DNA of 63,635 bases from IMG/VR virus record IMGVR_UViG_3300017734_000002, positions 1 to 63,635 of that record, one strand, 5' to 3'. Below the pieces are notes generated by a model. It saw nothing but the letters and a program-made list of their open reading frames with translations, was not told the origin of the DNA and searched no databases. Below, one piece after another: positions 1 through 63,635 of this stretch (positions within the stretch are counted from its first letter, which is position 1; each line of letters starts with the position of its first letter). Made by a program: the position numbers and the translations under genes. This DNA comes from a virus (Duplodnaviria; Caudoviricetes).

Positions 1-593
1 CAACCAATTTTTAAATTCAGTCTGTAAGCAATCATTTTTTGCAATGATGAGAATTGATACTGATCATTACAGAAACCGTACCAGATGTCATTAGAACGCA
101 TATAGACAGACATACACAGTTCATCGTTTATAATTGTGAATTGAATTGCGTATGTACAAGGGGTGTCCTTCTTGTATTTGTCATATTCTTTAGCGTCATA
201 TATGCTTATAGCAGCATGTCTAGTATTAGGGTTAGTTTTAAGCTTAGCACAAACATAATCTATTTGACAGTTACGTTTCCACTGATAGCCATAATTACTA
301 TTTACCTCTCTTTTACTGTTAGCCATGCGCTCCCATATAGGTGGTATTTTACCATATAATTCACCAAGCTTGTCAATACTAGGATCACCAGATAAATACC
401 ATTGCCATTCAGCTTCAGCATACTCTAAACTCCATTTACGTTGTTTGTTTTTTATATGATTATCTTCAGGATTTAATATATAAAAACCACAGTTAAATAT
501 AGCTTTTGTATTATCAAAGTCTATACCACTTATAATAACCTCATCAAGTAAAGCCTCGTATGCTTCATCTGCGTTGTGAAATTTATTTCTCAT
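1..593 (-). CDS. Thymidylate synthase-family enzyme, possibly dCMP hydroxymethylase/methylase (3' end cut by window edge; absent from the ORF track)
   Basis: Manual translation from ATG at 593: MRNKFHNADEAY...WYLSG...NSNYGYQW...DTPCTY...MRSNDIWYGFCNDQYQF; catalytic PC and RSxD motifs of the TS fold. Confidence 0.85.
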   Translation of the reverse strand, partial: MRNKFHNADEAYEALLDEVIISGIDFDNTKAIFNCGFYILNPEDNHIKNKQRKWSLEYAEAEWQWYLSGDPSIDKLGELYGKIPPIWERMANSKREVNSNYGYQWKRNCQIDYVCAKLKTNPNTRHAAISIYDAKEYDKYKKDTPCTYAIQFTIINDELCMSVYMRSNDIWYGFCNDQYQFSSLQKMIAYRLNLKIG

Positions 594-828
594 ATTTGTT
601 GTAATAGTATTTATAAAACTCATACATCTTAATCCATATCGTGTCTTTGCTATACACGTCCGGCGATCTATTAGTTTTCTTGTTAATCTCTATATCTAGA
701 TGCCACGTTGCTTCTCCAGTTGCAAACGGGGATATATATATTCCATTGTTTATACACCACCGATACGCCACACGCTCCGTTGACGTAGGCAAATAGCTTC
801 CCATTGATTGTTTCTTTATTCTTGGCAT
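583..828 (-). CDS. Hypothetical protein
   Basis: 81-aa ORF tightly coupled between primase-helicase and the TS-family gene. Confidence 0.7.
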   Translation of the reverse strand: MPRIKKQSMGSYLPTSTERVAYRWCINNGIYISPFATGEATWHLDIEINKKTNRSPDVYSKDTIWIKMYEFYKYYYNKYEK

Positions 829-2547
829 TTATTCCCATGGCATTGGTTCGTCATTAATACCTATTGGTTCATGAGGTATAAAACAACCTGATTTATGTTC
901 CCATTTAAAATGAGCTTCGGCACCGTTTTCACCTAAGTTCTGAAACTTAACTTTTAAAACTTTAGCTTTAACTGTTTTAGCCTCATAATCTCTGTGAACT
1001 AATATACCGTGATAACTAGCATCATACCATTCGCCACCACCTTTTATATTATACATTGTTGGCTCTTCAATTTTACCATCTTTGTCTTTGTACATTTTAG
1101 TTGGGTGAGCCACAATAAATACTAACACATCAAACTTCTTTGCAAAAGTTTCTATTTTAGTTAAATACTCCATTGTGTAACGGTTAACATCTTCTGTCTT
1201 ACAGTCTACGTCTCTAATTTTATTAAAAGGATCAATGACTAAGCATTTAATACCTTTACGTTTAACTAGTTCAGCGCCTTTGCGTAGTACAGATTCTAAT
1301 GTATAACGCTCCATGTCAATAAAGAAATAATTATCATTAACATGGCTAGCTATGTTGTTCCATTTATCAGTATGTATATCTGCTGATGTTGGCATACCTT
1401 CCCATGTCTTACGCATTAGCTTATGAGCGTGTAAATACGTAGGAGCATTTTCTGGTGATGCAAAAGCTGTTTTCCAACTATAATTACGGTTGTAACCTAC
1501 AACCATTTGGTCAACAAAATCAGACTTACCGCTACTAGGTATGCCAGTAACAGTAATAAACTGACCGGTGTACGTACTAAAAATGTTGTCAAAGTTTTCC
1601 AAGCCGACTTGATACCCTTTCTTAAATCCGTTACGAACAAAATCTGTGACTTCGTCTTCGATATCTTTGAACGTTGTAACGTTTTCGAGCGGTACTGGTC
1701 GTGATTGAGAAATACGCTCTGCCAGTTTTTCTTTGCCATGTTTTATTAAGTATTCATTAGCGTCTTTACAATCGTCAAACGATGCTAAGTAACAAACTTC
1801 AGCTCCAAGTCTACGGACTAATTCTGATTGTAGTGCTTGTCCTGCTTCATCTGAGTCAACAGCTAATATTATTTTTTCTTTATCCTCAAAATAATCTATA
1901 CAATTATCAAGGTAGTCAAGGTTGTTTGAATTTAATGTTGCACCATTAGGAACTGATATACTGTTAGGTATACCAGCTTCATGTAGTGCTAACACATCCA
2001 TTTCACCTTCGGTTATAATACAATATTCATAACCTACTATGCTATTTATATTATAGAATACTTTTTCAGCACCCTTATATAATTTAAAGTTCTTTCTACC
2101 ATCGCGATACTTAATGTTAATAAGTTGATCGCCCATGAAATAATTGAACTTTATAGCGTTCTCGGTTTTACCGGTCTGAGGCATATACTCAGAGCCTTGA
2201 GTAACTTTACAGTCAAGCAAGGTCTCTGGTGATATCCCTCTAGTTTCAAACCATTTCAATACTTTGTCATCTGCTAGTTCCGGGTATTCAGGATCTGGTT
2301 GTACAGGTCTAGCGTATTCTTTTTCACTAGCTCCTTTACGTTGATAACTATGCAACTGAAATGAAGTGTTACAATTATGACAAGTTCCGAGACCACGTTC
2401 CCAATCATAAGACGCGCATTTTGCCTTTTGATTCTTGGGTTTTCTATCGTGAGAACAAAGAGGACATATGCCCTGCTTTTTTCCCTCTTCAAGCTTATAT
2501 TGATTGAAATCATCAATCAAGAATCCATTGATCTCTACTGTCTGCAT
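829..2547 (-). CDS. DNA primase-helicase (T7 gp4/Twinkle-like)
   Basis: Zn finger CPLC..CHNC, TOPRIM EGEMD and DSD, Walker A GIPSSGKS, SF4 helicase motifs (VIDP, VAHP). Confidence 0.93.
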   Translation of the reverse strand: MQTVEINGFLIDDFNQYKLEEGKKQGICPLCSHDRKPKNQKAKCASYDWERGLGTCHNCNTSFQLHSYQRKGASEKEYARPVQPDPEYPELADDKVLKWFETRGISPETLLDCKVTQGSEYMPQTGKTENAIKFNYFMGDQLINIKYRDGRKNFKLYKGAEKVFYNINSIVGYEYCIITEGEMDVLALHEAGIPNSISVPNGATLNSNNLDYLDNCIDYFEDKEKIILAVDSDEAGQALQSELVRRLGAEVCYLASFDDCKDANEYLIKHGKEKLAERISQSRPVPLENVTTFKDIEDEVTDFVRNGFKKGYQVGLENFDNIFSTYTGQFITVTGIPSSGKSDFVDQMVVGYNRNYSWKTAFASPENAPTYLHAHKLMRKTWEGMPTSADIHTDKWNNIASHVNDNYFFIDMERYTLESVLRKGAELVKRKGIKCLVIDPFNKIRDVDCKTEDVNRYTMEYLTKIETFAKKFDVLVFIVAHPTKMYKDKDGKIEEPTMYNIKGGGEWYDASYHGILVHRDYEAKTVKAKVLKVKFQNLGENGAEAHFKWEHKSGCFIPHEPIGINDEPMPWE

Positions 2548-2565
2548 TTAATTTAATTTAAGTCA

Positions 2566-2637
2566 TTAATCTTCAATTAACGTTATATTACCGTCATCGT
2601 CTTTGACTATACTTATATAGTCATCTTCTTCCCACAT
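2566..2637 (-). CDS. Small acidic peptide (23 aa)
   Basis: MWEEDDYISIVKDDDGNITLIED; start overlaps the SSB stop (TAATG). Confidence 0.4.
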   Translation of the reverse strand: MWEEDDYISIVKDDDGNITLIED

Positions 2638-2942
2638 TAAAACGGTAAATCATCTACCGGTGCCGCGGCTGGTACTGCTTGTGGTTGATCTTGTCTAGGA
2701 GCAACAGCAACATTGTCACCGTTAGTCCATACAACCTGAACATTACCCAAGTACGTTTTAGCTGTTTTAGCTTCGCGTTCTTCTTTTGTCTGAGCAACTA
2801 CTACGGGACCTTGATTACCGAACTGATCGACTTCATCATTTAAGGTTATAGTAATTGGTAAGTATTTACCTTTTTTACCATCGATAACTTTTGATTTATC
2901 TATGTTACTAAGGTTAATACTTGTTTTAATTATACTTGCCAT
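2637..2942 (-). CDS. Single-stranded DNA-binding protein (Bacteroidota phage type)
   Basis: Beta-rich core and acidic C-terminal DDLPF tail; replication context. Confidence 0.75.
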   Translation of the reverse strand: MASIIKTSINLSNIDKSKVIDGKKGKYLPITITLNDEVDQFGNQGPVVVAQTKEEREAKTAKTYLGNVQVVWTNGDNVAVAPRQDQPQAVPAAAPVDDLPF

Positions 2943-2943
2943 A

Positions 2944-3123
2944 TTATGCGTATTGATTTATTTGGTTAAACATCCTTTGCATTTGTTCTTTTGTAGCTCC
3001 GGTAGTTCTTCTTAAGTTGTCTACAGCTTTTACATGTGTTTGATTCTTGTAAAAATTGTTTGTTGAAGTTTCTAATCCTGTTACGCTACAAACTTGTGTT
3101 TGGTTTTTTCTGGTTCTTGCCAT
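2944..3123 (-). CDS. Hypothetical protein (59 aa)
   Basis: MARTRKNQTQVCSVTGLET...NQYA fills the gap between exonuclease and SSB exactly. Confidence 0.65.
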   Translation of the reverse strand: MARTRKNQTQVCSVTGLETSTNNFYKNQTHVKAVDNLRRTTGATKEQMQRMFNQINQYA

Positions 3124-3125
3124 AA

Positions 3126-3857
3126 TTAAAGGGTTTTATTAATAAAATATTGTGTAGGATCAAAGCCTTCAGACTTATAAAATAATTCATAAGCCTGCAC
3201 TGCTCTTTCGACTTTGTCCTTACCACGTTCGTAAAATTGCGGTGAGCAGTCAAATATACCTATTTGGCTCGTGTTTTTATCAATGGCAATAAATACCATT
3301 TCATAACCAAATAGTTTACTATAAATATAAGCTTGTGAGTCGTAATTGTATTTAGATGCTGAATATCTAAACTTATTAAGATCCGCTGTTGTCTTCAAAT
3401 CAACTACTAGCTTTTCTTCGTGGTTTATAATATCAGCTTTACCTTTCCACATACAACCTTCAAGCTCTGTAATGCCAGGTTTTTCATACTCGTTTGTTGA
3501 GTTTCTAATTAAGTCGTGACATATTTTATTAGCTAACATTTTATCTGTTAGTTTTTCTATGTTATCAACTTCATGCTGTAGTAAACATAGTTCACCACCT
3601 GACATCTCTTTATATGCCTTTGTGTTTCTAGTTGTAGCTTCTATAATCTTAAACTTTTTAAGTTTATCAGGTTCTAGAATAGCTGTGTGGAAATAACCAC
3701 CAACTAAAAACGCGGGTCTAGCTTCAGAAGCTTTACCAAGGTTTAAAGGATTTGTAAGTAAAGTACTAATGTCTGAGTTACTAAGGTATTTCTTACCGAA
3801 ATCACCATAGTAGTTCTCATCATTACGTAGCTTTTCAATTACAGTTTTTTTGTTCAT
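3126..3857 (-). CDS. PD-(D/E)XK exonuclease (RecE/DUF3799-like)
   Basis: KGKADI..VVDLKTT..YNYDSQAYIY motifs; adjacent to ERF. Confidence 0.8.
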   Translation of the reverse strand: MNKKTVIEKLRNDENYYGDFGKKYLSNSDISTLLTNPLNLGKASEARPAFLVGGYFHTAILEPDKLKKFKIIEATTRNTKAYKEMSGGELCLLQHEVDNIEKLTDKMLANKICHDLIRNSTNEYEKPGITELEGCMWKGKADIINHEEKLVVDLKTTADLNKFRYSASKYNYDSQAYIYSKLFGYEMVFIAIDKNTSQIGIFDCSPQFYERGKDKVERAVQAYELFYKSEGFDPTQYFINKTL

Positions 3858-3858
3858 A

Positions 3859-4407
3859 TTATAACGTGTTTAACGCTCCTTCTATTTCTTGAGATAGAGC
3901 ATATTTAGCTTTTATAGCTGCTACTTTACCACCTGCTGTTACATATTGAACCGCTTTTTCATAAGCTGGATCTTTTTTAGAGGTTAAAGTTGGTTTTTTT
4001 GGCTCAAACTTTTTCTTGCCGTGATCATTCGTGGCATCACTGTCCGCTGTATCATCAATTAAAAACAAATTACCTAACGCGTACTTTTTTGCATACGAAG
4101 ACGCTGAGCCAAATTGTTGAGGCACGTTCATACCTTTTTGATTTAGATCAACACCAACGATTGCAATAGCGTGTATAGCATTTTCGCCATCAGATACAGT
4201 TGCCGTTGTTTGCATTATAGGCATATTGTGGTTGTCGATTAGTTCTTCATTAATCGTTACTGATACTCCTAACTCTAATAGAAAGGGTTTTGTTGCTTCG
4301 AGAATGTCTTCGGCTGATCTGAAGTAGTATTTGCCGAATGAATTAAATCTTGATTTTTTAGATTTAAATTTTGTCTGGATCGTTGCCAGTTTTTCATTTA
4401 TGGTCAT
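3859..4407 (-). CDS. ERF-family single-strand annealing protein
   Basis: YYFRSAEDIL and QQFGSASSYAKKYAL..LF.I.D..DSD ERF signature. Confidence 0.88.
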   Translation of the reverse strand: MTINEKLATIQTKFKSKKSRFNSFGKYYFRSAEDILEATKPFLLELGVSVTINEELIDNHNMPIMQTTATVSDGENAIHAIAIVGVDLNQKGMNVPQQFGSASSYAKKYALGNLFLIDDTADSDATNDHGKKKFEPKKPTLTSKKDPAYEKAVQYVTAGGKVAAIKAKYALSQEIEGALNTL

Positions 4408-4432
4408 ATGGTTTATTCTTTTGGTCTATATA

Positions 4433-4446
4433 TATAATCACATATA
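4433..4446 (-). promoter_or_regulatory. Putative middle/late phage promoter TATATGTGATTATA
   Basis: Identical 14-mer upstream of erf (minus strand) and at 14187-14200 upstream of the late operon (plus strand). Confidence 0.5.
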
Positions 4447-4480
4447 AACGTTAATAATTAAATTTTAATTTTCGCTTAAC

Positions 4481-5239
4481 TTACAGGTAATCAAGCACTT
4501 GCGAGTGATCTACACTATCTATTAATTTATCTACAGCTTGCTTTTTTAATTGTGAAACTCTAACATAAGAACTACTACCTTTTATGCCTAGTTTAGAAGC
4601 TATGTCTTTAGCTGAATGCTTGTCACAGTCTAAACCATAACTTAATCTTAGTATATTATATTCAAGTTCCGATAAATGTTTCTTTAACAAGCCTGTTAAG
4701 TATATGTTTAATATTTCTTGATTGTATGGCTCAGATTTATCAGGTATATTATACATAGAGTTTTCATCCATGTTTGGCTTATCATCTATACTTAAAAATA
4801 TACTGTTAAAAAACATAGCAACCATCTTTTCATCTTTACCAAAGTTTTTACGTATTTCATTTAGCTTATGCTCTGGTATACGTATATCACCTCTGTTAAT
4901 ATCAATAGATCTTCTTATTGCTCCTTTGATACGTTTACTAAAAAATGATTTTAATGTTTTTTCATAGTCTTCTGATTTTTCTAAAGTTGGCCAATCTAAC
5001 CTATCTACAGCTCTGGTTAAACCGCCATTACCTGACTGTATTAAATCCATTATTGTCTGCACACCTGAAGCCTGTTGGCTAGTTGAAAACTTTCTAGCTA
5101 AAGATTCTACTAAAGGCATAAACTTAGTTATTAATTGTTCTCTATTACAGTCTTTCCAAGACAAGTGTTCTATTCTAACTAAAGCCTGTTTTAAATCTTC
5201 TTTATACCTTATATAATTCTGTATGTTATATTTCTTCAT
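4481..5239 (-). CDS. Phage sigma-70 family RNA polymerase sigma factor
   Basis: Region 2 (LVESLARKF..DLIQSGNGGLTRAVDR..RIKGAI..IRIP) and region 4 HTH (ILRLSYGL..SAKDIASKLG..VRVSQL). Confidence 0.88.
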   Translation of the reverse strand: MKKYNIQNYIRYKEDLKQALVRIEHLSWKDCNREQLITKFMPLVESLARKFSTSQQASGVQTIMDLIQSGNGGLTRAVDRLDWPTLEKSEDYEKTLKSFFSKRIKGAIRRSIDINRGDIRIPEHKLNEIRKNFGKDEKMVAMFFNSIFLSIDDKPNMDENSMYNIPDKSEPYNQEILNIYLTGLLKKHLSELEYNILRLSYGLDCDKHSAKDIASKLGIKGSSSYVRVSQLKKQAVDKLIDSVDHSQVLDYL

Positions 5240-5840
5240 TTAATATTGCTTTTTCTTTTTTCAGGCAATCATTTAGATTACGCTGTATTGTTCTAGTAGA
5301 ACAGTTTAATAAACCAGCTATTCTACCCCATGTTATTGTTTTACCCATATCGTTTAGATCTAGCATGCATTGATAAATTGCTTCACCATCTACACGACTA
5401 GATCTACCGATAAGCTTGCCAACGATACTCATCTTTTCGTTAGCAGTTAATCCGCTATAGTCTTTAAATATTATCTTACGTATTTTGTTTACAGGTGGTT
5501 CGCCACCATTTTTAAACACATCATTTATCATAGCTTGTAGCTTTTTATCACTTATAAAAAATGTTACAAAACCATTTTCTTTGTTAGCTATAAATTCATA
5601 TACATGCGTAGGTAATAAACCTCTATCTTGATTAAGATAATATAAAACATAAAAATGCCACTTCAAAGATTTATATGTTGTAATCTTTGCTTTACTACGA
5701 AACAAGTGATAGCATTCATATGTACCATTTTCATAGTAACTATATAATGCGGTATCAACCGTAGGTTTATCATTAATAGGATTACACCTATAATTTATTC
5801 TACGATCGTTTAACCATTTCATGTTTCTTTCATATGACAT
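5226..5840 (-). CDS. DNA-binding protein with C-terminal HTH (candidate initiator/regulator)
   Basis: ITWGRIAGLLNCSTRTIQRNL HTH; start codon overlapped by a 43-bp dyad element. Confidence 0.6.
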   Translation of the reverse strand: MSYERNMKWLNDRRINYRCNPINDKPTVDTALYSYYENGTYECYHLFRSKAKITTYKSLKWHFYVLYYLNQDRGLLPTHVYEFIANKENGFVTFFISDKKLQAMINDVFKNGGEPPVNKIRKIIFKDYSGLTANEKMSIVGKLIGRSSRVDGEAIYQCMLDLNDMGKTITWGRIAGLLNCSTRTIQRNLNDCLKKEKAILNEEI

Positions 5841-5877
5841 TAGCCCCTTACTTTATTATCTTTACGGGCTTTTGTCA
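5835..5877. promoter_or_regulatory. 43-bp TGACA-N33-TGTCA dyad element, copy 1
   Basis: tgacattagccccttactttattatctttacgggcttttgtca; aligns without gaps to the reverse complement of 14125-14167. Confidence 0.6.
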
Positions 5878-5957
5878 GCCTCGGTTTAACAAAATTCTTA
5901 ATTTTGGTACGAATACCAAATACGTCTGTTTGCATTAAATGCTTGTATAATTTATTT

Positions 5958-6293
5958 CTACTCATTTATAATTGTTATTTTCACATTATTCCATTTACCA
6001 CCTTTTACATCTTTGTTCACAAGAAAGTCAATGCGGTTTGTCCATCGTTTATTCATACGATCTTCAACAGTCCATGTTCCATCTAACTGTCCTGCTCCTT
6101 GAACACAAACTTTAGCGCCAAACACAAATCCGTGTTGCTCTAAATCTCTAGATACGGCTATCCACCGGTGACCTTGAGGATCAGCTTCATTTATAGTTTT
6201 AAGCGAAGCTGTAGTTAAATAGTCTGCATTGCATTGAGCAGGATCAGCATGGTATATTGTTGCTGTTACTAATATTGATATTAAAAAATTCAT
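5958..6293 (-). CDS. 3D-domain protein (MltA-like, peptidoglycan-acting)
   Basis: VTATIY..IAVSRD..FGAKV..VEDRM..RIDFLV pattern; hydrophobic N-terminus. Confidence 0.75.
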   Translation of the reverse strand: MNFLISILVTATIYHADPAQCNADYLTTASLKTINEADPQGHRWIAVSRDLEQHGFVFGAKVCVQGAGQLDGTWTVEDRMNKRWTNRIDFLVNKDVKGGKWNNVKITIINE

Positions 6294-6768
6294 CTGGTCT
6301 TGTTATTAATTGTTCTGTTTTACCTGCAATTAAGTATTTTTCTTGTTCATAATAATTCCAATAAGCTGTAATGCTACAACCTTCAACTTTGTATTGATCT
6401 GGCATACATTGTGGTGGTTCAACCCATTCATCACCTTGTATATGTGTAGGCGGTATAGATAAAAAATCTCTACATTTAGTAATAGTAAGATGCTCTTTAC
6501 CATATCTTTTTGTATATTCTTTACCAAGAGCAATCATATGGTCATATAACCACATGTAAGTTGTTCTTGATCGTCTAGCCCATACTGTTGAAGGGTGATT
6601 TAAATGTGCTTGCTTGTAAGGTACATTAGTTTTTTGTATTGAACTACCATAACAATGATGAGCTGTACAAAGCATCTGGGCTGATTCTAAGATCATTTTA
6701 ACCACATGCTTATTGTATTGTATCTGTGCAGCTTTAACTGGATCAGAATGTAAATAAAATATATTCAT
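6244..6768 (-). CDS. Pyrimidine-dimer DNA glycosylase-like protein (DenV-related family)
   Basis: MNIFYL..KHVVKMILESAQML..HLNHPSTVW..EYTKRYGKEH..PQCMP motifs. Confidence 0.7.
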   Translation of the reverse strand: MNIFYLHSDPVKAAQIQYNKHVVKMILESAQMLCTAHHCYGSSIQKTNVPYKQAHLNHPSTVWARRSRTTYMWLYDHMIALGKEYTKRYGKEHLTITKCRDFLSIPPTHIQGDEWVEPPQCMPDQYKVEGCSITAYWNYYEQEKYLIAGKTEQLITRPDEFFNINISNSNNIPC

Positions 6769-6871
6769 CTATATCTTTTGTTTTGTAACCTGTTATAGTG
6801 TGCGTCTAATAATATATGAGCAACCTCTTCGCTGATCATATTGTCATTATATAATTTCCATATTGTTTTAC

Positions 6872-7132
6872 TCATACTAATTGGTAATAATAAGATTGGA
6901 ACCTTTCAATTATACCTCTTCCGCTTCTTGTTTGGAAACCATACGAGTGAGTATGAAGTCCTTCAATTGGCTTGTTTTCTATAATTAATAAAAATATATC
7001 CCATGCATTTACTGTTTTAGTATCACCAGATACTTCATTTATAGCGTCAGCGAAAGCATATTTGTCATGCTTCATTGTACCGTAGTTTTCTACGATATAA
7101 TTTTCTATTTTATCTGCTGTTATATTATTCAT
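6872..7132 (-). CDS. Hypothetical protein
   Basis: Likely start MNNITADK at 7132, overlapping the ligase stop. Confidence 0.6.
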   Translation of the reverse strand: MNNITADKIENYIVENYGTMKHDKYAFADAINEVSGDTKTVNAWDIFLLIIENKPIEGLHTHSYGFQTRSGRGIIERFQSYYYQLV

Positions 7133-7964
7133 AATTTCTAAGTGTTTTAAATAGCGGGTGTCTGTAAGAACCTGCTTGTGTTCGTTGAAAATAAGTAAAG
7201 GTAGCACGTTGACCTATGTAGTCATGAACGTTACGTAACATATTTGCTAGATCCTTGTAGGTATAGCCTTTGCCCGGTGGACAACCGAACTTTATACCTT
7301 CGTCATCTTGCATCAGAAACTTACCGAGCGTGCCTGTCCTTTTGCCTTTACCTGCTTCATAACCAATAATAGTTGCTTCAGTATCGCTGAAGTCTTTGAA
7401 TTTCATTAAGTCGTAAGACCTACCGTGTTTGTATAGACCATCTAGCCTTATAATAGAGCCTTCGTAACCTTGATCAAGAAACTCAGCGTGTACATCTCTA
7501 GCATAATTATAACTATCAACAAGCTTTGCAGGTACATACATAACAGTGTGATCAGGAGTATATATACTTGATGTCACAAGTTGTTTCATACGAGTTTTGT
7601 AGCTGTCATATTTGACACCATCAAAGTAATCGTATACGTGAAATTGCACAAGATGTTGAGCGTCTAGTCTATCATCTGCAGTAGGCTTTTGCTTACGAAC
7701 TAATGATATAATCTTTTCAAAATCATTTTTAAGCTTGTGATTGTACAACTCGCCATCGAGTATTACATCTGGGTTTTGCTTAAAAAATGGTATAAGAGCT
7801 AACTCAATATGAGCTAGGTTTTTAAAATGTTTGCCTGTACGAGAGTACGCGCCATCTTTAGTGAAGAGGCAACGAACACCGTCAAGCTTAGCTTGAATAT
7901 ACACAGGTTGAGACCAGTCAACTCTTGACTCGTCAAACTTGTGTGCTAGCATTGGTTTTTGCAT
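7125..7964 (-). CDS. ATP-dependent DNA ligase
   Basis: KLDGVR adenylation motif, LDGELY, YEG, LMKFK, C-terminal OB fold ending RHP. Confidence 0.93.
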   Translation of the reverse strand: MQKPMLAHKFDESRVDWSQPVYIQAKLDGVRCLFTKDGAYSRTGKHFKNLAHIELALIPFFKQNPDVILDGELYNHKLKNDFEKIISLVRKQKPTADDRLDAQHLVQFHVYDYFDGVKYDSYKTRMKQLVTSSIYTPDHTVMYVPAKLVDSYNYARDVHAEFLDQGYEGSIIRLDGLYKHGRSYDLMKFKDFSDTEATIIGYEAGKGKRTGTLGKFLMQDDEGIKFGCPPGKGYTYKDLANMLRNVHDYIGQRATFTYFQRTQAGSYRHPLFKTLRNYE

Positions 7965-7965
7965 A

Positions 7966-8208
7966 TTATTTAAAGTTTTTAAGTTTATTTTCTATTATTT
8001 TTATTTTATCTTGCAATTCTTTGCATTTTTCATAATTTTCTTTTTGAAGATTATAGTCTAGCGCAGTCATAGTTTGAGCTAATTCTGTTAATAGATCTTG
8101 TTCTTCATCTTCGTTAAAAGTGTTTGTTACAATAGCTCCATCAAGTATACCGTCTAACACTAGTTCTGCTACTCTTTGAGCTATTTTTTCAATTTCGTCG
8201 TTTGTCAT
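7966..8208 (-). CDS. Hypothetical protein with UVR-like coiled-coil C-terminus
   Basis: ENYEKCKELQDKI motif; start moved to MTNDEI because the promoter motif overlaps the upstream ATG. Confidence 0.6.
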   Translation of the reverse strand: MTNDEIEKIAQRVAELVLDGILDGAIVTNTFNEDEEQDLLTELAQTMTALDYNLQKENYEKCKELQDKIKIIENKLKNFK

Positions 8209-8212
8209 ATTG

Positions 8213-8245
8213 TTATTATCCAAATGTATTCGTATTTAGTTTGTA
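8213..8245 (-). promoter_or_regulatory. Early promoter-like motif copy 1 (TACAAACTAAATACGA-N8-GGATAATA)
   Basis: One of seven near-identical bipartite motifs, all co-oriented with downstream genes. Confidence 0.75.
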
Positions 8246-8692
8246 TTAGTATCTAGTTTCACCATTTGCAAAATCAGTGTACTCCATGGGGTCTTTTTCG
8301 TCCATATATCTAGATATTATTTTTTCTGGTTTTAGTACAAATACATTTCTACTAGCATATTGGTCATAACAACTAACCCATATATCTTTTTTACCTGTAA
8401 ATATAATATAAGTATATTGGTGATCTATTCTATCTTGTGATTGATATAAGTAGCAACTGTCATAGTACATATCGTGTACAAGTTTGGCAGCTAAGGCGCT
8501 ACCGTCTTGTCTACTGTTAGTATGAAGCCAGTTTGCTATTTCTACACCTTGCCACTCAGGATAACCATCGTGATGTAAATACATGTTTACATAGCTTTTG
8601 TCAGCAAAGAAATCAGGAGGTGCTGCAAAGCCTAACTCGTGATGTTCTGCGTGTTCTCGGTCTACGACCATTGTTAAGTTTCTTGTGCTCAT
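8246..8692 (-). CDS. Conserved phage hypothetical protein
   Basis: MSTR...YLHHDGYP motif typical of phage early proteins. Confidence 0.7.
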   Translation of the reverse strand: MSTRNLTMVVDREHAEHHELGFAAPPDFFADKSYVNMYLHHDGYPEWQGVEIANWLHTNSRQDGSALAAKLVHDMYYDSCYLYQSQDRIDHQYTYIIFTGKKDIWVSCYDQYASRNVFVLKPEKIISRYMDEKDPMEYTDFANGETRY

Positions 8693-8705
8693 AATTTATA
8701 ATTTT

Positions 8706-8781
8706 TGGTGCGCAGGGTGGATTCGAACCACCGACCTCTAGCTTATGAGGCTAGCGAGCTGGCCAACTGCTCTACCGCGCA
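8706..8781 (-). tRNA. tRNA with CAT anticodon (Met or Ile2)
   Basis: Cloverleaf: TGCGCGG/CTGCGCA acceptor, GAGC/GCTC D stem, CTAGC-CTCATAA-GCTAG anticodon arm, GGTGG-TTCGAAT-CCACC T arm. Confidence 0.9.
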
Positions 8782-8793
8782 ATGTGTATAGCA

Positions 8794-9057
8794 TTAATCA
8801 AGTAATACCATGTATGCTTTAGGATTATTAACTTTAAACCAGGTTAAAGCTAAATCAAATTTATTAACCGTTTGTTTAGTAGGCTTTAGTCCCATGCCCC
8901 ATATGTGGTTACAACCCATAATAAAATCATATATAGATAATTCTTTAGCGTTTAACTCATATGTATCGCCACTAAAAGGATTTCTTACAGTATCACCTTT
9001 AGTATATACTGTACCGTTAAACCATTTAGGTATTTTTTGTTCTTTAGTTTCCGACAT
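8794..9057 (-). CDS. Hypothetical protein
   Basis: 87-aa ORF ending WFKVNNPKAYMVLLD, co-oriented with neighbours. Confidence 0.7.
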   Translation of the reverse strand: MSETKEQKIPKWFNGTVYTKGDTVRNPFSGDTYELNAKELSIYDFIMGCNHIWGMGLKPTKQTVNKFDLALTWFKVNNPKAYMVLLD

Positions 9058-9179
9058 TTTTTCCTAGTATTAATGGTGATTCGTCCTTGTTTGATGTTAC
9101 AAAGTAACAAGCTTCACCTTCGTTTATATTTATTTCTTTGTTTTTAAATCTTTTTGGATAGTTATCCAATACATATTGT

Positions 9180-9629
9180 TTAATTTTTTGATTTTTCGTA
9201 CTCATAACCTTCTTCTATTAATTCGTTTTCAACTTCTTCTTTTATATCATTTACATAAGAGTCATATACTTCTGTAACCGCATCTTGTACATAATACTCT
9301 TCAAGATCTTCTACATATATAAGTTCATTATAATCTGTCATAGCTTCTACTAGTTTTTCTGATAAATCATTATCATAGTAGTGTACATCTTCACTTATAC
9401 ATACATTTCTACCATCACCACTTGTTGTAACCCATACTTCATAGCCATCTGCTGTGGTTTCACAGTATATGCTATAGTCTGGTGTATTGTTCCAGTTGTC
9501 TGTTAGTTCAAAATCGTAGTGTTTTTGTATTACTTTTAAAGCTTCATCGTGTTCAATATCAAACTTTACACCTTTATCTTCTAATCTTTTGTCGATTAGT
9601 TCTTCTGTTATTAATTTTTTAGTTACCAT
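9180..9629 (-). CDS. Acidic hypothetical protein
   Basis: 149-aa D/E-rich ORF. Confidence 0.7.
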   Translation of the reverse strand: MVTKKLITEELIDKRLEDKGVKFDIEHDEALKVIQKHYDFELTDNWNNTPDYSIYCETTADGYEVWVTTSGDGRNVCISEDVHYYDNDLSEKLVEAMTDYNELIYVEDLEEYYVQDAVTEVYDSYVNDIKEEVENELIEEGYEYEKSKN

Positions 9630-9897
9630 ATTCTATTGTTTTTTCATTAGTTACCATCCATTCACAGTCATTTACCTTATGACCCGCACCATATAAGAAT
9701 GACTCACAAGACTCTGTATCAGGATTCCATTTGTTTTCTTTTGTACATAACACGCTAATGTCATATCTATATATTTTGCCATCTGTAAAATCTAGTAAAA
9801 ATATATACTTAGCTGACTCATCAGCGTACACTGTTTCTTTACATTCACCTAGCATTTCTTCTTGCATCTCTTGCCATTTTCTCACTGAATCACTCAT
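9619..9897 (-). CDS. Hypothetical protein
   Basis: 92-aa ORF overlapping its neighbours in the operon. Confidence 0.65.
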   Translation of the reverse strand: MSDSVRKWQEMQEEMLGECKETVYADESAKYIFLLDFTDGKIYRYDISVLCTKENKWNPDTESCESFLYGAGHKVNDCEWMVTNEKTIEYGN

Positions 9898-10138
9898 AAT
9901 CTTTAGATATTAAAATGTTATCACCGTATTTAAAATCCCACGCAGTAACTTTAATTAACTCAATATCAGAAAATGTATATAACGTGCTAATGTCACTGAT
10001 TTTTAAGTTAGAATAAAAATATTCATTGCTTAGTGTTTTAATAACACTTAGTACACTGCCTTCATAGTTAGCTGTGTTTGCTAGCAAAGCCTCTTTAACC
10101 TCAGGCTTTAGTCTTTCGTAAATTGATAGTCTGTTCAT
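9890..10138 (-). CDS. Hypothetical protein
   Basis: 82-aa ORF directly downstream of promoter copy 2. Confidence 0.65.
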   Translation of the reverse strand: MNRLSIYERLKPEVKEALLANTANYEGSVLSVIKTLSNEYFYSNLKISDISTLYTFSDIELIKVTAWDFKYGDNILISKDYE

Positions 10139-10153
10139 GTTTATTATTTAATT

Positions 10154-10186
10154 ATATTATCCAATTATATTCGTATTTAGTATGTA
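10154..10186 (-). promoter_or_regulatory. Early promoter-like motif copy 2
   Basis: atattatcc-aattatat-tcgtatttagtatgta on + strand. Confidence 0.75.
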
Positions 10187-10249
10187 AACAGTAGGCATTG
10201 CGACTCGGTAACGCTGCACCCTTCTTGTCCAGGCTTGGTACCTACTGTT
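10187..10249 (-). ncRNA. Hairpin RNA module
   Basis: Closing stem aacagtagg/cctactgtt, GC-rich interior, no ORF. Confidence 0.45.
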
Positions 10250-10255
10250 AATTAG

Positions 10256-10381
10256 TGGACGTGGCAGGAATCGAACCCGCGTCTTCAAGGGGTAATAACT
10301 ATTGAGTGTTTTTAGTGCTGCCGCACTTGCATTATCACTCGCATTACTACTCGGTACCTTAAGCTAACCAATTTCACGCCC
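10256..10381 (-). ncRNA. Mini tmRNA-like RNA (tRNA-like domain only, 126 nt)
   Basis: GGGCGTG/CACGTCC acceptor with G3:U70 and A73, stemless D-loop with GG, AGAC linker, GCGGG-TTCGATT-CCTGC T arm, single long hairpin in place of the pseudoknots and mRNA domain. Confidence 0.75.
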
Positions 10382-10385
10382 ATAA

Positions 10386-10445
10386 AGCAGCAATAAAATG
10401 CACGTCATTTACCGGTGTGTACCCTGACTTATACTTACTACTGCT
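10386..10445 (-). ncRNA. Hairpin RNA module
   Basis: Minus strand AGCAGTAGTAA/TTATTGCTGCT stem (G:U pairs define the strand) and inner GTCA/TGAC. Confidence 0.45.
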
Positions 10446-10502
10446 AAACCGCTTCACAACCGTGCACTACTATTTCAAGCTGTGGTTGTTCTTCACGTAT
10501 TT

Positions 10503-10598
10503 GTAACTAGTGAGGATTCGAACCTCATACCCGTCGGTAGCCTAAGCGCGGTGCACCACTGTCTTTTGACCGGTGCGCGTCTTACCTGACCTAGTTCC
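10503..10598 (-). ncRNA. Anticodon-less tRNA-like RNA
   Basis: AACTAG/CTAGTT acceptor-like stem, GTC-AGGTAA-GAC D-like arm, TGAGG-TTCGAAT-CCTCA T arm. Confidence 0.6.
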
Positions 10599-10599
10599 C

Positions 10600-10678
10600 G
10601 CTAGCAATTCACTTATGTGTTAAAGTTACAAGGTGTCTGTTCTCGCCTACTTTAACCTAATTAAGCTACTCGTCTAGC
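10600..10678 (-). ncRNA. Long hairpin RNA module
   Basis: Nested stems GCTAG/CTAGC, CTTA/TAAG, GTTAAAGT/ACTTTAAC. Confidence 0.4.
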
Positions 10679-10866
10679 TATTTACGCCGCCAAGCTCTGT
10701 GCACTGATGCACTTACTTCTTGGCTAACGATTTGTATTGTATTACCTGTTTTGTGCTCGATTATAGGTACATAAGAGTACGTTTGAGTTGTACTACATGA
10801 AACACATGTTTTATATCCTAATTCTAAACGCACAGGGTGCACGTTGTTACCACATTTACAATACAT
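10678..10866 (-). CDS. DksA/TraR-like C4 zinc-finger protein
   Basis: CKCG..VHPVRL.LGYKTCVSC spacing resembles the DksA/TraR zinc finger. Confidence 0.55.
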   Translation of the reverse strand: MYCKCGNNVHPVRLELGYKTCVSCSTTQTYSYVPIIEHKTGNTIQIVSQEVSASVHRAWRRK

Positions 10867-10893
10867 AGTTATTTATTTTTATTTGTTACATAT

Positions 10894-10926
10894 ATATTAT
10901 CCAGAGTTATTCGTATTTAGTTTGTA
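10894..10926 (-). promoter_or_regulatory. Early promoter-like motif copy 3
   Basis: atattatcc-agagttat-tcgtatttagtttgta; would drive the Zn-finger gene and the ncRNA array. Confidence 0.75.
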
Positions 10927-11092
10927 ATAATTTATTTAACGCTACATTAATAACATATTCTCTCATTTCCATGTAGTCATCGCCGTCAAGTGGTTGGTCA
11001 GCTAGTTGCCAATCAACACTATCTTCAATGATTTCTTTCATGTGATCTGCTACACCTTGTGCAATCAAATCTAGTTCTTTCATTTTACTCAT
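10907..11092 (-). CDS. Hypothetical protein
   Basis: 61-aa ORF whose C-terminus (LQTKYE) is encoded by the promoter motif. Confidence 0.6.
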   Translation of the reverse strand: MSKMKELDLIAQGVADHMKEIIEDSVDWQLADQPLDGDDYMEMREYVINVALNKLLQTKYE

Positions 11093-11298
11093 TTTCCATA
11101 TATTTTATTTAACACTCTATCAATTACTGTTAGAGCTAAGTCACTATCATAAGCAATAAACTTTGATAATATATTAGTATAATCTATTCTATTTGCTATT
11201 GAATCACTAGTAAGTAAGTAAACAAGTGTTTTTATTACGTGGTTTTTATTACCATTTATCCATGTTTCTACATAATATGTAGCTTTTTCTGTTACCAT
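11089..11298 (-). CDS. Hypothetical protein
   Basis: 69-aa ORF with ATGA overlap. Confidence 0.6.
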   Translation of the reverse strand: MVTEKATYYVETWINGNKNHVIKTLVYLLTSDSIANRIDYTNILSKFIAYDSDLALTVIDRVLNKIYGK

Positions 11299-11435
11299 AT
11301 TATTTAAATTTATTAGCTACTTCGTATATTTCTTCTTTGTCATCTGAATCCATTCCATGTGTTTGTTGAGCGTACATACGTAGCACATAGTGTACAAAAG
11401 TGCAGTCGTTATCTGTTAGTTTTATATTTCTCATA

Positions 11436-11840
11436 TTAGTACATTGTTAAGTTTCTCATGTTATAATTTCTTTTGCAAAAGTCTATTATATACATAAGTC
11501 TCGCAAGCGGATCATGTATTAATTCTCTAGCATAACATATAGCTTTTGAAGTTTTTAGTTTACCGTCTTGTCCTATAACTGTCCATCTTTCTTCTCGCTT
11601 ATATACTTTGTTTAGTTGATATATTCTATCGCTTGAGTTACATCTTCTAACATAACCTGTTGTATAAGACGCTAGTTGATCGCCATTAGGTAACACAAAT
11701 TGTCTTGTGCCATTTTTCTTCTGTCTTTCAGTAGTCATTTCTTTAATATTATACTCGATAAACATACGTTTAGCGAACATATCTACTAGCTCTATACGTC
11801 TCTGTCTCCAGTCCATATTTTCTTGTTCTAAATCTCTCAT
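11436..11840 (-). CDS. Hypothetical protein
   Basis: Likely start MRDLEQ at 11840 (ATGA overlap with the upstream ORF). Confidence 0.65.
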   Translation of the reverse strand: MRDLEQENMDWRQRRIELVDMFAKRMFIEYNIKEMTTERQKKNGTRQFVLPNGDQLASYTTGYVRRCNSSDRIYQLNKVYKREERWTVIGQDGKLKTSKAICYARELIHDPLARLMYIIDFCKRNYNMRNLTMY

Positions 11841-12073
11841 AGGGTTTTTATTTGCTTTAATTGTTCTGTTGTAAATTTCTTTGATGTTTCTCGCCACATA
11901 CGGTTGTGAGTGAACTTTCTTGCTTTGCTGAATGTAGATTTCTGCTTGTATCGTACTCGATTGTACTCTGCATCGGTGAGTCCACTACACGTGCCGTTAT
12001 GGAGAACTAGACGTCTATGCCCATCTGCTCTGATTTTACGTTGTGCTTTTGCATAAGCGCACAATTCTTTCAT
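11837..12073 (-). CDS. Basic hypothetical protein
   Basis: Likely start MKELC; K/R-rich. Confidence 0.6.
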   Translation of the reverse strand: MKELCAYAKAQRKIRADGHRRLVLHNGTCSGLTDAEYNRVRYKQKSTFSKARKFTHNRMWRETSKKFTTEQLKQIKTL

Positions 12074-12081
12074 ATTAGTTA

Positions 12082-12267
12082 CTACCATGGTAATATAGTT
12101 TTTTCTATATAAGTTAAACCTTTGTAGTTAAACCATTGTGATTTACCTTGTTTTTCGTTTTGAAAAATAAAGCCGAATGAGTTAGGTATATTGCCTATTG
12201 AATAACCTTTGTAAGTTGTTTTGTTAAGGCGAATGTGATTGTTAGGTAAGAATTTAATTGATTGCAT
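12082..12267 (-). CDS. Hypothetical protein
   Basis: 61-aa ORF after promoter copy 4, A-rich leader. Confidence 0.6.
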   Translation of the reverse strand: MQSIKFLPNNHIRLNKTTYKGYSIGNIPNSFGFIFQNEKQGKSQWFNYKGLTYIEKTILPW

Positions 12268-12292
12268 AGTATATTATTTATGTTTTACATTG

Positions 12293-12325
12293 TTATTATC
12301 CAAGAGTAATCGTATTTAGTTTGTA
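12293..12325 (-). promoter_or_regulatory. Early promoter-like motif copy 4
   Basis: ttattatcc-aagagtaa-tcgtatttagtttgta. Confidence 0.75.
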
Positions 12326-12547
12326 TTATAACAAAGCTTTGTGAGCATTTTTACTTGCATAATTACCTAAAGCTTGACGCCATTCCCACTCGCGCTTGCG
12401 ATATTCATAGTCAGTACACCATTTCTTCATAGCTTTACTGTTAGTATTAGGATTGAAGTTAGCTTCAAACTCATCAATTTGTTGAAGTTTTTTAGTGATT
12501 AGACCTTTAACGTCTAGTTCTTTGAATTTAGCGTCTATAAATTGCAT
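12326..12547 (-). CDS. Hypothetical protein
   Basis: 73-aa ORF whose stop abuts the promoter motif. Confidence 0.6.
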   Translation of the reverse strand: MQFIDAKFKELDVKGLITKKLQQIDEFEANFNPNTNSKAMKKWCTDYEYRKREWEWRQALGNYASKNAHKALL

Positions 12548-12818
12548 AGTCTTTTAAAGTTTAAATAGTTAGTTAATAATGTTTCTTGTTGGTCTGAAGT
12601 ACACGTAGAGAATCCGAACTCGCCGAATACTTCTTGTGCCATTTTATCTAAATCTTGCATAGTATTATATTTTAGTAGAAGTCATCGTATATATCTCTAA
12701 CTTTAGACTTCTGTTCATCAGTTAGTTTAGTATAGTGCTTGTCGAATAGTCGCCAAGATATTTTTAGGAGAGTGTAAGAGTAATTGCACATAGTATTATT
12801 ATTTAATTAGTTAGTATT

Positions 12819-13004
12819 TTATTTTATTATCCGACTTTTGTCGTATTTAGTTTGTAATGGTTTTTCATAGTTTTCATCAGTGAGAGTCGCGAAGAGTAGT
12901 TCATCAAAGTAAACATCACTCGTCACAAATCTCTGCTGTAATTTACTGTAATATCCTCTATCCATATATTCCGAAACTTGTTGGTGCGCCAACTGTAAAC
13001 ACAT
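12819..13004 (-). CDS. Hypothetical protein
   Basis: 61-aa ORF running through promoter copy 5. Confidence 0.5.
   Translation of the reverse strand: MCLQLAHQQVSEYMDRGYYSKLQQRFVTSDVYFDELLFATLTDENYEKPLQTKYDKSRIIK
12824..12856 (-). promoter_or_regulatory. Early promoter-like motif copy 5
   Basis: ttattatcc-gacttttg-tcgtatttagtttgta. Confidence 0.75.
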
Positions 13005-13130
13005 GTATTAGTAGTGCAGCACATGAAAATATTATAAATGTTAGTGTTGCGTAAGATAGTACTTTAGTGATTACGTCAATCACTTTATTGTGATGGAATT
13101 TTGCCATAGTTATTTAGTTTTAAAGATTAG

Positions 13131-13171
13131 TAGACATGGTGAGAATCGAACTCACATTAACCATTATGTCT
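13131..13171 (-). ncRNA. tRNA minihelix-like RNA (acceptor plus T arm only)
   Basis: AGACAT/ATGTCT stem, short GG-containing linker, GTGAG-TTCGATT-CTCAC T arm, discriminator A. Confidence 0.55.
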
Positions 13172-13173
13172 TA

Positions 13174-13238
13174 CTCACGTGTATTTACCCTGCCCAGTTT
13201 TCCCGTTGCCTGAAGGTTCGGACAGTCACCTGTGTGAG
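13174..13238 (-). ncRNA. Hairpin RNA module directly upstream of the minihelix
   Basis: CTCAC/GTGAG and CTGTCC/GGGCAG stems in a GC-rich intergenic island. Confidence 0.4.
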
Positions 13239-13262
13239 ATTTTATTTGTAAAGAGTAGTTTA

Positions 13263-13490
13263 CTATTGTTCAACTACTTCACGTACACTTACTGGAACAC
13301 TTGTTGATGAAGTGTAAGATTTGTATTTGATAAAGCAAGGCATGTTTTCAAGTTTATCTTTCATAACTTCATACACTTTATCGTGATTGTAAGTGACAGT
13401 TTTGCCATTTTTGAAGTTAACAGTGATTGTTTGATTTTTGCCGATTAAAGATTTTCTGATTACAAATCTTTTAGAAATTAAATTTTGCAT
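13263..13490 (-). CDS. Hypothetical early protein
   Basis: 75-aa ORF immediately after promoter copy 6. Confidence 0.7.
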   Translation of the reverse strand: MQNLISKRFVIRKSLIGKNQTITVNFKNGKTVTYNHDKVYEVMKDKLENMPCFIKYKSYTSSTSVPVSVREVVEQ

Positions 13491-13524
13491 AGTTATTATT
13501 ATTTATTAGTTATTATTTACATTT

Positions 13525-13557
13525 ATATTATCCACAATGGTTCGTATTTAGTTTGTG
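13525..13557 (-). promoter_or_regulatory. Early promoter-like motif copy 6
   Basis: atattatcc-acaatggt-tcgtatttagtttgtg. Confidence 0.75.
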
Positions 13558-13696
13558 AATTTATTTTGAAATCTTTGAAAGTAATATATTTCATTAATTA
13601 ATTCTTGTGGCAACAATTGTTGTAAAAGTATTTCTTGATTTGATTGAAGAAATGTAGTTAATTGCTTTATGTAGTATATTCGTTTCATATTCAATT

Positions 13697-13729
13697 ATAT
13701 TATCCATTTGAGTTCGTATTTACATTGTA
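13697..13729 (-). promoter_or_regulatory. Early promoter-like motif copy 7 (outermost)
   Basis: atattatcc-atttgagt-tcgtatttacattgta. Confidence 0.7.
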
Positions 13730-13758
13730 AAAAGTATATGAATTGTTTAGTAATAGAA

Positions 13759-13866
13759 TATGTCAGTATGTCATTCCACACTATGTCACAATGTCATACA
13801 ATATAATTATTAAGTATATGTCGTAATGTCATGACAATCAGTCATATGTGTCATGTCAAATTGTCA
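13759..13866. repeat. TGTCA iteron-like array
   Basis: TGTC(A/G) pairs 8 bp apart at 13761/13769, 13784/13792, 13819/13827 and 13854/13862, plus extra sites at 13832 (TGACA) and 13849. Confidence 0.7.
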
Positions 13867-14124
13867 TAATAGTTATGAAGGTTTGGCATGGTTGTTGAGG
13901 TGTCGGCGAGTGACAGCGTATAATGTAAACGAATGCATGTGTAAAAACGGGTAATGCACAGATAGTTGAGGATAAAAACAAGGTGAGTTAATGGGTATAT
14001 AATAGGATAAAATAAAAATAAGGGTGGGGCTGGGTCAAAACATTTGGCTTTCTGTTTAGGCGTAATGGTGGGGAGGGAGGGGGCAACACTATACCCCTAA
14101 TTATCTGACATTTTTTTAAAAACG

Positions 14125-14167
14125 TGACAGTAGCCTTATAAGATATATAAGTAAGCCCCTATTGTCA
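14125..14167. promoter_or_regulatory. 43-bp TGACA-N33-TGTCA dyad element, copy 2
   Basis: tgacagtagccttataagatatataagtaagcccctattgtca. Confidence 0.6.
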
Positions 14168-14186
14168 CACTTTAAAACATTTTAAA

Positions 14187-14200
14187 TATATGTGATTATA
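14187..14200 (+). promoter_or_regulatory. Putative late promoter TATATGTGATTATA
   Basis: 5 nt before the first late ORF; identical to 4433-4446 on the minus strand. Confidence 0.5.
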
Positions 14201-14205
14201 CTCAT

Positions 14206-14442
14206 ATGGCAAAGAAAAGAAGAGGAAACTCGCAAGGATTATCCCCTACTGCTTTAAAAGCAAAGAGAGAAAGAGATTTAGCTATGGCTAAGACACCTAG
14301 GCGTACAGCCATGAGATCTCAAAACCAAAGCATAGGCCAAACCTCAACCAGAGATATACATCATGTTAACGGTGTAGCTGGTAAAACAATATACCAGTCT
14401 ATATCTGAAAACAGAGATACAAGTAAAGAAAGAAACGCATAA
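14206..14442 (+). CDS. Small basic protein with degenerate HNH-like motif
   Basis: RDIHHVNG...SENR. Confidence 0.5.
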   Translation: MAKKRRGNSQGLSPTALKAKRERDLAMAKTPRRTAMRSQNQSIGQTSTRDIHHVNGVAGKTIYQSISENRDTSKERNA

Positions 14443-14484
14443 GCGTAACCCGGCAATAATGCCAATAACCTAAATACCAAAACA

Positions 14485-14811
14485 ATGACGTATTTTTATT
14501 ACAAGACTAATACGTGGAATAGTCAACCACAACCACAATTAACCGAAGAAACAATAAACCTTTGGAAACACCTCGCAGATAAAAAGAACTGGAGGATTGT
14601 ACAACTACCAAATGGATTCTTTCAAACAGAATACAAAGACATCGATTGTCCTTGTGATCCTGAAAAAGATGATTGCTGTGAAAAATGGCATGATGTCACA
14701 AGAAGAGAAACTATAGAAGGTGCAGAAGCTGCTATTGATGGATCAGTAGAGCACTATGCTAAAAAAGTAGATTTCTTAAAAGGACCAAAAGTAGTTAAAA
14801 CATTTAAATAA
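14485..14811 (+). CDS. Hypothetical protein
   Basis: 108-aa ORF upstream of groEL. Confidence 0.75.
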   Translation: MTYFYYKTNTWNSQPQPQLTEETINLWKHLADKKNWRIVQLPNGFFQTEYKDIDCPCDPEKDDCCEKWHDVTRRETIEGAEAAIDGSVEHYAKKVDFLKGPKVVKTFK

Positions 14812-14832
14812 CATATAATATAATTTAATCTA

Positions 14833-16398
14833 ATGGAATATCACAATCCCAGTGAACTTGTCAAAGAATTATCTTTTGGCGACGAAGCTAAAAACAAAGT
14901 AATACAAGGTGTAGATAAACTAGCAAGAGCAGTTAAGTCTACATTAGGAGCATCAGGTAAGTGTGTAATATTTGAAGATGCCCGTGGAAAACCGGTGATA
15001 ACAAAAGACGGTGTAACCGTTGCGGAAAGCGTAGTCTTACTTGATCCGGTTGAAAACATAGGGGCAACACTTATTAAAGAAGCTGCTAGAAATACAGTGA
15101 AAGAAGCAGGAGACGGTACTACTACAGCTACCGTCCTTGCTGAATCACTACTAAAAGAAGCAACAAAAGCTAAAGAGTCTATAAGAGATACTAAAGCCGG
15201 TATTGCCTCTTATGCTAAAAAAATAAATAAATACCTAGACGATATAGCTATACCTGTAGAAGGTGAGATGTTAAAAGACGTAGCGGCTATATCTTGTAAC
15301 AATGATTTAAAATTAGGTAGTATAATATCTGAAGCCTACGAAAAAGTAGGTAAATCAGGTGTGGTACTGATGGAAGAGTCAGATACAGAAAAGACGTACG
15401 TTGAAATCGTAGATGGAGTACAGTTAGAATCTGGCTTAAAATCACCACACCTTATAACAGATAAAGATAAACAACGAACAGTGCTAGATAAACCACTGGT
15501 TTTAATAGTAGCATCGGAAATACCTAATATACGTAAGATACAACCTATATTAGAACATGTTATAAAAAACAAAAGATCATTACTTATAGTGGCTGAGGTT
15601 AGCACTCAGGTGTCATCTACGTTATTAATGAACAAAGTTAAGGGTAATATCAAGGTAAATTACATTGATCCACCAGGTTTTGGTTCAACAAAGCAAAGTA
15701 CACTTGAAGATTTAGCGTTTTTAACAGGCGCTACAATAATGGATGAGAACTTAGGTGATGATTTAGACCTTATTAACCCTGATTGTTTAGGTGAAGTACA
15801 AAAATCAGTCACAGATGATAAAACTACAGTTCTAACCACAATTGATTTAGGCTTAGATTTGCAAAAAAGGATTGAAAGTGTACAAAAAAGCATAAAAAAA
15901 GAAAAAAATCAGTTTATAAAACGTAGACTAGACCAGAGGTTAGCCATGTTAAGTGGTTCAGTTGGGCTAGTTAGGGTTGGCGCTGACTCAAAAGTGGAGT
16001 TGAAGGAGAAAAAAGACAGAATAGAAGATGCTATTTACGCTGTTAAGGCCGCCTTGAAAGAAGGAATAGTCCCGGGCGGTGGCGTTGCATTAGTCGATGC
16101 TGTCAGAAACAATAAGCCTGTCACCGAAGGTGAAGAAATATTGTCAAAGGCTGTTTTAGCTCCATTTTTTACGATATTAGATAACGCTGGTCTTAAAAAA
16201 ATACCAGTTTTAGAGTTAGAAGATGGCGAGGGAATGGATGTAACTTGTGGTTGCATGAAAAATATGATAGATGCTGGCATTATTGACCCGGTTTTGGTTA
16301 CAAAGTCAGCTTTAAAAAACGCTATATCAGTAGTTTCTACTATAATTTCAGCAGATTGTGTAATTTCTAATATAAGAATTGAAAATGCAAGCAGTTAA
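14833..16398 (+). CDS. groEL: Phage chaperonin GroEL
   Basis: ITKDGVTVA, AGDGTTTATVLA, PPGFG, EKKDRIEDA, EGIVPGGG, GIIDP motifs. Confidence 0.96.
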   Translation: MEYHNPSELVKELSFGDEAKNKVIQGVDKLARAVKSTLGASGKCVIFEDARGKPVITKDGVTVAESVVLLDPVENIGATLIKEAARNTVKEAGDGTTTATVLAESLLKEATKAKESIRDTKAGIASYAKKINKYLDDIAIPVEGEMLKDVAAISCNNDLKLGSIISEAYEKVGKSGVVLMEESDTEKTYVEIVDGVQLESGLKSPHLITDKDKQRTVLDKPLVLIVASEIPNIRKIQPILEHVIKNKRSLLIVAEVSTQVSSTLLMNKVKGNIKVNYIDPPGFGSTKQSTLEDLAFLTGATIMDENLGDDLDLINPDCLGEVQKSVTDDKTTVLTTIDLGLDLQKRIESVQKSIKKEKNQFIKRRLDQRLAMLSGSVGLVRVGADSKVELKEKKDRIEDAIYAVKAALKEGIVPGGGVALVDAVRNNKPVTEGEEILSKAVLAPFFTILDNAGLKKIPVLELEDGEGMDVTCGCMKNMIDAGIIDPVLVTKSALKNAISVVSTIISADCVISNIRIENASS

Positions 16399-16642
16399 TT
16401 ATTATATCGTAGTAGAAAATATAAAAGTAGAGCCGAAGAAAGTAGGTGGACTTATATTAACAGAAAAAACTGATACTGACAATAGATATATAAAAGCTAA
16501 AATACTTTCAATAGGTAATTTAGTAAAAGGAGTTGGCAAAGGTGATGTAGTTTACTATGACAAACATGCTGGTCATAGCATACAGGTAAAAGACGATTTG
16601 TATAAAGTAATACAAGTTGGTGATGTAGTTTTAGTTGAATGA
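16385..16642 (+). CDS. groES: Co-chaperonin GroES
   Basis: KKVGGLIL mobile loop, ILSIG..V..GDVVYY; overlaps the groEL end; ATG at 16385. Confidence 0.88.
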   Translation: MQAVNYYIVVENIKVEPKKVGGLILTEKTDTDNRYIKAKILSIGNLVKGVGKGDVVYYDKHAGHSIQVKDDLYKVIQVGDVVLVE

Positions 16643-17079
16643 GACTAACAGCACAAGATTTAAGAGATATGAATTTATTTAAGTATTACAGGCTCGTACG
16701 CAAATGGGCCTGTAAAACTTATAATCTCAAAGACGCTGATTTAGAACTTTTAATCTATTTAGATTGCAAATCGCGATTTACACGTAATAACTTTATAGAG
16801 GGCGTATATACTTACTCGTGGGATAAAAACAGATGGGAAAGGCTTCGTAGAGAAGGTTGGATCGATGTTTGGCGAGAAAGAAATAGAACTTCACAAAAAT
16901 ACGCTATCTACAAAACATCATTTAAATGCAGTCAACTTATATCAAGAATATATAGAATACTTTTAGCAGAAGAGGACTTACCTACTTCAGAAAGAAGTAA
17001 ATTTTATAAAAATAAATCATATACAGACAAAGTCTATAATAAATCTATAGACGATATGATAAAAGATAAAAACAGATAA
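16639..17079 (+). CDS. Probable winged-helix DNA-binding protein
   Basis: LKDADLELLIYL...ERLRREGWI pattern similar to MarR-like wHTH. Confidence 0.5.
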   Translation: MRLTAQDLRDMNLFKYYRLVRKWACKTYNLKDADLELLIYLDCKSRFTRNNFIEGVYTYSWDKNRWERLRREGWIDVWRERNRTSQKYAIYKTSFKCSQLISRIYRILLAEEDLPTSERSKFYKNKSYTDKVYNKSIDDMIKDKNR

Positions 17080-17081
17080 TT

Positions 17082-17306
17082 ATGAAAGGAATAGGTCCAA
17101 ACAATTTGGGTATGTCAAAGTCTTCAGGTAACTACTGCTGTGGAATACCAGACTGCGATCATACGGGTAGTGCAGCTAAATTTAACGATAAGCTAGAAAG
17201 TCAAGCAATGAAAGGTAATTTACCTGAAAATTTTGCTAAAGCAGTTATGGAAAATAAAGAAAAGTCTGCCACACCGTTAAAAAAAGGTTGCACTTCAAAA
17301 AAATAA
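17082..17306 (+). CDS. Small basic protein
   Basis: MKGIGPNNLG start resembles 62467 (MRTKGCGPRNLG); TPLK motif. Confidence 0.6.
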   Translation: MKGIGPNNLGMSKSSGNYCCGIPDCDHTGSAAKFNDKLESQAMKGNLPENFAKAVMENKEKSATPLKKGCTSKK

Positions 17307-17308
17307 AA

Positions 17309-17677
17309 ATGTCATTTAAGCTACCCAACACTATAAACAGTTTACTAGGACTAGATCCTGTGACAACTACTTATTCAAATCCTGTATTTTTAAAAGATCT
17401 ACCAGGCGAGATAAAAGGTGAGGCTAATACTGACGGTACTACGTATGTGGACAAGTCTTTATCAGCAAAAGATAGAGTAGAGGTAAAAAAGCATGAAGAC
17501 GTACACCATGATCAAATGGGTCAAAACAGACTCGCGTATGACAATAAAAACGTTTATTGGAAAAAAGACACAGGTAGTCCTATGAAAATATTTTCAAGAG
17601 AAGTGATGGAAGAAGGCAATCACAGCCTACAATGGGAAGCTGAAGCTCACTTAAAACACAAACCAGTAAAAAAATAA
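17309..17677 (+). CDS. Putative zincin metallopeptidase
   Basis: GEA..G..YV, HEDVH (HExxH) and downstream WEAEAH; likely start MSFKLP. Confidence 0.6.
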   Translation: MSFKLPNTINSLLGLDPVTTTYSNPVFLKDLPGEIKGEANTDGTTYVDKSLSAKDRVEVKKHEDVHHDQMGQNRLAYDNKNVYWKKDTGSPMKIFSREVMEEGNHSLQWEAEAHLKHKPVKK

Positions 17678-17680
17678 AAA

Positions 17681-17968
17681 ATGTCAAATAAAAACAGATC
17701 AAACTACACACCGTTTAATATCTACCAAAAGAGAAAAATGGCAGAAGATGAAAAATCAGGAACACCGCTAAAGAGTATCTATGCTAAAAACCATAATATG
17801 TTTAGTAAAGGTGTAGGTCATCTTAGAGCAGGTTTAGATAGTGGTTTTGAACTAGCTGAAGGACAAAAAAGAAAAAAACCGCCAGCAATAGTAAACTCAC
17901 CTGATGAAAGTGGTGGTGGTGCTAAAGGCGCTGAAGGAGTTGATTTAAGTAATTCAAAAAATCAATAA
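17681..17968 (+). CDS. Small hydrophilic protein
   Basis: 95 aa, TPF/TPLK motifs. Confidence 0.6.
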   Translation: MSNKNRSNYTPFNIYQKRKMAEDEKSGTPLKSIYAKNHNMFSKGVGHLRAGLDSGFELAEGQKRKKPPAIVNSPDESGGGAKGAEGVDLSNSKNQ

Positions 17969-17979
17969 ATAAATAAATT

Positions 17980-18885
17980 ATGAGAAAAGCAAAAGGAACA
18001 CCATTTAAACTAAGGTCTGCTAGTCCATTTAAGAAAGATGGAGATCCTATAAAAAAAGATCTAGGTAAAAAAGTAAACGATGCAAATCATTTAGTGAATG
18101 TGTCAGAAGAAAGAATCACTGTACCAGATTACAGTGGTAACCCAGGTAAAGTTGTCAAAGCTTCTAAAGAGCGCTGTGGTATTGAGGTTCCTATGGACGA
18201 CCCTAGATGTGTAGCTTATTCTAAAATGAGTGACGATGAAATAAAAGCTTCTGAGCAGAAGCAAGGACTTAGAGAAGGTTATGAGCCACCGGTAGAAGGC
18301 GGTGATAGTGTATCTTATAAAGAAGAAAATATAGCCTCTCCTGGTAAACCTGGTGATAAAATGGATCCATTTACATCTTCTGAATATAGAGTACAAACTA
18401 GATTAGGTAAAGTTGCAGGAAATCAAGCTGTAAAAGCTGCAAGAAAGCAGAAGAGAAATATGACTGATGCTGATTTTGACGCTACAAATGATCAAAGAGT
18501 AAAAGATGGTTTAAAACCATTTAAAAACAAAAGAGCTTGGTTTAAACAGCAAAAATCAGATATTAGAACAGAGCAAGCGGATGCGCAAAGAGAATCTAGT
18601 AGAAATAGATTTGATCAATTAAATCAAGGTAGAAACGCATCAAGATCTGGTGAACAAATAGAGTACAGAAAAAAAATGAGTAAAGGTTCAGATGGAACTG
18701 ATTTTACAGTCGCAAGTGATAGTGATGTAGAAACTTATGGTAGAACTAGTGATTTAGAAGGGTATAACAGTGGTGATTTTAACTTTAAAGCAATAGGTAA
18801 AAGAGTCGCTGATATGGTCGGAAGAGGCGTTGGTTATGGTAAAAAATCAGGTACACCTTTTAAACTTAATAAATATAAAAAATAA
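17980..18885 (+). CDS. Hydrophilic, probably virion-internal protein
   Basis: GTPFKL at both termini, plus SPFK. Confidence 0.65.
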   Translation: MRKAKGTPFKLRSASPFKKDGDPIKKDLGKKVNDANHLVNVSEERITVPDYSGNPGKVVKASKERCGIEVPMDDPRCVAYSKMSDDEIKASEQKQGLREGYEPPVEGGDSVSYKEENIASPGKPGDKMDPFTSSEYRVQTRLGKVAGNQAVKAARKQKRNMTDADFDATNDQRVKDGLKPFKNKRAWFKQQKSDIRTEQADAQRESSRNRFDQLNQGRNASRSGEQIEYRKKMSKGSDGTDFTVASDSDVETYGRTSDLEGYNSGDFNFKAIGKRVADMVGRGVGYGKKSGTPFKLNKYKK

Positions 18886-19340
18886 TGGCATTTAAACTAA
18901 ACAAATCATCGGAGAACTTATTTCATAAAATAGGTAAATCAAAATCAAAAAACCCCGCTAAAGATCCTATGCTGAATGTAGGTGTGGGTAAAACATCTGC
19001 CTCGGCTTTAAAAAACAAAGGACCAGCTCTAACACCAGTTGTAGAAAAAGGAGTTATACCTTCTGATATGACAACAGGTAGGTCTGGCTATTTAGACGAG
19101 GTTGTTATTAGCTCAAAACCTAAAAAGGATTATAAAACTAGAGTAGAGCATAGATTAGATAAAACTCAAATAAAAGGTCAAGAAGCTGTAGATGATGGTA
19201 ACATTAAAAAAGCTAAAAGACTTCAAAAAAGAAAACAAAGATTACTAGCTAGAAAAGCAAAACAAGACGTTACTAGAGGTAAGAAACAATACGTTAGAAA
19301 AGACAAGAAGTTTTATAGAGACAGAGAAGAAAATGCCTAA
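18885..19340 (+). CDS. Basic hypothetical protein
   Basis: MAFKL start, K/R-rich. Confidence 0.65.
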   Translation: MAFKLNKSSENLFHKIGKSKSKNPAKDPMLNVGVGKTSASALKNKGPALTPVVEKGVIPSDMTTGRSGYLDEVVISSKPKKDYKTRVEHRLDKTQIKGQEAVDDGNIKKAKRLQKRKQRLLARKAKQDVTRGKKQYVRKDKKFYRDREENA

Positions 19341-19791
19341 AAAACAATTTAAAGAAACAACTGTTGGTAAGTTATTACTTGGAGCAGCTGGAATGATAAA
19401 CCCTGCGCTTGGTAGTGTTTTACAAGGTGTTGTATCACCTAAGGACGCTATTGCAGAGATAACAAAATCAGATGTAAGTGTTGAGGATAAAATAAAATTA
19501 CAACAACTAATATACGATCAGCAAAATAAAGAAATAGAAGCTATAACAAATAGATGGCAAGCAGACGCTGCCTCTGATTCATGGCTTAGTAAAAACGTAC
19601 GCCCACTAGTTTTAGTGTGGTGTATTACTATTTTTTCACTTGCAGGTATATTAGATAGTGTTGAAGCAATACCTTTTAATATAGGTGTTACATGGAACGA
19701 TACTTTTGAGAAGGTTATGATGGCTGTTGTATTAGCCTATTTCGGCGGGCGCACGACGGAAAAAGCCACAAGTATGATAAAAAAGAAATAA
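19333..19791 (+). CDS. Holin (3TM/GTA-type)
   Basis: RWQAD..SDSWLSKNVRP, transmembrane segments, AYFGGRT.EK. Confidence 0.75.
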   Translation: MPKKQFKETTVGKLLLGAAGMINPALGSVLQGVVSPKDAIAEITKSDVSVEDKIKLQQLIYDQQNKEIEAITNRWQADAASDSWLSKNVRPLVLVWCITIFSLAGILDSVEAIPFNIGVTWNDTFEKVMMAVVLAYFGGRTTEKATSMIKKK

Positions 19792-19792
19792 A

Positions 19793-20524
19793 ATGGCAAG
19801 AATAAGCACTGTAAAGCTAGATACTAGTGTCGAAGCTGCAGACAGATTACTAGGTTCAAATAGCGGAGGTGCTACAAAAAACTTCCAGGTATCTGATATT
19901 GCTCAGTTTTTAGGTGCTACAAACGCTACTGGTATAGCTGGCTCTGTTCCTTTTAAATACACAAACTCGGCAAATATGTCTCCTGGAACCATGCAGGTAA
20001 AACCATTAATTAATCAGGCTTTTCCAACTACAAATAATGTAAACTTAATAGTAAGTAAGTATCAAAATGGACCAGCTGGTAAGTTAGCTCTATCTGTTTT
20101 AAATACTTATGTAACAAAAGATATTGTAATTTGCCAGGTTCAAGATCCTAGCGTTTTTGCAGTTTATAGAGTAAAAACAATAACTCAAGTAGGTTCTACA
20201 GATTATTATGAAATTTCAATGACTCACCTACAGTCAAACAATAATTCAGACGGCGTAGGTTTTATATCAGATGTTTATTACGTTTTAACACCTTATTCAG
20301 GTGCTCAAGATAAAAATTTTACTTCATCTTTTTCAACTAATGACTTAGTATCTGACTCAGGACAGTATTATTTATTAGTTGATCATAATTTAGGAAAATT
20401 TCCAAACATAACAGTAAAAATAAGCACTGGCTCAATAGTTCAAGTGCCAATAGTACATATAACAAACAATCAATCAAAAGTGTTTTTCAAGGGTTTGAAC
20501 TCTGGAGTGATACACGCAAACTAA
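19793..20524 (+). CDS. Virion structural/tail-associated protein
   Basis: MARIS start, beta-rich, C-terminal HNLGKFPNITV domain. Confidence 0.6.
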   Translation: MARISTVKLDTSVEAADRLLGSNSGGATKNFQVSDIAQFLGATNATGIAGSVPFKYTNSANMSPGTMQVKPLINQAFPTTNNVNLIVSKYQNGPAGKLALSVLNTYVTKDIVICQVQDPSVFAVYRVKTITQVGSTDYYEISMTHLQSNNNSDGVGFISDVYYVLTPYSGAQDKNFTSSFSTNDLVSDSGQYYLLVDHNLGKFPNITVKISTGSIVQVPIVHITNNQSKVFFKGLNSGVIHAN

Positions 20525-20536
20525 CAAAATTTAAAA

Positions 20537-22426
20537 ATGGCAATACAATTTTTACACGACATTGACTTAAACGGCAATGAACTACAAAACATAAAACTGC
20601 ATGTTACGAGTTCAGCTCCCTCTGCGGCAGCTGGTGCAATATTCTTTGACAGTGGTAACAATCTTTTAAAAGTTTGTCTTGACGGTACTAACTTTGTAAC
20701 TGTAGCAACAGGTTCAGATGCAAATACCCAAAACGTTTTTACATCATCTTTCGTAGATAGTAGTAGTGACGCATTGTTAAGACTTACAAAATCTGGAGCT
20801 TCAAGTGGCACGCAAGACATAAAGTTTGTTGCTGGTAATAATATAACTCTTACACCAAATAACGCTGGAGATGAGTTGTCTATTGCAGCATCAACTACAC
20901 CTTTAACTCAAGAACAAGTTGAAGACTTTGTTGGTGGATTAATAACAGGAAATGACGGTGAAGGAATAACAACAACATATGATGATACCAATGGTACGTT
21001 AAAAATTGAAGCTGAAAAAGCATCATCTACAAATCTAGGTGTAGCTAAGTTTAACACAAACAATTTCTCAGTAAGTGTAGCTGGTGATGTTCAAATAAAA
21101 GACAATGGTGTTGCAAATGCCGAACTTGTTAACGATAGTATTACAATTAATGGTACAGCTATAGCGTTAGGTGGTTCTGTAACAACTCCAAACGACAATA
21201 CAGATACATTACAAAACATTTCTGCTGCTACTGATGATGATGATAAATTTGTTACTTTTGTTGAAACAGCAACTGGCGCACAACAAGGTCAATCACAAAG
21301 CAGCTTTAAGTTTAATCCAAGTACTGGTACGTTAAAAGTAACAAACTTAGAAGTATCAGGTACTCAAACAATAAGTAATGAAACAGTACAGGTTGTAGAA
21401 AATAATACAATATTATTTGAAGGAGCTACAGCTGATGATTTTGAAACTAAACTTACGCTTGTAGATCCAACAGCAGATAGAACAATACAATTACCAAACC
21501 AAAGTGGTTTCGTTGCTGTTTTTGATACTGCTTCAACAGCTGCAATAACAGCTACTCCTGCTGAACTTAATACTTTAGATGGTTTTGATGGTGATGTTGA
21601 TGATTTAAAATATGCAAAAGATCTTTACGATACTGGTGTAACAGCAACTGAATTTGATAAACTTGACGGTTCTCTTACTCCTGGAGCTAGTACTGTTATT
21701 AATAGTGATGGTTTCATACATAATGACGGTGGAACCATGAAGCAAACCCAAGTTGGTAAAATTGCTTCACTATTTGCGGGTAATGGTTTAACAGCTACCT
21801 CAGGTGTAATTAACATTGATGCCGCTCAAACTGTAATATCAAGTATATATAATACTGGATTAAAAGTTGGTAAAGCAAGTGATGACGCTAGAATTGATTT
21901 CAGTGCATCAGGCGCTGTAAGTATTATTGCAAACTCAGATGGTCAAGGGGGTGTTAAAGTTCAATCGTCACAACTATCACCAATAACTCACAACTCTGTA
22001 GATCTTGGTAATCAAACTGGTGCTTTTAAAGATCTATACCTTACTGGTTCAATAAAACTTTCTGGTACTACAGTTACTGCTTCAGGTGCTGAACTTAACT
22101 TTGTTGATGGTGTTACATCTAATATTCAAACTCAATTAGATGCTAAAGAATCATCTTCAAACAAAGTAACTAAGAAAATAAGTGGTGATGGAAGTACAAC
22201 AGCTTTTGAGGTAACTCACGGTTTTGGAACACAACTTGTCAGAACTACCGTATTACATTATGGTAATAATGGAAACAGTGCTACTTATCAAAACGTGTAT
22301 GTTGATGTTAAAAACTCAACAACTAGTAACACTTCTAATAATAAAATTACTGTAACATTTGGCAAAGCGCCTTCTAGTACTGAAGACTACTTAGTGCTTG
22401 TTGAGAAATTTCCAGCTGTAAGCTAA
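20537..22426 (+). CDS. Tail fibre protein
   Basis: G/T/S/D-rich fibre sequence, TATPAELN and GVTSNIQTQLDAK motifs. Confidence 0.75.
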   Translation: MAIQFLHDIDLNGNELQNIKLHVTSSAPSAAAGAIFFDSGNNLLKVCLDGTNFVTVATGSDANTQNVFTSSFVDSSSDALLRLTKSGASSGTQDIKFVAGNNITLTPNNAGDELSIAASTTPLTQEQVEDFVGGLITGNDGEGITTTYDDTNGTLKIEAEKASSTNLGVAKFNTNNFSVSVAGDVQIKDNGVANAELVNDSITINGTAIALGGSVTTPNDNTDTLQNISAATDDDDKFVTFVETATGAQQGQSQSSFKFNPSTGTLKVTNLEVSGTQTISNETVQVVENNTILFEGATADDFETKLTLVDPTADRTIQLPNQSGFVAVFDTASTAAITATPAELNTLDGFDGDVDDLKYAKDLYDTGVTATEFDKLDGSLTPGASTVINSDGFIHNDGGTMKQTQVGKIASLFAGNGLTATSGVINIDAAQTVISSIYNTGLKVGKASDDARIDFSASGAVSIIANSDGQGGVKVQSSQLSPITHNSVDLGNQTGAFKDLYLTGSIKLSGTTVTASGAELNFVDGVTSNIQTQLDAKESSSNKVTKKISGDGSTTAFEVTHGFGTQLVRTTVLHYGNNGNSATYQNVYVDVKNSTTSNTSNNKITVTFGKAPSSTEDYLVLVEKFPAVS

Positions 22427-22444
22427 TAAATTAAATAAAATAAA

Positions 22445-22639
22445 ATGATAATTAAAGTAGAATATGATAAGTCAGATGCTACTTTAACGCTCACAAAAGA
22501 TGATGATGTGGTTGCTGTTATCAATGACAATACAGTTGTTGATAATAGCGACAAACTATCATTTGAAATAGCGTTAGATGTATCTCAATATCAAGAACAA
22601 TATAACGAAGCAATAGTAGATGGCGACAATAACGAGTAA
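22445..22639 (+). CDS. Small acidic tail-associated protein
   Basis: 64-aa ORF overlapping the start of the G8-domain gene. Confidence 0.55.
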   Translation: MIIKVEYDKSDATLTLTKDDDVVAVINDNTVVDNSDKLSFEIALDVSQYQEQYNEAIVDGDNNE

Positions 22640-25421
22640 TTCATCGGGTAACTGGGCTACAGGCTCTACTTGGGTAGGAGGATCAGTTCCTGCTGCTGAT
22701 GATTTAGTAGTTATTGCACATGGCCATAAAGTTACTTTAAACACAAATATACAGTCTGCTAAAACAGGTGATATTACCATTGATGGTAACTTACACTTTG
22801 CTACTAATGGTAAAATGCATCTACATGGTCGTATGACCGTCAACAATACTAGCAACAACAATGATTCAGCTGGTGAATTTGTTGAAGGCACAACAACTTC
22901 TGGTTCTTTGCTTAGTATGGCTAGCGGTACTGAAATAAAAATATCAGGAGATAATAGTGCGCAGCATGGTATACAAGTTTATAGTAGAAAGTGGTGCGGG
23001 GTTCAAATAGATGGTAGCGAACCTACATTAATAACAACAGTTAACGGTAACCATGCGCCTGATTCTTCTTATATAACAGTAGCTGACGCTAGTAATTTTG
23101 CGATTAACGATAGAATATCACTTTATAAAAGAGAAGATGATTATACACTTGTTAATGACGAGTGTTTCTTTGTTCATGATGTAGATACTATAAACGATAG
23201 AATATACTTTAAACAATACGTTTGCCCTGAAGCAACGATACAATCAGTTAGTGGATCTACAATAACAGTAGATGATGCTGCTGTATTTAGAATTAATTAT
23301 CTATTAATATTTGGTACAGGTAATAATAGAAATGTACTACGAGTCACAGATATAAACTTAAAAACAAATGTTATTACCTTTGGTAGTTCTGTCGACAACT
23401 CTCCCTCCTTAGTTGGTGCAAAAGTATATCAAACCGGCACCGAAAAATATCACATAAATGGAAAATTCTGCAGAAGAATCGCAAGTGCTATAGCTACAGA
23501 GTATGTAGGTGCTACTAATCTTAGAACTATTACTCTTAATGACGTAACTGATTTTTCAGTTGGTGACGAAGTGTATATACACGCTAGCTTTAGTAAACTT
23601 GGTGGTAATCTTGCTAGTAACTATTATTACACCTCTAGCGGTTTTGGAAGTACGTCATTAAATACTAATGAAGGTGTATGGAGGCTTAAAGCGAAATATA
23701 CTATATCAAGTATTGATACTAGCGCTAAAACAATAACAGTTGATAGAGATATACTTTTTAACGGTGCCGTAGGTGATCCTGTTGTAAAAATGACAAGAGA
23801 TGTTGTTATTAAAGCTTGTGATACCAGTGGTAATGATATAGCTGACGGTGACAGAGATACGGCCAGAGTTTTTTTTAATGTAAGATATTGGACAAGTAAT
23901 AGTTGGAACAATGCACCAACAAGAAGAGTAAAGATAAAATACGTACAGTTTTCTGGATTAGGATATAATACTAATGACAGTACGAACTTTAGAGCTGGTG
24001 TAACAATAGCTGGTTATGGTGGTTATTATGACACAACTATAAATGGCTCGTCAGCAGACAGTAACACAATACATAACAATAGCGGTGTATCACAAACCGG
24101 TGAGAATTATATAGACGGGTGTAGTTTTAGCTCTTATAATCAATATAGTAACGACGTGCGCGACGGCGATGATTATGGCTCTATATGTATAAGACATCCA
24201 TATGGTATGGTTAGCAGAAATCATATAGTAGTTGGTGCAGGTAGAGGAGTGTGGCATTGGAGCTCTCAATATTATATTAAGTCTCATGGACATATTACAG
24301 CACACTGTAATTACGCTTGTTCAAACCTAGAAGCTGGATATGAAATGCCTAACGAATATTCTTATGGCCAGTATTATAACGCTGAAGATTATGGTTTGAT
24401 GCTTTTTAATATAGGTAGACAAAACGATCAAGCTAAGGTAATGCACATGCGAATTGAAAATCAGCGTGGTTATGGTTTTTACTTTGGAGGATCTACAATA
24501 AGTCCTAATTATAGAAGATTTTTTGTTAATAGATATAAACAATTATGTAACCTAGCTGACAGTAATAACAACGTAATAGTAGATAACTCTAAAGTATACC
24601 CTAATGATTGGGATGCTACAATGAGTATATACGGGAAAGGTACGGGTGTAATTTACGCAAACACTTTACAAAATCACGGCAGTAGCCATCACGCTTTAAG
24701 AAGAGGTGGCACTGGTTGGAAAGGTACTTATGCTTTTACTGAACAAGGTTTTAAAGAAAATGAAAAAGTAACAGTTTTTTACAACATGACTAAGTTCGAA
24801 GGTGTACAAAACTTACGCAACAATCTTTGGGTTCCTTCTTGGAGTAGTAATCCAAATGCTTTTGGAATAATTAAAGTTCCAGCAAACTGTACAGTTGCGA
24901 TAAAATCTGTAATATATATACCTACAGACGAGCTTGATGGAACAGCGTCTACTTTAGGTAATAATAATCCACCTTATATTATAGCGTCTTATGCTAACAA
25001 TATGCTTTACGGTGCAAACGAATACGACGTTAATGATAACAACCATAGATTTGCTCAAGATGACTTAGACTTAGATGATTCTGATGAAACAGCTGATTTA
25101 AAAAACAGCACGCAAGCTCAAGGTAAATTATATCAAGGTTTTATAGAATACACTCAACACACTACAGCCGCTGATGGAGCTTGGGAAACAAAAACATTAA
25201 CAGTTCAACCACAGTATAGGGCTTACTTTTTAAGATTTGGTTATTACTTCTCAAATCATAATTTAGTTCATGAGGGTTTTTACGCTAAGGATATACAAGT
25301 TGCAATGTCTGTATCTCCACCAAATGGATTAGAAATGTGGCCTAATAATTTTGCTAAAGTTTCAGTAAGACCTTCAGCGAATTTTAATGTTGGTAAAAAA
25401 AGAATATCAGGAAGAATTTAA
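22620..25421 (+). CDS. Tail spike/receptor-binding protein with N-terminal G8-like domain and probable beta-helix
   Basis: ITSNSSGNW..STWVGGSVP..DLVVI.HGHKVTL G8-type start; N/G/Y-rich body. Confidence 0.6.
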   Translation: MATITSNSSGNWATGSTWVGGSVPAADDLVVIAHGHKVTLNTNIQSAKTGDITIDGNLHFATNGKMHLHGRMTVNNTSNNNDSAGEFVEGTTTSGSLLSMASGTEIKISGDNSAQHGIQVYSRKWCGVQIDGSEPTLITTVNGNHAPDSSYITVADASNFAINDRISLYKREDDYTLVNDECFFVHDVDTINDRIYFKQYVCPEATIQSVSGSTITVDDAAVFRINYLLIFGTGNNRNVLRVTDINLKTNVITFGSSVDNSPSLVGAKVYQTGTEKYHINGKFCRRIASAIATEYVGATNLRTITLNDVTDFSVGDEVYIHASFSKLGGNLASNYYYTSSGFGSTSLNTNEGVWRLKAKYTISSIDTSAKTITVDRDILFNGAVGDPVVKMTRDVVIKACDTSGNDIADGDRDTARVFFNVRYWTSNSWNNAPTRRVKIKYVQFSGLGYNTNDSTNFRAGVTIAGYGGYYDTTINGSSADSNTIHNNSGVSQTGENYIDGCSFSSYNQYSNDVRDGDDYGSICIRHPYGMVSRNHIVVGAGRGVWHWSSQYYIKSHGHITAHCNYACSNLEAGYEMPNEYSYGQYYNAEDYGLMLFNIGRQNDQAKVMHMRIENQRGYGFYFGGSTISPNYRRFFVNRYKQLCNLADSNNNVIVDNSKVYPNDWDATMSIYGKGTGVIYANTLQNHGSSHHALRRGGTGWKGTYAFTEQGFKENEKVTVFYNMTKFEGVQNLRNNLWVPSWSSNPNAFGIIKVPANCTVAIKSVIYIPTDELDGTASTLGNNNPPYIIASYANNMLYGANEYDVNDNNHRFAQDDLDLDDSDETADLKNSTQAQGKLYQGFIEYTQHTTAADGAWETKTLTVQPQYRAYFLRFGYYFSNHNLVHEGFYAKDIQVAMSVSPPNGLEMWPNNFAKVSVRPSANFNVGKKRISGRI

Positions 25422-25431
25422 ATAATAAAAT

Positions 25432-28400
25432 ATGTCAATACCATTTTTAAATAACATAATAATAGATGACGCTGGGCACATACAATTTAAAACCTCAGCA
25501 GGCACTGACGCTGGTAAGATAGATCAAGATGGTGATAACCTAGTTTTGAGTAATGCTATCGGTGATATTATTATTGGTAATGGTAGTGACGATGTTTATA
25601 TTGGAGATGGAACAAATGCTGTAGATATTAGGTTTGAGCAGAACATGGTTATATATGCTGATTCTAGCTCAACAAGAACTTTAACTTTAGGTGGTGCTAA
25701 TACAAATTTAATATTAGAAAGCCCGACAATTAACGGTTCCTTAACCTTAGGCGCCACAACAATAAACAATAAGCTTACATTTACAGGCACTTCCGGTTAT
25801 ATACTATTTGATCGCGAACCAACGGGCGATACAGGTGCTTACGACGGCACCACATCAGTTCCTATGATAAAAGTAGATAGAGATGGTAGTGAATTAGTAG
25901 TTTTAGAAAGAGTATCAGATAACGGAGCTTTACTGCTTGGTAATGATGATTCTGTTATAATAGCGGCTGGAGACACTAGAGGTCAGATAAGAGATAATAT
26001 TAATGAAAGCTCAGAAACTGTTATTTTTTCCGCTGAGAGTGGTTTTCACGCATATGGTTTTCCTGGCAATGACACAACTTGGTCAAATAGAAATGAATTT
26101 AGATTTAGATCAGAGAGTACAACAGCTAGTGATAATGGATTATATATAGGTGATGGTGGTAATACACAATTTATAGATTTAAGTAGAAACTTAAAAAATA
26201 TTGGAAATATAACTTTAACCGGTACAGTTGATGGTGTTGATATAGCTGCAAGAGACGCTGTGTTGACAACTACAACTAATACAGCAAATGCTGCTGCTCC
26301 AAAGGCAAGTCCAACATTTACTGGAGATATAACTATACCAAATAAAATAATACACAGCGGTGATACCGACACATACATGCAGTTTGAAGCTGCCGATGTT
26401 TGGAGAGTTGTAACTGGAGGTACTGAAAGATTAGACATTAACACTAACAGAATATTAGTTGGTGATGGTATGATGATGCAGTACGATGGCATTAGCACAA
26501 GTAATAGCGGTACTGTTGTAAAAGGTGGTTTTTTAAATCCTGCATCAGAAGCTAATATGGTTCATATACCGCATATTGTAAATGATTTAGCTGGGTTTAA
26601 TAAATGGAGCAACGCTACAATAACTACAAGTGGTTTTTATGCATCAAGAAGTGGTAGTTCAGGTAGTTACACTTATAGCAATGAAGTAACAAATACGAAC
26701 AGTGGTTGGGCAAACGCTTTTGATGCACACTCAAGCACAGCGGGTAGTTGGTACTCAGATAATGGTTCTGATGGTATTTATCAACACGGCACAGATACAC
26801 CAGGTGTAGTAGAATTAGAATGGACTAATGAAGCACAATATTCACTATGGGCTGGTATTGTATTTGGTTCAGGTAGTTTTACACCAACATATGTAAAAAT
26901 TGAAGCTTATAGAGCTAGCGCTTGGCAAACTCTTTGTGAGATAACTGATAATACAGACCAAGTTATATTAAGACAAGTTAATAGTAATAGTGGTACAAAC
27001 GCTGCAACAAGAAGATTAAAATATACATTAGGTGGTTCTGTAAATAATAGTTATTTTAGAATCCACTCTTTATACATGGCTAACTATGCCGCTGGAAATA
27101 ATAATCTAAACAACACAGGTACAGATACCACAAGAGGTGTTAATTTCTTAGAAAGATATAAAGATGGTTATTTACATGGGCATCTTAGACCTGGTAAAGA
27201 TGATACTTATGATTTAGGTTCTAGTAGTTATGAGTGGAAAGATGGTTATTTTGATGGAACTGTTTATTCAGACGCATTAAATATAAGTGGTAATATTACT
27301 GTATCTGGTACAGTTGATGGTGTTAATATAAGTGCTTTACCAACTTCCTTCGCTCCTACAAATGCTGATGCTACTCCTTCTTGGGTTCCATCAAGTGATC
27401 CAGGTTACTTAACATCGTCAATCGCATCTAATACATATCTTCCTCTTACAGGTGGCACTATGACAGGTGATTTAACTATTACTCATGCTAGTACACCTAG
27501 GCTTGTAATTACAGACACTACTAATGATGTAGATTTTAAAATTAGAGCAGCTAACTCATATGTTTATATAGAAGCTGATACTGATAATGACGCTGCTTCT
27601 ACTAGATTTAACTTTAAAGTAGATGGTAATTTAGTTCATGAGATTTTACCAACTAGCCAAATATCTCATGGTAACTTTACTATAAGAAAAGATGATGCAA
27701 CAGCTAAAGCGGTTCTTGATCTTTCAACAATAAAAGATCATACTGGTAGCGGTAACTTTGCTGCTGGTGATGATGTTGGTGTAATAAATTTTAAAGCAAA
27801 AGATAGTGTTGTTACAAGTGATTTAACAGTTGGTACTATTATAACAGAAGCAGATAATACATTTGCGGCTAACGATAAGAAAACAAGAATGAAAATGCAG
27901 GTATACACTGGATCTGCTTTAGAAAATGTTTTGTTTTTAGATTCTGACAAAAGTGCTACTTTTTATGGAAATATAATTACTAGTGGTACAGTTGATGGCG
28001 TAGATGTAGCAACTTTGAAATCTGATTTTGATGGATTAGGTACTGCTGCTAATTTTGCCTCTAGTGCTTTTGCGACATCAGCACAAGGTACTAAGGCGGA
28101 TAACGCTCTACCAAAAGCAGGAGGTACTATGACTGGTGATTTAACTTTAGACGATGGCTCAGGTGAATCACCACACATTGTTTTTCAAGATGATGATGAT
28201 GTCAAATTTAGAGTCTACAATGCAGACAACAATGACTTTATTATCACAAGAGAAAACAATAGTGGGGCTGACTTTATAATACGCGCTAACTCAACAGCGT
28301 ATACAAGCAGTTACTTAATGATTGGTGGTGCTACTGTTAGTCCAACAGCGATAGGCAACTGGAACACTGCTTACTCCCATTCTCAAGCAGCACATGCGCC

Positions 28401-30930
28401 ATCTAATGCAGAACAAAACGTACAGTCTGATTGGAATGCTACTAGTGGTGATGCGCTTATATTAAACAAACCAAATATACCAGCGGCTATTACAGATTAT
28501 GTATCTAAGGCAAATGGCGGCACGTTTAGTGGTGCTGTAACAATAGACGACAATTTAACAGTAACTGGCAATTTAATAATTACTGGTGACATAAACTCTT
28601 ATAACGTTACAGATTTAGATGTTGCTGATAAAACCATAACAATTGGTAAAGGTCAAACAGAATCTAACTCAGGTGGCTCAGGTATCATTGTTGATGGCTC
28701 TGGTGCAAATTTACTTTGGAGCGAAACTAATTCTGCTTGGGAATTTAATAAAAAATTAGAAGTTAAAAGTAAACTTACTGTAGACACTATTGATAATGCA
28801 ACATCAGATGTTGATAAGTTTTTAGTCTCTGATACCGGCGAAATAAAATATAGAACAGGCGCTCAAGTTTTATCTGATATAGGTGCTCAAGCCGCGGGAA
28901 GTTACCAAGCTTCTGGAAACTATATAACTGGCACAGGAAGTTTATCAGCACAAGATCTTACAGATATAGGCAACTTATCTGGTACTAATACTGGTGATCA
29001 AGTATTACCAACAGCTAGTTCTCTTGGCGCTGTTACAAAAACAGGCACGCAAACTATATCAGGTGCTAAAACATTTACAAGCAATAGTCACAAACATAGT
29101 GGGCATTACTACATGACTGCATATGATGCTGCCGGTAGTCACTACCCACACTTTTTAGACGGAAGTAATAATGGTGGAACAACTGTTAATTGGAGACAGT
29201 ATTACGGTTCTACTTATAAAACACATACATGGTCGTCAGATAGCTCTGGTAACATGGCGTTTACTTTTCAAGGACAAATCAAAGCTAATGGTGAATTAGA
29301 AGGAACAAGTTTAGATATAAACGGTAATGCAGATGTATCTGGTACTTTAAACATTCATGATGAAATACTAACAACCGCTGCTGGTTCTTTACTTGAGATG
29401 TATAAAAGCAGCTGGAATAACGCAACTAACCACGATGTACTATATTCTAGTTGGAATACATACGTTGGGGACTATTTATATTTAAAAGCACCCGGTAATA
29501 GTGTTAATGATCACGGTACAGCCCTTATTGGAGACGATGTTATTGCTTTTGGTAGGTCTGATGTTGAAACTGGAAGTCCAGAACTAACATCAGCAACAGC
29601 TCCACTTAGTGAAAACTGGTTTGTATTAAATAGCTCAAGCGCAACTTTTTCAGGAGGCGTAACTGTTGAGGGTGGAACTTTAGACTTAGGTAAAGCAAAT
29701 ACAGCGTCTGGTCATATTAATGCTAAAGAGTTAATGACATTTAATATTGACACAGACAATGATGATACTAATAGATACTTTGCTTGGTATACAAATAGTT
29801 CGTCTGGCTCTGGTACAGAATTATTAAAAATATTAGAAACAGGAGCCGCAACTTTTTCAGGTAATATTGTTATGGCTTCTGGTAAAACAGTTGATGGTGT
29901 AGATATATCCGCTTTACCAACTACTTTTGCCCCAACAAATGCTGACGCAACACCATCGTGGGTGCCTAGTTCTGACCCTAGTTACACTCCAAACGCTTTA
30001 CCACTAGCTGGTGGCACTATGACTGGTAATACTTTACACGGAGATGATGTAAGAAGTCATTATGGAGGAAGTAGTAATTTGAGCCTATATCACAAAAGTG
30101 GTGAATCATTTGTTGGTGGTGGTGGGCCTGATGACTTATTTCTTTCGCAAAGTAAAGGCTATATTTATATTGGAACAGCAGACAAGACAACATCTACTTT
30201 ATATATTGATTCTCAAAACAAAAAAGTAGGATTTAGAACGCAAACCCCTGGCGCTGCGTTTGATGTTAATGGATCAATGCGTGTAAGAAACCAATTAAAT
30301 GTTGGACACACTTCGGAGCAAAATCTATATGTTCACGGTGATGGTACTGCAGGTGGTCGATACGTAAAAATGGGTGACTACGGTAAGGGTAGTTATTTCG
30401 CAATGTCCAGTACTGAAAATCAACCTAAATATTGTACAGCTTTTGGAAGTGGAGGTAAGATAGTTGAAGACATGCGTATTGTAACTATTAAGTTATCAGG
30501 TGATGCGTTTAAATTATTAAGTACTACAGGAACAACTTTAATACCAGCGCCAGGAGCTAATAGCTTTATAATACCTTACGAGTGTATAATACATAATAGC
30601 GGTGGTACATCTGGTAACTGGACTAGTACTGCACAAACAACAGCAGCTATAGGTTTTTGTGACACTACCAATTGTACTTATCCTGGTCAATTCAATAGAC
30701 TATTTGTTATAAATAACACTTTACTAAACACCAACGCCGCTTGGTATTACGCGGCCGGTATAGGAACAACTGGTAAAGTTATGGCACTCAACAAGCCTTT
30801 ATTATTAAAAGCTTCTCAAAACCTTACAACAGTACCAACAGGAAATTGGTATATACAAATTAGATACCAAGTAATGAATAAGGACTCAGGACTTATACAA
30901 AACGTAGATATTACTAAAACCACTAATTAA
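25432..30930 (+). CDS. Long modular tail fibre
   Basis: Repeated GTVDGVD and LPxxGGTMTG shaft motifs, NVQSDWN, duplicated PTNADATPSWVPSSDP. Confidence 0.8.
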   Translation: MSIPFLNNIIIDDAGHIQFKTSAGTDAGKIDQDGDNLVLSNAIGDIIIGNGSDDVYIGDGTNAVDIRFEQNMVIYADSSSTRTLTLGGANTNLILESPTINGSLTLGATTINNKLTFTGTSGYILFDREPTGDTGAYDGTTSVPMIKVDRDGSELVVLERVSDNGALLLGNDDSVIIAAGDTRGQIRDNINESSETVIFSAESGFHAYGFPGNDTTWSNRNEFRFRSESTTASDNGLYIGDGGNTQFIDLSRNLKNIGNITLTGTVDGVDIAARDAVLTTTTNTANAAAPKASPTFTGDITIPNKIIHSGDTDTYMQFEAADVWRVVTGGTERLDINTNRILVGDGMMMQYDGISTSNSGTVVKGGFLNPASEANMVHIPHIVNDLAGFNKWSNATITTSGFYASRSGSSGSYTYSNEVTNTNSGWANAFDAHSSTAGSWYSDNGSDGIYQHGTDTPGVVELEWTNEAQYSLWAGIVFGSGSFTPTYVKIEAYRASAWQTLCEITDNTDQVILRQVNSNSGTNAATRRLKYTLGGSVNNSYFRIHSLYMANYAAGNNNLNNTGTDTTRGVNFLERYKDGYLHGHLRPGKDDTYDLGSSSYEWKDGYFDGTVYSDALNISGNITVSGTVDGVNISALPTSFAPTNADATPSWVPSSDPGYLTSSIASNTYLPLTGGTMTGDLTITHASTPRLVITDTTNDVDFKIRAANSYVYIEADTDNDAASTRFNFKVDGNLVHEILPTSQISHGNFTIRKDDATAKAVLDLSTIKDHTGSGNFAAGDDVGVINFKAKDSVVTSDLTVGTIITEADNTFAANDKKTRMKMQVYTGSALENVLFLDSDKSATFYGNIITSGTVDGVDVATLKSDFDGLGTAANFASSAFATSAQGTKADNALPKAGGTMTGDLTLDDGSGESPHIVFQDDDDVKFRVYNADNNDFIITRENNSGADFIIRANSTAYTSSYLMIGGATVSPTAIGNWNTAYSHSQAAHAPSNAEQNVQSDWNATSGDALILNKPNIPAAITDYVSKANGGTFSGAVTIDDNLTVTGNLIITGDINSYNVTDLDVADKTITIGKGQTESNSGGSGIIVDGSGANLLWSETNSAWEFNKKLEVKSKLTVDTIDNATSDVDKFLVSDTGEIKYRTGAQVLSDIGAQAAGSYQASGNYITGTGSLSAQDLTDIGNLSGTNTGDQVLPTASSLGAVTKTGTQTISGAKTFTSNSHKHSGHYYMTAYDAAGSHYPHFLDGSNNGGTTVNWRQYYGSTYKTHTWSSDSSGNMAFTFQGQIKANGELEGTSLDINGNADVSGTLNIHDEILTTAAGSLLEMYKSSWNNATNHDVLYSSWNTYVGDYLYLKAPGNSVNDHGTALIGDDVIAFGRSDVETGSPELTSATAPLSENWFVLNSSSATFSGGVTVEGGTLDLGKANTASGHINAKELMTFNIDTDNDDTNRYFAWYTNSSSGSGTELLKILETGAATFSGNIVMASGKTVDGVDISALPTTFAPTNADATPSWVPSSDPSYTPNALPLAGGTMTGNTLHGDDVRSHYGGSSNLSLYHKSGESFVGGGGPDDLFLSQSKGYIYIGTADKTTSTLYIDSQNKKVGFRTQTPGAAFDVNGSMRVRNQLNVGHTSEQNLYVHGDGTAGGRYVKMGDYGKGSYFAMSSTENQPKYCTAFGSGGKIVEDMRIVTIKLSGDAFKLLSTTGTTLIPAPGANSFIIPYECIIHNSGGTSGNWTSTAQTTAAIGFCDTTNCTYPGQFNRLFVINNTLLNTNAAWYYAAGIGTTGKVMALNKPLLLKASQNLTTVPTGNWYIQIRYQVMNKDSGLIQNVDITKTTN

Positions 30931-31018
30931 CATATGACAATAGCTTTTTAATTAAAGTACTATATATGTAATAATTATACTATGCAATAGTGCATAAATA
31001 ACAATTAAATTAAATAAA

Positions 31019-31294
31019 ATGGCAAAAAAAGAAAAAATAGTAGATTTAGCGCCTTCAATTAAAGAAGAAGAACTGAAAGAGCTTCAAGATGTAATTAACA
31101 AAATACAACAAGCTCAATCTCAATTAGGTCAAATGGAAACTCAAAAGTTTGGTTTATTAACAATGACTCAAGAGTTACAAATGAGCCTTAGAGCAATTCA
31201 AGAGAATCTAGAAAAAGAATACGGTAATGTATCTATTAATATTAAAGACGGTACTATAAGCGAGATAAAAGATGAAGCTGATAAGAAAGATTAG
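31019..31294 (+). CDS. Coiled-coil protein (possible assembly chaperone)
   Basis: Heptad-rich, ends LEKEYGNVSINIKDG. Confidence 0.65.
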   Translation: MAKKEKIVDLAPSIKEEELKELQDVINKIQQAQSQLGQMETQKFGLLTMTQELQMSLRAIQENLEKEYGNVSINIKDGTISEIKDEADKKD

Positions 31295-31490
31295 TATCGG
31301 TAAAGATTATAAAAATGAAGCTATGCACTACTCCGTAGGTCAAGAGGTCTACGGAGGGCATACTATTTGTCATATAACAGAAGAAGACGATAAGTTCAGT
31401 ATATTTATTAAAAAAAATGACGAGGTTTTACCTTGGAAAGACTTTAATAAAAACATGGCTGTAGCTGTTGAGTATAACTTAGAGTATTAA
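31272..31490 (+). CDS. Conserved hypothetical protein
   Basis: 72-aa ORF translationally coupled to its neighbours. Confidence 0.7.
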   Translation: MKLIRKISIGKDYKNEAMHYSVGQEVYGGHTICHITEEDDKFSIFIKKNDEVLPWKDFNKNMAVAVEYNLEY

Positions 31491-32083
31491 TGAAAAGTAT
31501 TTTTGACTTTGTTATAGAACCTATTGGATCTAGATATAACAACACTAAAGAGATTGAAGGTAAAAAACTTATACTAAATACTCAAATATTTACACATCAA
31601 AGCGTTAATAGGCTTGCAAAAGTTAAAAGTGTACCAATAACAGGTGACACTAATATTAAGGTAGGTGATCAAGTTGTTGTTCACCATAACGTTTTTAGAA
31701 GGTTTCATGACATAAGAGGTGTTGAAAAAAACAGCAGAAGTTATATAGATGATAAAAATTATCTATGTTCTTTTGATCAAATATTTTTATATAAAAACAA
31801 AGACGATTGGAAAGCACCTAAAGGCTATTCATTCGTAAAACCTATTGAATCTAATGATATTTTTAATCTTAACAACGAAAAACCTTATATAGGAATATTA
31901 AAGTTCCTAGATGAAACAATAGATAGTGTTTTTGAAAAAGGTGATTTAGTTGGATTTACGCCTAGTAGCGAATATGAATTTGTTATAGATGGTGAAAGAC
32001 TTTATAGAATTAGATCTCAAGCATTAACTATAAAGTATGAATATCAAGGAAACGAAAAAGAATATAATCCAAGCTGGACATAA
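31490..32083 (+). CDS. GroES-like protein (tandem GroES-type folds)
   Basis: AKVKSVP..IKVGDQVVVH and KGDLVGF..EYEFVIDGERLYRI. Confidence 0.6.
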   Translation: MKSIFDFVIEPIGSRYNNTKEIEGKKLILNTQIFTHQSVNRLAKVKSVPITGDTNIKVGDQVVVHHNVFRRFHDIRGVEKNSRSYIDDKNYLCSFDQIFLYKNKDDWKAPKGYSFVKPIESNDIFNLNNEKPYIGILKFLDETIDSVFEKGDLVGFTPSSEYEFVIDGERLYRIRSQALTIKYEYQGNEKEYNPSWT

Positions 32084-32312
32084 GGCTGTTGAAGAGCTAA
32101 TTAAAGTAGCTAAAGAAGCTATTGTTGATTCAGATGATGATATATCAGCTGATAGACTTAAAAATGCTGCTGCTACTAAAAAACTAGCTATATTTGATGC
32201 TTTTGAAATATTAAACAGAATACAGGAAGAAGAGGATATGTTGAATGAAAAACCTAAAAAAGTAGAAGAAAAGAAGGCTTTTGGTGGTTTTGCAGAAAGA
32301 AGATCTAAATAA
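32037..32312 (+). CDS. Probable terminase small subunit
   Basis: Helical 91-aa ORF immediately upstream of terL. Confidence 0.55.
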   Translation: MNIKETKKNIIQAGHKAVEELIKVAKEAIVDSDDDISADRLKNAAATKKLAIFDAFEILNRIQEEEDMLNEKPKKVEEKKAFGGFAERRSK

Positions 32313-34528
32313 TGTACCAGCAATCGCTTTATGAGGTTGTAGAACCTATAAAAATAAATACCGTAAAAAGACTTAATAAGTCTAAAAGCTGGAAATATGG
32401 TTATAACAAAGAGCATGATGTTGTAGTTATAAGCAGAACGGGTCAGATTGGTGAGGTGTATAGCATACAAAACTTGCACATAGCTTTACCCAAAAAACCT
32501 ACAAATGTTTTTAAGTTTGATAAAAATACTTGGGAAAAATCTGAATACCCAAAAGAGTTAGGTAAAATAAAAACAGTTTTTGACTGGAAAGAATATCCAG
32601 AAGACTTTAAAGAAAAATGGTATGATTACATCGATAATGAGTTTACCCGAAGGGAGGAAGGTTTTTGGTTTTATAACAAAAGCGTTCCTACTTACGTTAC
32701 TGGTACTCATTACATGTACTTGCAGTGGAGTAAAATCGACGTTGGAGCACCGGACTTTCGCGAGTCAAATAGATTATTCTATATTTTCTGGGAGGCTTGT
32801 AAGGCCGATTACAGATCCTATGGGATGTGCTATCTTAAGAATAGGCGATCTGGATTCTCATTTATGGCATCAGGCGAGGTGGTTAACATGGCAACCATAT
32901 CCTCTGACTCTAGATATGGAATATTATCTAAGAGTGGACCAGATGCGAAGAAGATGTTTACTGACAAGGTGGTACCAATATCCATTAATTACCCCTTCTT
33001 TTTCAAACCCATCCAGGACGGAATGGATCGTCCAAAGACCGAGCTTGCCTTCAGGGTCCCAGCCAGTAAGCTTACCAGAAGAAAACTTACCAGTAACGAA
33101 GCCTTACAGGAACTCGAGGGTCTCGACACCACGATCGACTGGAAGAATACGGGTGACAACTCCTACGACGGTGAGAAGCTTAAACTCCTCGTCCACGACG
33201 AGAGCGGTAAATGGGAGAGGCCGAACAACATCCTCAACAACTGGCGTGTTACGAAAACCACCCTACGACTAGGTAGTAGAGTAATTGGAAAGTGTATGAT
33301 GGGTTCAACATCAAATGCTTTAGATAAAGGTGGTGATAATTTTAAAAAATTATATAAAAACTCAGATGTTACAAAAAGAAACCGCAATGGACAGACAAGC
33401 TCAGGATTATATAGTTTGTTCATACCTATGGAATGGAACTACGAAGGATTCATTGATTCTTATGGCTTACCTGTATTCGATACACCCGAGCAAGAAACTT
33501 TTGGTCCCTATGGGGAAAATATAGATATAGGAATACTAGAGCATTGGCAAAACGAAGCTGATGGTTTAAAAAATGATGGAGATGCTTTAAATGAATTTTA
33601 TAGACAATTTCCACGTACTGAAGAACATGCTTTCAGAGATGAAACTAAAAATAGTATATTTAATTTAGCAAAAATATACGAGCAAATAGATTACAACGAA
33701 GAAACTAGATATGAAAATACTATAACAACAGGTAATTTCCAATGGTTAAATGGTGTAAAAGATAGTAAAGTTATATTTTATCCAGATAAAAACGGTAGAT
33801 TTAAACTAAGCTGGACACCACCTTCTCATCTACAAAATAATGTTGTAATGAAAAACGGTTTAAAAAGACCAGGTAATATCCACATGGGTTGTTTTGGTTG
33901 CGATAGTTATGATATATCAGGAACAGTTGACGGTAAAGGATCTAAAGGTGCATTGCATGGTTTAACAAAGTTTAGTATGGAGGATTCACCCGCTAATCAT
34001 TTCTTTTTAGAGTATATAGCTAGGCCTCAGACCGCTGAGATATTCTTTGAGGACGTTCTAATGGCACTTGTGTTTTACGGGATGCCTATACTAGCAGAGA
34101 ATAATAAACCCCGTCTATTGTATTATTTAAGAAGGCGTGGTTATAGAGGATATTCGATGAATAGGCCTGATAAGGTCTGGAATAAATTGTCAACCGCAGA
34201 AAAAGAAGTTGGTGGTATACCAAATTCAAGTGAAGACATAAAGCAAGCGCATGCCTCTGCTATTGAAATGTACATACAGGATCACGTTGGTATTACGCCA
34301 GATGGTTCTTTTGGAACAGTCTACTTTAATGAATTATTAAGTGACTGGGCTAAATTTGATATAAATAATAGAACTAAGTTTGATGCTTCTATTAGTTCTG
34401 GTTTAGCTATAATGGGTTGCAATAGGCATTTATATGCACCCAATGCTAAAGTAGAAAAACAAAAAATAAATATAAGTTTTGCTAGATACAAACAAAGCGG
34501 AACGCATTCAAAATTAATAGAAAATTAA
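32312..34528 (+). CDS. terL: Terminase large subunit
   Basis: KNRRSGFS Walker A variant, LLVHDESGKW Walker B, GST coupling motif, nuclease GCD and final D. Confidence 0.9.
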   Translation: MYQQSLYEVVEPIKINTVKRLNKSKSWKYGYNKEHDVVVISRTGQIGEVYSIQNLHIALPKKPTNVFKFDKNTWEKSEYPKELGKIKTVFDWKEYPEDFKEKWYDYIDNEFTRREEGFWFYNKSVPTYVTGTHYMYLQWSKIDVGAPDFRESNRLFYIFWEACKADYRSYGMCYLKNRRSGFSFMASGEVVNMATISSDSRYGILSKSGPDAKKMFTDKVVPISINYPFFFKPIQDGMDRPKTELAFRVPASKLTRRKLTSNEALQELEGLDTTIDWKNTGDNSYDGEKLKLLVHDESGKWERPNNILNNWRVTKTTLRLGSRVIGKCMMGSTSNALDKGGDNFKKLYKNSDVTKRNRNGQTSSGLYSLFIPMEWNYEGFIDSYGLPVFDTPEQETFGPYGENIDIGILEHWQNEADGLKNDGDALNEFYRQFPRTEEHAFRDETKNSIFNLAKIYEQIDYNEETRYENTITTGNFQWLNGVKDSKVIFYPDKNGRFKLSWTPPSHLQNNVVMKNGLKRPGNIHMGCFGCDSYDISGTVDGKGSKGALHGLTKFSMEDSPANHFFLEYIARPQTAEIFFEDVLMALVFYGMPILAENNKPRLLYYLRRRGYRGYSMNRPDKVWNKLSTAEKEVGGIPNSSEDIKQAHASAIEMYIQDHVGITPDGSFGTVYFNELLSDWAKFDINNRTKFDASISSGLAIMGCNRHLYAPNAKVEKQKINISFARYKQSGTHSKLIEN
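32637..33272 (+). CDS. Overprinted putative lipoprotein in the +1 frame of terL
   Basis: Stop-free for 230 codons; signal-like MSLPEGRKVFGFITKAFLLTLLVLITC; local shift of terL wobble positions to C/G. Confidence 0.55.
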   Translation: MSLPEGRKVFGFITKAFLLTLLVLITCTCSGVKSTLEHRTFASQIDYSIFSGRLVRPITDPMGCAILRIGDLDSHLWHQARWLTWQPYPLTLDMEYYLRVDQMRRRCLLTRWYQYPLITPSFSNPSRTEWIVQRPSLPSGSQPVSLPEENLPVTKPYRNSRVSTPRSTGRIRVTTPTTVRSLNSSSTTRAVNGRGRTTSSTTGVLRKPPYD

Positions 34529-34529
34529 T

Positions 34530-36959
34530 ATGGCTGAATCAGTTGTTAAAGGTTATTTTCCAAGTCAAGTCGCTAGCGATTTAGAAAAAATGAGTAAAGA
34601 CTACGGTTTGAAAGTTGCTAAAGCAATTGAAAGCGAGTGGTTTAAAAGAGACTCTGGTACTAATAGGTTCTTTGGTAATCAAACAGAATTTCATAAACTA
34701 AGACTATACGCTAGAGGAGAACAATCGATACAAAAATATAAAGACGAATTATCTATAAACGGTGACTTAAGCTATTTAAACTTAGACTGGAAACCAGTAC
34801 CTGTTATACCAAAGTTTGTAGACATAGTTGTAAACGGTATCTCAGAAAGAGTTTATGACATAAAAGCATACTCTCAAGACCCCTCAGGCGTTAGCAAAAG
34901 AACAGCTTACATGGAGTCTGTATTAAGAGACATGCGCAGTCAAGATTTAATATCATTCGCTAAAGAGTCTTTTGGTATAAATTTAGCTGAAAATGATCCT
35001 GAAAAACTACCTGATTCTCAAGAAGAATTAGATTTACATATGCAGCTTAGTTACAAGCAAGCTGTAGAATTAGCGGAAGAGCAAGCTATAAACGTAGTAT
35101 TAGACGGTAATAAATACGATTTAACAAGAAGAAGAGTTAATTATGATTTAACAGTTTTAGGTATTGGAGCTGTTAAAACTGTTTATAATAAAGCTGAAGG
35201 TATAAAAGTAGAGTATGTTGACCCTGCTAATATGGTTTATTCGTACACAGAAGATCCTTATTTTAGCGATGTTTACTATGTAGGTGAGGTTAAAAACGTA
35301 CCTATTAACGAGCTCAAAAAACAATTTCCTAACTTAACAGATGATCAGTTAAACAAAATAACTGGTCAAGGTTTTCAAAATCAAGGTTTTTATAATAGAA
35401 GCCTTACAGAATCAAACCAAGTTGATAAAAACCAAGTGCAAGTTTTATATTTTAATTATAAAACATATGCTAATGAGGTTTATAAAGTAAAAGAAACAGC
35501 AACTGGAGCTAGCAAAGTTATAGTAAAAGATGATACTTTTAATCCTATATTAGATGAAGCTTTAGAAATGAAGTTTGGTAAACTACAAAAATCACTTGAA
35601 GTTTTATATGAAGGAGCTATCATATTAGGTACTGATATATTACTTAAGTGGAATTTGAGTAAAAACATGATGAGACCTAAAAGTGATTATACTAAGGTTA
35701 AGATGAACTACGCTATGTGCGCGCCACGAATGTATAAAGGTAGAATAGAAAGTTTAGTAAGTCGTATAACTGGTTTTGCTGACATGATACAGTTAACTCA
35801 TCTAAAACTACAACAGGTTATGTCTAGAATGACACCTGATGGTATATATTTAGATGTAGATGGTTTAGCAGAAATAGATTTAGGTAATGGAACAAATTAC
35901 AACCCACAAGAAGCGTTAAACATGTTTTTCCAAACTGGTAGTATTATAGGTAGATCTATGACTAGTGAAGGTGACATGAACCCAGGTAAAGTTCCAATAC
36001 AAGAAATACAAAATGGTAATGCTGGTGGTAAAATGCAAAGTTTGATTGGTACATATAACTATTATTTGCAAATGATCCGCGACGTAACCGGGTTAAACGA
36101 AGCATCAGACGCTTCTACTCCTTCAAAAGATGCTTTAGTTGGTGTTCAAAAAATAGCAGCAGCTAATAGTAACACAGCAACAAGACATATATTACAATCT
36201 GGTTTATTCTTAACATCGGAAGTTGCAGAAGCTGTTTCATTAAGAGTTTCTGATATATTAGAGTACTCTCCAACAAAAGATGCTTATATACAAAAAATAG
36301 GTATACATAATGTAGCTACTTTAGCAGAAATGCAAAACCTACATTTATGTGATTTTGGTATAACAATAGAGTTATCTCCTGATGAGGAGCAAAAACAAAT
36401 GCTTGAAAACAATATACAGATGGCTCTTAGTGGAGGAGGCATAGAACTTGAAGATGCTATTGATCTAAGAGAAATTAAAAACGTTAAACTAGCAAATCAA
36501 TTGCTAAAAATACGTAGAAAAAAGAAAATTGAAAAAGATCAGATGATGCAGCAGCAAAACATACAAGCACAAGCTCAAGCTAACGCTCAAGCGCAACAAG
36601 TTGCTGCACAGGCTGAAATACAGAAAAATCAAGCTATAACTGAACAAAAAATACAGTTAGAGCAAATACAAGCACAATTAGAAGATTCTAAAATGGCTAA
36701 AGAGGTAATGCATAAAAAAGAACTTATGAATTATGAGTTTCAACTTAACATGCAACTAAAAAGCTTAGAGGTAGAAGGCGCTAAAAACAAAGAAGCTTAC
36801 AAAGAAGATCGTAAAGATCAAAGAACAAAAATGCAGGCTACTCAACAATCTGAATTAATGGACCAAAGAAATAATGGCAAAGCGCCTAAAAACTTTGAGT
36901 CTTCAGGTAATGATAGTATGAGTGGAGGCATTGACTTAGGTTCATTTGGACCTAGGTAA
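34530..36959 (+). CDS. Portal protein
   Basis: 809 aa directly after terL; helical, Q-rich C-terminal barrel as in P22-like portals. Confidence 0.8.
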   Translation: MAESVVKGYFPSQVASDLEKMSKDYGLKVAKAIESEWFKRDSGTNRFFGNQTEFHKLRLYARGEQSIQKYKDELSINGDLSYLNLDWKPVPVIPKFVDIVVNGISERVYDIKAYSQDPSGVSKRTAYMESVLRDMRSQDLISFAKESFGINLAENDPEKLPDSQEELDLHMQLSYKQAVELAEEQAINVVLDGNKYDLTRRRVNYDLTVLGIGAVKTVYNKAEGIKVEYVDPANMVYSYTEDPYFSDVYYVGEVKNVPINELKKQFPNLTDDQLNKITGQGFQNQGFYNRSLTESNQVDKNQVQVLYFNYKTYANEVYKVKETATGASKVIVKDDTFNPILDEALEMKFGKLQKSLEVLYEGAIILGTDILLKWNLSKNMMRPKSDYTKVKMNYAMCAPRMYKGRIESLVSRITGFADMIQLTHLKLQQVMSRMTPDGIYLDVDGLAEIDLGNGTNYNPQEALNMFFQTGSIIGRSMTSEGDMNPGKVPIQEIQNGNAGGKMQSLIGTYNYYLQMIRDVTGLNEASDASTPSKDALVGVQKIAAANSNTATRHILQSGLFLTSEVAEAVSLRVSDILEYSPTKDAYIQKIGIHNVATLAEMQNLHLCDFGITIELSPDEEQKQMLENNIQMALSGGGIELEDAIDLREIKNVKLANQLLKIRRKKKIEKDQMMQQQNIQAQAQANAQAQQVAAQAEIQKNQAITEQKIQLEQIQAQLEDSKMAKEVMHKKELMNYEFQLNMQLKSLEVEGAKNKEAYKEDRKDQRTKMQATQQSELMDQRNNGKAPKNFESSGNDSMSGGIDLGSFGPR

Positions 36960-36987
36960 TTATTTATTAATTTTATAATATCATATT

Positions 36988-38151
36988 ATGGCAGAAGAAC
37001 AAAAACAAGAAGAACTTCAAGAAGAAGCTGTAGAGCAGAATCAAAAGGTTCAAGCTGAGGCTGTTCCAGAAGAACAAGCTAGTGATGTACCAAAATCTGA
37101 AGTTTTAGAAGATGGTACAATTAAACTTGACTTATCAGCTAAACCAGCTGAAGAAGAAGTTAAAACCGATGATCAACTAGAAAACGTTGAAAAACAAGTT
37201 GAAAATCAGGAACAAGAAACACCTATTGTTGAAGAAATAACTGAAGAAGAAGTTATTGAGCAAGCTGAAGAAGTACAAGAAGAAGTTGAAGAAGCTATAG
37301 CTGAAGCCCAGCAAACAGGTGAACCTTTACCAGAAAACATACAAAAAGTCGTAGACTTTATGGAAGAAACTGGTGGAAGCTTAGAAGATTATGTAAAGCT
37401 AAATCAAGATTTTAGTAATTATAATGACAAAGCTTTATTAAAAGAATATTACAAACAAACTAAACCTCACTTAGAAGAAGAAGAAATAAACTTCTTAATG
37501 GAAGATAATTTTTCATTCGACGAAGAAGTCGACGACGAGAGAGATGTTAGAAGAAAAAAATTAGCACTAAAAGAGCAGGTTGCAAGTGCTAAAAGCCACT
37601 TAGACGGGCTAAAGTCTAAATACTATGAAGAGATCAAGGCTGGTAGCAAGTTACTCCCAGAGCAACAGAAAGCAGTTGAGTTCTTTAATAGATATAACAA
37701 AGAGTCTGAGGAAAATCAGAAATTACAAGATCACTATAAAGATGTGTTTCAACAAAAAACAAATAATGTTTTTAACGATCAGTTCAAAGGTTTTGAATAT
37801 AGGGTTGGTGAAAAGAAATATAGGTTTAACGTAAAAGATTCTGGTAAAGTCAAAGATACTCAAAGCGACATTAATAATTTTGTCAAGAAGTTCTTGAATG
37901 AAAAAAATGAGATGTCTGATGCTACGGGTTATCACAAAGGCTTATTTACCGCTATGAATCCAGATCTAGTAGCTCAACATTTTTACGAACAAGGTAAGGC
38001 TGATGCTGTTAAAAACAGTGTAGCTAAAGCTAAAAACATCGATATGGAACCAAGGTCAACTCACGAGAAAGCCCCAAGTCCAAACGGTTTTACAGTAAGA
38101 AGCGTTGACAACGACACCGGAGACTTTAAGTTTAAAATAAAAACTAGATAA
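36988..38151 (+). CDS. Capsid scaffolding protein
   Basis: Very acidic N-terminus, coiled-coil, between portal and capsid. Confidence 0.7.
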   Translation: MAEEQKQEELQEEAVEQNQKVQAEAVPEEQASDVPKSEVLEDGTIKLDLSAKPAEEEVKTDDQLENVEKQVENQEQETPIVEEITEEEVIEQAEEVQEEVEEAIAEAQQTGEPLPENIQKVVDFMEETGGSLEDYVKLNQDFSNYNDKALLKEYYKQTKPHLEEEEINFLMEDNFSFDEEVDDERDVRRKKLALKEQVASAKSHLDGLKSKYYEEIKAGSKLLPEQQKAVEFFNRYNKESEENQKLQDHYKDVFQQKTNNVFNDQFKGFEYRVGEKKYRFNVKDSGKVKDTQSDINNFVKKFLNEKNEMSDATGYHKGLFTAMNPDLVAQHFYEQGKADAVKNSVAKAKNIDMEPRSTHEKAPSPNGFTVRSVDNDTGDFKFKIKTR

Positions 38152-38174
38152 TTTAACATTAAAAATTAAAGATT

Positions 38175-39632
38175 ATGCCTTTTAATTCATCAGGTGCTGC
38201 ATTAGCGCACCTAACCCCGAGACCTGTAAAAGATTTATACGGGTCGAATTATCTGTCAATCACAGGTAATGATTACAACTTTACTAAACAATTCCTACCA
38301 GAAGTTTACGAAAAAGAAGTTGAAAGATTTGGTAACAGAACTGTTGCTGGATTTTTGAAAATGGTAGGAGCTGAAATGCCTATGGCCTCTGACCGAGTAG
38401 TTTGGTCTGAACAAGGTCGTATTCACGTTGCTTTTAGTGACTGTTCTACAGATGCTAACGGTGGTGCTACAAATGAGTTAACTTTTTCATCAGCGGCTAA
38501 CGCTTCTATGATTGAAATTCATGACACTATCATCGTTAACAGCGGAGGAACTACAGTAAAATGTTACGTTTCAGCTAAGCCAAGTGCAACTACTGCTACT
38601 GTTATTCCTTACACTGCTGCTACTTTAGCCGCTGCTGGTATTGCGAATGACACTGCTAACTTAAACGTATTTGTATATGGTTCTGAGTATAAAAAAGGAT
38701 CTAGTTTAGCTGGAAACTCTAAAGATGCTGACTTTACTACTTTTAGTAATAAGCCAATTATCTTAAGAGACAAGTACAGTGTAAACGGTTCTGATACTGC
38801 TAGCATCGGCTGGGTAGAAGTAACTACTGAGTCTGGAACTGGTGGATATCTATGGTACTTAAAATCAGAACACGAAGCACGTCTAAGATTTGAAGATCAA
38901 TTAGAAATGGCGATGATTGAAGCTGAGCCAGTTTCTGGTAACCAAATGGATGGTGCTGGTGTTTTTGAAACTGCTGCTGTTGTAGGACAACACGGAACTC
39001 AAGGTTTATTCTCTGCTATTGAAGAAAGAGGATTAATTTACAATAACCCTGATTTTGGTTCTGTTTCTGCAGGCGAAGGAATTGCTGAATTTGACGTTGT
39101 GTTACAAGAGCTTGATAAGCAAGGAGCTATCGAAGAAAATATGATGTTCTTAAATAGAGGAACGTCTTTAGCTATCGATAATATGCTAGCTGTTCAAAAC
39201 TCTTATGGATCTGGAGGTACATCTTACGGTGTATTTGACAATTCAGAAGACATGGCGCTTAACTTAGGATTCTCAGGATTCCGAAGAGGTTCTTACGATT
39301 TTTACAAGTCTGACTGGAAATACCTAAACGATGGTACTACAAGAGGATTAGTTGGTGATGTACAAGGAGTATTAGTTCCTGCTGGAACAAGTACTGTTTA
39401 CGATCAGCAATTAGGTAAGAACATCAAAAGACCTTTCTTACATATCCGTTATAGAGCTTCTGAAGCTGATGACAGACGTATGAAGTCTTGGATCACTGGA
39501 TCTGTTGGTGGTAACTACACTAGCGACGAAGACGCAATGAACGTTCATTTCTTATCAGAAAGATGTTTATGTGTTCAAGCTGCTAACAACTTCATCTTGT
39601 TTAAAGATGCTGATGGTGTTACTGGTGACTAA
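38175..39632 (+). CDS. Major capsid protein
   Basis: Position after the scaffold, highly biased codon usage, followed by a terminator-like hairpin. Confidence 0.8.
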   Translation: MPFNSSGAALAHLTPRPVKDLYGSNYLSITGNDYNFTKQFLPEVYEKEVERFGNRTVAGFLKMVGAEMPMASDRVVWSEQGRIHVAFSDCSTDANGGATNELTFSSAANASMIEIHDTIIVNSGGTTVKCYVSAKPSATTATVIPYTAATLAAAGIANDTANLNVFVYGSEYKKGSSLAGNSKDADFTTFSNKPIILRDKYSVNGSDTASIGWVEVTTESGTGGYLWYLKSEHEARLRFEDQLEMAMIEAEPVSGNQMDGAGVFETAAVVGQHGTQGLFSAIEERGLIYNNPDFGSVSAGEGIAEFDVVLQELDKQGAIEENMMFLNRGTSLAIDNMLAVQNSYGSGGTSYGVFDNSEDMALNLGFSGFRRGSYDFYKSDWKYLNDGTTRGLVGDVQGVLVPAGTSTVYDQQLGKNIKRPFLHIRYRASEADDRRMKSWITGSVGGNYTSDEDAMNVHFLSERCLCVQAANNFILFKDADGVTGD

Positions 39633-39651
39633 TCAATAACTAATGTAATTT

Positions 39652-39690
39652 TTACCCTCGTTATATCAACGGGGGTAATTATTACTTTTA
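39652..39690 (+). terminator. Intrinsic terminator-like hairpin after the capsid gene
   Basis: ttaccctcgtt-atatc-aacgggggtaa then a T-rich run. Confidence 0.6.
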
Positions 39691-39707
39691 TTAAATTATA
39701 TTATATT

Positions 39708-40469
39708 ATGAAAAAGCAAGAAAAAGCTCCTACGGCTTGGGAGATTAAAGATAGAGTTTATTTATTAAAAGGTAACAAAACACCTTTATTATTTACAGTA
39801 CCTGCAAAACACAGTAGAGCAAAAGCTTTATTATGGTTTGACGAAGAAAAAGGTATTCAAAGAGAGTTAAGATACGCTACTAACCAAAACTCACCATTTG
39901 TTGATGAGCAAAAAGGTCAAGTAACTTTAGGACATATATTTTTTAGAGATGGCAAGTTAATGGTGCCAAAGCAAAAACAAAATTTACAAAAACTGTTATC
40001 GCTTTATCACCCTATGAAAAACAGACAATTTTTTGAAAAAGATGATCAAATGGACGCTGAAGTTGATTTGAACTACTTAGAGACAGAAATTGAAGCTTTA
40101 AAAATAGCGTCTACACTAGATATAGACGATGCAGAAGCTATATTAAGAGTTGAAACTGGAACCAACGTATCTTCATTAACTAGTAAAGAAATAAAAAGAG
40201 ACATAATAGTTTTTGCTAGAAACAACCCAGCGCAATTTTTAGAGCTAATGCAAGATGAAGATATTCATTTAAAAAATATAGCTATGAAAGCTGTTAAGTT
40301 AAAAGTTATAAAAATGTCACCAGATGGCAGAGCTTTTCTTTGGGAGAAAAATAGTAAAAAAATAATGGGTATACCGTTTGATCAAGATCCATACCCAGCA
40401 ATAGCTGATTGGTTTAAGACAGACGAAGGAATGGAAGTTCTAGATAGTATACAAAAGAAAATGAAATAG
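39708..40469 (+). CDS. Conserved hypothetical protein
   Basis: 253-aa ORF downstream of the capsid gene. Confidence 0.75.
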   Translation: MKKQEKAPTAWEIKDRVYLLKGNKTPLLFTVPAKHSRAKALLWFDEEKGIQRELRYATNQNSPFVDEQKGQVTLGHIFFRDGKLMVPKQKQNLQKLLSLYHPMKNRQFFEKDDQMDAEVDLNYLETEIEALKIASTLDIDDAEAILRVETGTNVSSLTSKEIKRDIIVFARNNPAQFLELMQDEDIHLKNIAMKAVKLKVIKMSPDGRAFLWEKNSKKIMGIPFDQDPYPAIADWFKTDEGMEVLDSIQKKMK

Positions 40470-40481
40470 ATTACCTATAGT

Positions 40482-40515
40482 AGTTAGGCTACTTTAACGG
40501 TAGCCTAATTATTAT
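40482..40515 (+). terminator. Hairpin/terminator
   Basis: agttaggctac-tttaacg-gtagcctaatt. Confidence 0.55.
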
Positions 40516-40529
40516 AAATAAAAAAAATT

Positions 40530-41324
40530 ATGGCAGTAAGCATAGATACAGTATATCAAAGAGTTTTAGCTATAGCTAATAAAGAACAAAGAGGTTATAT
40601 AACGCCTCAAGAGTTTAATTTATTGGCTAATCAAGCTCAAATGGACTTGTTTGAACAATATTTTTTTGATTTAAAACAATTCTTGCAGCAACTAGGTAAT
40701 GATACCACTCACGGTGATGCTGTAGATATTATTAAAGAAAAAATAGATGTATTTGAAAGATATAGACAACCAGTTGTTATGTCTACTAATTCTAGTCAAA
40801 ACGGCATGGGTACCTTACCTTTATACTATAGATTAGGTGAATTATACTTTTTTCACGCAGACTGTGTTGGTGGTGCTAGATATATTGAAATAGAAAAAAT
40901 GAACCAAAATGAGGTTCATCATATAATAAATTCTCCACTAACTTCCCCAAATTTAAACCAACCTGTTTATGTTAGAACTAGAGGTGTAGTTCCTAACGAT
41001 GCTAGTGATCAAGCTCAGACATCTACTACATCAAACGAGATAAGTTTATCAAGATCTATACAGGTTTATCCTACCACAATAACAAGCAATGTTGTTTGTA
41101 ACTACATAGCTAGACCAGCACAAGTAAACTGGGGTTATACAGTTGTCAACGAACAAGCATTATACAACTCTGCCACAACCGTTGATTTTGAGTTACACCA
41201 ATCAGAAGAAGTTAATTTAGTTTTTAAAATACTAGCTTTAGCGGGTGTATTAATAAAAGACCCAACAATGTACCAGATAGCTAACACCGAAACTCAAAAC
41301 GATATTCAAGAAGAAAAACTATAA
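40530..41324 (+). CDS. Head-tail adaptor/tail tubular protein
   Basis: Position and NKEQRGYITPQEFN motif; podovirus neck region. Confidence 0.55.
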   Translation: MAVSIDTVYQRVLAIANKEQRGYITPQEFNLLANQAQMDLFEQYFFDLKQFLQQLGNDTTHGDAVDIIKEKIDVFERYRQPVVMSTNSSQNGMGTLPLYYRLGELYFFHADCVGGARYIEIEKMNQNEVHHIINSPLTSPNLNQPVYVRTRGVVPNDASDQAQTSTTSNEISLSRSIQVYPTTITSNVVCNYIARPAQVNWGYTVVNEQALYNSATTVDFELHQSEEVNLVFKILALAGVLIKDPTMYQIANTETQNDIQEEKL

Positions 41325-41327
41325 GAT

Positions 41328-42419
41328 ATGCCTTTATTTACAGGAACACAGCAGCAATATTACAATAACAGTCAGTCATTCACTGGTGATGGTAGTACAA
41401 CTGCTTTTACTTTAACATTTTCACCTCTACCAGCAAGTATAAACAACTTTAAAGTATATTTTAATGGATCAGAGGCAAACACAAGCTTATACGATGGAAC
41501 GCCTTACAATAGTAGTACAGGTGTATTAACGTTTGATAGTGCTCCTGCTAATGGTGTTATTATACTTGTTCAACAGTTTAATTTTGAAGAGCAATTAGGT
41601 AACTATCAATTTGTGGGTTTAAATGATATTATAAATAACTTTATTATATCTTATGTTGGTGAAGATAAAGTAATACCAAAAGTAAGAAGAGCTGATGTAT
41701 CTTTTCATGCTCAAAGAGGGTTACAAGAGCTTAGTTACGACACTTTTAAATGTACTAAAGCTCAAGAAATAGAAATACCACCATCACTAACAATGAAACT
41801 ACCACATGATTATGTTAACTATGTTAAGTTAGCATGGTCAGATAGCTCTGGAATAGAACATATTATATACCCTAGTGGTAAAACTAGTAACCCTACAGCA
41901 GTTCTACAATCAGGAACTTATGATTATTTGTTTGATCAAGACGGTAGTTTACTCACAGCACAAGATTCAGATTCTTGGATAAAATATAGATCTAACTCTG
42001 AGTCACCTTCAGCAGATACAACTGCTAGTTTATATGATTATCTAACTGACGCTGGAAGAAGATACGGTATAAATCCAGAGACAGCTCAATCAAACGGTGT
42101 ATTTTATATAGACTCTGCAAGAGGTTTAATACATTTTAGTTCTGATTTAAATGGTAAAACTATTGTGTTAAAATACATAAGTGATAGCTTGGGAACAGAC
42201 GCTGAAATGATAGTTCATAAGTTTGCTGAAGAAGCAATGTACAAATACATAGCTCACGCTATATTATCAACAAGAGCAAATGTTCAGGAATATATAATAA
42301 ATAGATTTAAAAGAGATAAGTTTAACGCTATAAGAACTGCTAAACTAAGGCTTTCTAATTTAAAATCAGAAGAATTAACTCAAATAATGCGAGGTAAATC
42401 TAAGCAAATAAAACACTAA
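41328..42419 (+). CDS. Virion structural (tail/ring) protein
   Basis: FTGDGSTTAF start, LPHDYVNYV motif. Confidence 0.55.
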   Translation: MPLFTGTQQQYYNNSQSFTGDGSTTAFTLTFSPLPASINNFKVYFNGSEANTSLYDGTPYNSSTGVLTFDSAPANGVIILVQQFNFEEQLGNYQFVGLNDIINNFIISYVGEDKVIPKVRRADVSFHAQRGLQELSYDTFKCTKAQEIEIPPSLTMKLPHDYVNYVKLAWSDSSGIEHIIYPSGKTSNPTAVLQSGTYDYLFDQDGSLLTAQDSDSWIKYRSNSESPSADTTASLYDYLTDAGRRYGINPETAQSNGVFYIDSARGLIHFSSDLNGKTIVLKYISDSLGTDAEMIVHKFAEEAMYKYIAHAILSTRANVQEYIINRFKRDKFNAIRTAKLRLSNLKSEELTQIMRGKSKQIKH

Positions 42420-42422
42420 AAT

Positions 42423-45400
42423 ATGCCAGAAATTAAACACCACTTTCGTGCAGGTAAAATGAATAAAGACCTGGACGAGAGGTTAGTTCCTAATGGTGAA
42501 TATAGACACGCATTAAATGTGCAGGTAGCAACATCTGAAGGTGATGATGTTGGGGCTTTACAAAATGTGCTTGGTAATCAACAAGCTAGCAACGTTATGC
42601 CTACTGGCGCTAAGTGTATAGGCGCTATAGCTGACGAGGAAAACGATAAAATATACTGGTTTGTTCAAAGAACAAATCAAGTAAACGCAGTACTGGAGTA
42701 TCACAACGGTGCTGTAAACCCTGTCTTAATAGACACTAATAACGTATTACAATTTAGACCGTCAACATTAATAACTGGAATAAACATAATAGACGGTTTA
42801 TTATTCTTCACAGATGACAACTCAGAACCTAAGGTTATAAACATAGAAAAATTTAAAGAGGGTTGTACAGATTTCTCAACACACACACAATTAATAGATC
42901 AAAACGGAGCAGCTTATAACTTCGCAGAAGAAGATGTTACTGTTATTAAAAAAGGACCAACAACTGCTCCTGTTCTGTTTATGTCTCCTACTAAAAGATT
43001 TAAGCCTTTTCCTCAAAACCAAGATAGTAATGGTAACCCAATTCCTGGTATAATTGAAACAACGGCTACGTTTAATATTACTGATAGCAATGCAGAAGTA
43101 AACATGGGCGCTAATATTCAAATTACTGTTTACGGCATGAGTTGGGAAATAGGTGATACTATTATAGCTACAGCCGGTGAAGACGGTGATGTTTTTGACG
43201 ACGAATATGGTGTTAGCTTTATAGTTGATAACGTAATAGCTGAAGATGATGACGAGCAGACAATTGTCTTAACAATACAGTCGGCTACAGAAGATCAACC
43301 TACAAGTAGTGTTAGTTGGAATTTAAAACTAAAAGAAGAAGATCCTTTATTTGAAAAAGAGTTTGTTAGATTTGCTTATAGATACAAGTATAAAGATGGT
43401 GAATACTCTATTTTTTCTCCATTTACTGAGCCAGCTTTTCTACCAAGTGCTTTTGAGTATGACCCAGCGCAAGGTTATAATTTAGGAATGGTTAACGATT
43501 TAAGGTATTTAAAAATTTCTGGGTTTGTTCCTAGCAATATACCTAAACAAGTTATTGAAACAGAAATATTATTTAAAAAAGAACAAAGCACAAATGTATA
43601 TAGTGTAGTTTCTTTAAAAAAATCAGATGAAGACTGGAATAATAACTCTTACGAAATTGAATCTGAAATAATATACAAACTTCTTCCTTCTATGCAATTG
43701 TTAAGGCCTTTTGATAACGTGCCTTTAAAAGCTAAATCTCAAGAGCTTGTTGCTAATAGAATAGTTTATGGTAACTACCTACAACAGTTTGATTTAATTG
43801 ATACTAATGGAAATGAAATAAGTCCTGTTTTTGAAAGAAGTATAGATCCTACTGGTTTTGCAAGTGTAGCTACAGTTCCTGCTGGTGAAATATCTGATCC
43901 AGAAAAATCTATAAAATCAATGAGAACTTATCAACTAGGTGTTGTTTATAGAGATAAATATGGTAGGGAGACACCTGTGCAAACAGATAAAACAGGTAGT
44001 ATAGTTGTAAATAAATCTTCAGCATCTGGTTTTAATAGATTTAAAGCTAAAATATTAAGTTCAGCTCCTCAGTTTGCTGATAGTTTTAAATTTTTTATTA
44101 AAGACACATCTAATCAATACTATAATCTTGCTCAAGATAGATGGTATGACGCCGAAGACGGTAACGTTTGGTTATCTTTTCCATCTTCCGAAAGAAATAA
44201 AGTTGATTTAGAAACTTTTTTAATATTAAAAAAACAACACGATGGAGATCAACTTGTAACAGAGCAAGCTAAATATAAAATAATAGATATATCTAACGAA
44301 GCACCTATAGAGCTAAAAGAAATAAAAGCGTCTTACGGTAATTACGAACAAAGCTTTAGTATACTATCAGATGATGCTGCAAATGGAAACTATCCAAAGC
44401 CTGATGCCACATTTTTTGATTTTCCATATGATAGCGGCCAAAGTGGAGATGACTGGTCTACTGATCACGGTGGTCTTCATTTAGATCACGGTGGTGTTGA
44501 GTCTGAAATATTATCAACATCAAATCTGTGTATTAGAATAACAGCGCCTAGTAGAAAAACTAGATGGTATGATATAGCTAATATATCTAAAAGAGGAAGC
44601 AATGCAAACGACCTTAGAATAACACTTCAACAAAAATTTGAAAACGATGTTACACAGTTTTACCCAGATGAAACTGTTAGTTCTGAAATATCTGGAATAG
44701 GTTATGAAATAGCTAGAACAGAGACTAAAAACAAAGCAGAGTTTACAGGTAGATTTTTTGTAAAAGTATATAGAGATGCTACTTTAGTTAAAAACATAAT
44801 AGAGGGTGATGAGGAATACGCTATAGTAAATTCAAACATGCTTACTAGAAGACCAGATAATAGATGTGGAAATCCGGGTAGCTGGCAAGATGATAGAACT
44901 ACAACAGGTGTAAGAAATGTTAAGTGGCACACGTCTAATTGTACTGTTAGAAGTTTTGGAGGAGGAGCGGAGTTTGGTGGTTCTGATCAAAGTTTATTTG
45001 TAGGAAGTAGTGGTTCTGCTAGAAAAGCATGGTGGAACTCATCTAGCAATATATACAGAACAAACCCTATAGCTATAGGTAGAGACACCATGCATTTTGC
45101 TGTAATGGGAGGAAGAACACCTTCAGCAGTAAAAGCAATGAGTAATGGTAGATGGTCTGATTTTGTTGATCAAATAACAACAGATGGTACTAAGTTTAGA
45201 TTTCAACAAGACCCAACACAAACAACATATACAATAAAAAAACATGCTTATAATGGTATTGTACAATATGATGCACCAGATATTCAGGGAAGTGATACAA
45301 GCTGGCATACAAATAAAAGGCTTTTATTTATATTTAAACTAGATAAGCCTATTCAAAACTGGGATTTATCTGATTTAAACCCAATAACAGGACAAGGTAA

Positions 45401-46757
45401 TATGTTCAATATAGAAATACTAGATGTTTACGATGGAGCATCTTACAGAACAAAAAACCCCGCGATATGGGAAACAGAACCTAAAGAACAAGCAGAACTA
45501 GATATATATTACGAAGCTAGTAATGCGCTACCTATATCACAACACGCTAATGAACATAATTTAGATTACCACAACTGTTATAGTTTTGCAAACGGTGTAG
45601 AATCTAATAGAATTAGAGATGATTTTAATCAACCATTTATTAAAAAAGGTGTTAAAGCTTCTGCTCCACTAGCAGAACAATATAAGCAAGAAAGAAGAAA
45701 AAATGGATTAATATATTCACAAATATATAATTCTACATCAGGTTTAAATGGAACTAATCAGTTTATAATGGCTGACAAAATAACTAAAGATTTAAATCCT
45801 GAATACGGTAGTATACAAAAGTTACACGTTAGAGGTACTGATATACTAGCTTTTTGTGAAGATAAAGTAGTTAAAATATTAGCTAATAAAGACGCTTTGT
45901 TTAACGCAGATGGTAACGCAAACTTAACAGCATCCAACAGAGTTTTAGGTCAAGCCATAATACCACCTACTTTTGGCGAGTTTGGTATAAGCAAAAATCC
46001 AGAAAGTTTTGCAGCAGATGGATATAGATGCTACTTTACAGATAGAGCTAGAGGAGCTGTGTTAAGATTATCTATGAATGGTGTTGTTAAAATATCTGAC
46101 TATGGTATGTCAGACTATTTTAGTGATTCTTTAAAAAATATAACATCAGCTATAGGTTGTATTAATGTTCAACAAGGTGTTTATTCTTTAACTTTAAATA
46201 GAAAGCCAGGTTACCAAGAAGTTGGTGGTGAAACTATAAACTTTAAAGAAGATGTACAGGGTTGGACTAGCTTTGCTTCTTATATACCAGAACAAGGTGT
46301 GTCTATAAATGATGAGTTTTACACTTTTAAAAATGGTGAAATATACTCACACGATAATGACACTAGAAATAATTACTACGGTATTCAATATCAAAGTAGT
46401 GTTAAGCTACTATTTAATGATATGCCTGATCAAATAAAAACATTTAGAACTTTAAACTATGAAGGATCACAAGCTAAGTGGAATCAAGATTTAAATGACA
46501 ATCAATATTATAATAATGTTGCTAAAAATGGTTGGTTTGCTAGTTCTGTGGAGACAGATATGCAGTCTGGCTTTGTAAAAGAGTTTGTTAAAAAAGAAGG
46601 TAAGTGGTTTAATTACATACATGGAACTATAACAGATTTATCAAATATAGATACTTCAGAGTTTTCTGTTCAAGGTATAGGTCAATTAAGCGGATCTGTA
46701 ACTGGTGATACTACTCCAACTCAAGTAACAATAACAATTGTAGAAAATAACGATTAA
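42423..46757 (+). CDS. Tail nozzle/stabilisation protein (tubular protein B-like)
   Basis: 1444 aa, GKMNKDLDERLVPNGEY start, beta-propeller-like repeats, KEGKWF near the end. Confidence 0.65.
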   Translation: MPEIKHHFRAGKMNKDLDERLVPNGEYRHALNVQVATSEGDDVGALQNVLGNQQASNVMPTGAKCIGAIADEENDKIYWFVQRTNQVNAVLEYHNGAVNPVLIDTNNVLQFRPSTLITGINIIDGLLFFTDDNSEPKVINIEKFKEGCTDFSTHTQLIDQNGAAYNFAEEDVTVIKKGPTTAPVLFMSPTKRFKPFPQNQDSNGNPIPGIIETTATFNITDSNAEVNMGANIQITVYGMSWEIGDTIIATAGEDGDVFDDEYGVSFIVDNVIAEDDDEQTIVLTIQSATEDQPTSSVSWNLKLKEEDPLFEKEFVRFAYRYKYKDGEYSIFSPFTEPAFLPSAFEYDPAQGYNLGMVNDLRYLKISGFVPSNIPKQVIETEILFKKEQSTNVYSVVSLKKSDEDWNNNSYEIESEIIYKLLPSMQLLRPFDNVPLKAKSQELVANRIVYGNYLQQFDLIDTNGNEISPVFERSIDPTGFASVATVPAGEISDPEKSIKSMRTYQLGVVYRDKYGRETPVQTDKTGSIVVNKSSASGFNRFKAKILSSAPQFADSFKFFIKDTSNQYYNLAQDRWYDAEDGNVWLSFPSSERNKVDLETFLILKKQHDGDQLVTEQAKYKIIDISNEAPIELKEIKASYGNYEQSFSILSDDAANGNYPKPDATFFDFPYDSGQSGDDWSTDHGGLHLDHGGVESEILSTSNLCIRITAPSRKTRWYDIANISKRGSNANDLRITLQQKFENDVTQFYPDETVSSEISGIGYEIARTETKNKAEFTGRFFVKVYRDATLVKNIIEGDEEYAIVNSNMLTRRPDNRCGNPGSWQDDRTTTGVRNVKWHTSNCTVRSFGGGAEFGGSDQSLFVGSSGSARKAWWNSSSNIYRTNPIAIGRDTMHFAVMGGRTPSAVKAMSNGRWSDFVDQITTDGTKFRFQQDPTQTTYTIKKHAYNGIVQYDAPDIQGSDTSWHTNKRLLFIFKLDKPIQNWDLSDLNPITGQGNMFNIEILDVYDGASYRTKNPAIWETEPKEQAELDIYYEASNALPISQHANEHNLDYHNCYSFANGVESNRIRDDFNQPFIKKGVKASAPLAEQYKQERRKNGLIYSQIYNSTSGLNGTNQFIMADKITKDLNPEYGSIQKLHVRGTDILAFCEDKVVKILANKDALFNADGNANLTASNRVLGQAIIPPTFGEFGISKNPESFAADGYRCYFTDRARGAVLRLSMNGVVKISDYGMSDYFSDSLKNITSAIGCINVQQGVYSLTLNRKPGYQEVGGETINFKEDVQGWTSFASYIPEQGVSINDEFYTFKNGEIYSHDNDTRNNYYGIQYQSSVKLLFNDMPDQIKTFRTLNYEGSQAKWNQDLNDNQYYNNVAKNGWFASSVETDMQSGFVKEFVKKEGKWFNYIHGTITDLSNIDTSEFSVQGIGQLSGSVTGDTTPTQVTITIVENND

Positions 46758-46758
46758 T

Positions 46759-48897
46759 ATGGCACTAACAAATTGTACAATAACATCAGCATCTTTAACT
46801 GTAACAGCGGGTCAAGATTTAGGTAGTACTCCTGATCAAGTTTTAGTAATAACCCCAAACACAGGTTATGTTGTTAGCGCTGCTGATTTCACAAATAACA
46901 GTGGTAGTGTTAATGGTATTACTAGTATTACACTAACTAATAGTGGCAACGCTTACGAAGCTAACAATACGGTGTTAGTAACGTGTAATGTTGATGATAA
47001 TTTTTCTACTAGTTCTAACGTTACATTAACAATAGATATAGACGGTGAAGCTAAGCTTGCTGAAGCACTTGAATACACTATAGCGGGTTCTTTAGTGCAG
47101 ACTATATGTAGCACCAGTCTTAAAGAAAACACTACTTTTAATGGTAGTGGTGCTGAGGGCGATACAAGTTTATTGTTTACAAAGGTAGTTACTGTGTCTA
47201 ACACATCAACCCATTTTTTTCCAACAACACCTTCAATAGTATTACATAGCGTTGGTAATTATGCGAGTAACTACACTAGAGAAGCTGTTAATCAAGTTTA
47301 CACTAACGGTAGATTAACTTCTGTTACATTGAAACTATATTGGACTCATCCAGCGGAAAACGTTGCTGGCCACACTATTACTATTGATTGTCCTCAAGTA
47401 GCTATACCAACACCTAAAAGTTTAATAAGAACTTCAAGCATAATAACATCACCTTTAGATACAAAAGGTGGAACTAGAACACTTTGCATAGGTGGTACAC
47501 TTGGAGCTTCTTATGTTATAACTGTAACAGACGGAAGTGATAGCGATACTTATGATTTTACTACTGCAACTTTTACATCTGCGTCAACAACTTTAACAGG
47601 TGTAATTGATTCGACTGGTACATTTTGTAAAGAAATAGTATTTCCGGCAAATAACTCTGGATCAACATACACTATTACAGTTGCTGGAGGAAGTTCACCA
47701 GCTACAAACACTACTCAAGGAGGCACTGGTAACAACAACCCTTTTACTCATACTATATCTCAATCAACACCTGTATCACTAGTAGTTACAGCCACTGGGT
47801 CTGGTTTTTCATATGCTTACTCTAACAATAGTATAAGTGTTAGTCCAGGAGGTTATTACTTAGATACTAATGGTGATCCTTATAATGAATTAGCTTTTAA
47901 TACTAATATAACTAAAAATGGAGGCGGAAATATATTTTTAAGAAGACAACCTGTTTTTAGTAATTCAACAGCTTACGACACTGTTGGTGGTAACGATTTT
48001 ACAAATACTATAGCTAGCTCTAATAACAGTATGAGTTTTAATATTGGTAACTTAACTGCTACAGGAAGTGGAACATCTACTGTAAATGTATCTGGTTCTC
48101 TATACGTTACAACAGGTGGTACAGCTAGTGTTTCATCTGTGTTAAACGCGGCTAATTTTATAAATAACGCGCCTATTACTCAAGCTATAACCTCACAGGT
48201 ATCAATAGCTAACAACACAGCGACTACTATTAGCTTAAATGCTACAGATTTAGATAATGATCCATTAACATATAGTGTTGTTTCAGCGCCAAGCAAAGGA
48301 TCTGTTACAATAGACACATTAGGAGTAGCAACATACACGCCAGCAGGTACTTTGTCTTCTGGTGCTGATTCTTTTACTTTTAAAGTAAATGATGGTATTC
48401 AAGATAGCAATGTTTCTACAGTAAATGTATACATACAAAGCTCTGGACAAGGAGGTAGTACATACTCTACCCCACAGGTTAGATGGTACCAAATGGACAC
48501 AGAGGCAAGTTCACCTGCTTATGGATTAATTACAAACTCGTCTTACCAAGGAACAGCCACTATAACTAATTTTGCTAACGGTAACTCTTCGTTTAATGTT
48601 CAGATTACAGATTGGATTGTTACTATTCAGTCTGGCACTATGCCTAGCTATGTTGACAACATGGGTGACGTAACAATTAAATACGTATTAAAACTTGTTA
48701 ACGGCAACTCAGTTGTTGCTGGACCAACAGTTATGAATAAACTAAGTGGAAACGTCAGTGGAACTAATTACAGTGTCGGTGCTATGGGCGCAACACTAGG
48801 AACTTCTATAACCACAATATCAGTACCAGGTAACATAAATACAAGTCAAGAATATAGATTAGAATTCATGGTAGAATACGATAACATACAACAATAA
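46759..48897 (+). CDS. Structural protein with Ig/cadherin-like domain
   Basis: NNAP..ISLNATDLDNDPLTYSVVSAPSKG..TYTP..DSFTFKVNDG. Confidence 0.7.
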   Translation: MALTNCTITSASLTVTAGQDLGSTPDQVLVITPNTGYVVSAADFTNNSGSVNGITSITLTNSGNAYEANNTVLVTCNVDDNFSTSSNVTLTIDIDGEAKLAEALEYTIAGSLVQTICSTSLKENTTFNGSGAEGDTSLLFTKVVTVSNTSTHFFPTTPSIVLHSVGNYASNYTREAVNQVYTNGRLTSVTLKLYWTHPAENVAGHTITIDCPQVAIPTPKSLIRTSSIITSPLDTKGGTRTLCIGGTLGASYVITVTDGSDSDTYDFTTATFTSASTTLTGVIDSTGTFCKEIVFPANNSGSTYTITVAGGSSPATNTTQGGTGNNNPFTHTISQSTPVSLVVTATGSGFSYAYSNNSISVSPGGYYLDTNGDPYNELAFNTNITKNGGGNIFLRRQPVFSNSTAYDTVGGNDFTNTIASSNNSMSFNIGNLTATGSGTSTVNVSGSLYVTTGGTASVSSVLNAANFINNAPITQAITSQVSIANNTATTISLNATDLDNDPLTYSVVSAPSKGSVTIDTLGVATYTPAGTLSSGADSFTFKVNDGIQDSNVSTVNVYIQSSGQGGSTYSTPQVRWYQMDTEASSPAYGLITNSSYQGTATITNFANGNSSFNVQITDWIVTIQSGTMPSYVDNMGDVTIKYVLKLVNGNSVVAGPTVMNKLSGNVSGTNYSVGAMGATLGTSITTISVPGNINTSQEYRLEFMVEYDNIQQ

Positions 48898-48899
48898 TT

Positions 48900-49244
48900 A
48901 TGCCTAGTATAACATTAACATTTGATAACCCAGTTCAAGATTCAGTTCAAGTTGGAGATATAGCTTATTATACAAGCACAGGTACAACTGGAGGTTTCCT
49001 AACAGGAGGTGCTTTAGTTGAAATGGGTAGTATAACAGCTATAAGCGAATATTCTATAACTTGTAATATTAGCGCTTCTACGACTAGACCCTCAGCAAAT
49101 GACTTTATATTATTTAGTAAAGATAATAGAGTAAACGTAGCTAGTATAACTGGTTATTTTGCTGAAATAAATTTAACAAACGATTCTACTACTGAAGCAG
49201 AGGTTTTTCATGTTAGCGGAGAGGTAGTTATAAGTAGTAAATAA
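48900..49244 (+). CDS. Small structural protein
   Basis: 114 aa, SVQVGDIAYY. Confidence 0.6.
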   Translation: MPSITLTFDNPVQDSVQVGDIAYYTSTGTTGGFLTGGALVEMGSITAISEYSITCNISASTTRPSANDFILFSKDNRVNVASITGYFAEINLTNDSTTEAEVFHVSGEVVISSK

Positions 49245-49281
49245 TGTGTAATTATAATATTAACAATAAAAATTTAAAAAT

Positions 49282-49905
49282 ATGCCAATACCACCAGCGT
49301 TAATCGTAGGAGGCGTTAAAGCTCTTAGCAGTATAGCCGGGGGTATAATCGGCTCCAAGAAAAGAAAAGCAGAGCAAAGAGCTGCTCAAGCTAATTACAA
49401 CATGAAGTTGCAAAGGCTTGAAGGCATGGACACATCAAATCCATACGCTAATCAAGAAAATACTTTTGAAGACCTTACTGTGAATACGCAGGAGGCTGAT
49501 ATGCTCGCTCAACAACAACAACAATCCCTTGCAAACACAATGGATAGCCTGCAAGGTGCTGCTGGAGGTAGTGGTATAGCTGCTTTAGCTCAATCAATGG
49601 CTAACCAACAATCACAAAATCTACAACAAGCTACAGCTAGTATAGGTCAACAAGAGCAAGCAAACCAGCAAATGCAAGCTCAACAAGCTTCTAAGATGCA
49701 GGATAATATGGCTAAAGGAGATATGATGTCAAGACAAATGGAAGCTAGTAAAGTCACAGGTATGTTAGGTAGAGCAGGTCAAAGACTAAGCGCTGCTAAC
49801 CAAGCTAGGCAAGCTGCAACCAATAGTATAATGGGTGGAGCTGGAGAAATAGCTGGTATGGCCGCTAGTTTCTTGCCAGGTGGAAACATGAATAGACCAG
49901 GATAG
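49282..49905 (+). CDS. Probable ejection/pilot protein
   Basis: G/A-rich termini with a Q-rich coiled-coil core. Confidence 0.6.
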   Translation: MPIPPALIVGGVKALSSIAGGIIGSKKRKAEQRAAQANYNMKLQRLEGMDTSNPYANQENTFEDLTVNTQEADMLAQQQQQSLANTMDSLQGAAGGSGIAALAQSMANQQSQNLQQATASIGQQEQANQQMQAQQASKMQDNMAKGDMMSRQMEASKVTGMLGRAGQRLSAANQARQAATNSIMGGAGEIAGMAASFLPGGNMNRPG

Positions 49906-49922
49906 ATTAAAAAAATATAAAT

Positions 49923-51101
49923 ATGCAAATTCCAGATTACTCAGGCGGAGACGCGTTTAACCCAGCGGCTTCAGAAGCAAGTGAAGCAGCTAATCTCTCT
50001 AGCCAAGCAAAACATTTTCAGGATCAACTAGATAGGGTTCTACAAAAAAAGCGAGAATCAGATGCAGCGAAAGCTAGATCTAACGCTAAAATATCCAGTT
50101 ACTTAAATAAAATGCCTGACGGTGTTGATACTTTTAAAGTTCCTGTTAGTGACAAACCCGCTTTAACTGATTGGGCTAAAAACATGCAAATAAATTTTGG
50201 TAAGTATGCTGAAGAAGCTGCTATTGCAGAAGAACAAGGTGATTACCAAAGACTTGTTATGGCTAAAACTGAAATGGATAGAATAGAAACAGCTTTTCAA
50301 AACGTTAACAATAATTTAGATAATTTTAAAAATTATAAAGATAATTTCTTAAAAGATGCTGAAGACGGCATGATAAGCAACGCTGTTAATTCTTCTAAAA
50401 GAGAATTATTAGCTTCTGTATACACAGATGAAATGAATATGAGTTTTGATTATAATGGTAACGTTGTGTTTCAAAATGAAGAAGGTTTTTTAAATATAAA
50501 CGATATACCTGATTATACTGTAAAAAATAACACAGGTGCTACTGAAATATTACAAATGAACGAAGAAATATTCCAAGCAGGTATGCCTATGAGTGATAGC
50601 AATAAGAGACTAGCTAGAATGAAACTTCAAAACGCAACTAAATCAAGAGATGAAGTTTTATCTCTAGCAACAGATGATTTTATAACAGAAGGTGGTTTAG
50701 GTATATTAGATGAAGATCTTTTATACAACCCAGAAAGAATAGATGAACTTAGAGGTAAAGTAATAGATTCGTATATGACAATGCTTGGTGAGTCCGCTGA
50801 TGCTGGGTATAAAAGAAAACAAAAAGTTTCTGAAGAACAAGCTGATGATGATGTACCTAGTGAAATATCTAACTGGATTGAAAATAATAAAAATAATAAT
50901 TTAACTCAAGAAGATTGGATGCAAAATGTTTTTGCTGGTAGTAAGTATTATTTAGAACCTGCCTATGCAGATGCAGACAGTGATGAAATAAAAGGTTACT
51001 ATATAGTTGATAGCAGAAGAAGATCTCAAGAAGGAATGATATACGTTAAAGATTTAACGTCAGCAACATTGTCTCCAATAGTTAAAAAACTTAAATTATA
51101 A
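49923..51101 (+). CDS. Probable internal virion protein
   Basis: Helical 392-aa ORF between the pilot and the giant protein. Confidence 0.55.
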   Translation: MQIPDYSGGDAFNPAASEASEAANLSSQAKHFQDQLDRVLQKKRESDAAKARSNAKISSYLNKMPDGVDTFKVPVSDKPALTDWAKNMQINFGKYAEEAAIAEEQGDYQRLVMAKTEMDRIETAFQNVNNNLDNFKNYKDNFLKDAEDGMISNAVNSSKRELLASVYTDEMNMSFDYNGNVVFQNEEGFLNINDIPDYTVKNNTGATEILQMNEEIFQAGMPMSDSNKRLARMKLQNATKSRDEVLSLATDDFITEGGLGILDEDLLYNPERIDELRGKVIDSYMTMLGESADAGYKRKQKVSEEQADDDVPSEISNWIENNKNNNLTQEDWMQNVFAGSKYYLEPAYADADSDEIKGYYIVDSRRRSQEGMIYVKDLTSATLSPIVKKLKL

Positions 51102-51103
51102 TT

Positions 51104-54100
51104 ATGCCTAGAAAACAACTTGAAAACGGACTTTGGGTTAACATTGAAGAAGATAAAGATCCTAACGTAGAACAGGATTTTCAAAAAGGTTCGCAGGAAA
51201 ACGGTGCGACTGCGGGCCAAAAACTCGTAGCACCAGAAAATACGGAATCCAACTCGGGTCCTGGTTTTTTGGATTATCTAAAGCTAGGATTCAAAACGAC
51301 GTTAGCGTCAAGAGCGTCACTAAATAGAGGACCTATTGGTACTCCTCCTGCTGACAACTATGATTCATGGAAAGAAAGCGAAGACGAAAGAAAATCACAA
51401 CCAGATTTTGTTGCTGATAGAAACGCTCTTGAGGAATCATTAAGAACATCTGTATTTAGTGATAAATATTTTTTAAAAGAACATGGTGGTAGCGAGAACC
51501 TTACATCTATACAAAACAATAATGATTTTGGGGATGTTAGAGTTAAAATAAAAGAAAACCTTGGTACTAAAGGTTTTTCTATAAACTTTAATCCTACTGG
51601 AGTTGGTGTAGGTACGCTTATGTTTAATAAAGGAACAGAGCAAACCACATATCCTAGTTTAACAGAAAAAGATGTTGACGATGCTATAACTCAGGTTATG
51701 CATGAAACTATATCAAAAGAGAGAGAAGCTGCAGATACTAAAATGATAGACAAAGGTGTATCAAAGCTTACAAGAACAAACGAAGATTTAAAACAACAGT
51801 TAAGTGATCTTGAAGATATAGATATAAATGCTTTAAATAAAAACGAAAAAGAACTAGCTACTTTATTAAAGCAAATTAGAAACAAAGAAGAATCAGGACT
51901 AGACAATCAACAAGTAGCTGATTTAATAGAGAGAGCTGAAGTAATTGGCTCTACAATAAAAGATACATTTGGAGAAGACTACAAGTTTTTCTACGATCCA
52001 TTGACAGGCAATAATCTTACCGAAGCCGAAGCAAAAGAATTTGCTGAAAAAAATCCATCAATTAAAAACATAGGTGACAAAGTTCAAGAACACGTAGCCG
52101 AACTATCAGTTATAAAAGATCAAGATTTATTATTAAATAAATACAATGATTTAAACTTAGGTTTAGTTGGCCATAGAGAAGAAGGTAATAAAACCTATGA
52201 TGTTTGGATAGATAGTCAAGGTGTTACAAATTTATTAAAAGAAAAAGGTTACAGTATGGTTTCTGGAGATAATCCAGAATATTCTGAAAAAAGAAAAAAA
52301 TTAATGTCTGCTAGAGACGGTGATTTTACTAAAGGTGTTTTATTTAAAGATGTAAAGCTAAAAGACATAGCTGTTTATTCAGATAGGTTTAAAGATGATG
52401 GTACTTTTAGTACTGGTCAGTTTTTAGCTGGAGCTGGTAGCGATAACTTTATTATACCTGTTTTTAACGATGAAACTTCTATGACTGAAAAACAGTTTGA
52501 AGATTATTTGGTTAGGTATAATGATCAAGGATATGACTTAGCTGCTCAAAAAAGAGCTATGAAAGATGTGTTTTTGTTAAACAGAGATCCGTCTACAATA
52601 GGTAAAGCACATATAGTAACTTTAGCAGAAGCCGCTAGTAATTCTTTATTTGGTGAAAAATATACTCAAGGCCAGGTTGGTTTTTCTAATAGAAAAGTTT
52701 TAGATTTAGCAAGCGATATATACGCTGAAACAGGTATTACACTTAGTGATGATCAAGAAGATGCCTTAGCAAGAAGCTTAGGTGATGATATTGCTGAAGG
52801 TTTTGGTGGTGCTGCTTCTATATTAGTTCAACTATATGGATTAAATAAAATGCAAGGTGTTGCTACTGGTATGGGAGCATTAGGTAGAGTAATGGCCGCT
52901 TCTAAAGCACCTAGATATATGAGAGGTAGTAAAATACTTACTCAAGCTAATATTCAAAAAAGAGCTAGAGTACTAGGTATATCAGAAGCTGACTATGCTA
53001 AAAAGTATGGTTTAACAGCTATAAGCGCTAGTAGATCAGCTAAATTAAAAGGACATATTATTAATGTAATGTTTGAAGAAGCTAAGATGGCTGGTGCTTT
53101 AGATTTTGACATTGGTACAGGTGCTGGTTTCTATTTAGGTGGTCAAATGCTACCTTATACTTTTAAGGGCGCGCCAGCTGGATATAAAGGTCTTAACTTA
53201 ACAACTAAATATAATCAATTAAATACAGTAAACGAGCTGTTGTTTAAAAACTCTACTGCTTTTGCTATAGGTACTAAATTTGGTGGTTTATTAGAATCAA
53301 CTATAAAAGACTTGGAAGGTGAAGAAACAGTACAGTCTTACTTAGAAGAAACATACGGTGATTACGATGCTTTACAGAGGCAAACTCTTTTAGATTTAGC
53401 TTTAGGTTCTGCTTTCGGTGCAACGCATTTAAAAGTATTTGGTAAAAAAGGATTAGATTCAAAAAGAACTACTTCTATAGCTAAAATTAAAAATGAAGCA
53501 GCAAAAAAATATAAAGAAGCTTCAGAAAAACTAGATTTTGATGCTATGGCGAAACACCAAGAGGTGTATAACATGGCCCACCATAGATTAGCCGCTATGG
53601 ATAAAATAGATTTATATACAAATCCTAGTACAGCTAAATCTGCTTATGAAAAACTTACAAAAGGAATTAAAAAAGCTTTTGGCGGTAAATTAGAAATTGA
53701 AGTTAATGATGGTAAAAATCTTGAAAATAAAAACGCTCAAGGTGAATACATGCCAAAGAAAAATAATAACGGCAAGGGTAAAATTATAATTAACTATAAA
53801 AATGCTGAACCTGGCGTTGTACCTCACGAAGGTATACACGCAGGTTTTGATGTTTTATTTGAAGGTAATGTTGCTTTAAAACAAAAGTTTCAAAGAAAGC
53901 TAGAGGATGTAGCTGCTGATTTAGTTTTAACAAATAAACAAGGTGAGTCAGCGTCACTACTTGATATAATAAAAGCTGAAAAAAGTATATCTGAATTTAA
54001 AAAACCAGAAGAGTTGATGGCTTATATGGCTGAGTTTTTGTCTAAAGCAGAGTACTACAATCAATTAGTAGCAGGTAACGCATTTAGTAATATAAAACAA

Positions 54101-57100
54101 AACTTACAAAGGTTTTCTGAAAGTAATCTTGGAATAAAACCTAGATTAGTAACTACACAAGACGTTGTTAATTTCTTAGGTAGATATGTTGAGAATGTTA
54201 AGAAAGGTTATAACCCAATAAAACAATTAGAAAGGTTGCAAGAAATGGTTGAGTTGGCTGAAATACCACCTAACCCTAAGTCAAGAGACGCTTCTATAAA
54301 GCTAGAAAAGTCTGAGCTGTTAAAACAAAACGCTGAGTTAATAAAAAACAAACCAGAAGGTTGGAGAGATAAAAATAAAGTTATAGCTGATAAAATAAGA
54401 AGTTTAAACGAACTAATAGCTTCATCTGATAAAAATGCTGATTTAGTTGGTAAATATAGAGATTTAGATAACTTAATAAAAGAAAGAGGTGAAAACGTAT
54501 CTGCTAATCTTAGGAAATCAAATATAATAGAGCAACTAAGAGAAAATAATAAAGGTATATTGACTGAGTTTATTAAAGAAGGTTTTGTTGAAACGCCTGG
54601 ATCTGAAGTTACTAGACAAAGGTTCACTGAAGAGGTTATGAATATGGAGTTTTTGTTAAACGTCAACTCATACTTTAAACCTAAGAAAAATGGCAAGGCT
54701 AGTTCTTTTGAACAAGGTGTACCATTTGGCGCTTATTTAAGGCAAAACTTATTTGGGCCTTACTTCAAAAAAGGATCTGGAAAACCTCAAAGACAAGGTA
54801 ATGTGTTAAAAAGAATACAAGGCGGTAAAACACAAGACGCCTCTATAAAGACAGTTAGCATTTCAGATCCTAACGTTATGAAAACCGTAGAAGGTTTTGG
54901 AGAAGGACTACCAGTGTATGGAGGTAGTAGAAAATACCCTAAAGATGTTATAGAAGGCAGCGAAGGTATAAGATTAGAAAGAGATTTAAAAGTTGCACCT
55001 GAACAAATAAAGGATATAAAAAGCAAGTTTGATAACATGTTAAGTAATCCTAAGAAGGTTGCTCAGTTAGATTTTAAAAAATTACAAGATCTATCTCCAG
55101 AGTTTACAGCTGATTTATTCGGAGGAAAAGGTTTTAGTAAATTAAGCAAACAACAAAAAGCAGATTTTATAGGTGAAAACTGGAAAACATTATATGAAAT
55201 GTTACCCCTTGGTGCTTTCCCAACTACAGGTAAATCTACAGGCGTCTCTACAAGTTTACAAACATCTCAAAAAACTGGTGCTGATATATTTTACACTAAA
55301 GGCGAATCTGTTAAGTTTGCAGAAACCGGCAGCAAGCAAGGTCTAGAAGTACAGACTAAAATTGAAATGGGTAAGGCAGAGTTTTTAGAAAAACTAGGTA
55401 TAGAGTCTTATTTTGAAGCTAACAGCACTAAAGAGCTTTATAGAGCTGATAAAATGAATCGTAATCATGAAACTACTATAAAAGCTTTAATGAAAGAAGC
55501 TGGTAGAAACATAACCAACCAAACAGTTAGAGATTATTTAACAGCTGAAAAATATAACGAAAATCCTAAGCTTGCTGAAGAAATATCAAGAGAACAACTA
55601 CTGCATAACATAGCAACTGGTAAATCAGAGTCGCTACAATCGTTAAATTTATTAGCTAGAAGATTTGAAGAAAACTTAGGAAAAAAACCTACCCAAATTG
55701 AGCTGCTACAAATAATAGGTGGTTTTCAATATAAAACCTTAGACGAATTAAAGCAGTCTTTAGGTGAAAAAAAGTTTAAGATAGTAAAAGACTGGATAGA
55801 AAATGAGTCAATTGTTATAGCTGAAGAAGGTAGATCTGCTTTGCAATATGTTAAAGCAATAAAATCTAAAAATATACCTAATATAGGAAACGCTAAGTGG
55901 TGGACTATGTCTGACGCTAAGTTTAAAAAATCAAAAGAAGGTAAAAAGTGGTTTGCAAAAACAGCTTTTGATATAGCTCAAAACGTTCCTTTAGGTGGTA
56001 ACTTAAATGGAAACGTTAAACTTATACTTGACTTATTTACTGGTCACTACAATATAGTTGGATCAGAATATGCTAAAGTTGAAAGCGCTTTTAAAAAAGG
56101 TATAAAAAAGAGGTTAGGTAAGAAAAATGAATTTGTAGAGCCAACAAAAGAGAATGAAGCTTGGATGTCTAGAGAAACATATGATAGATGGATTAATTTT
56201 GATTTTGCAAACTTAACAACTTCATATGCTTCTTCTTTTAAAACTGGATATAAAAAGATTCTTGCAGAACCAGATCTTGCTAAGCAAAAAGAAATAGCTA
56301 AAGAAGTTTTCTTAAGTAAAGACGGTAAGCTAGCTATAGAAATGTACGATTTATGGAATACTACTTTGCAAGAGTGGATAGGTAAAGAGGTAAAAGATTC
56401 ACCAGCGTATTGGAATAAAGCTGATTACATATTAAAAATAAAGAAAGCTAATTCCGCAATAGGTGTTACTGGAGAAAGAATATATGCTCCACCAAGATAT
56501 GCTTTCTTACCTGGTAAAGTAGTAGAAGGAACAATAAAATATGAGCATTTAAAATCAAGCAGTCAACAATCTCTTGAGTCAGCTATGTTATTATTAAATA
56601 ATCAGTGGAAAAGCCAAGGTAAAAAAGGATTAAAAGAGTACGGAGGTATATATGGTTTACTTAGTGATTTCAACATGGTAGACGCTGCAACAGGAAAAGT
56701 AAACAGTACTGATATTTTTAGATTAGCTAAAAACTTAGAGCTTGCAAAAGATATATACAGTGTTGAAAGCGGTTTTAAAAAATCCTTGTATGAGGATATG
56801 ATAGCTGAATATGGTAAGAAAGCTATAGATAAAATCAAAAAGACAGCTGAAAATAAACTAAAAGACGATGTATTACAGTCTATTAGATTAGTCAACAGTG
56901 GTCCAATAGGTAAAGGTAAAAAAAGAAAAGGTATAAGTGTGTTTGATTTTGATGACACGCTAGCTAAAACAAATAGCCAAGTAATAGTTACAATGCCTAA
57001 CGGTAAGGTAATGAAAATAAATGCTACAGAGTTTGCTAAACAAGATGCTGCTTTAACTAAAAAAGGAGCTAAGTATGATTTTAGCGAATTTAGTAAAGTT

Positions 57101-59470
57101 ATTGATGGTAAAAAAGGTCCTTTGTTTGATCTTGCAATGAAAAGACAAGATAAGTTTACCAGTAAGGATATATTTATATTAACAGCTAGACCTCAAGAGG
57201 CAGCGCTATCAATACATAAGTTTTTAAAAGGTATTGGATTAGAAGTTCCAATGAAAAATATAACAGGTTTAGCAGACGGTACTCCTCAAGCAAAAGCTAA
57301 TTGGGTACTTGGTAAAGCTAAGAAAGGATATAATGATTTTTATTTTGCAGATGATGCTTATAAAAATGTTAAAGCTGTTGGTGATGTTTTAAAAACAGTA
57401 GATGTAAAAGGTAAAGTTCAACAAGCTTTACAAAGTTTAGATCTTAACAAGAAAATGAATGACATGCTTGAAAACAGATTTGGTGTTAAATCACAGGCTG
57501 TTTATAGCAAAGTTAAAGCCATGAAGCTTGGTCAAGATAAAGGCAAAGGTGGTATAATACCTTATAGCCATCAAGATTTTATTGGTTTAATGTACCCTCT
57601 TTTAGGAAAAGGAAAAGTTGGTGATGCGAATTTAAAATGGATTAAAGAAAGCTTTGTAAATCCTTTTGCTAGAGCTGAAATGAATATGACGTCTGATCGT
57701 ATACAACTAACAAGTAATTTTAGAGCAATAAAAAGAAGATTAAAAGCTAAAGGAATACCTAAAAACTTACGTAAAAAAGCTGTTGATGGTTTTACGTTTG
57801 GCGATGTAATAAGAATATATGCCTGGCAAAAACAAGGTATGGAAATACCCGGTATGAGTAAAGGCGACTTAAGAAGCGTGTTAAAGTTTGCAGAGTTAAA
57901 ACCAGAGATAAAAGAGTTTGCTAGTGAACTTATACAGTTAAACTTAGGTGAAGGTTATCCTAAACCAGGTGAGTTCTGGGCTAATGAAAACATAACTACT
58001 GATTTAATGAAAGGTCTTAATGAAGGTAGAAGAGCTAAGTATCTAGAGCAGTGGAAACAAAATGTAGAACAAACTTTTACTGAAAATGTTTTTAATAAAC
58101 TAGAGGCTCAGCTAGGACCAAGCTATGTTACTTCTCTTAAAAACATGCTAGCTAGAATGGAGTCTGGTAGAAACAGACAGTTTAGTGGAGGTAAAATGGG
58201 TAAACTAGAAAGTCAATTTACTGACTGGGTAAACAATTCTGTAGGTACTATAATGTTCTTTAATACTAGATCAGCTGTATTACAGACAATATCTAATGTA
58301 AACTATATAAACTGGGCAGATAATAATCCACTAAAAGCTGGTAAAGCTCTAGCTAATCAACCACAATACTGGAGAGATGTAATGGAATTAATGAACTCTG
58401 ATTATTTAGTTAATAGACGTGGTGGTTTAAAGATAAACGTTAGTGAGTCTGAAATAGCAGACGCTGCTAGTACTAGTAAAAACAAATTTAAAGGCGCTTT
58501 AAACTATATATTGAAAAAAGGTTTTTTACCTACACAATATGCTGATAGTTTTGCTATTTCAACAGGTGGCGCAACACTTTATAGAAACAGAATAAACACA
58601 TATAGAAAACAAGGTTTATCTGAAGCAGAGGCTAAGAAAAAAGCTTTTGAAGATTTTCAACAAATAACAGAAGAAACACAGCAGTCTAGTAGAGCTGATA
58701 TGATTAGCATGCAACAAGCTAGTACTTTAGGTAGATTAGTTTTAGCATTTGGTAACACGCCTTCTCAGTATGCCAGATTAATGGATAAAGCAGCTAAAGA
58801 TCTTGTTAACGGTAGAGGTGATTGGAAAACAAATATGTCTAAAGTTATATACTATGGAGCTATACAAAACTTTATATTCAACGCTTTACAGAACGCTTTA
58901 TTTAAAACAATGTTTGATGAAGACGACGATGATAAAGCTTCGGCAAGAGAATTAAGAATAGCAAACGGTATGGCTGATTCTGTTTTAAGAGGTACTGGTG
59001 TTGTTGGTGCTGGTGTATCTATGTTAAAAAACATGATATTAGAGTTTGACAAACAAAGTAAAAAGAAAAATCCTAAATATAGGGATGTTGCTTTAAAAGT
59101 ATTAGATATATCTCCTCCTATAGATTCAAAAGTTTCAAAACTTAGATCTGCTGGTATGACTCTAGACTACAACATGGACGAAATAAAAGAAAAAGGATTT
59201 AGCTTAGACAACCCAGCTTATTTAGCCGCTGGTCAAGTAACATCTGCTTTGGTTAATTTACCTTTAGATAGATTATTTAAAAAGTATAATAACTTAGAAG
59301 CAGCAATGAGAGATGATACAGAAAATTGGCAAGCTATTGCTTTATCAATGGGTTGGTCTGAATGGGAATTAGGTATGAATGAAAAAGAAAAAACAAAGTC
59401 TGCTAAAAGATTTATTTACAACCAAAGAAAAAAATCAAAGAAAAAGAGGCTTATTGCTCCTAAAAATTAA
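51104..59470 (+). CDS. Giant internal virion/ejection protein with zincin-like and HAD phosphatase-like domains
   Basis: 2788 aa; HEGIH near 53825; VFDFDDTL..LTARP..K..FADD at about 56930-57380. Confidence 0.7.
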   Translation: MPRKQLENGLWVNIEEDKDPNVEQDFQKGSQENGATAGQKLVAPENTESNSGPGFLDYLKLGFKTTLASRASLNRGPIGTPPADNYDSWKESEDERKSQPDFVADRNALEESLRTSVFSDKYFLKEHGGSENLTSIQNNNDFGDVRVKIKENLGTKGFSINFNPTGVGVGTLMFNKGTEQTTYPSLTEKDVDDAITQVMHETISKEREAADTKMIDKGVSKLTRTNEDLKQQLSDLEDIDINALNKNEKELATLLKQIRNKEESGLDNQQVADLIERAEVIGSTIKDTFGEDYKFFYDPLTGNNLTEAEAKEFAEKNPSIKNIGDKVQEHVAELSVIKDQDLLLNKYNDLNLGLVGHREEGNKTYDVWIDSQGVTNLLKEKGYSMVSGDNPEYSEKRKKLMSARDGDFTKGVLFKDVKLKDIAVYSDRFKDDGTFSTGQFLAGAGSDNFIIPVFNDETSMTEKQFEDYLVRYNDQGYDLAAQKRAMKDVFLLNRDPSTIGKAHIVTLAEAASNSLFGEKYTQGQVGFSNRKVLDLASDIYAETGITLSDDQEDALARSLGDDIAEGFGGAASILVQLYGLNKMQGVATGMGALGRVMAASKAPRYMRGSKILTQANIQKRARVLGISEADYAKKYGLTAISASRSAKLKGHIINVMFEEAKMAGALDFDIGTGAGFYLGGQMLPYTFKGAPAGYKGLNLTTKYNQLNTVNELLFKNSTAFAIGTKFGGLLESTIKDLEGEETVQSYLEETYGDYDALQRQTLLDLALGSAFGATHLKVFGKKGLDSKRTTSIAKIKNEAAKKYKEASEKLDFDAMAKHQEVYNMAHHRLAAMDKIDLYTNPSTAKSAYEKLTKGIKKAFGGKLEIEVNDGKNLENKNAQGEYMPKKNNNGKGKIIINYKNAEPGVVPHEGIHAGFDVLFEGNVALKQKFQRKLEDVAADLVLTNKQGESASLLDIIKAEKSISEFKKPEELMAYMAEFLSKAEYYNQLVAGNAFSNIKQNLQRFSESNLGIKPRLVTTQDVVNFLGRYVENVKKGYNPIKQLERLQEMVELAEIPPNPKSRDASIKLEKSELLKQNAELIKNKPEGWRDKNKVIADKIRSLNELIASSDKNADLVGKYRDLDNLIKERGENVSANLRKSNIIEQLRENNKGILTEFIKEGFVETPGSEVTRQRFTEEVMNMEFLLNVNSYFKPKKNGKASSFEQGVPFGAYLRQNLFGPYFKKGSGKPQRQGNVLKRIQGGKTQDASIKTVSISDPNVMKTVEGFGEGLPVYGGSRKYPKDVIEGSEGIRLERDLKVAPEQIKDIKSKFDNMLSNPKKVAQLDFKKLQDLSPEFTADLFGGKGFSKLSKQQKADFIGENWKTLYEMLPLGAFPTTGKSTGVSTSLQTSQKTGADIFYTKGESVKFAETGSKQGLEVQTKIEMGKAEFLEKLGIESYFEANSTKELYRADKMNRNHETTIKALMKEAGRNITNQTVRDYLTAEKYNENPKLAEEISREQLLHNIATGKSESLQSLNLLARRFEENLGKKPTQIELLQIIGGFQYKTLDELKQSLGEKKFKIVKDWIENESIVIAEEGRSALQYVKAIKSKNIPNIGNAKWWTMSDAKFKKSKEGKKWFAKTAFDIAQNVPLGGNLNGNVKLILDLFTGHYNIVGSEYAKVESAFKKGIKKRLGKKNEFVEPTKENEAWMSRETYDRWINFDFANLTTSYASSFKTGYKKILAEPDLAKQKEIAKEVFLSKDGKLAIEMYDLWNTTLQEWIGKEVKDSPAYWNKADYILKIKKANSAIGVTGERIYAPPRYAFLPGKVVEGTIKYEHLKSSSQQSLESAMLLLNNQWKSQGKKGLKEYGGIYGLLSDFNMVDAATGKVNSTDIFRLAKNLELAKDIYSVESGFKKSLYEDMIAEYGKKAIDKIKKTAENKLKDDVLQSIRLVNSGPIGKGKKRKGISVFDFDDTLAKTNSQVIVTMPNGKVMKINATEFAKQDAALTKKGAKYDFSEFSKVIDGKKGPLFDLAMKRQDKFTSKDIFILTARPQEAALSIHKFLKGIGLEVPMKNITGLADGTPQAKANWVLGKAKKGYNDFYFADDAYKNVKAVGDVLKTVDVKGKVQQALQSLDLNKKMNDMLENRFGVKSQAVYSKVKAMKLGQDKGKGGIIPYSHQDFIGLMYPLLGKGKVGDANLKWIKESFVNPFARAEMNMTSDRIQLTSNFRAIKRRLKAKGIPKNLRKKAVDGFTFGDVIRIYAWQKQGMEIPGMSKGDLRSVLKFAELKPEIKEFASELIQLNLGEGYPKPGEFWANENITTDLMKGLNEGRRAKYLEQWKQNVEQTFTENVFNKLEAQLGPSYVTSLKNMLARMESGRNRQFSGGKMGKLESQFTDWVNNSVGTIMFFNTRSAVLQTISNVNYINWADNNPLKAGKALANQPQYWRDVMELMNSDYLVNRRGGLKINVSESEIADAASTSKNKFKGALNYILKKGFLPTQYADSFAISTGGATLYRNRINTYRKQGLSEAEAKKKAFEDFQQITEETQQSSRADMISMQQASTLGRLVLAFGNTPSQYARLMDKAAKDLVNGRGDWKTNMSKVIYYGAIQNFIFNALQNALFKTMFDEDDDDKASARELRIANGMADSVLRGTGVVGAGVSMLKNMILEFDKQSKKKNPKYRDVALKVLDISPPIDSKVSKLRSAGMTLDYNMDEIKEKGFSLDNPAYLAAGQVTSALVNLPLDRLFKKYNNLEAAMRDDTENWQAIALSMGWSEWELGMNEKEKTKSAKRFIYNQRKKSKKKRLIAPKN

Positions 59471-59505
59471 CTAAAACAAGTAATAATAAAACTAAACAAC
59501 TAACA

Positions 59506-60732
59506 ATGAAGAATGTACTAATTACTATTTTAACACTACTGACGTTTACTATAAGCGGACAAGAAAAAGAAAAAGGTAAATTTTTTAAAACAATATACCA
59601 AGACTTTCTCAAGTACGGTACAGTGTATGCTGCCGGTGATGTTCGTAATGCTTATGAAAACTCTAGAAAAGATTTCTTTGTAGAAAGACCAGCTGATGGT
59701 GATCTATATGCAATACCTAGGGTTGTAGAGGTTACAGAGTATTTTGATTTTGATTATAGAATAGGTGTTGGTATACGTAAACTAGGTAGATTTGGTTATG
59801 AAAGAAAACCTGGTAATTTCTGGACAGGTAATGCTTACAGAGAAAATCAACAAGCATTGTCATCACCTACATCTGCTGTAGATGGTTTTGAGTATTTGTT
59901 TCATTTTGAAAAAGAAAGATTACGTGGTGAAGAGTTTACTAATTTTAGATATTTTTTAAGACATACAGGTAAATACCATATAGCTAAAGTAGAAGCTAGG
60001 GATCAAGGTACTTTTGATTTTTCTTATAAATCAGCAGAGCTTAGAGCTAGATTACCTATAGGTAAAAAGTTTAGTGTATCTGCAGGTGTTATATATCGTA
60101 CACATGAAAGAGCTTATGGATATAATCCTATAGAAATATGGTTAAATGAAACTGAAACGTTTACAACACCTGATGGTGAAGTTATAGAATATCCTACTAA
60201 TCCATGGTATGCTTTAGGTTTTGAATATGGTTATGACGATATATATTATACTTCAGAAGATGAAAATGGAAACGAAACGTCTGATTGGTATTGGGTGGAT
60301 CCTGATGGTAACACGGTAGCGTATACTGATTTACAGTTTCGTAATACAGTGTTTAGAGATCTTATTAATAGGTACAACAACGAACAGTGGGATATGATTG
60401 GTGAGTTTGGTTTGTTATCACCTATAATCGGTGCAGATTTTTATCATTATAAAAATAACTTCTGGCTTCACGCTTACGGTAATTACTTACCTGGTTATCA
60501 CAAATATGTATCTGGTGATTTAGATTTTTCATATTTAAATAGGAATAACTGGGGTAAAGGTGGATTGGTACAAGATGCAGAGCCTCAACAATGGACTGAT
60601 TATCAAGTTGGATTAAACTTTGGTTGGAAAATTGGAAAACACTTAGGTGTTTTTATAGAAGGAGAATATAACAAAATGTGGGACACAAAGTTCTACAACT
60701 CAACATTTGGAATAAACTATACATTTAGATAG
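59506..60732 (+). CDS. Secreted, probable outer-membrane beta-barrel protein
   Basis: Sec signal peptide, amphipathic aromatic strands, C-terminal GINYTFR. Confidence 0.6.
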   Translation: MKNVLITILTLLTFTISGQEKEKGKFFKTIYQDFLKYGTVYAAGDVRNAYENSRKDFFVERPADGDLYAIPRVVEVTEYFDFDYRIGVGIRKLGRFGYERKPGNFWTGNAYRENQQALSSPTSAVDGFEYLFHFEKERLRGEEFTNFRYFLRHTGKYHIAKVEARDQGTFDFSYKSAELRARLPIGKKFSVSAGVIYRTHERAYGYNPIEIWLNETETFTTPDGEVIEYPTNPWYALGFEYGYDDIYYTSEDENGNETSDWYWVDPDGNTVAYTDLQFRNTVFRDLINRYNNEQWDMIGEFGLLSPIIGADFYHYKNNFWLHAYGNYLPGYHKYVSGDLDFSYLNRNNWGKGGLVQDAEPQQWTDYQVGLNFGWKIGKHLGVFIEGEYNKMWDTKFYNSTFGINYTFR

Positions 60733-60734
60733 AC

Positions 60735-61022
60735 ATGAGCGCACCACAAATAGGAGAGAGTACGAAGGTAACTCTAGATTTAAAAACAATAGGTATAATA
60801 GTAGGAGGAGTAATATCTTTAGCTAGTATGTATTTTGTAATGCAAGCAGACATAGCGCTCGCTATGACTTTACCAGAACCAACAATATCTAAGACAGAAT
60901 GGGAGTTAAAAGATGAGCTGATTCGTAATACAATTATGGACACACAAGACGACGTAGAAATGATATTAGAAAAACTAGATAAGCTAGATGAAAGAATATA
61001 CGAAATACAAAAAAATAACTAA
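60735..61022 (+). CDS. Single-pass membrane protein with coiled-coil
   Basis: IGIIVGGVISLASMYFVM transmembrane segment. Confidence 0.6.
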   Translation: MSAPQIGESTKVTLDLKTIGIIVGGVISLASMYFVMQADIALAMTLPEPTISKTEWELKDELIRNTIMDTQDDVEMILEKLDKLDERIYEIQKNN

Positions 61023-61432
61023 TGAGATACTTAATTTTAATTTTAATACCATTTTTATCAATTAGTCAAGTAGATGTTCCAGAAGAATATTGGATTGATG
61101 ACTCTAACTTCGAACAAGCTATAAGTAATAAATCTGCTTTTGGCGATGAAGAAGTTAAGCCAGTTCTTGTAGAGTTTTGGGCAGAGTTTAATGAAGAGAA
61201 TTGTTTTGCAGAGTGGGAACAAATAAAAGACGCGACTTACTATAGAGTTGATATATCTAAAGCTCCTTTAGCTAAAAAGAAATATAGAGTTAGGATGGCA
61301 CCTACTTTAATAATATTCAAAGACGGAATAAAAGAAACAGTGTTTAAAGCAGGTTTAGATCTATTGTTACCTACTAATCTAGCTGAAATACAAGAAACAA
61401 TAAACGAAATTAACAACGCAAATAAATTTTAA
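61022..61432 (+). CDS. Exported thioredoxin-fold protein lacking CxxC
   Basis: Signal peptide; PVLVEFWAEFN, YRVD, KYRVRMAPTLIIFKDG. Confidence 0.65.
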   Translation: MRYLILILIPFLSISQVDVPEEYWIDDSNFEQAISNKSAFGDEEVKPVLVEFWAEFNEENCFAEWEQIKDATYYRVDISKAPLAKKKYRVRMAPTLIIFKDGIKETVFKAGLDLLLPTNLAEIQETINEINNANKF

Positions 61433-61433
61433 T

Positions 61434-61667
61434 ATGTGGAAATTAACTAAACAATACTGGAAAGATATGTGGAAAGCTCTATGGAGTAAAACTACTATTG
61501 ATGAAAAAGCAATTGCTACAGTACAAGAAATTAAAAAAAGATATAAACTTACAGCTGCGGAACTAGCTGACGTAGCAGACGCTATTAAAGAAGTTGGTAA
61601 TCAAATTGGAGACATAGATGATGCTGTAAAAGGCAAGGCTAGAAAAGGTAGAAAAATAAAAAAATAA
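61434..61667 (+). CDS. Hypothetical protein
   Basis: 77 aa, amphipathic W-rich start. Confidence 0.6.
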   Translation: MWKLTKQYWKDMWKALWSKTTIDEKAIATVQEIKKRYKLTAAELADVADAIKEVGNQIGDIDDAVKGKARKGRKIKK

Positions 61668-62021
61668 ATGAAAAAAATTATAGCTTTATTACTTATACCG
61701 TATTTTTCAATGGCTCAACTAGATATATACGGTTGGGAAGTTCAAGAAGATAAAGCTATGCATTATTTGGCTGGTGTTGCTATAACTAGTATATCTCACG
61801 ATTTAATTTTTGAGCATACTAAAAGTAAAGAAAAAGCTATAATGTATTCTATCGCTACTACTTTAGCTGTGGCAACTTTTAAAGAAGTTTTTATAGATAG
61901 AGGGCATGGTGATGGTCAAGATATAGCGGCTAGTATGTATGGCGCAATAACTGTAGGCGTCGCGATAGAGCTTGATGGTTTATTTAGAAAAAAAAGAAAT
62001 AAAATAAAATGGAAAAAATAA
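61668..62021 (+). CDS. Membrane protein, YfiM/DUF2279-like
   Basis: DKAMH..G, KE..D, DIAA..G pattern. Confidence 0.55.
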   Translation: MKKIIALLLIPYFSMAQLDIYGWEVQEDKAMHYLAGVAITSISHDLIFEHTKSKEKAIMYSIATTLAVATFKEVFIDRGHGDGQDIAASMYGAITVGVAIELDGLFRKKRNKIKWKK

Positions 62022-62470
62022 GCAAACACGTAAGTTACCGTGAAGGTGTGTATAGCAGAACAGCGGAGAGACTTGGTTTGAAAAATGATCCTACTGATGA
62101 GCATTTAGCCAACATGAAGCTTATCGCAGAAAAAGTGTTTGAGCCTCTTAGAATAAACGTAGGTGGTCCTATAAAGATTAATTCTTTTTACCGTGGACCA
62201 GAATTAAATAAAGCTGTTGGTGGATCTTCAAAATCACAACATTGTCATGGTCAAGCAATTGATATTGATGATACTTTTGGTCATGCTACTAACGCTGAAA
62301 TGTATAAGTGGATTAAAAAAAACTTAAACTTTGATCAGATGATATGGGAATTTGGTACGGATAAAAACCCTAATTGGGTACATATAAGCTACGTAAGTGA
62401 AGATAAAAACAGAAACAGATGTTTAAAAGCATATAAAGAAAATAACAAAACTAAATACATGATAATATGA
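62009..62470 (+). CDS. Endolysin, peptidase M15 family
   Basis: INSFYR..LNKAVGGS..SQH..GQAIDI and WVHISY zinc ligands. Confidence 0.88.
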   Translation: MEKISKHVSYREGVYSRTAERLGLKNDPTDEHLANMKLIAEKVFEPLRINVGGPIKINSFYRGPELNKAVGGSSKSQHCHGQAIDIDDTFGHATNAEMYKWIKKNLNFDQMIWEFGTDKNPNWVHISYVSEDKNRNRCLKAYKENNKTKYMII

Positions 62471-62814
62471 GAACAAAAGGATGTGGCCCAAGAAATTTAG
62501 GAGCGCCAAAAGGATCACCATTTAAATTAGATCCTGTAACTATTATGAAAGTAGCTAGCATGGCAAAAGGGGCTAAAAAAGATAAAGATAGCGGTGGCGA
62601 AAAAGAAACTACTACTACTACCACTAAACCAGTAAACCCTAAAAATCTAGATGTAAAAGATCCTTTTGAAGGTGTGCCCTACAGAGGTACACCCTTAAAG
62701 TTTAAAGGTGCTAATTCTTCTAATTCATCTTGTTGGAAAGGATATAAAAAAGTAGGTACAAAACCTTCACCTACTAATCCAGGTGTAACTGTAAACGATT
62801 GCAAAAAACAATAA
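62467..62814 (+). CDS. Basic hypothetical protein
   Basis: SPFK/TPLK motifs and CWKGYKKVG..VNDC tail. Confidence 0.65.
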   Translation: MRTKGCGPRNLGAPKGSPFKLDPVTIMKVASMAKGAKKDKDSGGEKETTTTTTKPVNPKNLDVKDPFEGVPYRGTPLKFKGANSSNSSCWKGYKKVGTKPSPTNPGVTVNDCKKQ

Positions 62815-62815
62815 C

Positions 62816-63217
62816 ATGACTTGGTTAGCTAGACAGAGATCTTTACCTTGCCACACGTCACCTATTTTAGATAAAGAAGATAGAGAAGCAAGAAGAGCTA
62901 AAAGAAAGCAAGCTAGATCAGAGCGTAAAGAATTTAGAGAAGAAAGAAGAGCTGAAAGAAAATCTAGTAAAGAACCTAGAAAAACAACAAAAGGTAAAGG
63001 TAGAAACTTTAGAACAGTTGAAGAAGGTGCTGGTATGACTGCAAAAGGTGTTGCAAGTTATAAAGCTAAAAACCCAGGTAGTAATTTACAAACAGCTGTT
63101 ACAGGTGATGTAAAGCCTGGTAGCAAAGCTGCTAAACGTAGAAAATCATTTTGCGCAAGATCAAAAGGTTGGACTGGTGAAAGAGGTAAAGCTGCTAGAG
63201 CTAGATGGAAGTGTTAA
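62816..63217 (+). CDS. Highly basic conserved marine-phage protein
   Basis: GMTAKGV..NPGS.LQTAVTG..AAKRRKSFCARS..RWKC. Confidence 0.7.
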   Translation: MTWLARQRSLPCHTSPILDKEDREARRAKRKQARSERKEFREERRAERKSSKEPRKTTKGKGRNFRTVEEGAGMTAKGVASYKAKNPGSNLQTAVTGDVKPGSKAAKRRKSFCARSKGWTGERGKAARARWKC

Positions 63218-63246
63218 AAAAAAAAGGGGCTCTCGCCCCTTTCTTT
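63216..63246. terminator. Bidirectional intrinsic terminator
   Basis: A10-ggggc-tctc-gcccc-tttcttt between convergent genes. Confidence 0.8.
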
Positions 63247-63256
63247 AACTAACAAA

Positions 63257-63635
63257 CTAACCATCACACGCAAGACAATCTTCGCTCATTGCTTGCTGTG
63301 CAATATCTCCACGTAGGACAGATTCTGTCCTTGTATAATATAAGGTTTTAACACCTTTTTTCCATGCTTCAAAATGAACTTTGTTAATCCACTTTGGTGT
63401 TGCTTCACTAGGGAAAGCTAAGTTTAAACTTACACTTTGATCTATATACTGCTGGCGGATACCAGCTTGCCTAACCAACTCTAACTGATTAAGCTCTTTA
63501 AAGGTTTTAAATACTTCTTTAGTATCTTCACTTAAACCTTTTATATCTTGTACCGAACCTCCGTCGGCTAAGATTTTATCCCATACTTCCTTTGTATTTA
63601 GTTTTTCTTTTTCGAGAATCTTTTCCAAAGTTGGG
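63257..63635 (-). CDS. nrdA: Ribonucleotide reductase alpha subunit, C-terminal part (5' end outside the window)
   Basis: FKTFKE..RQQYIDQSVSLNL..GVKTLYY..CLACDG. Confidence 0.9.
   Translation of the reverse strand, partial: PTLEKILEKEKLNTKEVWDKILADGGSVQDIKGLSEDTKEVFKTFKELNQLELVRQAGIRQQYIDQSVSLNLAFPSEATPKWINKVHFEAWKKGVKTLYYTRTESVLRGDIAQQAMSEDCLACDG

What the first reader, a model, noticed from the sequence alone, without database searches (positions are those of the whole stretch)
10187..10678. 490-nt ORF-free array of six abutting structured RNA modules
In transcript order: hairpin 10600-10678, tRNA-like 10503-10598, hairpin 10456-10489, hairpin 10386-10445, mini-tmRNA 10256-10381, hairpin 10187-10249. 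They are separated by only about 1-13 nt, are GC-richer than flanking DNA and lie between promoter copies 3 and 2. Inference: a polycistronic ncRNA operon in which tRNA-like units recruit host RNase P and 3' processing enzymes to release small RNAs (tRNA punctuation), possibly an RNA-based decoy arsenal against host defence or translation control.
Basis: partly seen in the sequence, partly recalled or inferred. Interest (0 to 1): 0.75.

Follow-up and report, generated by a model that had tools for sequence, protein, structure and literature searches.

The report
Phage small-RNA island with mini-tmRNA
This gene-free stretch of a marine phage genome encodes a string of small folded RNAs, two of them built on tRNA-like frames (one a tag-less miniature of the bacterial ribosome-rescue RNA), and related phages keep the frames constant while freely swapping the hairpins carried inside them.

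Summary
Window 10187-10678 (minus strand) is ORF-free and GC-rich (42-50% against about 30%). It lies between two of seven copies of a phage promoter-like motif and consists of six stem-closed RNA modules.

- **Mini-tmRNA:** 10253-10381 matches Rfam tmRNA end to end at 36.2 bits, below the 47-bit cut-off. It keeps G3:U70 and the T arm, but 44 nt replace the tag and pseudoknot region. This is the "TLD-only" kind published for mycobacteriophage DS6A.
- **Second frame:** 10503-10599 is a tRNA-like frame without an anticodon arm.
- **Relatives:** 24 of 26 relatives found through a neighbouring protein carry one mini-tmRNA, and some have real tRNA-Met or tRNA-Gln in the same array.
- **New point:** three frames (hairpin H1, the tRNA-like frame, the mini-tmRNA) are nearly invariant. 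Their interiors fall into 53 unrelated insert families, five of them shared between frames, and their closing stems covary.
- **Expression:** RNA-library contigs cover the island at higher depth than its flanks, which is weak evidence.

tRNA-type processing and interference with ribosome rescue are inferred, not shown; a decoy role is speculative. This scan has already reported the same kind of island on other phage DNA. I rate it a new variant of a known kind.

The parts
10895..10918 (-). Promoter-like motif copy (AAATACG-N9-GGATAATA) upstream of the 62-aa ORF and the array. It is the presumed start of the transcription unit.
   Evidence: 7 exact copies in the window, all on the minus strand; 0.26 expected by chance.
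10678..10866 (-). 62-aa Cys-rich small ORF immediately upstream. Its stop codon overlaps the first base of H1. It is conserved in relatives as a 189-nt ORF preceding the array.
   Evidence: No Pfam or PHROG family.
10600..10678 (-). H1: hairpin frame with conserved 5' and 3' flanks and a variable inner stem-loop.
   Evidence: Fold z -3.87. 19 distinct H1 sequences whose interiors fall into 11 insert families. RNA contigs replace 10605-10668 with 25 other letters (joints table).
10503..10599 (-). TRL: tRNA-like frame. It has a 6-bp acceptor stem, a GG-containing D-loop analogue, a 4-bp extra hairpin and a canonical 5-bp T arm. A hypervariable stem-loop takes the place of the anticodon arm.
   Evidence: 41 distinct sequences in 18 insert families, with compensatory changes in the extra hairpin and T stem. 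Not called by ARAGORN or by Rfam tRNA at E<=10.
10456..10489 (-). H3: 6-bp stem closing an invariant loop of about 22 nt.
   Evidence: 5 distinct copies with an invariant loop and 2 compensatory stem changes. The fold alone is not significant.
10386..10445 (-). H4: hairpin with a conserved core of about 38 nt and covarying closing stems.
   Evidence: 11 distinct sequences, 7 of 13 pairs compensatory, 97.2% of cells paired against 32-47% when the partners are slid.
10253..10381 (-). Type A mini-tmRNA, consisting of the tRNA-like domain only. It has a 7-bp acceptor stem with G3:U70, discriminator A, a T arm and a D-loop analogue. An insert of about 80 nt, itself a nested frame, replaces the tag and pseudoknot region. 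The gene ends ...CCACUA.
   Evidence: RF00023 at 36.2 bits, E 1.1e-12, model positions 1-374 with 286 positions replaced by 44 nt; 51 distinct type A sequences.
10187..10249 (-). H6: terminal hairpin of the array. Its core recurs in relatives inside the mini-tmRNA frame and inside another nested frame.
10155..10178 (-). Next promoter-like motif copy, in front of the 82-aa gene (9890-10138). It marks the downstream end of the island.
8707..8781 (-). Genuine tRNA-Met of the phage, 1.4 kb downstream in the same early region. In several relatives this tRNA sits directly after the mini-tmRNA.

Best explanation
The stretch is an early-transcribed small-RNA island of the tRNA-island type, in an uncultured marine podophage related to Flavobacterium and Cellulophaga phages.

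It is read from the minus strand as the tail of the transcript of a 62-aa ORF. It consists of six stem-closed RNA modules. Three are constant frames that carry exchangeable payload stem-loops:
- hairpin H1;
- an anticodon-less tRNA-like RNA (TRL);
- a tag-less mini-tmRNA that keeps only the alanine-type tRNA-like domain.

Shown here:
- the RNA-level structure constraint;
- the tmRNA-type ends;
- near-invariance of the frames across many related phages;
- non-homologous swapping of their interiors, and nesting of one motif inside another;
- co-location with real tRNAs in relatives.

Inferred:
1. The two tRNA-like frames are cut out by the host's tRNA maturation enzymes (RNase P at the 5' end; RNase Z or exonucleases plus CCA addition at the 3' end). 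This also frees the hairpins between them and leaves the ORF's mRNA ending in hairpin H1.
2. The mini-tmRNA binds host SmpB, and possibly AlaRS and EF-Tu. Like the TLD-only RNA of mycobacteriophage DS6A, it then competes with host tmRNA and damps or rewires ribosome rescue during infection.
3. The payload hairpins are separate functional units of unknown target. Recombination at the short conserved frame sequences turns them over; the phage encodes an Erf-type annealase and a PDDEXK nuclease.
For: Structure and tmRNA identity:
- Rfam tmRNA matches 10253-10381 over model positions 1-374 (36.2 bits, E 1.1e-12), with 44 nt in place of 286 positions.
- G3:U70 and discriminator A are read directly from the sequence.
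- type A copies in 15 small loci score 31.5-42.6 bits. The type B copy in L003 scores 64.7 bits, above the 47-bit cut-off.
- the published DS6A TLD-only RNA scores 43.2 bits over 83 nt with the same architecture. One search shows it also ends ...CCACUA.
- the type B 5' end shares the GGUUUUGAC D-loop analogue with full-length tmRNAs from two Bacteroidetes MAGs.

Distribution in relatives:
- of 26 relatives found through the neighbouring 82-aa protein (58-93% identity), 17 have type A and 7 have type B. One has none (L021), and one has its flank cut off (L026).
- real tRNA-Met or tRNA-Gln follows the mini-tmRNA by 3-13 nt in several relatives.

Frame constancy against insert diversity:
- 51 distinct type A sequences (68-169 nt), 41 distinct TRL and 19 distinct H1.
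- 110 inserts fall into 53 families, and 5 families are shared between frames.
- the two halves of the window's own mini-tmRNA insert occur free-standing in five other loci, with a different inner insert.

Covariation:
- a closing stem of 5 bp or more in 81% of 48 type A sequences, against 22% of 2000 chimeric controls.
- type B has 99.7% of cells paired, 4 compensatory pairs, and 0 of 500 shuffles reach the covariation score.
- H4 has 7 of 13 compensatory pairs.

Expression and recombination:
- in all four RNA-library runs, summed contig depth over 10210-10880 exceeds the flanks. In X21 it is 27-542 against 5.7 or less; in X19 it is 1327 and 407 at 10612-10879 against 25 or less elsewhere.
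- Erf (PF04404, 112 bits) and a PDDEXK nuclease (PF12684, 80.6 bits) are encoded at 3126-4407.

Literature (passages read): PMC4131195 and PMC11915505 state that DS6A carries a TLD-only, CDS-less tmRNA and that such a molecule inhibits endogenous tmRNA in E. coli.
Against: - No read ends were available, so discrete processed RNAs, RNase P or Z cleavage and aminoacylation are all untested.
- The tool itself warns that contig depth cannot rank parts of a gene. Conserved frames shared by co-occurring strains also inflate summed depth.
- The window's mini-tmRNA is below Rfam's gathering score (36.2 against 47).
- TRL is not recognised as a tRNA by ARAGORN or Rfam. Its position 1:72 is always mismatched.
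- The gene ends in CUA, not CCA, so charging needs 3' repair.
- The whole-array fold is barely better than shuffles (z -1.70).
- Frame invariance is partly a selection effect for loci fetched by exact frame patterns. Only the 26 protein-selected loci are unbiased.
- Host, host SmpB and host tmRNA are unknown.
- Nothing indicates what the payload hairpins bind. No Rfam family matches them at E<=1. No antisense target for two conserved loops was found in the phage or in two Bacteroidetes MAGs.
Confidence: 0.6

Rival explanations
1. RNA payload-display or decoy arsenal. The tRNA-like and tmRNA-like frames are mainly chassis that give stability, processing and access to host tRNA and tmRNA handlers (SmpB, EF-Tu, RNase R, the ribosome). 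The swapped hairpins are the active parts, each a decoy or aptamer for a host defence or RNA-metabolism factor, and they turn over in an arms race.
For: - 53 insert families sit in three nearly invariant frames, 5 of them shared between frames, and some are nested.
- Conserved loops are closed by covarying stems.
- The island lies in the fast-evolving early region.
- Precedent: fragmented tRNA and tmRNA pieces associated with AcrIIIA1 bind RNase R and co-purify with Cas10-Csm (PMC11662646; abstract and passages read).
Against: - No target is known for any payload.
- No Rfam family matches the payloads.
- No complementarity was found.
- The same pattern could arise from recombination among neutral spacer hairpins.
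- One mini-tmRNA per array in 24 of 26 relatives suggests the frame itself is the selected function.
Confidence: 0.2
2. The roughly 490 nt form one large composite structured RNA that acts as a single particle, like the phage-associated GOLLD or ROOL RNAs found next to tRNA islands, rather than as separate small RNAs.
For: - The modules abut with 0-13 nt between them.
- RNA contigs bridge adjacent modules (table 8).
- GOLLD and ROOL are phage RNAs often found near tRNA islands, and GOLLD can contain tRNAs in a linker (bioRxiv 10.1101/2024.12.08.627333, passages read).
Against: - Module number, order and identity differ between close relatives. H3 lies before H1 in L003 and L008 but after TRL in the window, and L004 has only H1, H4 and the mini-tmRNA.
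- The predicted fold of the whole is a chain of local hairpins with weak z.
- No GOLLD or ROOL match appears at permissive thresholds.
Confidence: 0.05
3. The modules are non-functional debris: decaying tRNA and tmRNA pseudogenes plus recombination scars that persist in a tRNA-gene hotspot.
For: - TRL and the type A mini-tmRNA fail the standard detectors.
- The interiors are unrelated between relatives.
- One relative (L021) has only a truncated TRL 5' end and no mini-tmRNA.
Against: - The frames are almost invariant, while the adjacent protein falls to 58% identity.
- Compensatory changes keep the stems paired.
- Alanine identity (G3:U70, A73) is kept in all 13 type B sequences and in the type A sequences.
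- 24 of 26 relatives keep exactly this element.
Confidence: 0.05
4. The tmRNA-like sequence is a phage attachment site (attP) matching the 3' end of a host tmRNA gene, or the hairpins act at the DNA level as an origin or packaging signals.
For: tmRNA and tRNA 3' ends are classic integration sites (general knowledge). One Bacteroidetes MAG contig carries tandem copies (L034).
Against: - Both halves of the tRNA-like domain are present, not just a 3' segment.
- The 22-nt 3' end occurs in only 6 stretches of 185,579 species genomes. All are MAG contigs and none is a host tmRNA gene. The genuine tmRNAs of two of those MAGs have different ends.
- No integrase appeared among the 47 distinct ORFs scanned.
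- Conserved G:U pairs make the structure strand-specific, which points to RNA.
Confidence: 0.03

Closest known systems
TLD-only (CDS-less) tmRNA of Mycobacterium phage DS6A (NC_023744 28478-28560; Hudson, Lau and Williams 2014, PMC4131195; PMC11915505)
   Same: - Phage-encoded.
- Matches both ends of the tmRNA model with the middle deleted.
- 7-bp acceptor stem with G3:U70, a T arm, a short helix 2, and no tag reading frame.
- Scores just under Rfam's cut-off (43.2 bits), like the window copy at 36.2 bits.
- The gene ends ...CCACUA in both.
- The published reading is inhibition of host tmRNA.
   Different: - Here the element belongs to a multi-module array and comes in two alleles: type A, and the more canonical type B.
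- Type A carries a hypervariable payload (30 insert families, total length 68-169 nt) that is exchanged with other frames.
- The phage lineage and host phylum are different.
- Sequences are unrelated outside the universal tmRNA ends.
Bacterial tmRNA (Rfam RF00023)
   Same: The acceptor stem, alanine identity pair, D-loop analogue and T arm. The type B 5' end resembles Bacteroidetes tmRNAs.
   Different: No resume codon or tag ORF and no pseudoknots. About 70-150 nt instead of 370-400 nt, and below the gathering score in the window.
Phage T4 RNA C and RNA D, small stable RNAs of unknown function (PMC9697503 passages read; their position in the T4 tRNA cluster is recalled, not checked)
   Same: Non-tRNA small RNAs encoded by a lytic phage alongside its tRNA genes, with function still unknown.
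   Different: No sequence relation was tested. T4's RNAs are reported as late RNAs. They are not known to be modular frames with swapped inserts.
GOLLD and ROOL large phage RNAs near tRNA islands (bioRxiv 10.1101/2024.12.08.627333)
   Same: Phage or prophage non-coding RNA next to, or containing, tRNAs, of comparable total length (about 500-800 nt).
   Different: No Rfam match. There is no conserved overall architecture, and the array is a variable chain of independent hairpins.
Engineered 'tRNA scaffold' for recombinant RNA expression (recalled: Ponchon and Dardel 2007; not checked here)
   Same: A tRNA body with the anticodon arm replaced by a cargo stem-loop, giving processing and stability. 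This is what TRL and the type A mini-tmRNA look like.
   Different: That scaffold is a laboratory design, whereas this is a natural, evolving system. The function of the cargo here is unknown.

Membership tests
tmRNA (Rfam RF00023) | Score at or above the curated gathering threshold (47 bits) | tested here: not met
   The window copy scores 36.2 bits. Type A copies in relatives score 31.5-42.6 bits. The type B copy in L003 scores 64.7 bits and does pass.
tmRNA (Rfam RF00023) | tRNA-like domain: 7-bp acceptor stem with G3:U70, discriminator A, and a T arm with a GGUUCGAUUCC-type loop | tested here: met
   Alignment; sequences. G:U at pair 3 in 13 of 13 type B sequences.
tmRNA (Rfam RF00023) | mRNA-like domain with a resume codon and a short tag ORF ending in a stop codon | tested here: not met
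   The Ala-rich frame starting at GCA in the window copy has no stop codon inside the RNA (read). The stretch is a hairpin that covaries or is replaced in L005, L037 and L018. The inserts of relatives are unrelated.
tmRNA (Rfam RF00023) | Pseudoknot ring (PK1-PK4) | tested here: not met
   286 model positions are replaced by 44 nt. The shortest type A copies total 68-69 nt.
tmRNA (Rfam RF00023) | Binds SmpB and is charged by AlaRS | not testable with these tools
   No RNA-protein tool was available, and the host is unknown.
Phage TLD-only / CDS-less tmRNA (DS6A type) | Phage-encoded RNA of about 65-150 nt matching both tmRNA ends, with the coding and pseudoknot part absent | tested here: met
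   (window) against (DS6A, 83 nt, 43.2 bits, model 1-374). Folds.
Phage TLD-only / CDS-less tmRNA (DS6A type) | Inhibits endogenous tmRNA when expressed | not testable with these tools
   Reported for DS6A only (PMC11915505 and PMC4131195, passages read).
tRNA (RF00005 / ARAGORN), for module 10503-10599 | Recognised cloverleaf with an anticodon arm and a 7-nt anticodon loop | tested here: not met
   No ARAGORN call. No RF00005 match at E<=10 in the window or at E<=1 in L006 and L011. The anticodon-arm position holds 18 unrelated insert families.
tRNA (RF00005 / ARAGORN), for module 10503-10599 | Acceptor stem stacked on a canonical T arm | tested here: met
   A 6-bp AACUAG/CUAGUU stem plus a 5-bp T stem with a UUCGAAU loop, invariant or compensated in 41 distinct sequences. 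Position 1:72 is always mismatched.
GOLLD / ROOL | Match to the Rfam covariance models | tested here: not met
   No match at gathering or permissive thresholds.
tRNA-punctuated polycistronic RNA (processing model) | Discrete RNA ends at the borders of the tRNA-like units | not testable with these tools
   Only assembled contigs of RNA libraries were available, with no read ends.

The most novel reading that the evidence does not exclude
These phages run a natural RNA display system. Invariant tRNA-like and tmRNA-like chassis are matured and stabilised by host tRNA enzymes and are admitted to SmpB, EF-Tu, RNase R or the ribosome. Each chassis carries an interchangeable payload hairpin that is a decoy or aptamer for a particular host defence or RNA-metabolism factor. 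The payload repertoire is reshuffled between chassis and between phages by Erf-type recombination at the short frame sequences. This would make it an RNA counterpart of protein anti-defence islands.
Probability: 0.2. Interest if true: 0.85.

Novelty: new variant of a known kind. Interest (0 to 1): 0.62.

Why it matters
TLD-only tmRNA has been published for a single mycobacteriophage. Here it is the constant member of an RNA island in a whole group of abundant marine phages: exact frame patterns occur in 50, 20 and 46 stretches of viral contigs. Interference with ribosome rescue may therefore be a common phage strategy that annotation pipelines miss, because these genes fall under Rfam's cut-off and ARAGORN does not call them.

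The frame-plus-swappable-payload organisation is a natural version of the laboratory tRNA scaffold. It points to dozens of small conserved RNA motifs whose partners are unknown. Each motif is short enough for direct pull-down and for deletion or swap experiments, so the question of what phage-encoded small RNAs do becomes testable. The frames may also be useful chassis for expressing RNAs in Bacteroidota.

Tried and rejected
- **Isolate phages:** blastn of the array and its flanks, and of a type B plus tRNA segment, against 50,697 phage records found no homologous array. Only T-arm-sized matches appeared at E >= 0.04, or tRNA-Met matches.
- **First exact pattern:** my first exact viral-contig pattern used the window's own G:U variant of the T stem and found nothing. 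The consensus variant found 50 stretches.
- **Mis-specified TRL pattern:** one TRL pattern had an extra base and found only 4 stretches. It was corrected.
- **Known RNA families:** Rfam at E<=10 on the window region and at E<=1 on 20 small related loci gave only tmRNA and tRNA matches.
- **Scattered repeats (MITE-like):** no module has another copy elsewhere in the 63.6-kb genome.
- **Antisense targets:** the H3 loop (21-mer) and the H4 core (16-mer), with up to 3 mismatches, have no other site in the window. The H3 loop has none in two Bacteroidetes MAGs. Those MAGs may not be the host.
- **Terminators and sigma-70 promoters:** the scan found no more than chance.
- **Neighbouring small proteins:** no Pfam or PHROG family. 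My impression that the 62-aa protein resembles a TraR/DksA-type zinc finger is recalled and unsupported.
- **Tag peptide:** rejected (see membership test).
- **RNA libraries:** bins of the RNA-library runs without cover (for example 8870-9003 and 9674-9807) say nothing.
- **Literature:** searches found no paper describing this array or swapped inserts in tRNA-like frames. Subscription-only papers and supplements were not searchable. Mao et al. 2009 was not read and is cited only through PMC4131195.
Full report
**What the window is.** The window is a whole IMG/VR virus record of 63,635 bp, about 98% complete, with about 31% GC. Its large terminase is 62% identical to that of one uncultured Caudoviricetes record and about 45% identical to those of Flavobacterium phage 'elemo' isolates. 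All 87 matching records are Flavobacterium, Cellulophaga, Tenacibaculum, Maribacter or uncultured phages. The genome encodes primase/helicase, DNA ligase, GroEL and GroES-like proteins, portal, holin and endolysin, as well as Erf plus a PDDEXK nuclease. No integrase appeared among the 47 distinct ORFs scanned. It is most likely a lytic podophage of marine Flavobacteriia.

**The observation.**
- On the minus strand, 10187-10678 has no ORF longer than 43 aa.
- It is 42-50% GC against 25-34% in the flanks.
- It lies between two of seven exact copies of AAATACG-N9-GGATAATA. All seven are on the minus strand of the early region; 0.26 are expected by chance.
- The upstream copy precedes a 62-aa Cys-rich ORF (10678-10866). 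The last base of its stop codon is the first base of hairpin H1, so the array is the tail of that transcription unit.
- Single-sequence folds reproduce the six modules at the stated coordinates. The z-scores range from -3.87 (H1) to -0.53 (H3). The whole region reaches only z -1.70.
- Energy alone would not carry the claim. The comparative data do.

**The mini-tmRNA.**
- Rfam's tmRNA model aligns 10253-10381 from model position 1 to 374 at 36.2 bits and E 1.1e-12. The gathering score is 47. The 286 central positions are replaced by 44 nt.
- The acceptor stem is GGGCGUG/CACGUCC with G3:U70, followed by discriminator A. The T arm and a D-loop analogue are present.
- The only Ala-rich frame has no stop codon within the RNA. 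The stretch is a hairpin that covaries or is replaced in close relatives. There is therefore no tag.
- ARAGORN does not call the element.
- The published TLD-only tmRNA of mycobacteriophage DS6A (PMC4131195, passages read) was located at NC_023744 28478-28560. It scores 43.2 bits, is 83 nt long and has the same architecture.
- PMC11915505 (passage read) states that this DS6A form inhibits endogenous tmRNA when expressed in E. coli.

**Relatives.**
- A search with the neighbouring 82-aa protein gave 26 loci at 58-93% protein identity.
- Of these, 17 carry the same 'type A' frame. Seven carry a 'type B' mini-tmRNA of 78-80 nt.
- Type B passes Rfam's cut-off at 64.7 bits. It shares the GGUUUUGAC D-loop analogue with the full-length tmRNAs of two Bacteroidetes MAGs.
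- One relative has neither type and keeps only a truncated tRNA-like 5' end (L021). One has its flank cut off (L026).
- In several relatives a genuine tRNA-Met or tRNA-Gln follows the mini-tmRNA by 3-13 nt. In the window, tRNA-Met lies 1.4 kb downstream. The island is thus a tRNA-island-type locus.

**Constant frames, swapped interiors.**
- blastn of the array against the relatives showed a mosaic. Modules are present, absent or in another order.
- Exact frame patterns occur in 50 (type A), 20 (type B) and 46 (tRNA-like frame) stretches of IMG/VR contigs. Some of these loci lie on the same contigs, so I count distinct sequences instead: 51 type A (68-169 nt), 13 type B, 41 tRNA-like (TRL) and 19 H1.
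- In each of the three frames the 5' and 3' parts are nearly invariant, while the interior is non-homologous between phages. The 110 interiors fall into 53 families (30 for type A, 18 for TRL, 11 for H1). Five families are shared between different frames.
- The same motifs also occur as free hairpins.
- Motifs nest. The two halves of the window's own mini-tmRNA insert occur free-standing in L012, L017, L023, L030 and L070 around a different inner hairpin. The H6 core occurs inside that motif and inside the type A frame in other phages.
- No module has a second copy elsewhere in this genome, so these are not scattered mobile repeats.

**RNA-level selection.**
- The type A closing stem starts in a fixed register and is 5 bp or longer in 81% of 48 sequences, against 22% of 2000 chimeras. 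The stem sequences are unrelated between families.
- Type B: 22 pairs, 99.7% of cells paired against 43-52% when the partners are slid, 4 compensatory pairs, and 0 of 500 shuffles reach the covariation score.
- H4: 13 pairs, 7 compensatory, 97.2% paired against 32-47% when slid.
- H3: an invariant 21-nt loop with two compensatory stem changes among 5 distinct copies.
- TRL: the extra hairpin changes C-G to U-A or A-U, and the T stem gains a pair on both sides in some members.
- Conserved G:U pairs make the structures specific to the transcribed strand.
- Caveat: loci fetched by exact frame patterns cannot testify to frame invariance. The 26 protein-selected loci can.

**Expression.** Runs holding the region are marine and viral metagenomes, plus six RNA libraries. 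Contigs of four RNA libraries were laid on 8200-12200.
- In all four, summed contig depth is highest over 10210-10880.
- In X21 it is 27, 116, 105, 542 and 65 in successive bins, against 5.7 or less elsewhere.
- In X19 it is 1327 and 407 at 10612-10879, against 25 or less elsewhere.
- In X18 and X20 it is 25-65 there, against 31 or less elsewhere.
- Short RNA contigs bridge H3-H4-mini-tmRNA and H3-TRL.
- Joints show relatives in which H6 is absent or the interior of H1 is replaced.
- These are contigs, not reads. They can show neither ends nor true levels, conserved frames pool several strains, and the tool warns against ranking by depth. I take this only as a hint that the island, and especially the ORF-plus-H1 segment, is abundant as RNA.

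**Mechanism.**
- Shown: a strand-specific array of structured RNA genes. One member belongs to the TLD-only tmRNA kind.
- Inferred from established tRNA and tmRNA biology: an acceptor stem stacked on a T arm is the substrate form for RNase P and the 3' maturation and CCA enzymes. The two frames would then be excised, the hairpins between them released, and the upstream mRNA left ending in H1.
- Inferred from the DS6A precedent: the mini-tmRNA competes for SmpB and damps trans-translation.
- Unknown: what the payload hairpins do. They match no Rfam family, and I found no antisense target.
- The Erf/PDDEXK pair offers a plausible engine for shuffling at the short frame sequences, but this is inference.

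**Rivals.** I consider a payload-display or decoy system (0.2), a single composite RNA (0.05), non-functional debris (0.05), and attP or DNA-level signals (0.03).
- The attP reading is weakened by three points: the full two-sided domain is present; the 3' 22-mer is absent from host genomes (6 stretches, all MAG contigs, in 185,579 species genomes); and no integrase was found.

**Novelty.**
- The TLD-only phage tmRNA is in print for DS6A.
- Small RNAs next to phage tRNA genes are known: T4 RNA C and D (PMC9697503, passages read) and GOLLD/ROOL (bioRxiv 10.1101/2024.12.08.627333, passages read).
- My searches found nothing describing invariant tRNA-like or tmRNA-like frames with swapped, nested payloads in an array.
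- This scan has reported the same kind of island on other phage DNA before (e1-3474621, e1-3509571, e1-6201915). Those are unchecked AI notes. I reached the same reading from my own calls before seeing them, and they are not independent evidence.

**Verdict.** It is a new variant of a known kind, with interest 0.62.

Noticed in passing
window 13128-13262 (-): A second small ORF-free RNA island follows an ORF's stop codon. It holds a hairpin of about 65 nt and then a 45-nt minimal tRNA-like helix: a 6-bp acceptor stem, an AAUGGUUAAU linker like the type A D-loop analogue, and a GUGAG/CUCAC T arm. It ends ACUAAU like the mini-tmRNA but has no G3:U70. Rfam tmRNA touches it partially (12.3 bits).
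   Followed up: partly
window 8214-13721 (-): Seven exact copies of AAATACG-N9-GGATAATA occur, all on the minus strand of the early region and each just upstream of an ORF (0.26 expected). The motif does not look like a sigma-70 or Bacteroidota housekeeping promoter. A sigma-70-like protein (regions 2 and 4, both below the Pfam cut-offs) is encoded at 4481-5239.
   Followed up: partly
window 3126-4407 (-): An Erf-family single-strand annealing protein (PF04404, 112 bits) lies next to a PDDEXK-like nuclease (PF12684, 80.6 bits). This is a phage recombination module that could drive the short-homology shuffling seen in the RNA island.
   Followed up: no
window 14833-16398 (+) and 31490-32083 (+): The phage encodes a GroEL-like chaperonin (phrog_5725, E 6e-132) and a protein matching a phage co-chaperonin GroES family (phrog_13932, E 4e-21).
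   Followed up: no
L034 5388-5647 (56-kb contig of a Bacteroidetes MAG): Two mini-tmRNA frames lie in tandem. The first ends in an encoded CCA (…TCCACCA) instead of CUA; the second is a standard type A copy. The contig may be a phage binned with the MAG.
   Followed up: no
L007 around 690-800: A relative carries a further tRNA-like element elsewhere in its early region, with a GGGUAAC…CUUAUCC acceptor stem, G:U at pair 3, a T arm, and the ending ACUAAU. Some phages of the group therefore have more than one such RNA.
   Followed up: no
window 10253-10255; L151 1581-1583; all type A and B copies: The mini-tmRNA genes of this phage group and the unrelated DS6A gene all continue CUA after the discriminator, not CCA. 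This may be shared ancestry of the motif, a requirement for RNase Z-type 3' processing, or chance.
   Followed up: no
window 10612-10879 (-): In two RNA libraries (X19, X21) the highest contig depth in the 4-kb stretch lies on the 62-aa ORF plus hairpin H1 rather than on the tRNA-like modules. This would fit H1 acting as a protective 3' end for that mRNA.
   Followed up: no

What the first reader, a model, noticed from the sequence alone, without database searches (positions are those of the whole stretch)
32580..33272. Probable lipoprotein gene overprinted on the terminase ATPase domain
The +1 frame is open for 230 codons, although this genome's favourite codons (TTA, ATA, GTA, CTA before A/G) create frequent +1 stops. 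In this interval terL switches visibly to C/G-ending codons (e.g. ctcgagggtctcgacaccacgatcgac) and reverts after the TAG at 33272. From ATG 32637 the product has a basic-hydrophobic-Cys signal (RKVFGFITKAFLLTLLVLITC), an aromatic-rich middle and an R/S/T/P-rich tail, like Bacteroidota lipoproteins. No spanin is obvious elsewhere, so it may be a lysis or superinfection-exclusion factor hidden in an essential gene.
Basis: partly seen in the sequence, partly recalled or inferred. Interest (0 to 1): 0.75.

Follow-up and report, generated by a model that had tools for sequence, protein, structure and literature searches.

The report
New gene hidden inside phage terminase
A marine flavobacterial phage and many uncultured relatives keep a second, 216-codon reading frame open inside their DNA-packaging (terminase) gene, which most likely encodes a new membrane-anchored, largely unstructured protein of unknown role rather than a classical lipoprotein.

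Summary
The +1 frame of terL is open over 32580-33272. terL third-position GC rises from about 0.2 to 0.5-0.77 there and falls to 0.1-0.17 at the TAG.

It is not chance. Synonymous shuffles that keep the patch's own codon mix expect about 6 stops; 0 of 5000 reached zero.

In 54 non-redundant carriers, Leu/Ile/Val codons ending in A are 0 of 991 before a purine, where they would make a stop, and 423 of 808 before a pyrimidine.

All 54 have an ATG before the hydrophobic segment, against 23 of 47 non-carriers. terL-silent sites are held at that segment plus CTCSG, and at a C-terminal RTTSSTTG motif. The roughly 140 codons between evolve freely but stay Pro/Ser/Thr/Arg-rich.

The likely CDS is 32622-33272. 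AlphaFold gives one N-terminal helix and disorder.

No family matches it, and I found no free-standing homologue.

The residue before Cys is T, I or L in 54 of 54, so the classical lipobox fails.

Verdict: probably a real overprinted accessory gene. Its function and its translation are unproven.

The parts
32312..34528 (+). terL (terminase large subunit), the ancestral host gene
   Evidence: 738-aa ORF. Matches phrog_6681 at E 9.8e-173. No Pfam or PDB sequence hit.
32580..33272 (+).
   Evidence: In several carriers a +1 stop lies 6 codons upstream of ATG 32622, so the 5' part of this frame is probably not coding.
32590..32621 (+). A-rich leader directly upstream of the likely start
   Evidence: GC3 is 0.10 in carriers for codons 96-101, against 0.21 in non-carriers. 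Silent-site diversity ratio is 0.64 here. No unusual RNA fold (z 0.02). A role in initiation is inferred.
32622..33272 (+). ORF1, the likely CDS (216 aa) of the overprinted gene
   Evidence: ATG at 32622 in 47 of 54 carriers, against 14 of 47 non-carriers. Most database calls of this protein are 211-218 aa long.
32637..32639 (+).
   Evidence: ATG in 36 of 54 carriers, against 3 of 47 non-carriers. Seven carriers of the first set open only here.
32661..32729 (+). Hydrophobic segment (VFGFITKAFLLTLLVLIT) followed by the invariant CTCSG
   Evidence: terL third base is T in 14 of 14 carriers at six codons where non-carriers use T at 17-40%. Silent diversity ratio is 0.35-0.54, against a baseline of 0.89. 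Best 19-residue hydropathy is 2.26 (minimum 1.67) in 54 carriers, against 1.01 in non-carrier pseudo-translations. AlphaFold gives helix 9-35; mean pLDDT of the 10-residue blocks covering residues 11-30 is 63 and 74.
32730..33134 (+). Variable Pro/Ser/Thr/Arg-rich, basic, predicted-disordered middle
   Evidence: Silent diversity is about equal to the non-carrier level. Against the non-carrier pseudo-translation: Pro x6.8, Ser x2.8, Arg x2.6, Thr x1.9; net charge +16.5. pLDDT 33-44. In-frame proline-run indels occur near 33090-33110.
33135..33245 (+). Conserved C-terminal Ser/Thr-rich block ending in RTTSSTTG (33222-33245)
   Evidence: Invariant or nearly invariant S172, G174, T179, T180, G198, T203-T207 and G208. 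ATC, CTC and AAC are fixed with C in 14 of 14 carriers, against 3-40% in non-carriers. Silent diversity ratio is 0.35-0.60 at 33212-33245. The block overlaps terL LLVHDE (Walker-B-like, a recalled label) and PNNILNNW.
33270..33272 (+). TAG stop of ORF1, where GC3 collapses
   Evidence: Carrier GC3 falls from 0.44 to 0.07 at codons 312-323. Some carriers stop two codons earlier.
33324..33524 (+). ORF2, a candidate second ORF in the same +1 frame (ATG at 33366 or 33387; 45-53 aa). Weaker evidence; link to ORF1 unknown
   Evidence: Open for at least 58 codons in 98 of 99 sequences scored. Val352 ends in A or G in 3 of 101, and Ile380 ends in A in 0 of 100. 41 of 51 carriers have no stop where the mean chance of none is 0.06; the four same-length control intervals, tested in carriers and non-carriers alike, show observed close to expected. 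Silent diversity ratio 0.48-0.57. RNA fold z 0.31.

Best explanation
ORF1 (32622-33272) is a real protein-coding gene born by overprinting in the +1 frame of terL. It arose within one clade of uncultured marine podophages related to phages of Flavobacteriia.

How it most likely works. It is translated by internal initiation at a conserved ATG on the late terL message (inferred). The product has three parts:
- a short positively charged N-terminus;
- one hydrophobic helix ending in an invariant Cys-Thr-Cys-Ser-Gly;
- about 180 basic, Pro/Ser/Thr/Arg-rich, disordered residues closed by a conserved Ser/Thr block (RTTSSTTG).

Selection acts on four things: keeping the frame open, the helix, the C-terminal block, and the hydrophilic composition of the middle. 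That composition demands C or G at terL third positions, which is why the GC3 patch exists.

The protein is most likely inserted into, or exported across, the host inner membrane late in infection. It behaves as a dispensable accessory envelope factor. The role (lysis timing or envelope disruption, or blocking a second infection) is inferred only. It is not a classical lipoprotein.
For: Shown by calls:
1. Openness beyond composition. 0 of 5000 composition-preserving shuffles reached zero stops in the window, L006, L058, L040 and L019. It was 1 of 5000 in L001 and L002. Four non-carrier controls show observed close to expected.
2. Stop-specific codon avoidance. NTA codons for Leu/Ile/Val are 0 of 991 before a purine and 423 of 808 before a pyrimidine in 54 carriers. 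Downstream in the same genes the figures are 1102 of 1638 and 620 of 905.
3. The trait is bimodal. Among 161 terL sequences, 94 have 0-1 stops in the core and 39 have 10 or more.
4. Start codon. 54 of 54 carriers have an ATG between the last upstream stop and the helix, against 23 of 47 non-carriers.
5. Carrier-specific fixed silent sites cluster at the helix plus CTCSG and at the C-terminal block.
6. Hydrophobicity is concentrated in one N-terminal segment and removed elsewhere. The best 19-residue score in the rest of the protein is 0.61 in carriers, against 1.58 in non-carrier pseudo-translations.
7. Persistence. Carriers differ at 0.507 of four-fold sites inside the patch. Database relatives fall to about 44-47% identity and keep a length near 214 aa.
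8. The GC3 borders coincide with the end of the helix and with the stop.
9. No free-standing homologue. The 148 library representatives were not context-checked as a set. Among all 216 proteins held from both searches, 45 are frame-switch chimeras with collinear terL, and every match 240 aa or longer that could be checked lies within terL.

From the literature: a restricted distribution and disorder-promoting composition are the usual marks of de novo overprinted proteins (PMC8227390, passages read).
Against: - There is no direct evidence of translation. The only RNA evidence is short contigs from marine RNA libraries, which may hold DNA and say nothing about frame.
- About 140 central codons show no constraint on sequence. 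Four-fold divergence is 0.507 inside against 0.501 outside.
- The AlphaFold model is poor (mean pLDDT 41.6). The ESM Atlas recognition score is low and it gave no usable hit.
- There are no Pfam or PHROG matches.
- The carrier group was defined by lacking stops, so the zero counts are by construction. The weight rests on the contrast with safe contexts and on the shuffles.
- Sequences are related, and I ran no formal phylogenetic codon model.
- The gene was lost or replaced about 11 times on the tree, so any benefit is conditional.
- Parts of the conserved +1 peptide are forced by conserved terL motifs.
Confidence: 0.72

Rival explanations
1. ORF1 is a classical lipoprotein, cleaved by signal peptidase II and lipidated on Cys. 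It acts as a spanin-like lysis factor or a superinfection-exclusion lipoprotein.
For: There is a positively charged N-terminus, an 11-18 residue hydrophobic stretch, then Cys. Both Cys residues are invariant in the 48-sequence alignment. The second Cys depends on a silent TTG choice fixed in 14 of 14 carriers. My scans recognised no canonical spanin in the lysis region at 60.7-62.8 kb. Recalled: lambda Rz1 is a proline-rich lipoprotein nested in the +1 frame of Rz.
Against: The residue before the first Cys is T (39), I (13) or L (2) of 54, and before the second Cys always T. The classical lipobox needs Gly, Ala or Ser there (recalled rule; a typical Bacteroidetes example is Leu-Ser-Ala-Cys, PMC5837995). 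ORF1 is not in or beside the lysis cassette. It has no C-terminal membrane segment and no recognisable partner. It has been lost repeatedly.
Confidence: 0.12
2. The frame is not translated. It is a by-product of a GC3-rich patch caused by something else: recombination with a GC-richer relative, biased gene conversion, or selection on the mRNA or DNA.
For: High GC3 by itself lowers +1 stops. The central 140 codons show no sequence constraint. terL is mosaic in this group: some non-carriers inside the carrier clade are slightly closer to the outgroup in the ORF1 segment (L008, L068, L046). There is no expression evidence.
Against: Shuffles that keep the patch's composition still expect 5-9 stops. 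NTA codons are used at 52% in safe contexts and 0% in stop-making contexts. The other frame is not depleted of stops. The ATG is conserved. The T-rich run that makes a hydrophobic helix runs against the GC trend. terL protein divergence from non-carriers is lower in the patch than outside, and silent divergence among carriers is as deep as in the flanks. The phage collection holds no GC-rich donor; the best DNA hit is 66% identical. RNA folds are unremarkable.
Confidence: 0.1
3. The frame is read by programmed ribosomal frameshifting out of terL. This would give a TerL N-terminal fragment fused to the membrane helix and tail, rather than an independently started protein.
For: The +1 frame is open for 14-28 codons upstream of the helix in most carriers. 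A run of five A lies at 32612-32617.
Against: Many carriers have +1 stops 6 codons before ATG 32622 or just before ATG 32637. In every one of the 54 an ATG follows the last stop. I saw no conserved slippery site.
Confidence: 0.04

Closest known systems
Lambda Rz1 nested in Rz (o-spanin in i-spanin); recalled, not fetched
   Same: A same-strand +1 ORF wholly inside a late gene of a tailed dsDNA phage. It encodes an exported, proline-rich envelope protein with Cys at the end of its signal.
   Different: Rz1 is about 60 aa, has a canonical lipobox and sits inside its own functional partner in the lysis cassette. ORF1 is 216 aa, fails the lipobox, sits in terL about 28 kb from the endolysin and has no known partner.
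PhiX174 E nested in D; de novo status per PMC8227390, functional details recalled
   Same: A +1 ORF overprinted on an essential morphogenesis gene. It has a constrained N-terminal membrane helix followed by a basic tail that tolerates sequence change. This is the same selection pattern seen here.
   Different: E is 91 aa, in a 5.4-kb ssDNA phage that has no endolysin, and is the sole lysis gene. This 63.6-kb phage has an M15 endolysin, and ORF1 is dispensable in relatives.
De novo overprinted proteins of viruses in general (review PMC8227390; single-genome permutation tests, PMC6188560, seen in search listing only)
   Same: Narrow phylogenetic distribution, disorder-promoting composition, asymmetric evolution of the two frames, and detection through ORF length and silent-site constraint.
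   Different: Nearly all documented cases are in small RNA or ssDNA viruses under 30 kb. Here the host is a 63.6-kb tailed phage and the host gene is terL. Three literature searches listed no case of a gene nested in terL.
Phage superinfection-exclusion lipoproteins (T5 Llp, phi80 Cor); recalled
   Same: Small accessory phage envelope proteins that are often gained and lost.
   Different: Those are free-standing genes with canonical lipoboxes and folded domains. No sequence similarity was found.

Membership tests
Overlapping (overprinted) protein-coding gene | The alternative-frame ORF is significantly longer than synonymous or codon permutation allows | tested here: met
   0 of 5000 shuffles reached zero stops, against a mean of 6.07.
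Overlapping (overprinted) protein-coding gene | The ORF and its start codon are conserved across diverged homologues | tested here: met
   94 of 161 sequences are open. An ATG is present in 54 of 54 carriers. Four-fold divergence among carriers is 0.507.
Overlapping (overprinted) protein-coding gene | Reduced silent-site variability in the host gene over the overlap | tested here: inconclusive
   Met locally: the ratio is 0.35-0.60 at the helix and the C-terminal block, against a baseline of 0.89. Not met over the central ~140 codons.
Overlapping (overprinted) protein-coding gene | Evidence of translation (ribosome profiling or peptides) | not testable with these tools
   Only RNA-library contigs were available. 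They carry no frame or strand information.
Bacterial lipoprotein (signal peptidase II substrate) | Lipobox with Gly, Ala or Ser immediately before the Cys | tested here: not met
   The residue before the first Cys is T 39, I 13, L 2 of 54. Before the second Cys it is always T. The rule itself is recalled.
Bacterial lipoprotein (signal peptidase II substrate) | Positively charged N-region followed by a hydrophobic region | tested here: met
   An Arg/Lys-Lys pair precedes the segment. Hydropathy is 2.26 over 19 residues.
Bacterial lipoprotein (signal peptidase II substrate) | Lipidation and globomycin-sensitive cleavage | not testable with these tools
   This needs an experiment.
Spanin (o-spanin or unimolecular spanin) | Encoded in, or nested within, the lysis cassette beside an i-spanin; a unimolecular spanin has a C-terminal membrane segment | tested here: not met
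   ORF1 lies in terL, while the endolysin is at 62009-62470. The best 19-residue hydropathy after the helix is at most 1.11.
Single-gene lysis protein of the phiX174 E type | An N-terminal membrane helix is the constrained part and the tail is basic | tested here: met
Single-gene lysis protein of the phiX174 E type | It is the sole lysis gene of a phage without an endolysin | tested here: not met
   An M15 endolysin is present (Peptidase_M15_3 E 9.1e-14; phrog_894 E 1.4e-29).
Sec signal peptide cleaved by signal peptidase I in Bacteroidetes | Small residues at -3 and -1, and commonly Gln at +1 (the Q-rule) | tested here: inconclusive
   C-S-G would satisfy -3 and -1. The next residue is V, A, L or P in 52 of 54 and Q in 1 of 54. 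The Q-rule holds for more than 60% of substrates, not all (PMC5837995).

The most novel reading that the evidence does not exclude
terL of this phage group carries a de novo gene caught at many stages of birth, maintenance and loss across hundreds of natural genomes. Its product, a constrained membrane helix with a basic tail whose sequence is free, acts like the single-gene lysis proteins of tiny phages: it targets a step of envelope synthesis or integrity. In a tailed phage it would serve as a lysis accelerator or an exclusion factor. A second short ORF (33324-33524) in the same frame would be a further nested gene, making terL a three-product locus.
Probability: 0.15. Interest if true: 0.88.

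Novelty: new variant of a known kind. Interest (0 to 1): 0.72.

Why it matters
- Long genes nested in a second frame are textbook features of tiny RNA and ssDNA viruses. In tailed dsDNA phages they are assumed rare, and standard gene callers suppress them.
- Here a 650-base gene sits inside the most conserved phage gene, terL, which is the usual marker for phage phylogeny. It distorts terL's codon usage and slightly raises its protein divergence. Within carriers, terL amino-acid difference in the patch is 0.135, against 0.109 in non-carriers.
- More than 500 natural variants exist in one viral collection. They include intact, truncated and decayed forms. This gives an unusually rich natural series for studying how a gene is born by overprinting, what is selected first, and how it is lost. 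The first things selected appear to be an open frame, one membrane helix and hydrophilic composition.
- It also adds an unannotated membrane protein to abundant marine flavobacterial phages.
- It warns that local GC3 anomalies in phage core genes can mark hidden genes.

Tried and rejected
**Searches for a known family or fold**
- Pfam and PHROGs gave nothing for ORF1.
- The ESM Atlas gave no usable hit; recognition score 1788.
- AlphaFold with a 48-row alignment gave mean pLDDT 41.6, so I ran no fold search.
- A PDB sequence search with TerL found nothing. The placement of the ATPase domain therefore rests on the PHROG name and a recalled Walker-B-like motif.

**Whole-patch silent-site test**
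- It showed no reduction, and for a time I read this as evidence against coding.
- Per-column and sliding analyses then showed that the constraint is local.

**A first context count** used the wrong stop context (third-base T before AA, AG or GA). I discarded it; searches use the right one.

**RNA structure** as the cause of constraint was rejected for the start region and the ORF2 region (z 0.02 and 0.31). I ran no alignment-based covariation test.

**A GC-rich donor** was sought in the phage collection and none was found. The best DNA match is 66% identical.

**More distant relatives lack ORF1**
- MW202828 (62% TerL identity) has many +1 stops and no patch.
- Flavobacterium phage elemoF (45%) has no alternative-frame ORF of 60 aa or more in terL.

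**RNA libraries**
- 17 runs hold at most 0.20 of the sampled words.
- Laying four of them gave short contigs over parts of terL, some identical to the window (32798-33058 and 33128-33334). They cannot show transcription, strand, ends or frame.

**Loss or replacement?** Whether non-carriers inside the clade lost ORF1 by decay or by recombination was not resolved.

**Earlier notes of this scan** near the locus concern other features and did not bear on this one.

**Papers.** Supplements were not opened. The literature searches were read as listings, except for passages of PMC5837995 and PMC8227390.
Full report
**Setting**

The window is a 63,635-base virus record estimated 98% complete. Its nearest cultured relatives are podophages of Flavobacterium, Cellulophaga, Tenacibaculum and Maribacter. 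These share at most 45% TerL identity. One uncultured freshwater-spring genome reaches 62%.

terL is 32312-34528 and matches phrog_6681 at E 9.8e-173. The portal gene follows it. terL has no Pfam hit and no PDB sequence hit.

**The observation**

The frame made of terL codon positions 2, 3 and the next codon's position 1 is open from 32580 to the TAG at 33270-33272.

terL GC3 in 30-codon windows is 0.13-0.40 upstream and 0.37-0.77 inside. It is 0.17 and then 0.10 immediately after. GC at positions 1+2 is flat, and the genome GC is 0.34.

The interval has only its terminal stop in 231 +1 codons. The rest of terL has 43 in 505.

**Chance**

Stops in this frame arise only from NTA codons before a purine or NTG codons before A.

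I shuffled synonymous codons among positions with the same amino acid inside the interval. This keeps the interval's GC-rich codon mix. The mean was 6.07 stops, and 0 of 5000 shuffles had none. The other frame has 23 stops against 20.7 expected.

Relatives without the patch show observed close to expected:
- L012: 11 against 10.6
- L049: 15 against 14.9
- L007: 16 against 17.9
- L004: 11 against 13.7

**Relatives**

The 80 best TerL relatives in IMG/VR have 75-88% identity. Together with the window that makes 81 sequences. They split into two groups.
- 14 of 81 have a +1 frame of 210-258 codons over the interval, with GC3 of 0.39-0.52 there.
- Most others have 7-20 stops and no patch.

Searching with the ORF1 protein found 543 of 547 candidate stretches encoding a relative. 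The best 80 are all full length at 60-100% identity.

Over all 161 sequences the number of stops in the core is bimodal: 94 have 0-1 stops and 39 have 10 or more. After removing near-duplicates (95% nucleotide identity or more) there are 54 carriers and 47 non-carriers.

**Stop avoidance is context-specific**

| Leu/Ile/Val codons ending in A | before a purine | before a pyrimidine |
|---|---|---|
| 54 carriers, ORF1 region | 0 of 991 | 423 of 808 (52%) |
| Same genes, downstream | 1102 of 1638 | 620 of 905 |
| Non-carriers, same region | 487 of 872 | 420 of 603 |

NTG before A occurs 0 of 248 times in the carriers' ORF1 region.

The zeros follow from how carriers were chosen. However, the safe-context rate implies about 9-10 stops per sequence if nothing opposed them.

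**Start codon**

All 54 carriers have an ATG between the last upstream +1 stop and the hydrophobic segment, against 23 of 47 non-carriers.
- ATG 32622 is present in 47 of 54 carriers (14 of 47 non-carriers).
- ATG 32637 is present in 36 of 54 carriers (3 of 47 non-carriers).

Several carriers have a stop six codons before 32622. I therefore take 32622-33272, 216 aa, as the CDS. This matches the 211-218 aa of most database calls.

**What is constrained**

Averaged over the patch, four-fold sites differ as much inside as outside among carriers: 0.507 against 0.501, over 91 pairs. The protein as a whole is therefore not held in sequence.

Per-column analysis shows carrier-specific fixed silent sites in clusters.
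- At 32672-32725 the terL third base is T in 14 of 14 carriers at six codons. That gives Leu or Ile in ORF1. Non-carriers use T there at 17-40%.
- TAC, TTG and CAG are fixed in 14, 14 and 13 of 14 carriers, giving Thr-Cys-Ser.
- At 33143-33238 third-position choices are fixed in at least 13 of 14 carriers at nine codons. They are C at six of these (AAC, CTC, ATC), G at two (AAG, GAG) and A at one (AAA). Several of the C choices fall in the Ser/Thr block that ends in RTTSSTTG.

With 54 carriers and 47 non-carriers, the silent-site diversity ratio has a baseline of about 0.89. It dips:
- to 0.35-0.54 at 32654-32720;
- to 0.35-0.60 at 33212-33245;
- to 0.48-0.57 at 33374-33460, which lies beyond ORF1.

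**The product**

- Carriers have one hydrophobic segment. The best 19-residue Kyte-Doolittle score averages 2.26, minimum 1.67. No other segment scores above 1.11.
- Non-carrier pseudo-translations show the reverse pattern: 1.01 at the N-terminus and 1.58 elsewhere.
- After the helix, composition shifts against the non-carrier pseudo-translation: Pro x6.8, Trp x3.1, Ser x2.8, Arg x2.6, Thr x1.9, with Lys, Ile, Leu and Val down.
- Net charge is +16.5 and pI is 10.8.
- The terL third base is C 0.31 and G 0.23, against 0.11 and 0.13 in non-carriers. This composition is what produces the GC3 patch.
- AlphaFold2 with 48 sequences gives mean pLDDT 41.6. Only helix 9-35 is supported, with block means of 63 and 74 for residues 11-30.
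- Invariant residues in 48 sequences are L29, C32, T33, C34, S35, G36, G57, C69, C112, W135, G174, G198 and G208. Some of these are forced by conserved terL motifs such as THYMYLQW.

**Lipoprotein?**

The residue before the first Cys is T in 39, I in 13 and L in 2 of 54 carriers. Before the second Cys it is always T.

The classical rule (recalled) needs Gly, Ala or Ser there. A Bacteroidetes paper calls Leu-Ser-Ala-Cys typical (PMC5837995, passages). Membership is therefore not met.

A type I cleavage after Cys-Ser-Gly is possible. The following residue is Gln in only 1 of 54, whereas that paper reports Gln after the cleavage site in more than 60% of Bacteroidetes type I substrates. An uncleaved membrane anchor is equally possible.

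**Origin and dynamics**

- On a tree of the C-terminal part of terL, 153 of 161 sequences had coverage. Carriers (86) form one large clade, with about 11 changes of state by parsimony.
- Non-carriers inside that clade have patch GC3 of 0.16-0.40, and truncated forms exist.
- Whether these are decays or replacements by recombination is unresolved.
- A profile search of 1.84 billion representatives found 148 proteins, all 374 aa or shorter. Of the 216 proteins held from both searches, 164 match ORF1 only and 45 are chimeras that switch between the ORF1 frame and collinear TerL.
- The 62% and 45% relatives lack ORF1.
- This distribution, the disorder and the composition fit de novo birth by overprinting as reviewed in PMC8227390 (passages).

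**Against recombination from a GC-richer phage**

- Carrier-to-non-carrier TerL amino-acid difference is 0.163 in the patch and 0.245 outside.
- Silent divergence among carriers is not lower in the patch.
- The phage collection holds no close GC-rich DNA.

**Function**

Function is unknown. The phage has a separate lysis region:
- a membrane protein at 60735-61022;
- a thioredoxin-like protein with a signal peptide at 61022-61432;
- a membrane protein at 61668-62021 that matches a PHROG labelled 'lipoprotein', though it has no Cys;
- an M15 endolysin at 62009-62470.

No canonical spanin was recognised there.

ORF1's pattern of selection is a constrained N-terminal helix with a basic tail that tolerates change. 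That resembles phiX174 E (recalled). Its nesting and proline richness resemble Rz1 (recalled). Its repeated loss marks it as an accessory gene.

I commit to a late-expressed, membrane-anchored or exported disordered envelope protein. A lysis-modulating role or a role in excluding a second infection remain as inferences.

**Expression**

Short contigs in marine RNA libraries cover parts of terL, some without any difference from the window. They cannot show transcription, strand or frame.

**Prior art**

Three full-text searches listed no gene nested in a terminase large subunit. I read these as listings only.

**Verdict**

The overprinted-gene reading is well supported by comparative evidence. 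The lipoprotein label fails its defining test. Function and translation remain to be shown.

Noticed in passing
window 33324-33524 (+), same frame as ORF1: A second short +1 ORF (64 aa from GTG 33330; ATG at 33366 and 33387). It is open for at least 58 codons in 98 of 99 relatives scored. Stop-making codons are avoided at Val352 (3 of 101) and Ile380 (0 of 100). It has the strongest silent-site constraint in terL (ratio 0.48-0.57). Carriers and non-carriers have different but internally conserved versions. It is absent in the 62% relative.
   Followed up: partly
window 33080-33125 and the aligned columns in L058, L092, L097, L103, L111, L149: terL has an in-frame indel hot spot in a linker. 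In the ORF1 frame it reads as proline runs of variable length (up to eight Pro).
   Followed up: no
window 60735-62814: Lysis region: a 95-aa membrane protein, a thioredoxin-fold protein with a signal peptide (PF00085, E 5.5e-7), a 117-aa membrane protein matching a PHROG labelled lipoprotein but lacking Cys, and an M15 endolysin. No canonical spanin pair was recognised.
   Followed up: partly
L008, L068, L046 against the carriers (terL segments): terL looks mosaic. These non-carriers group with carriers in the N- and C-terminal parts but are as close or closer to the outgroup in the ORF1 segment. This hints at recombination inside terL.
   Followed up: partly
database proteins P0036, P0043, P0068, P0074, P0090, P0092, P0098, P0109, P0143, P0150: Public gene calls that switch between the TerL frame and the ORF1 frame at collinear positions. 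They are probably assembly frameshifts or frameshift-tolerant callers. They show how this locus confuses annotation.
   Followed up: partly
window 32312-34528: This TerL family has no Pfam-A match and no sequence match to any solved structure, although its PHROG match is strong.
   Followed up: no
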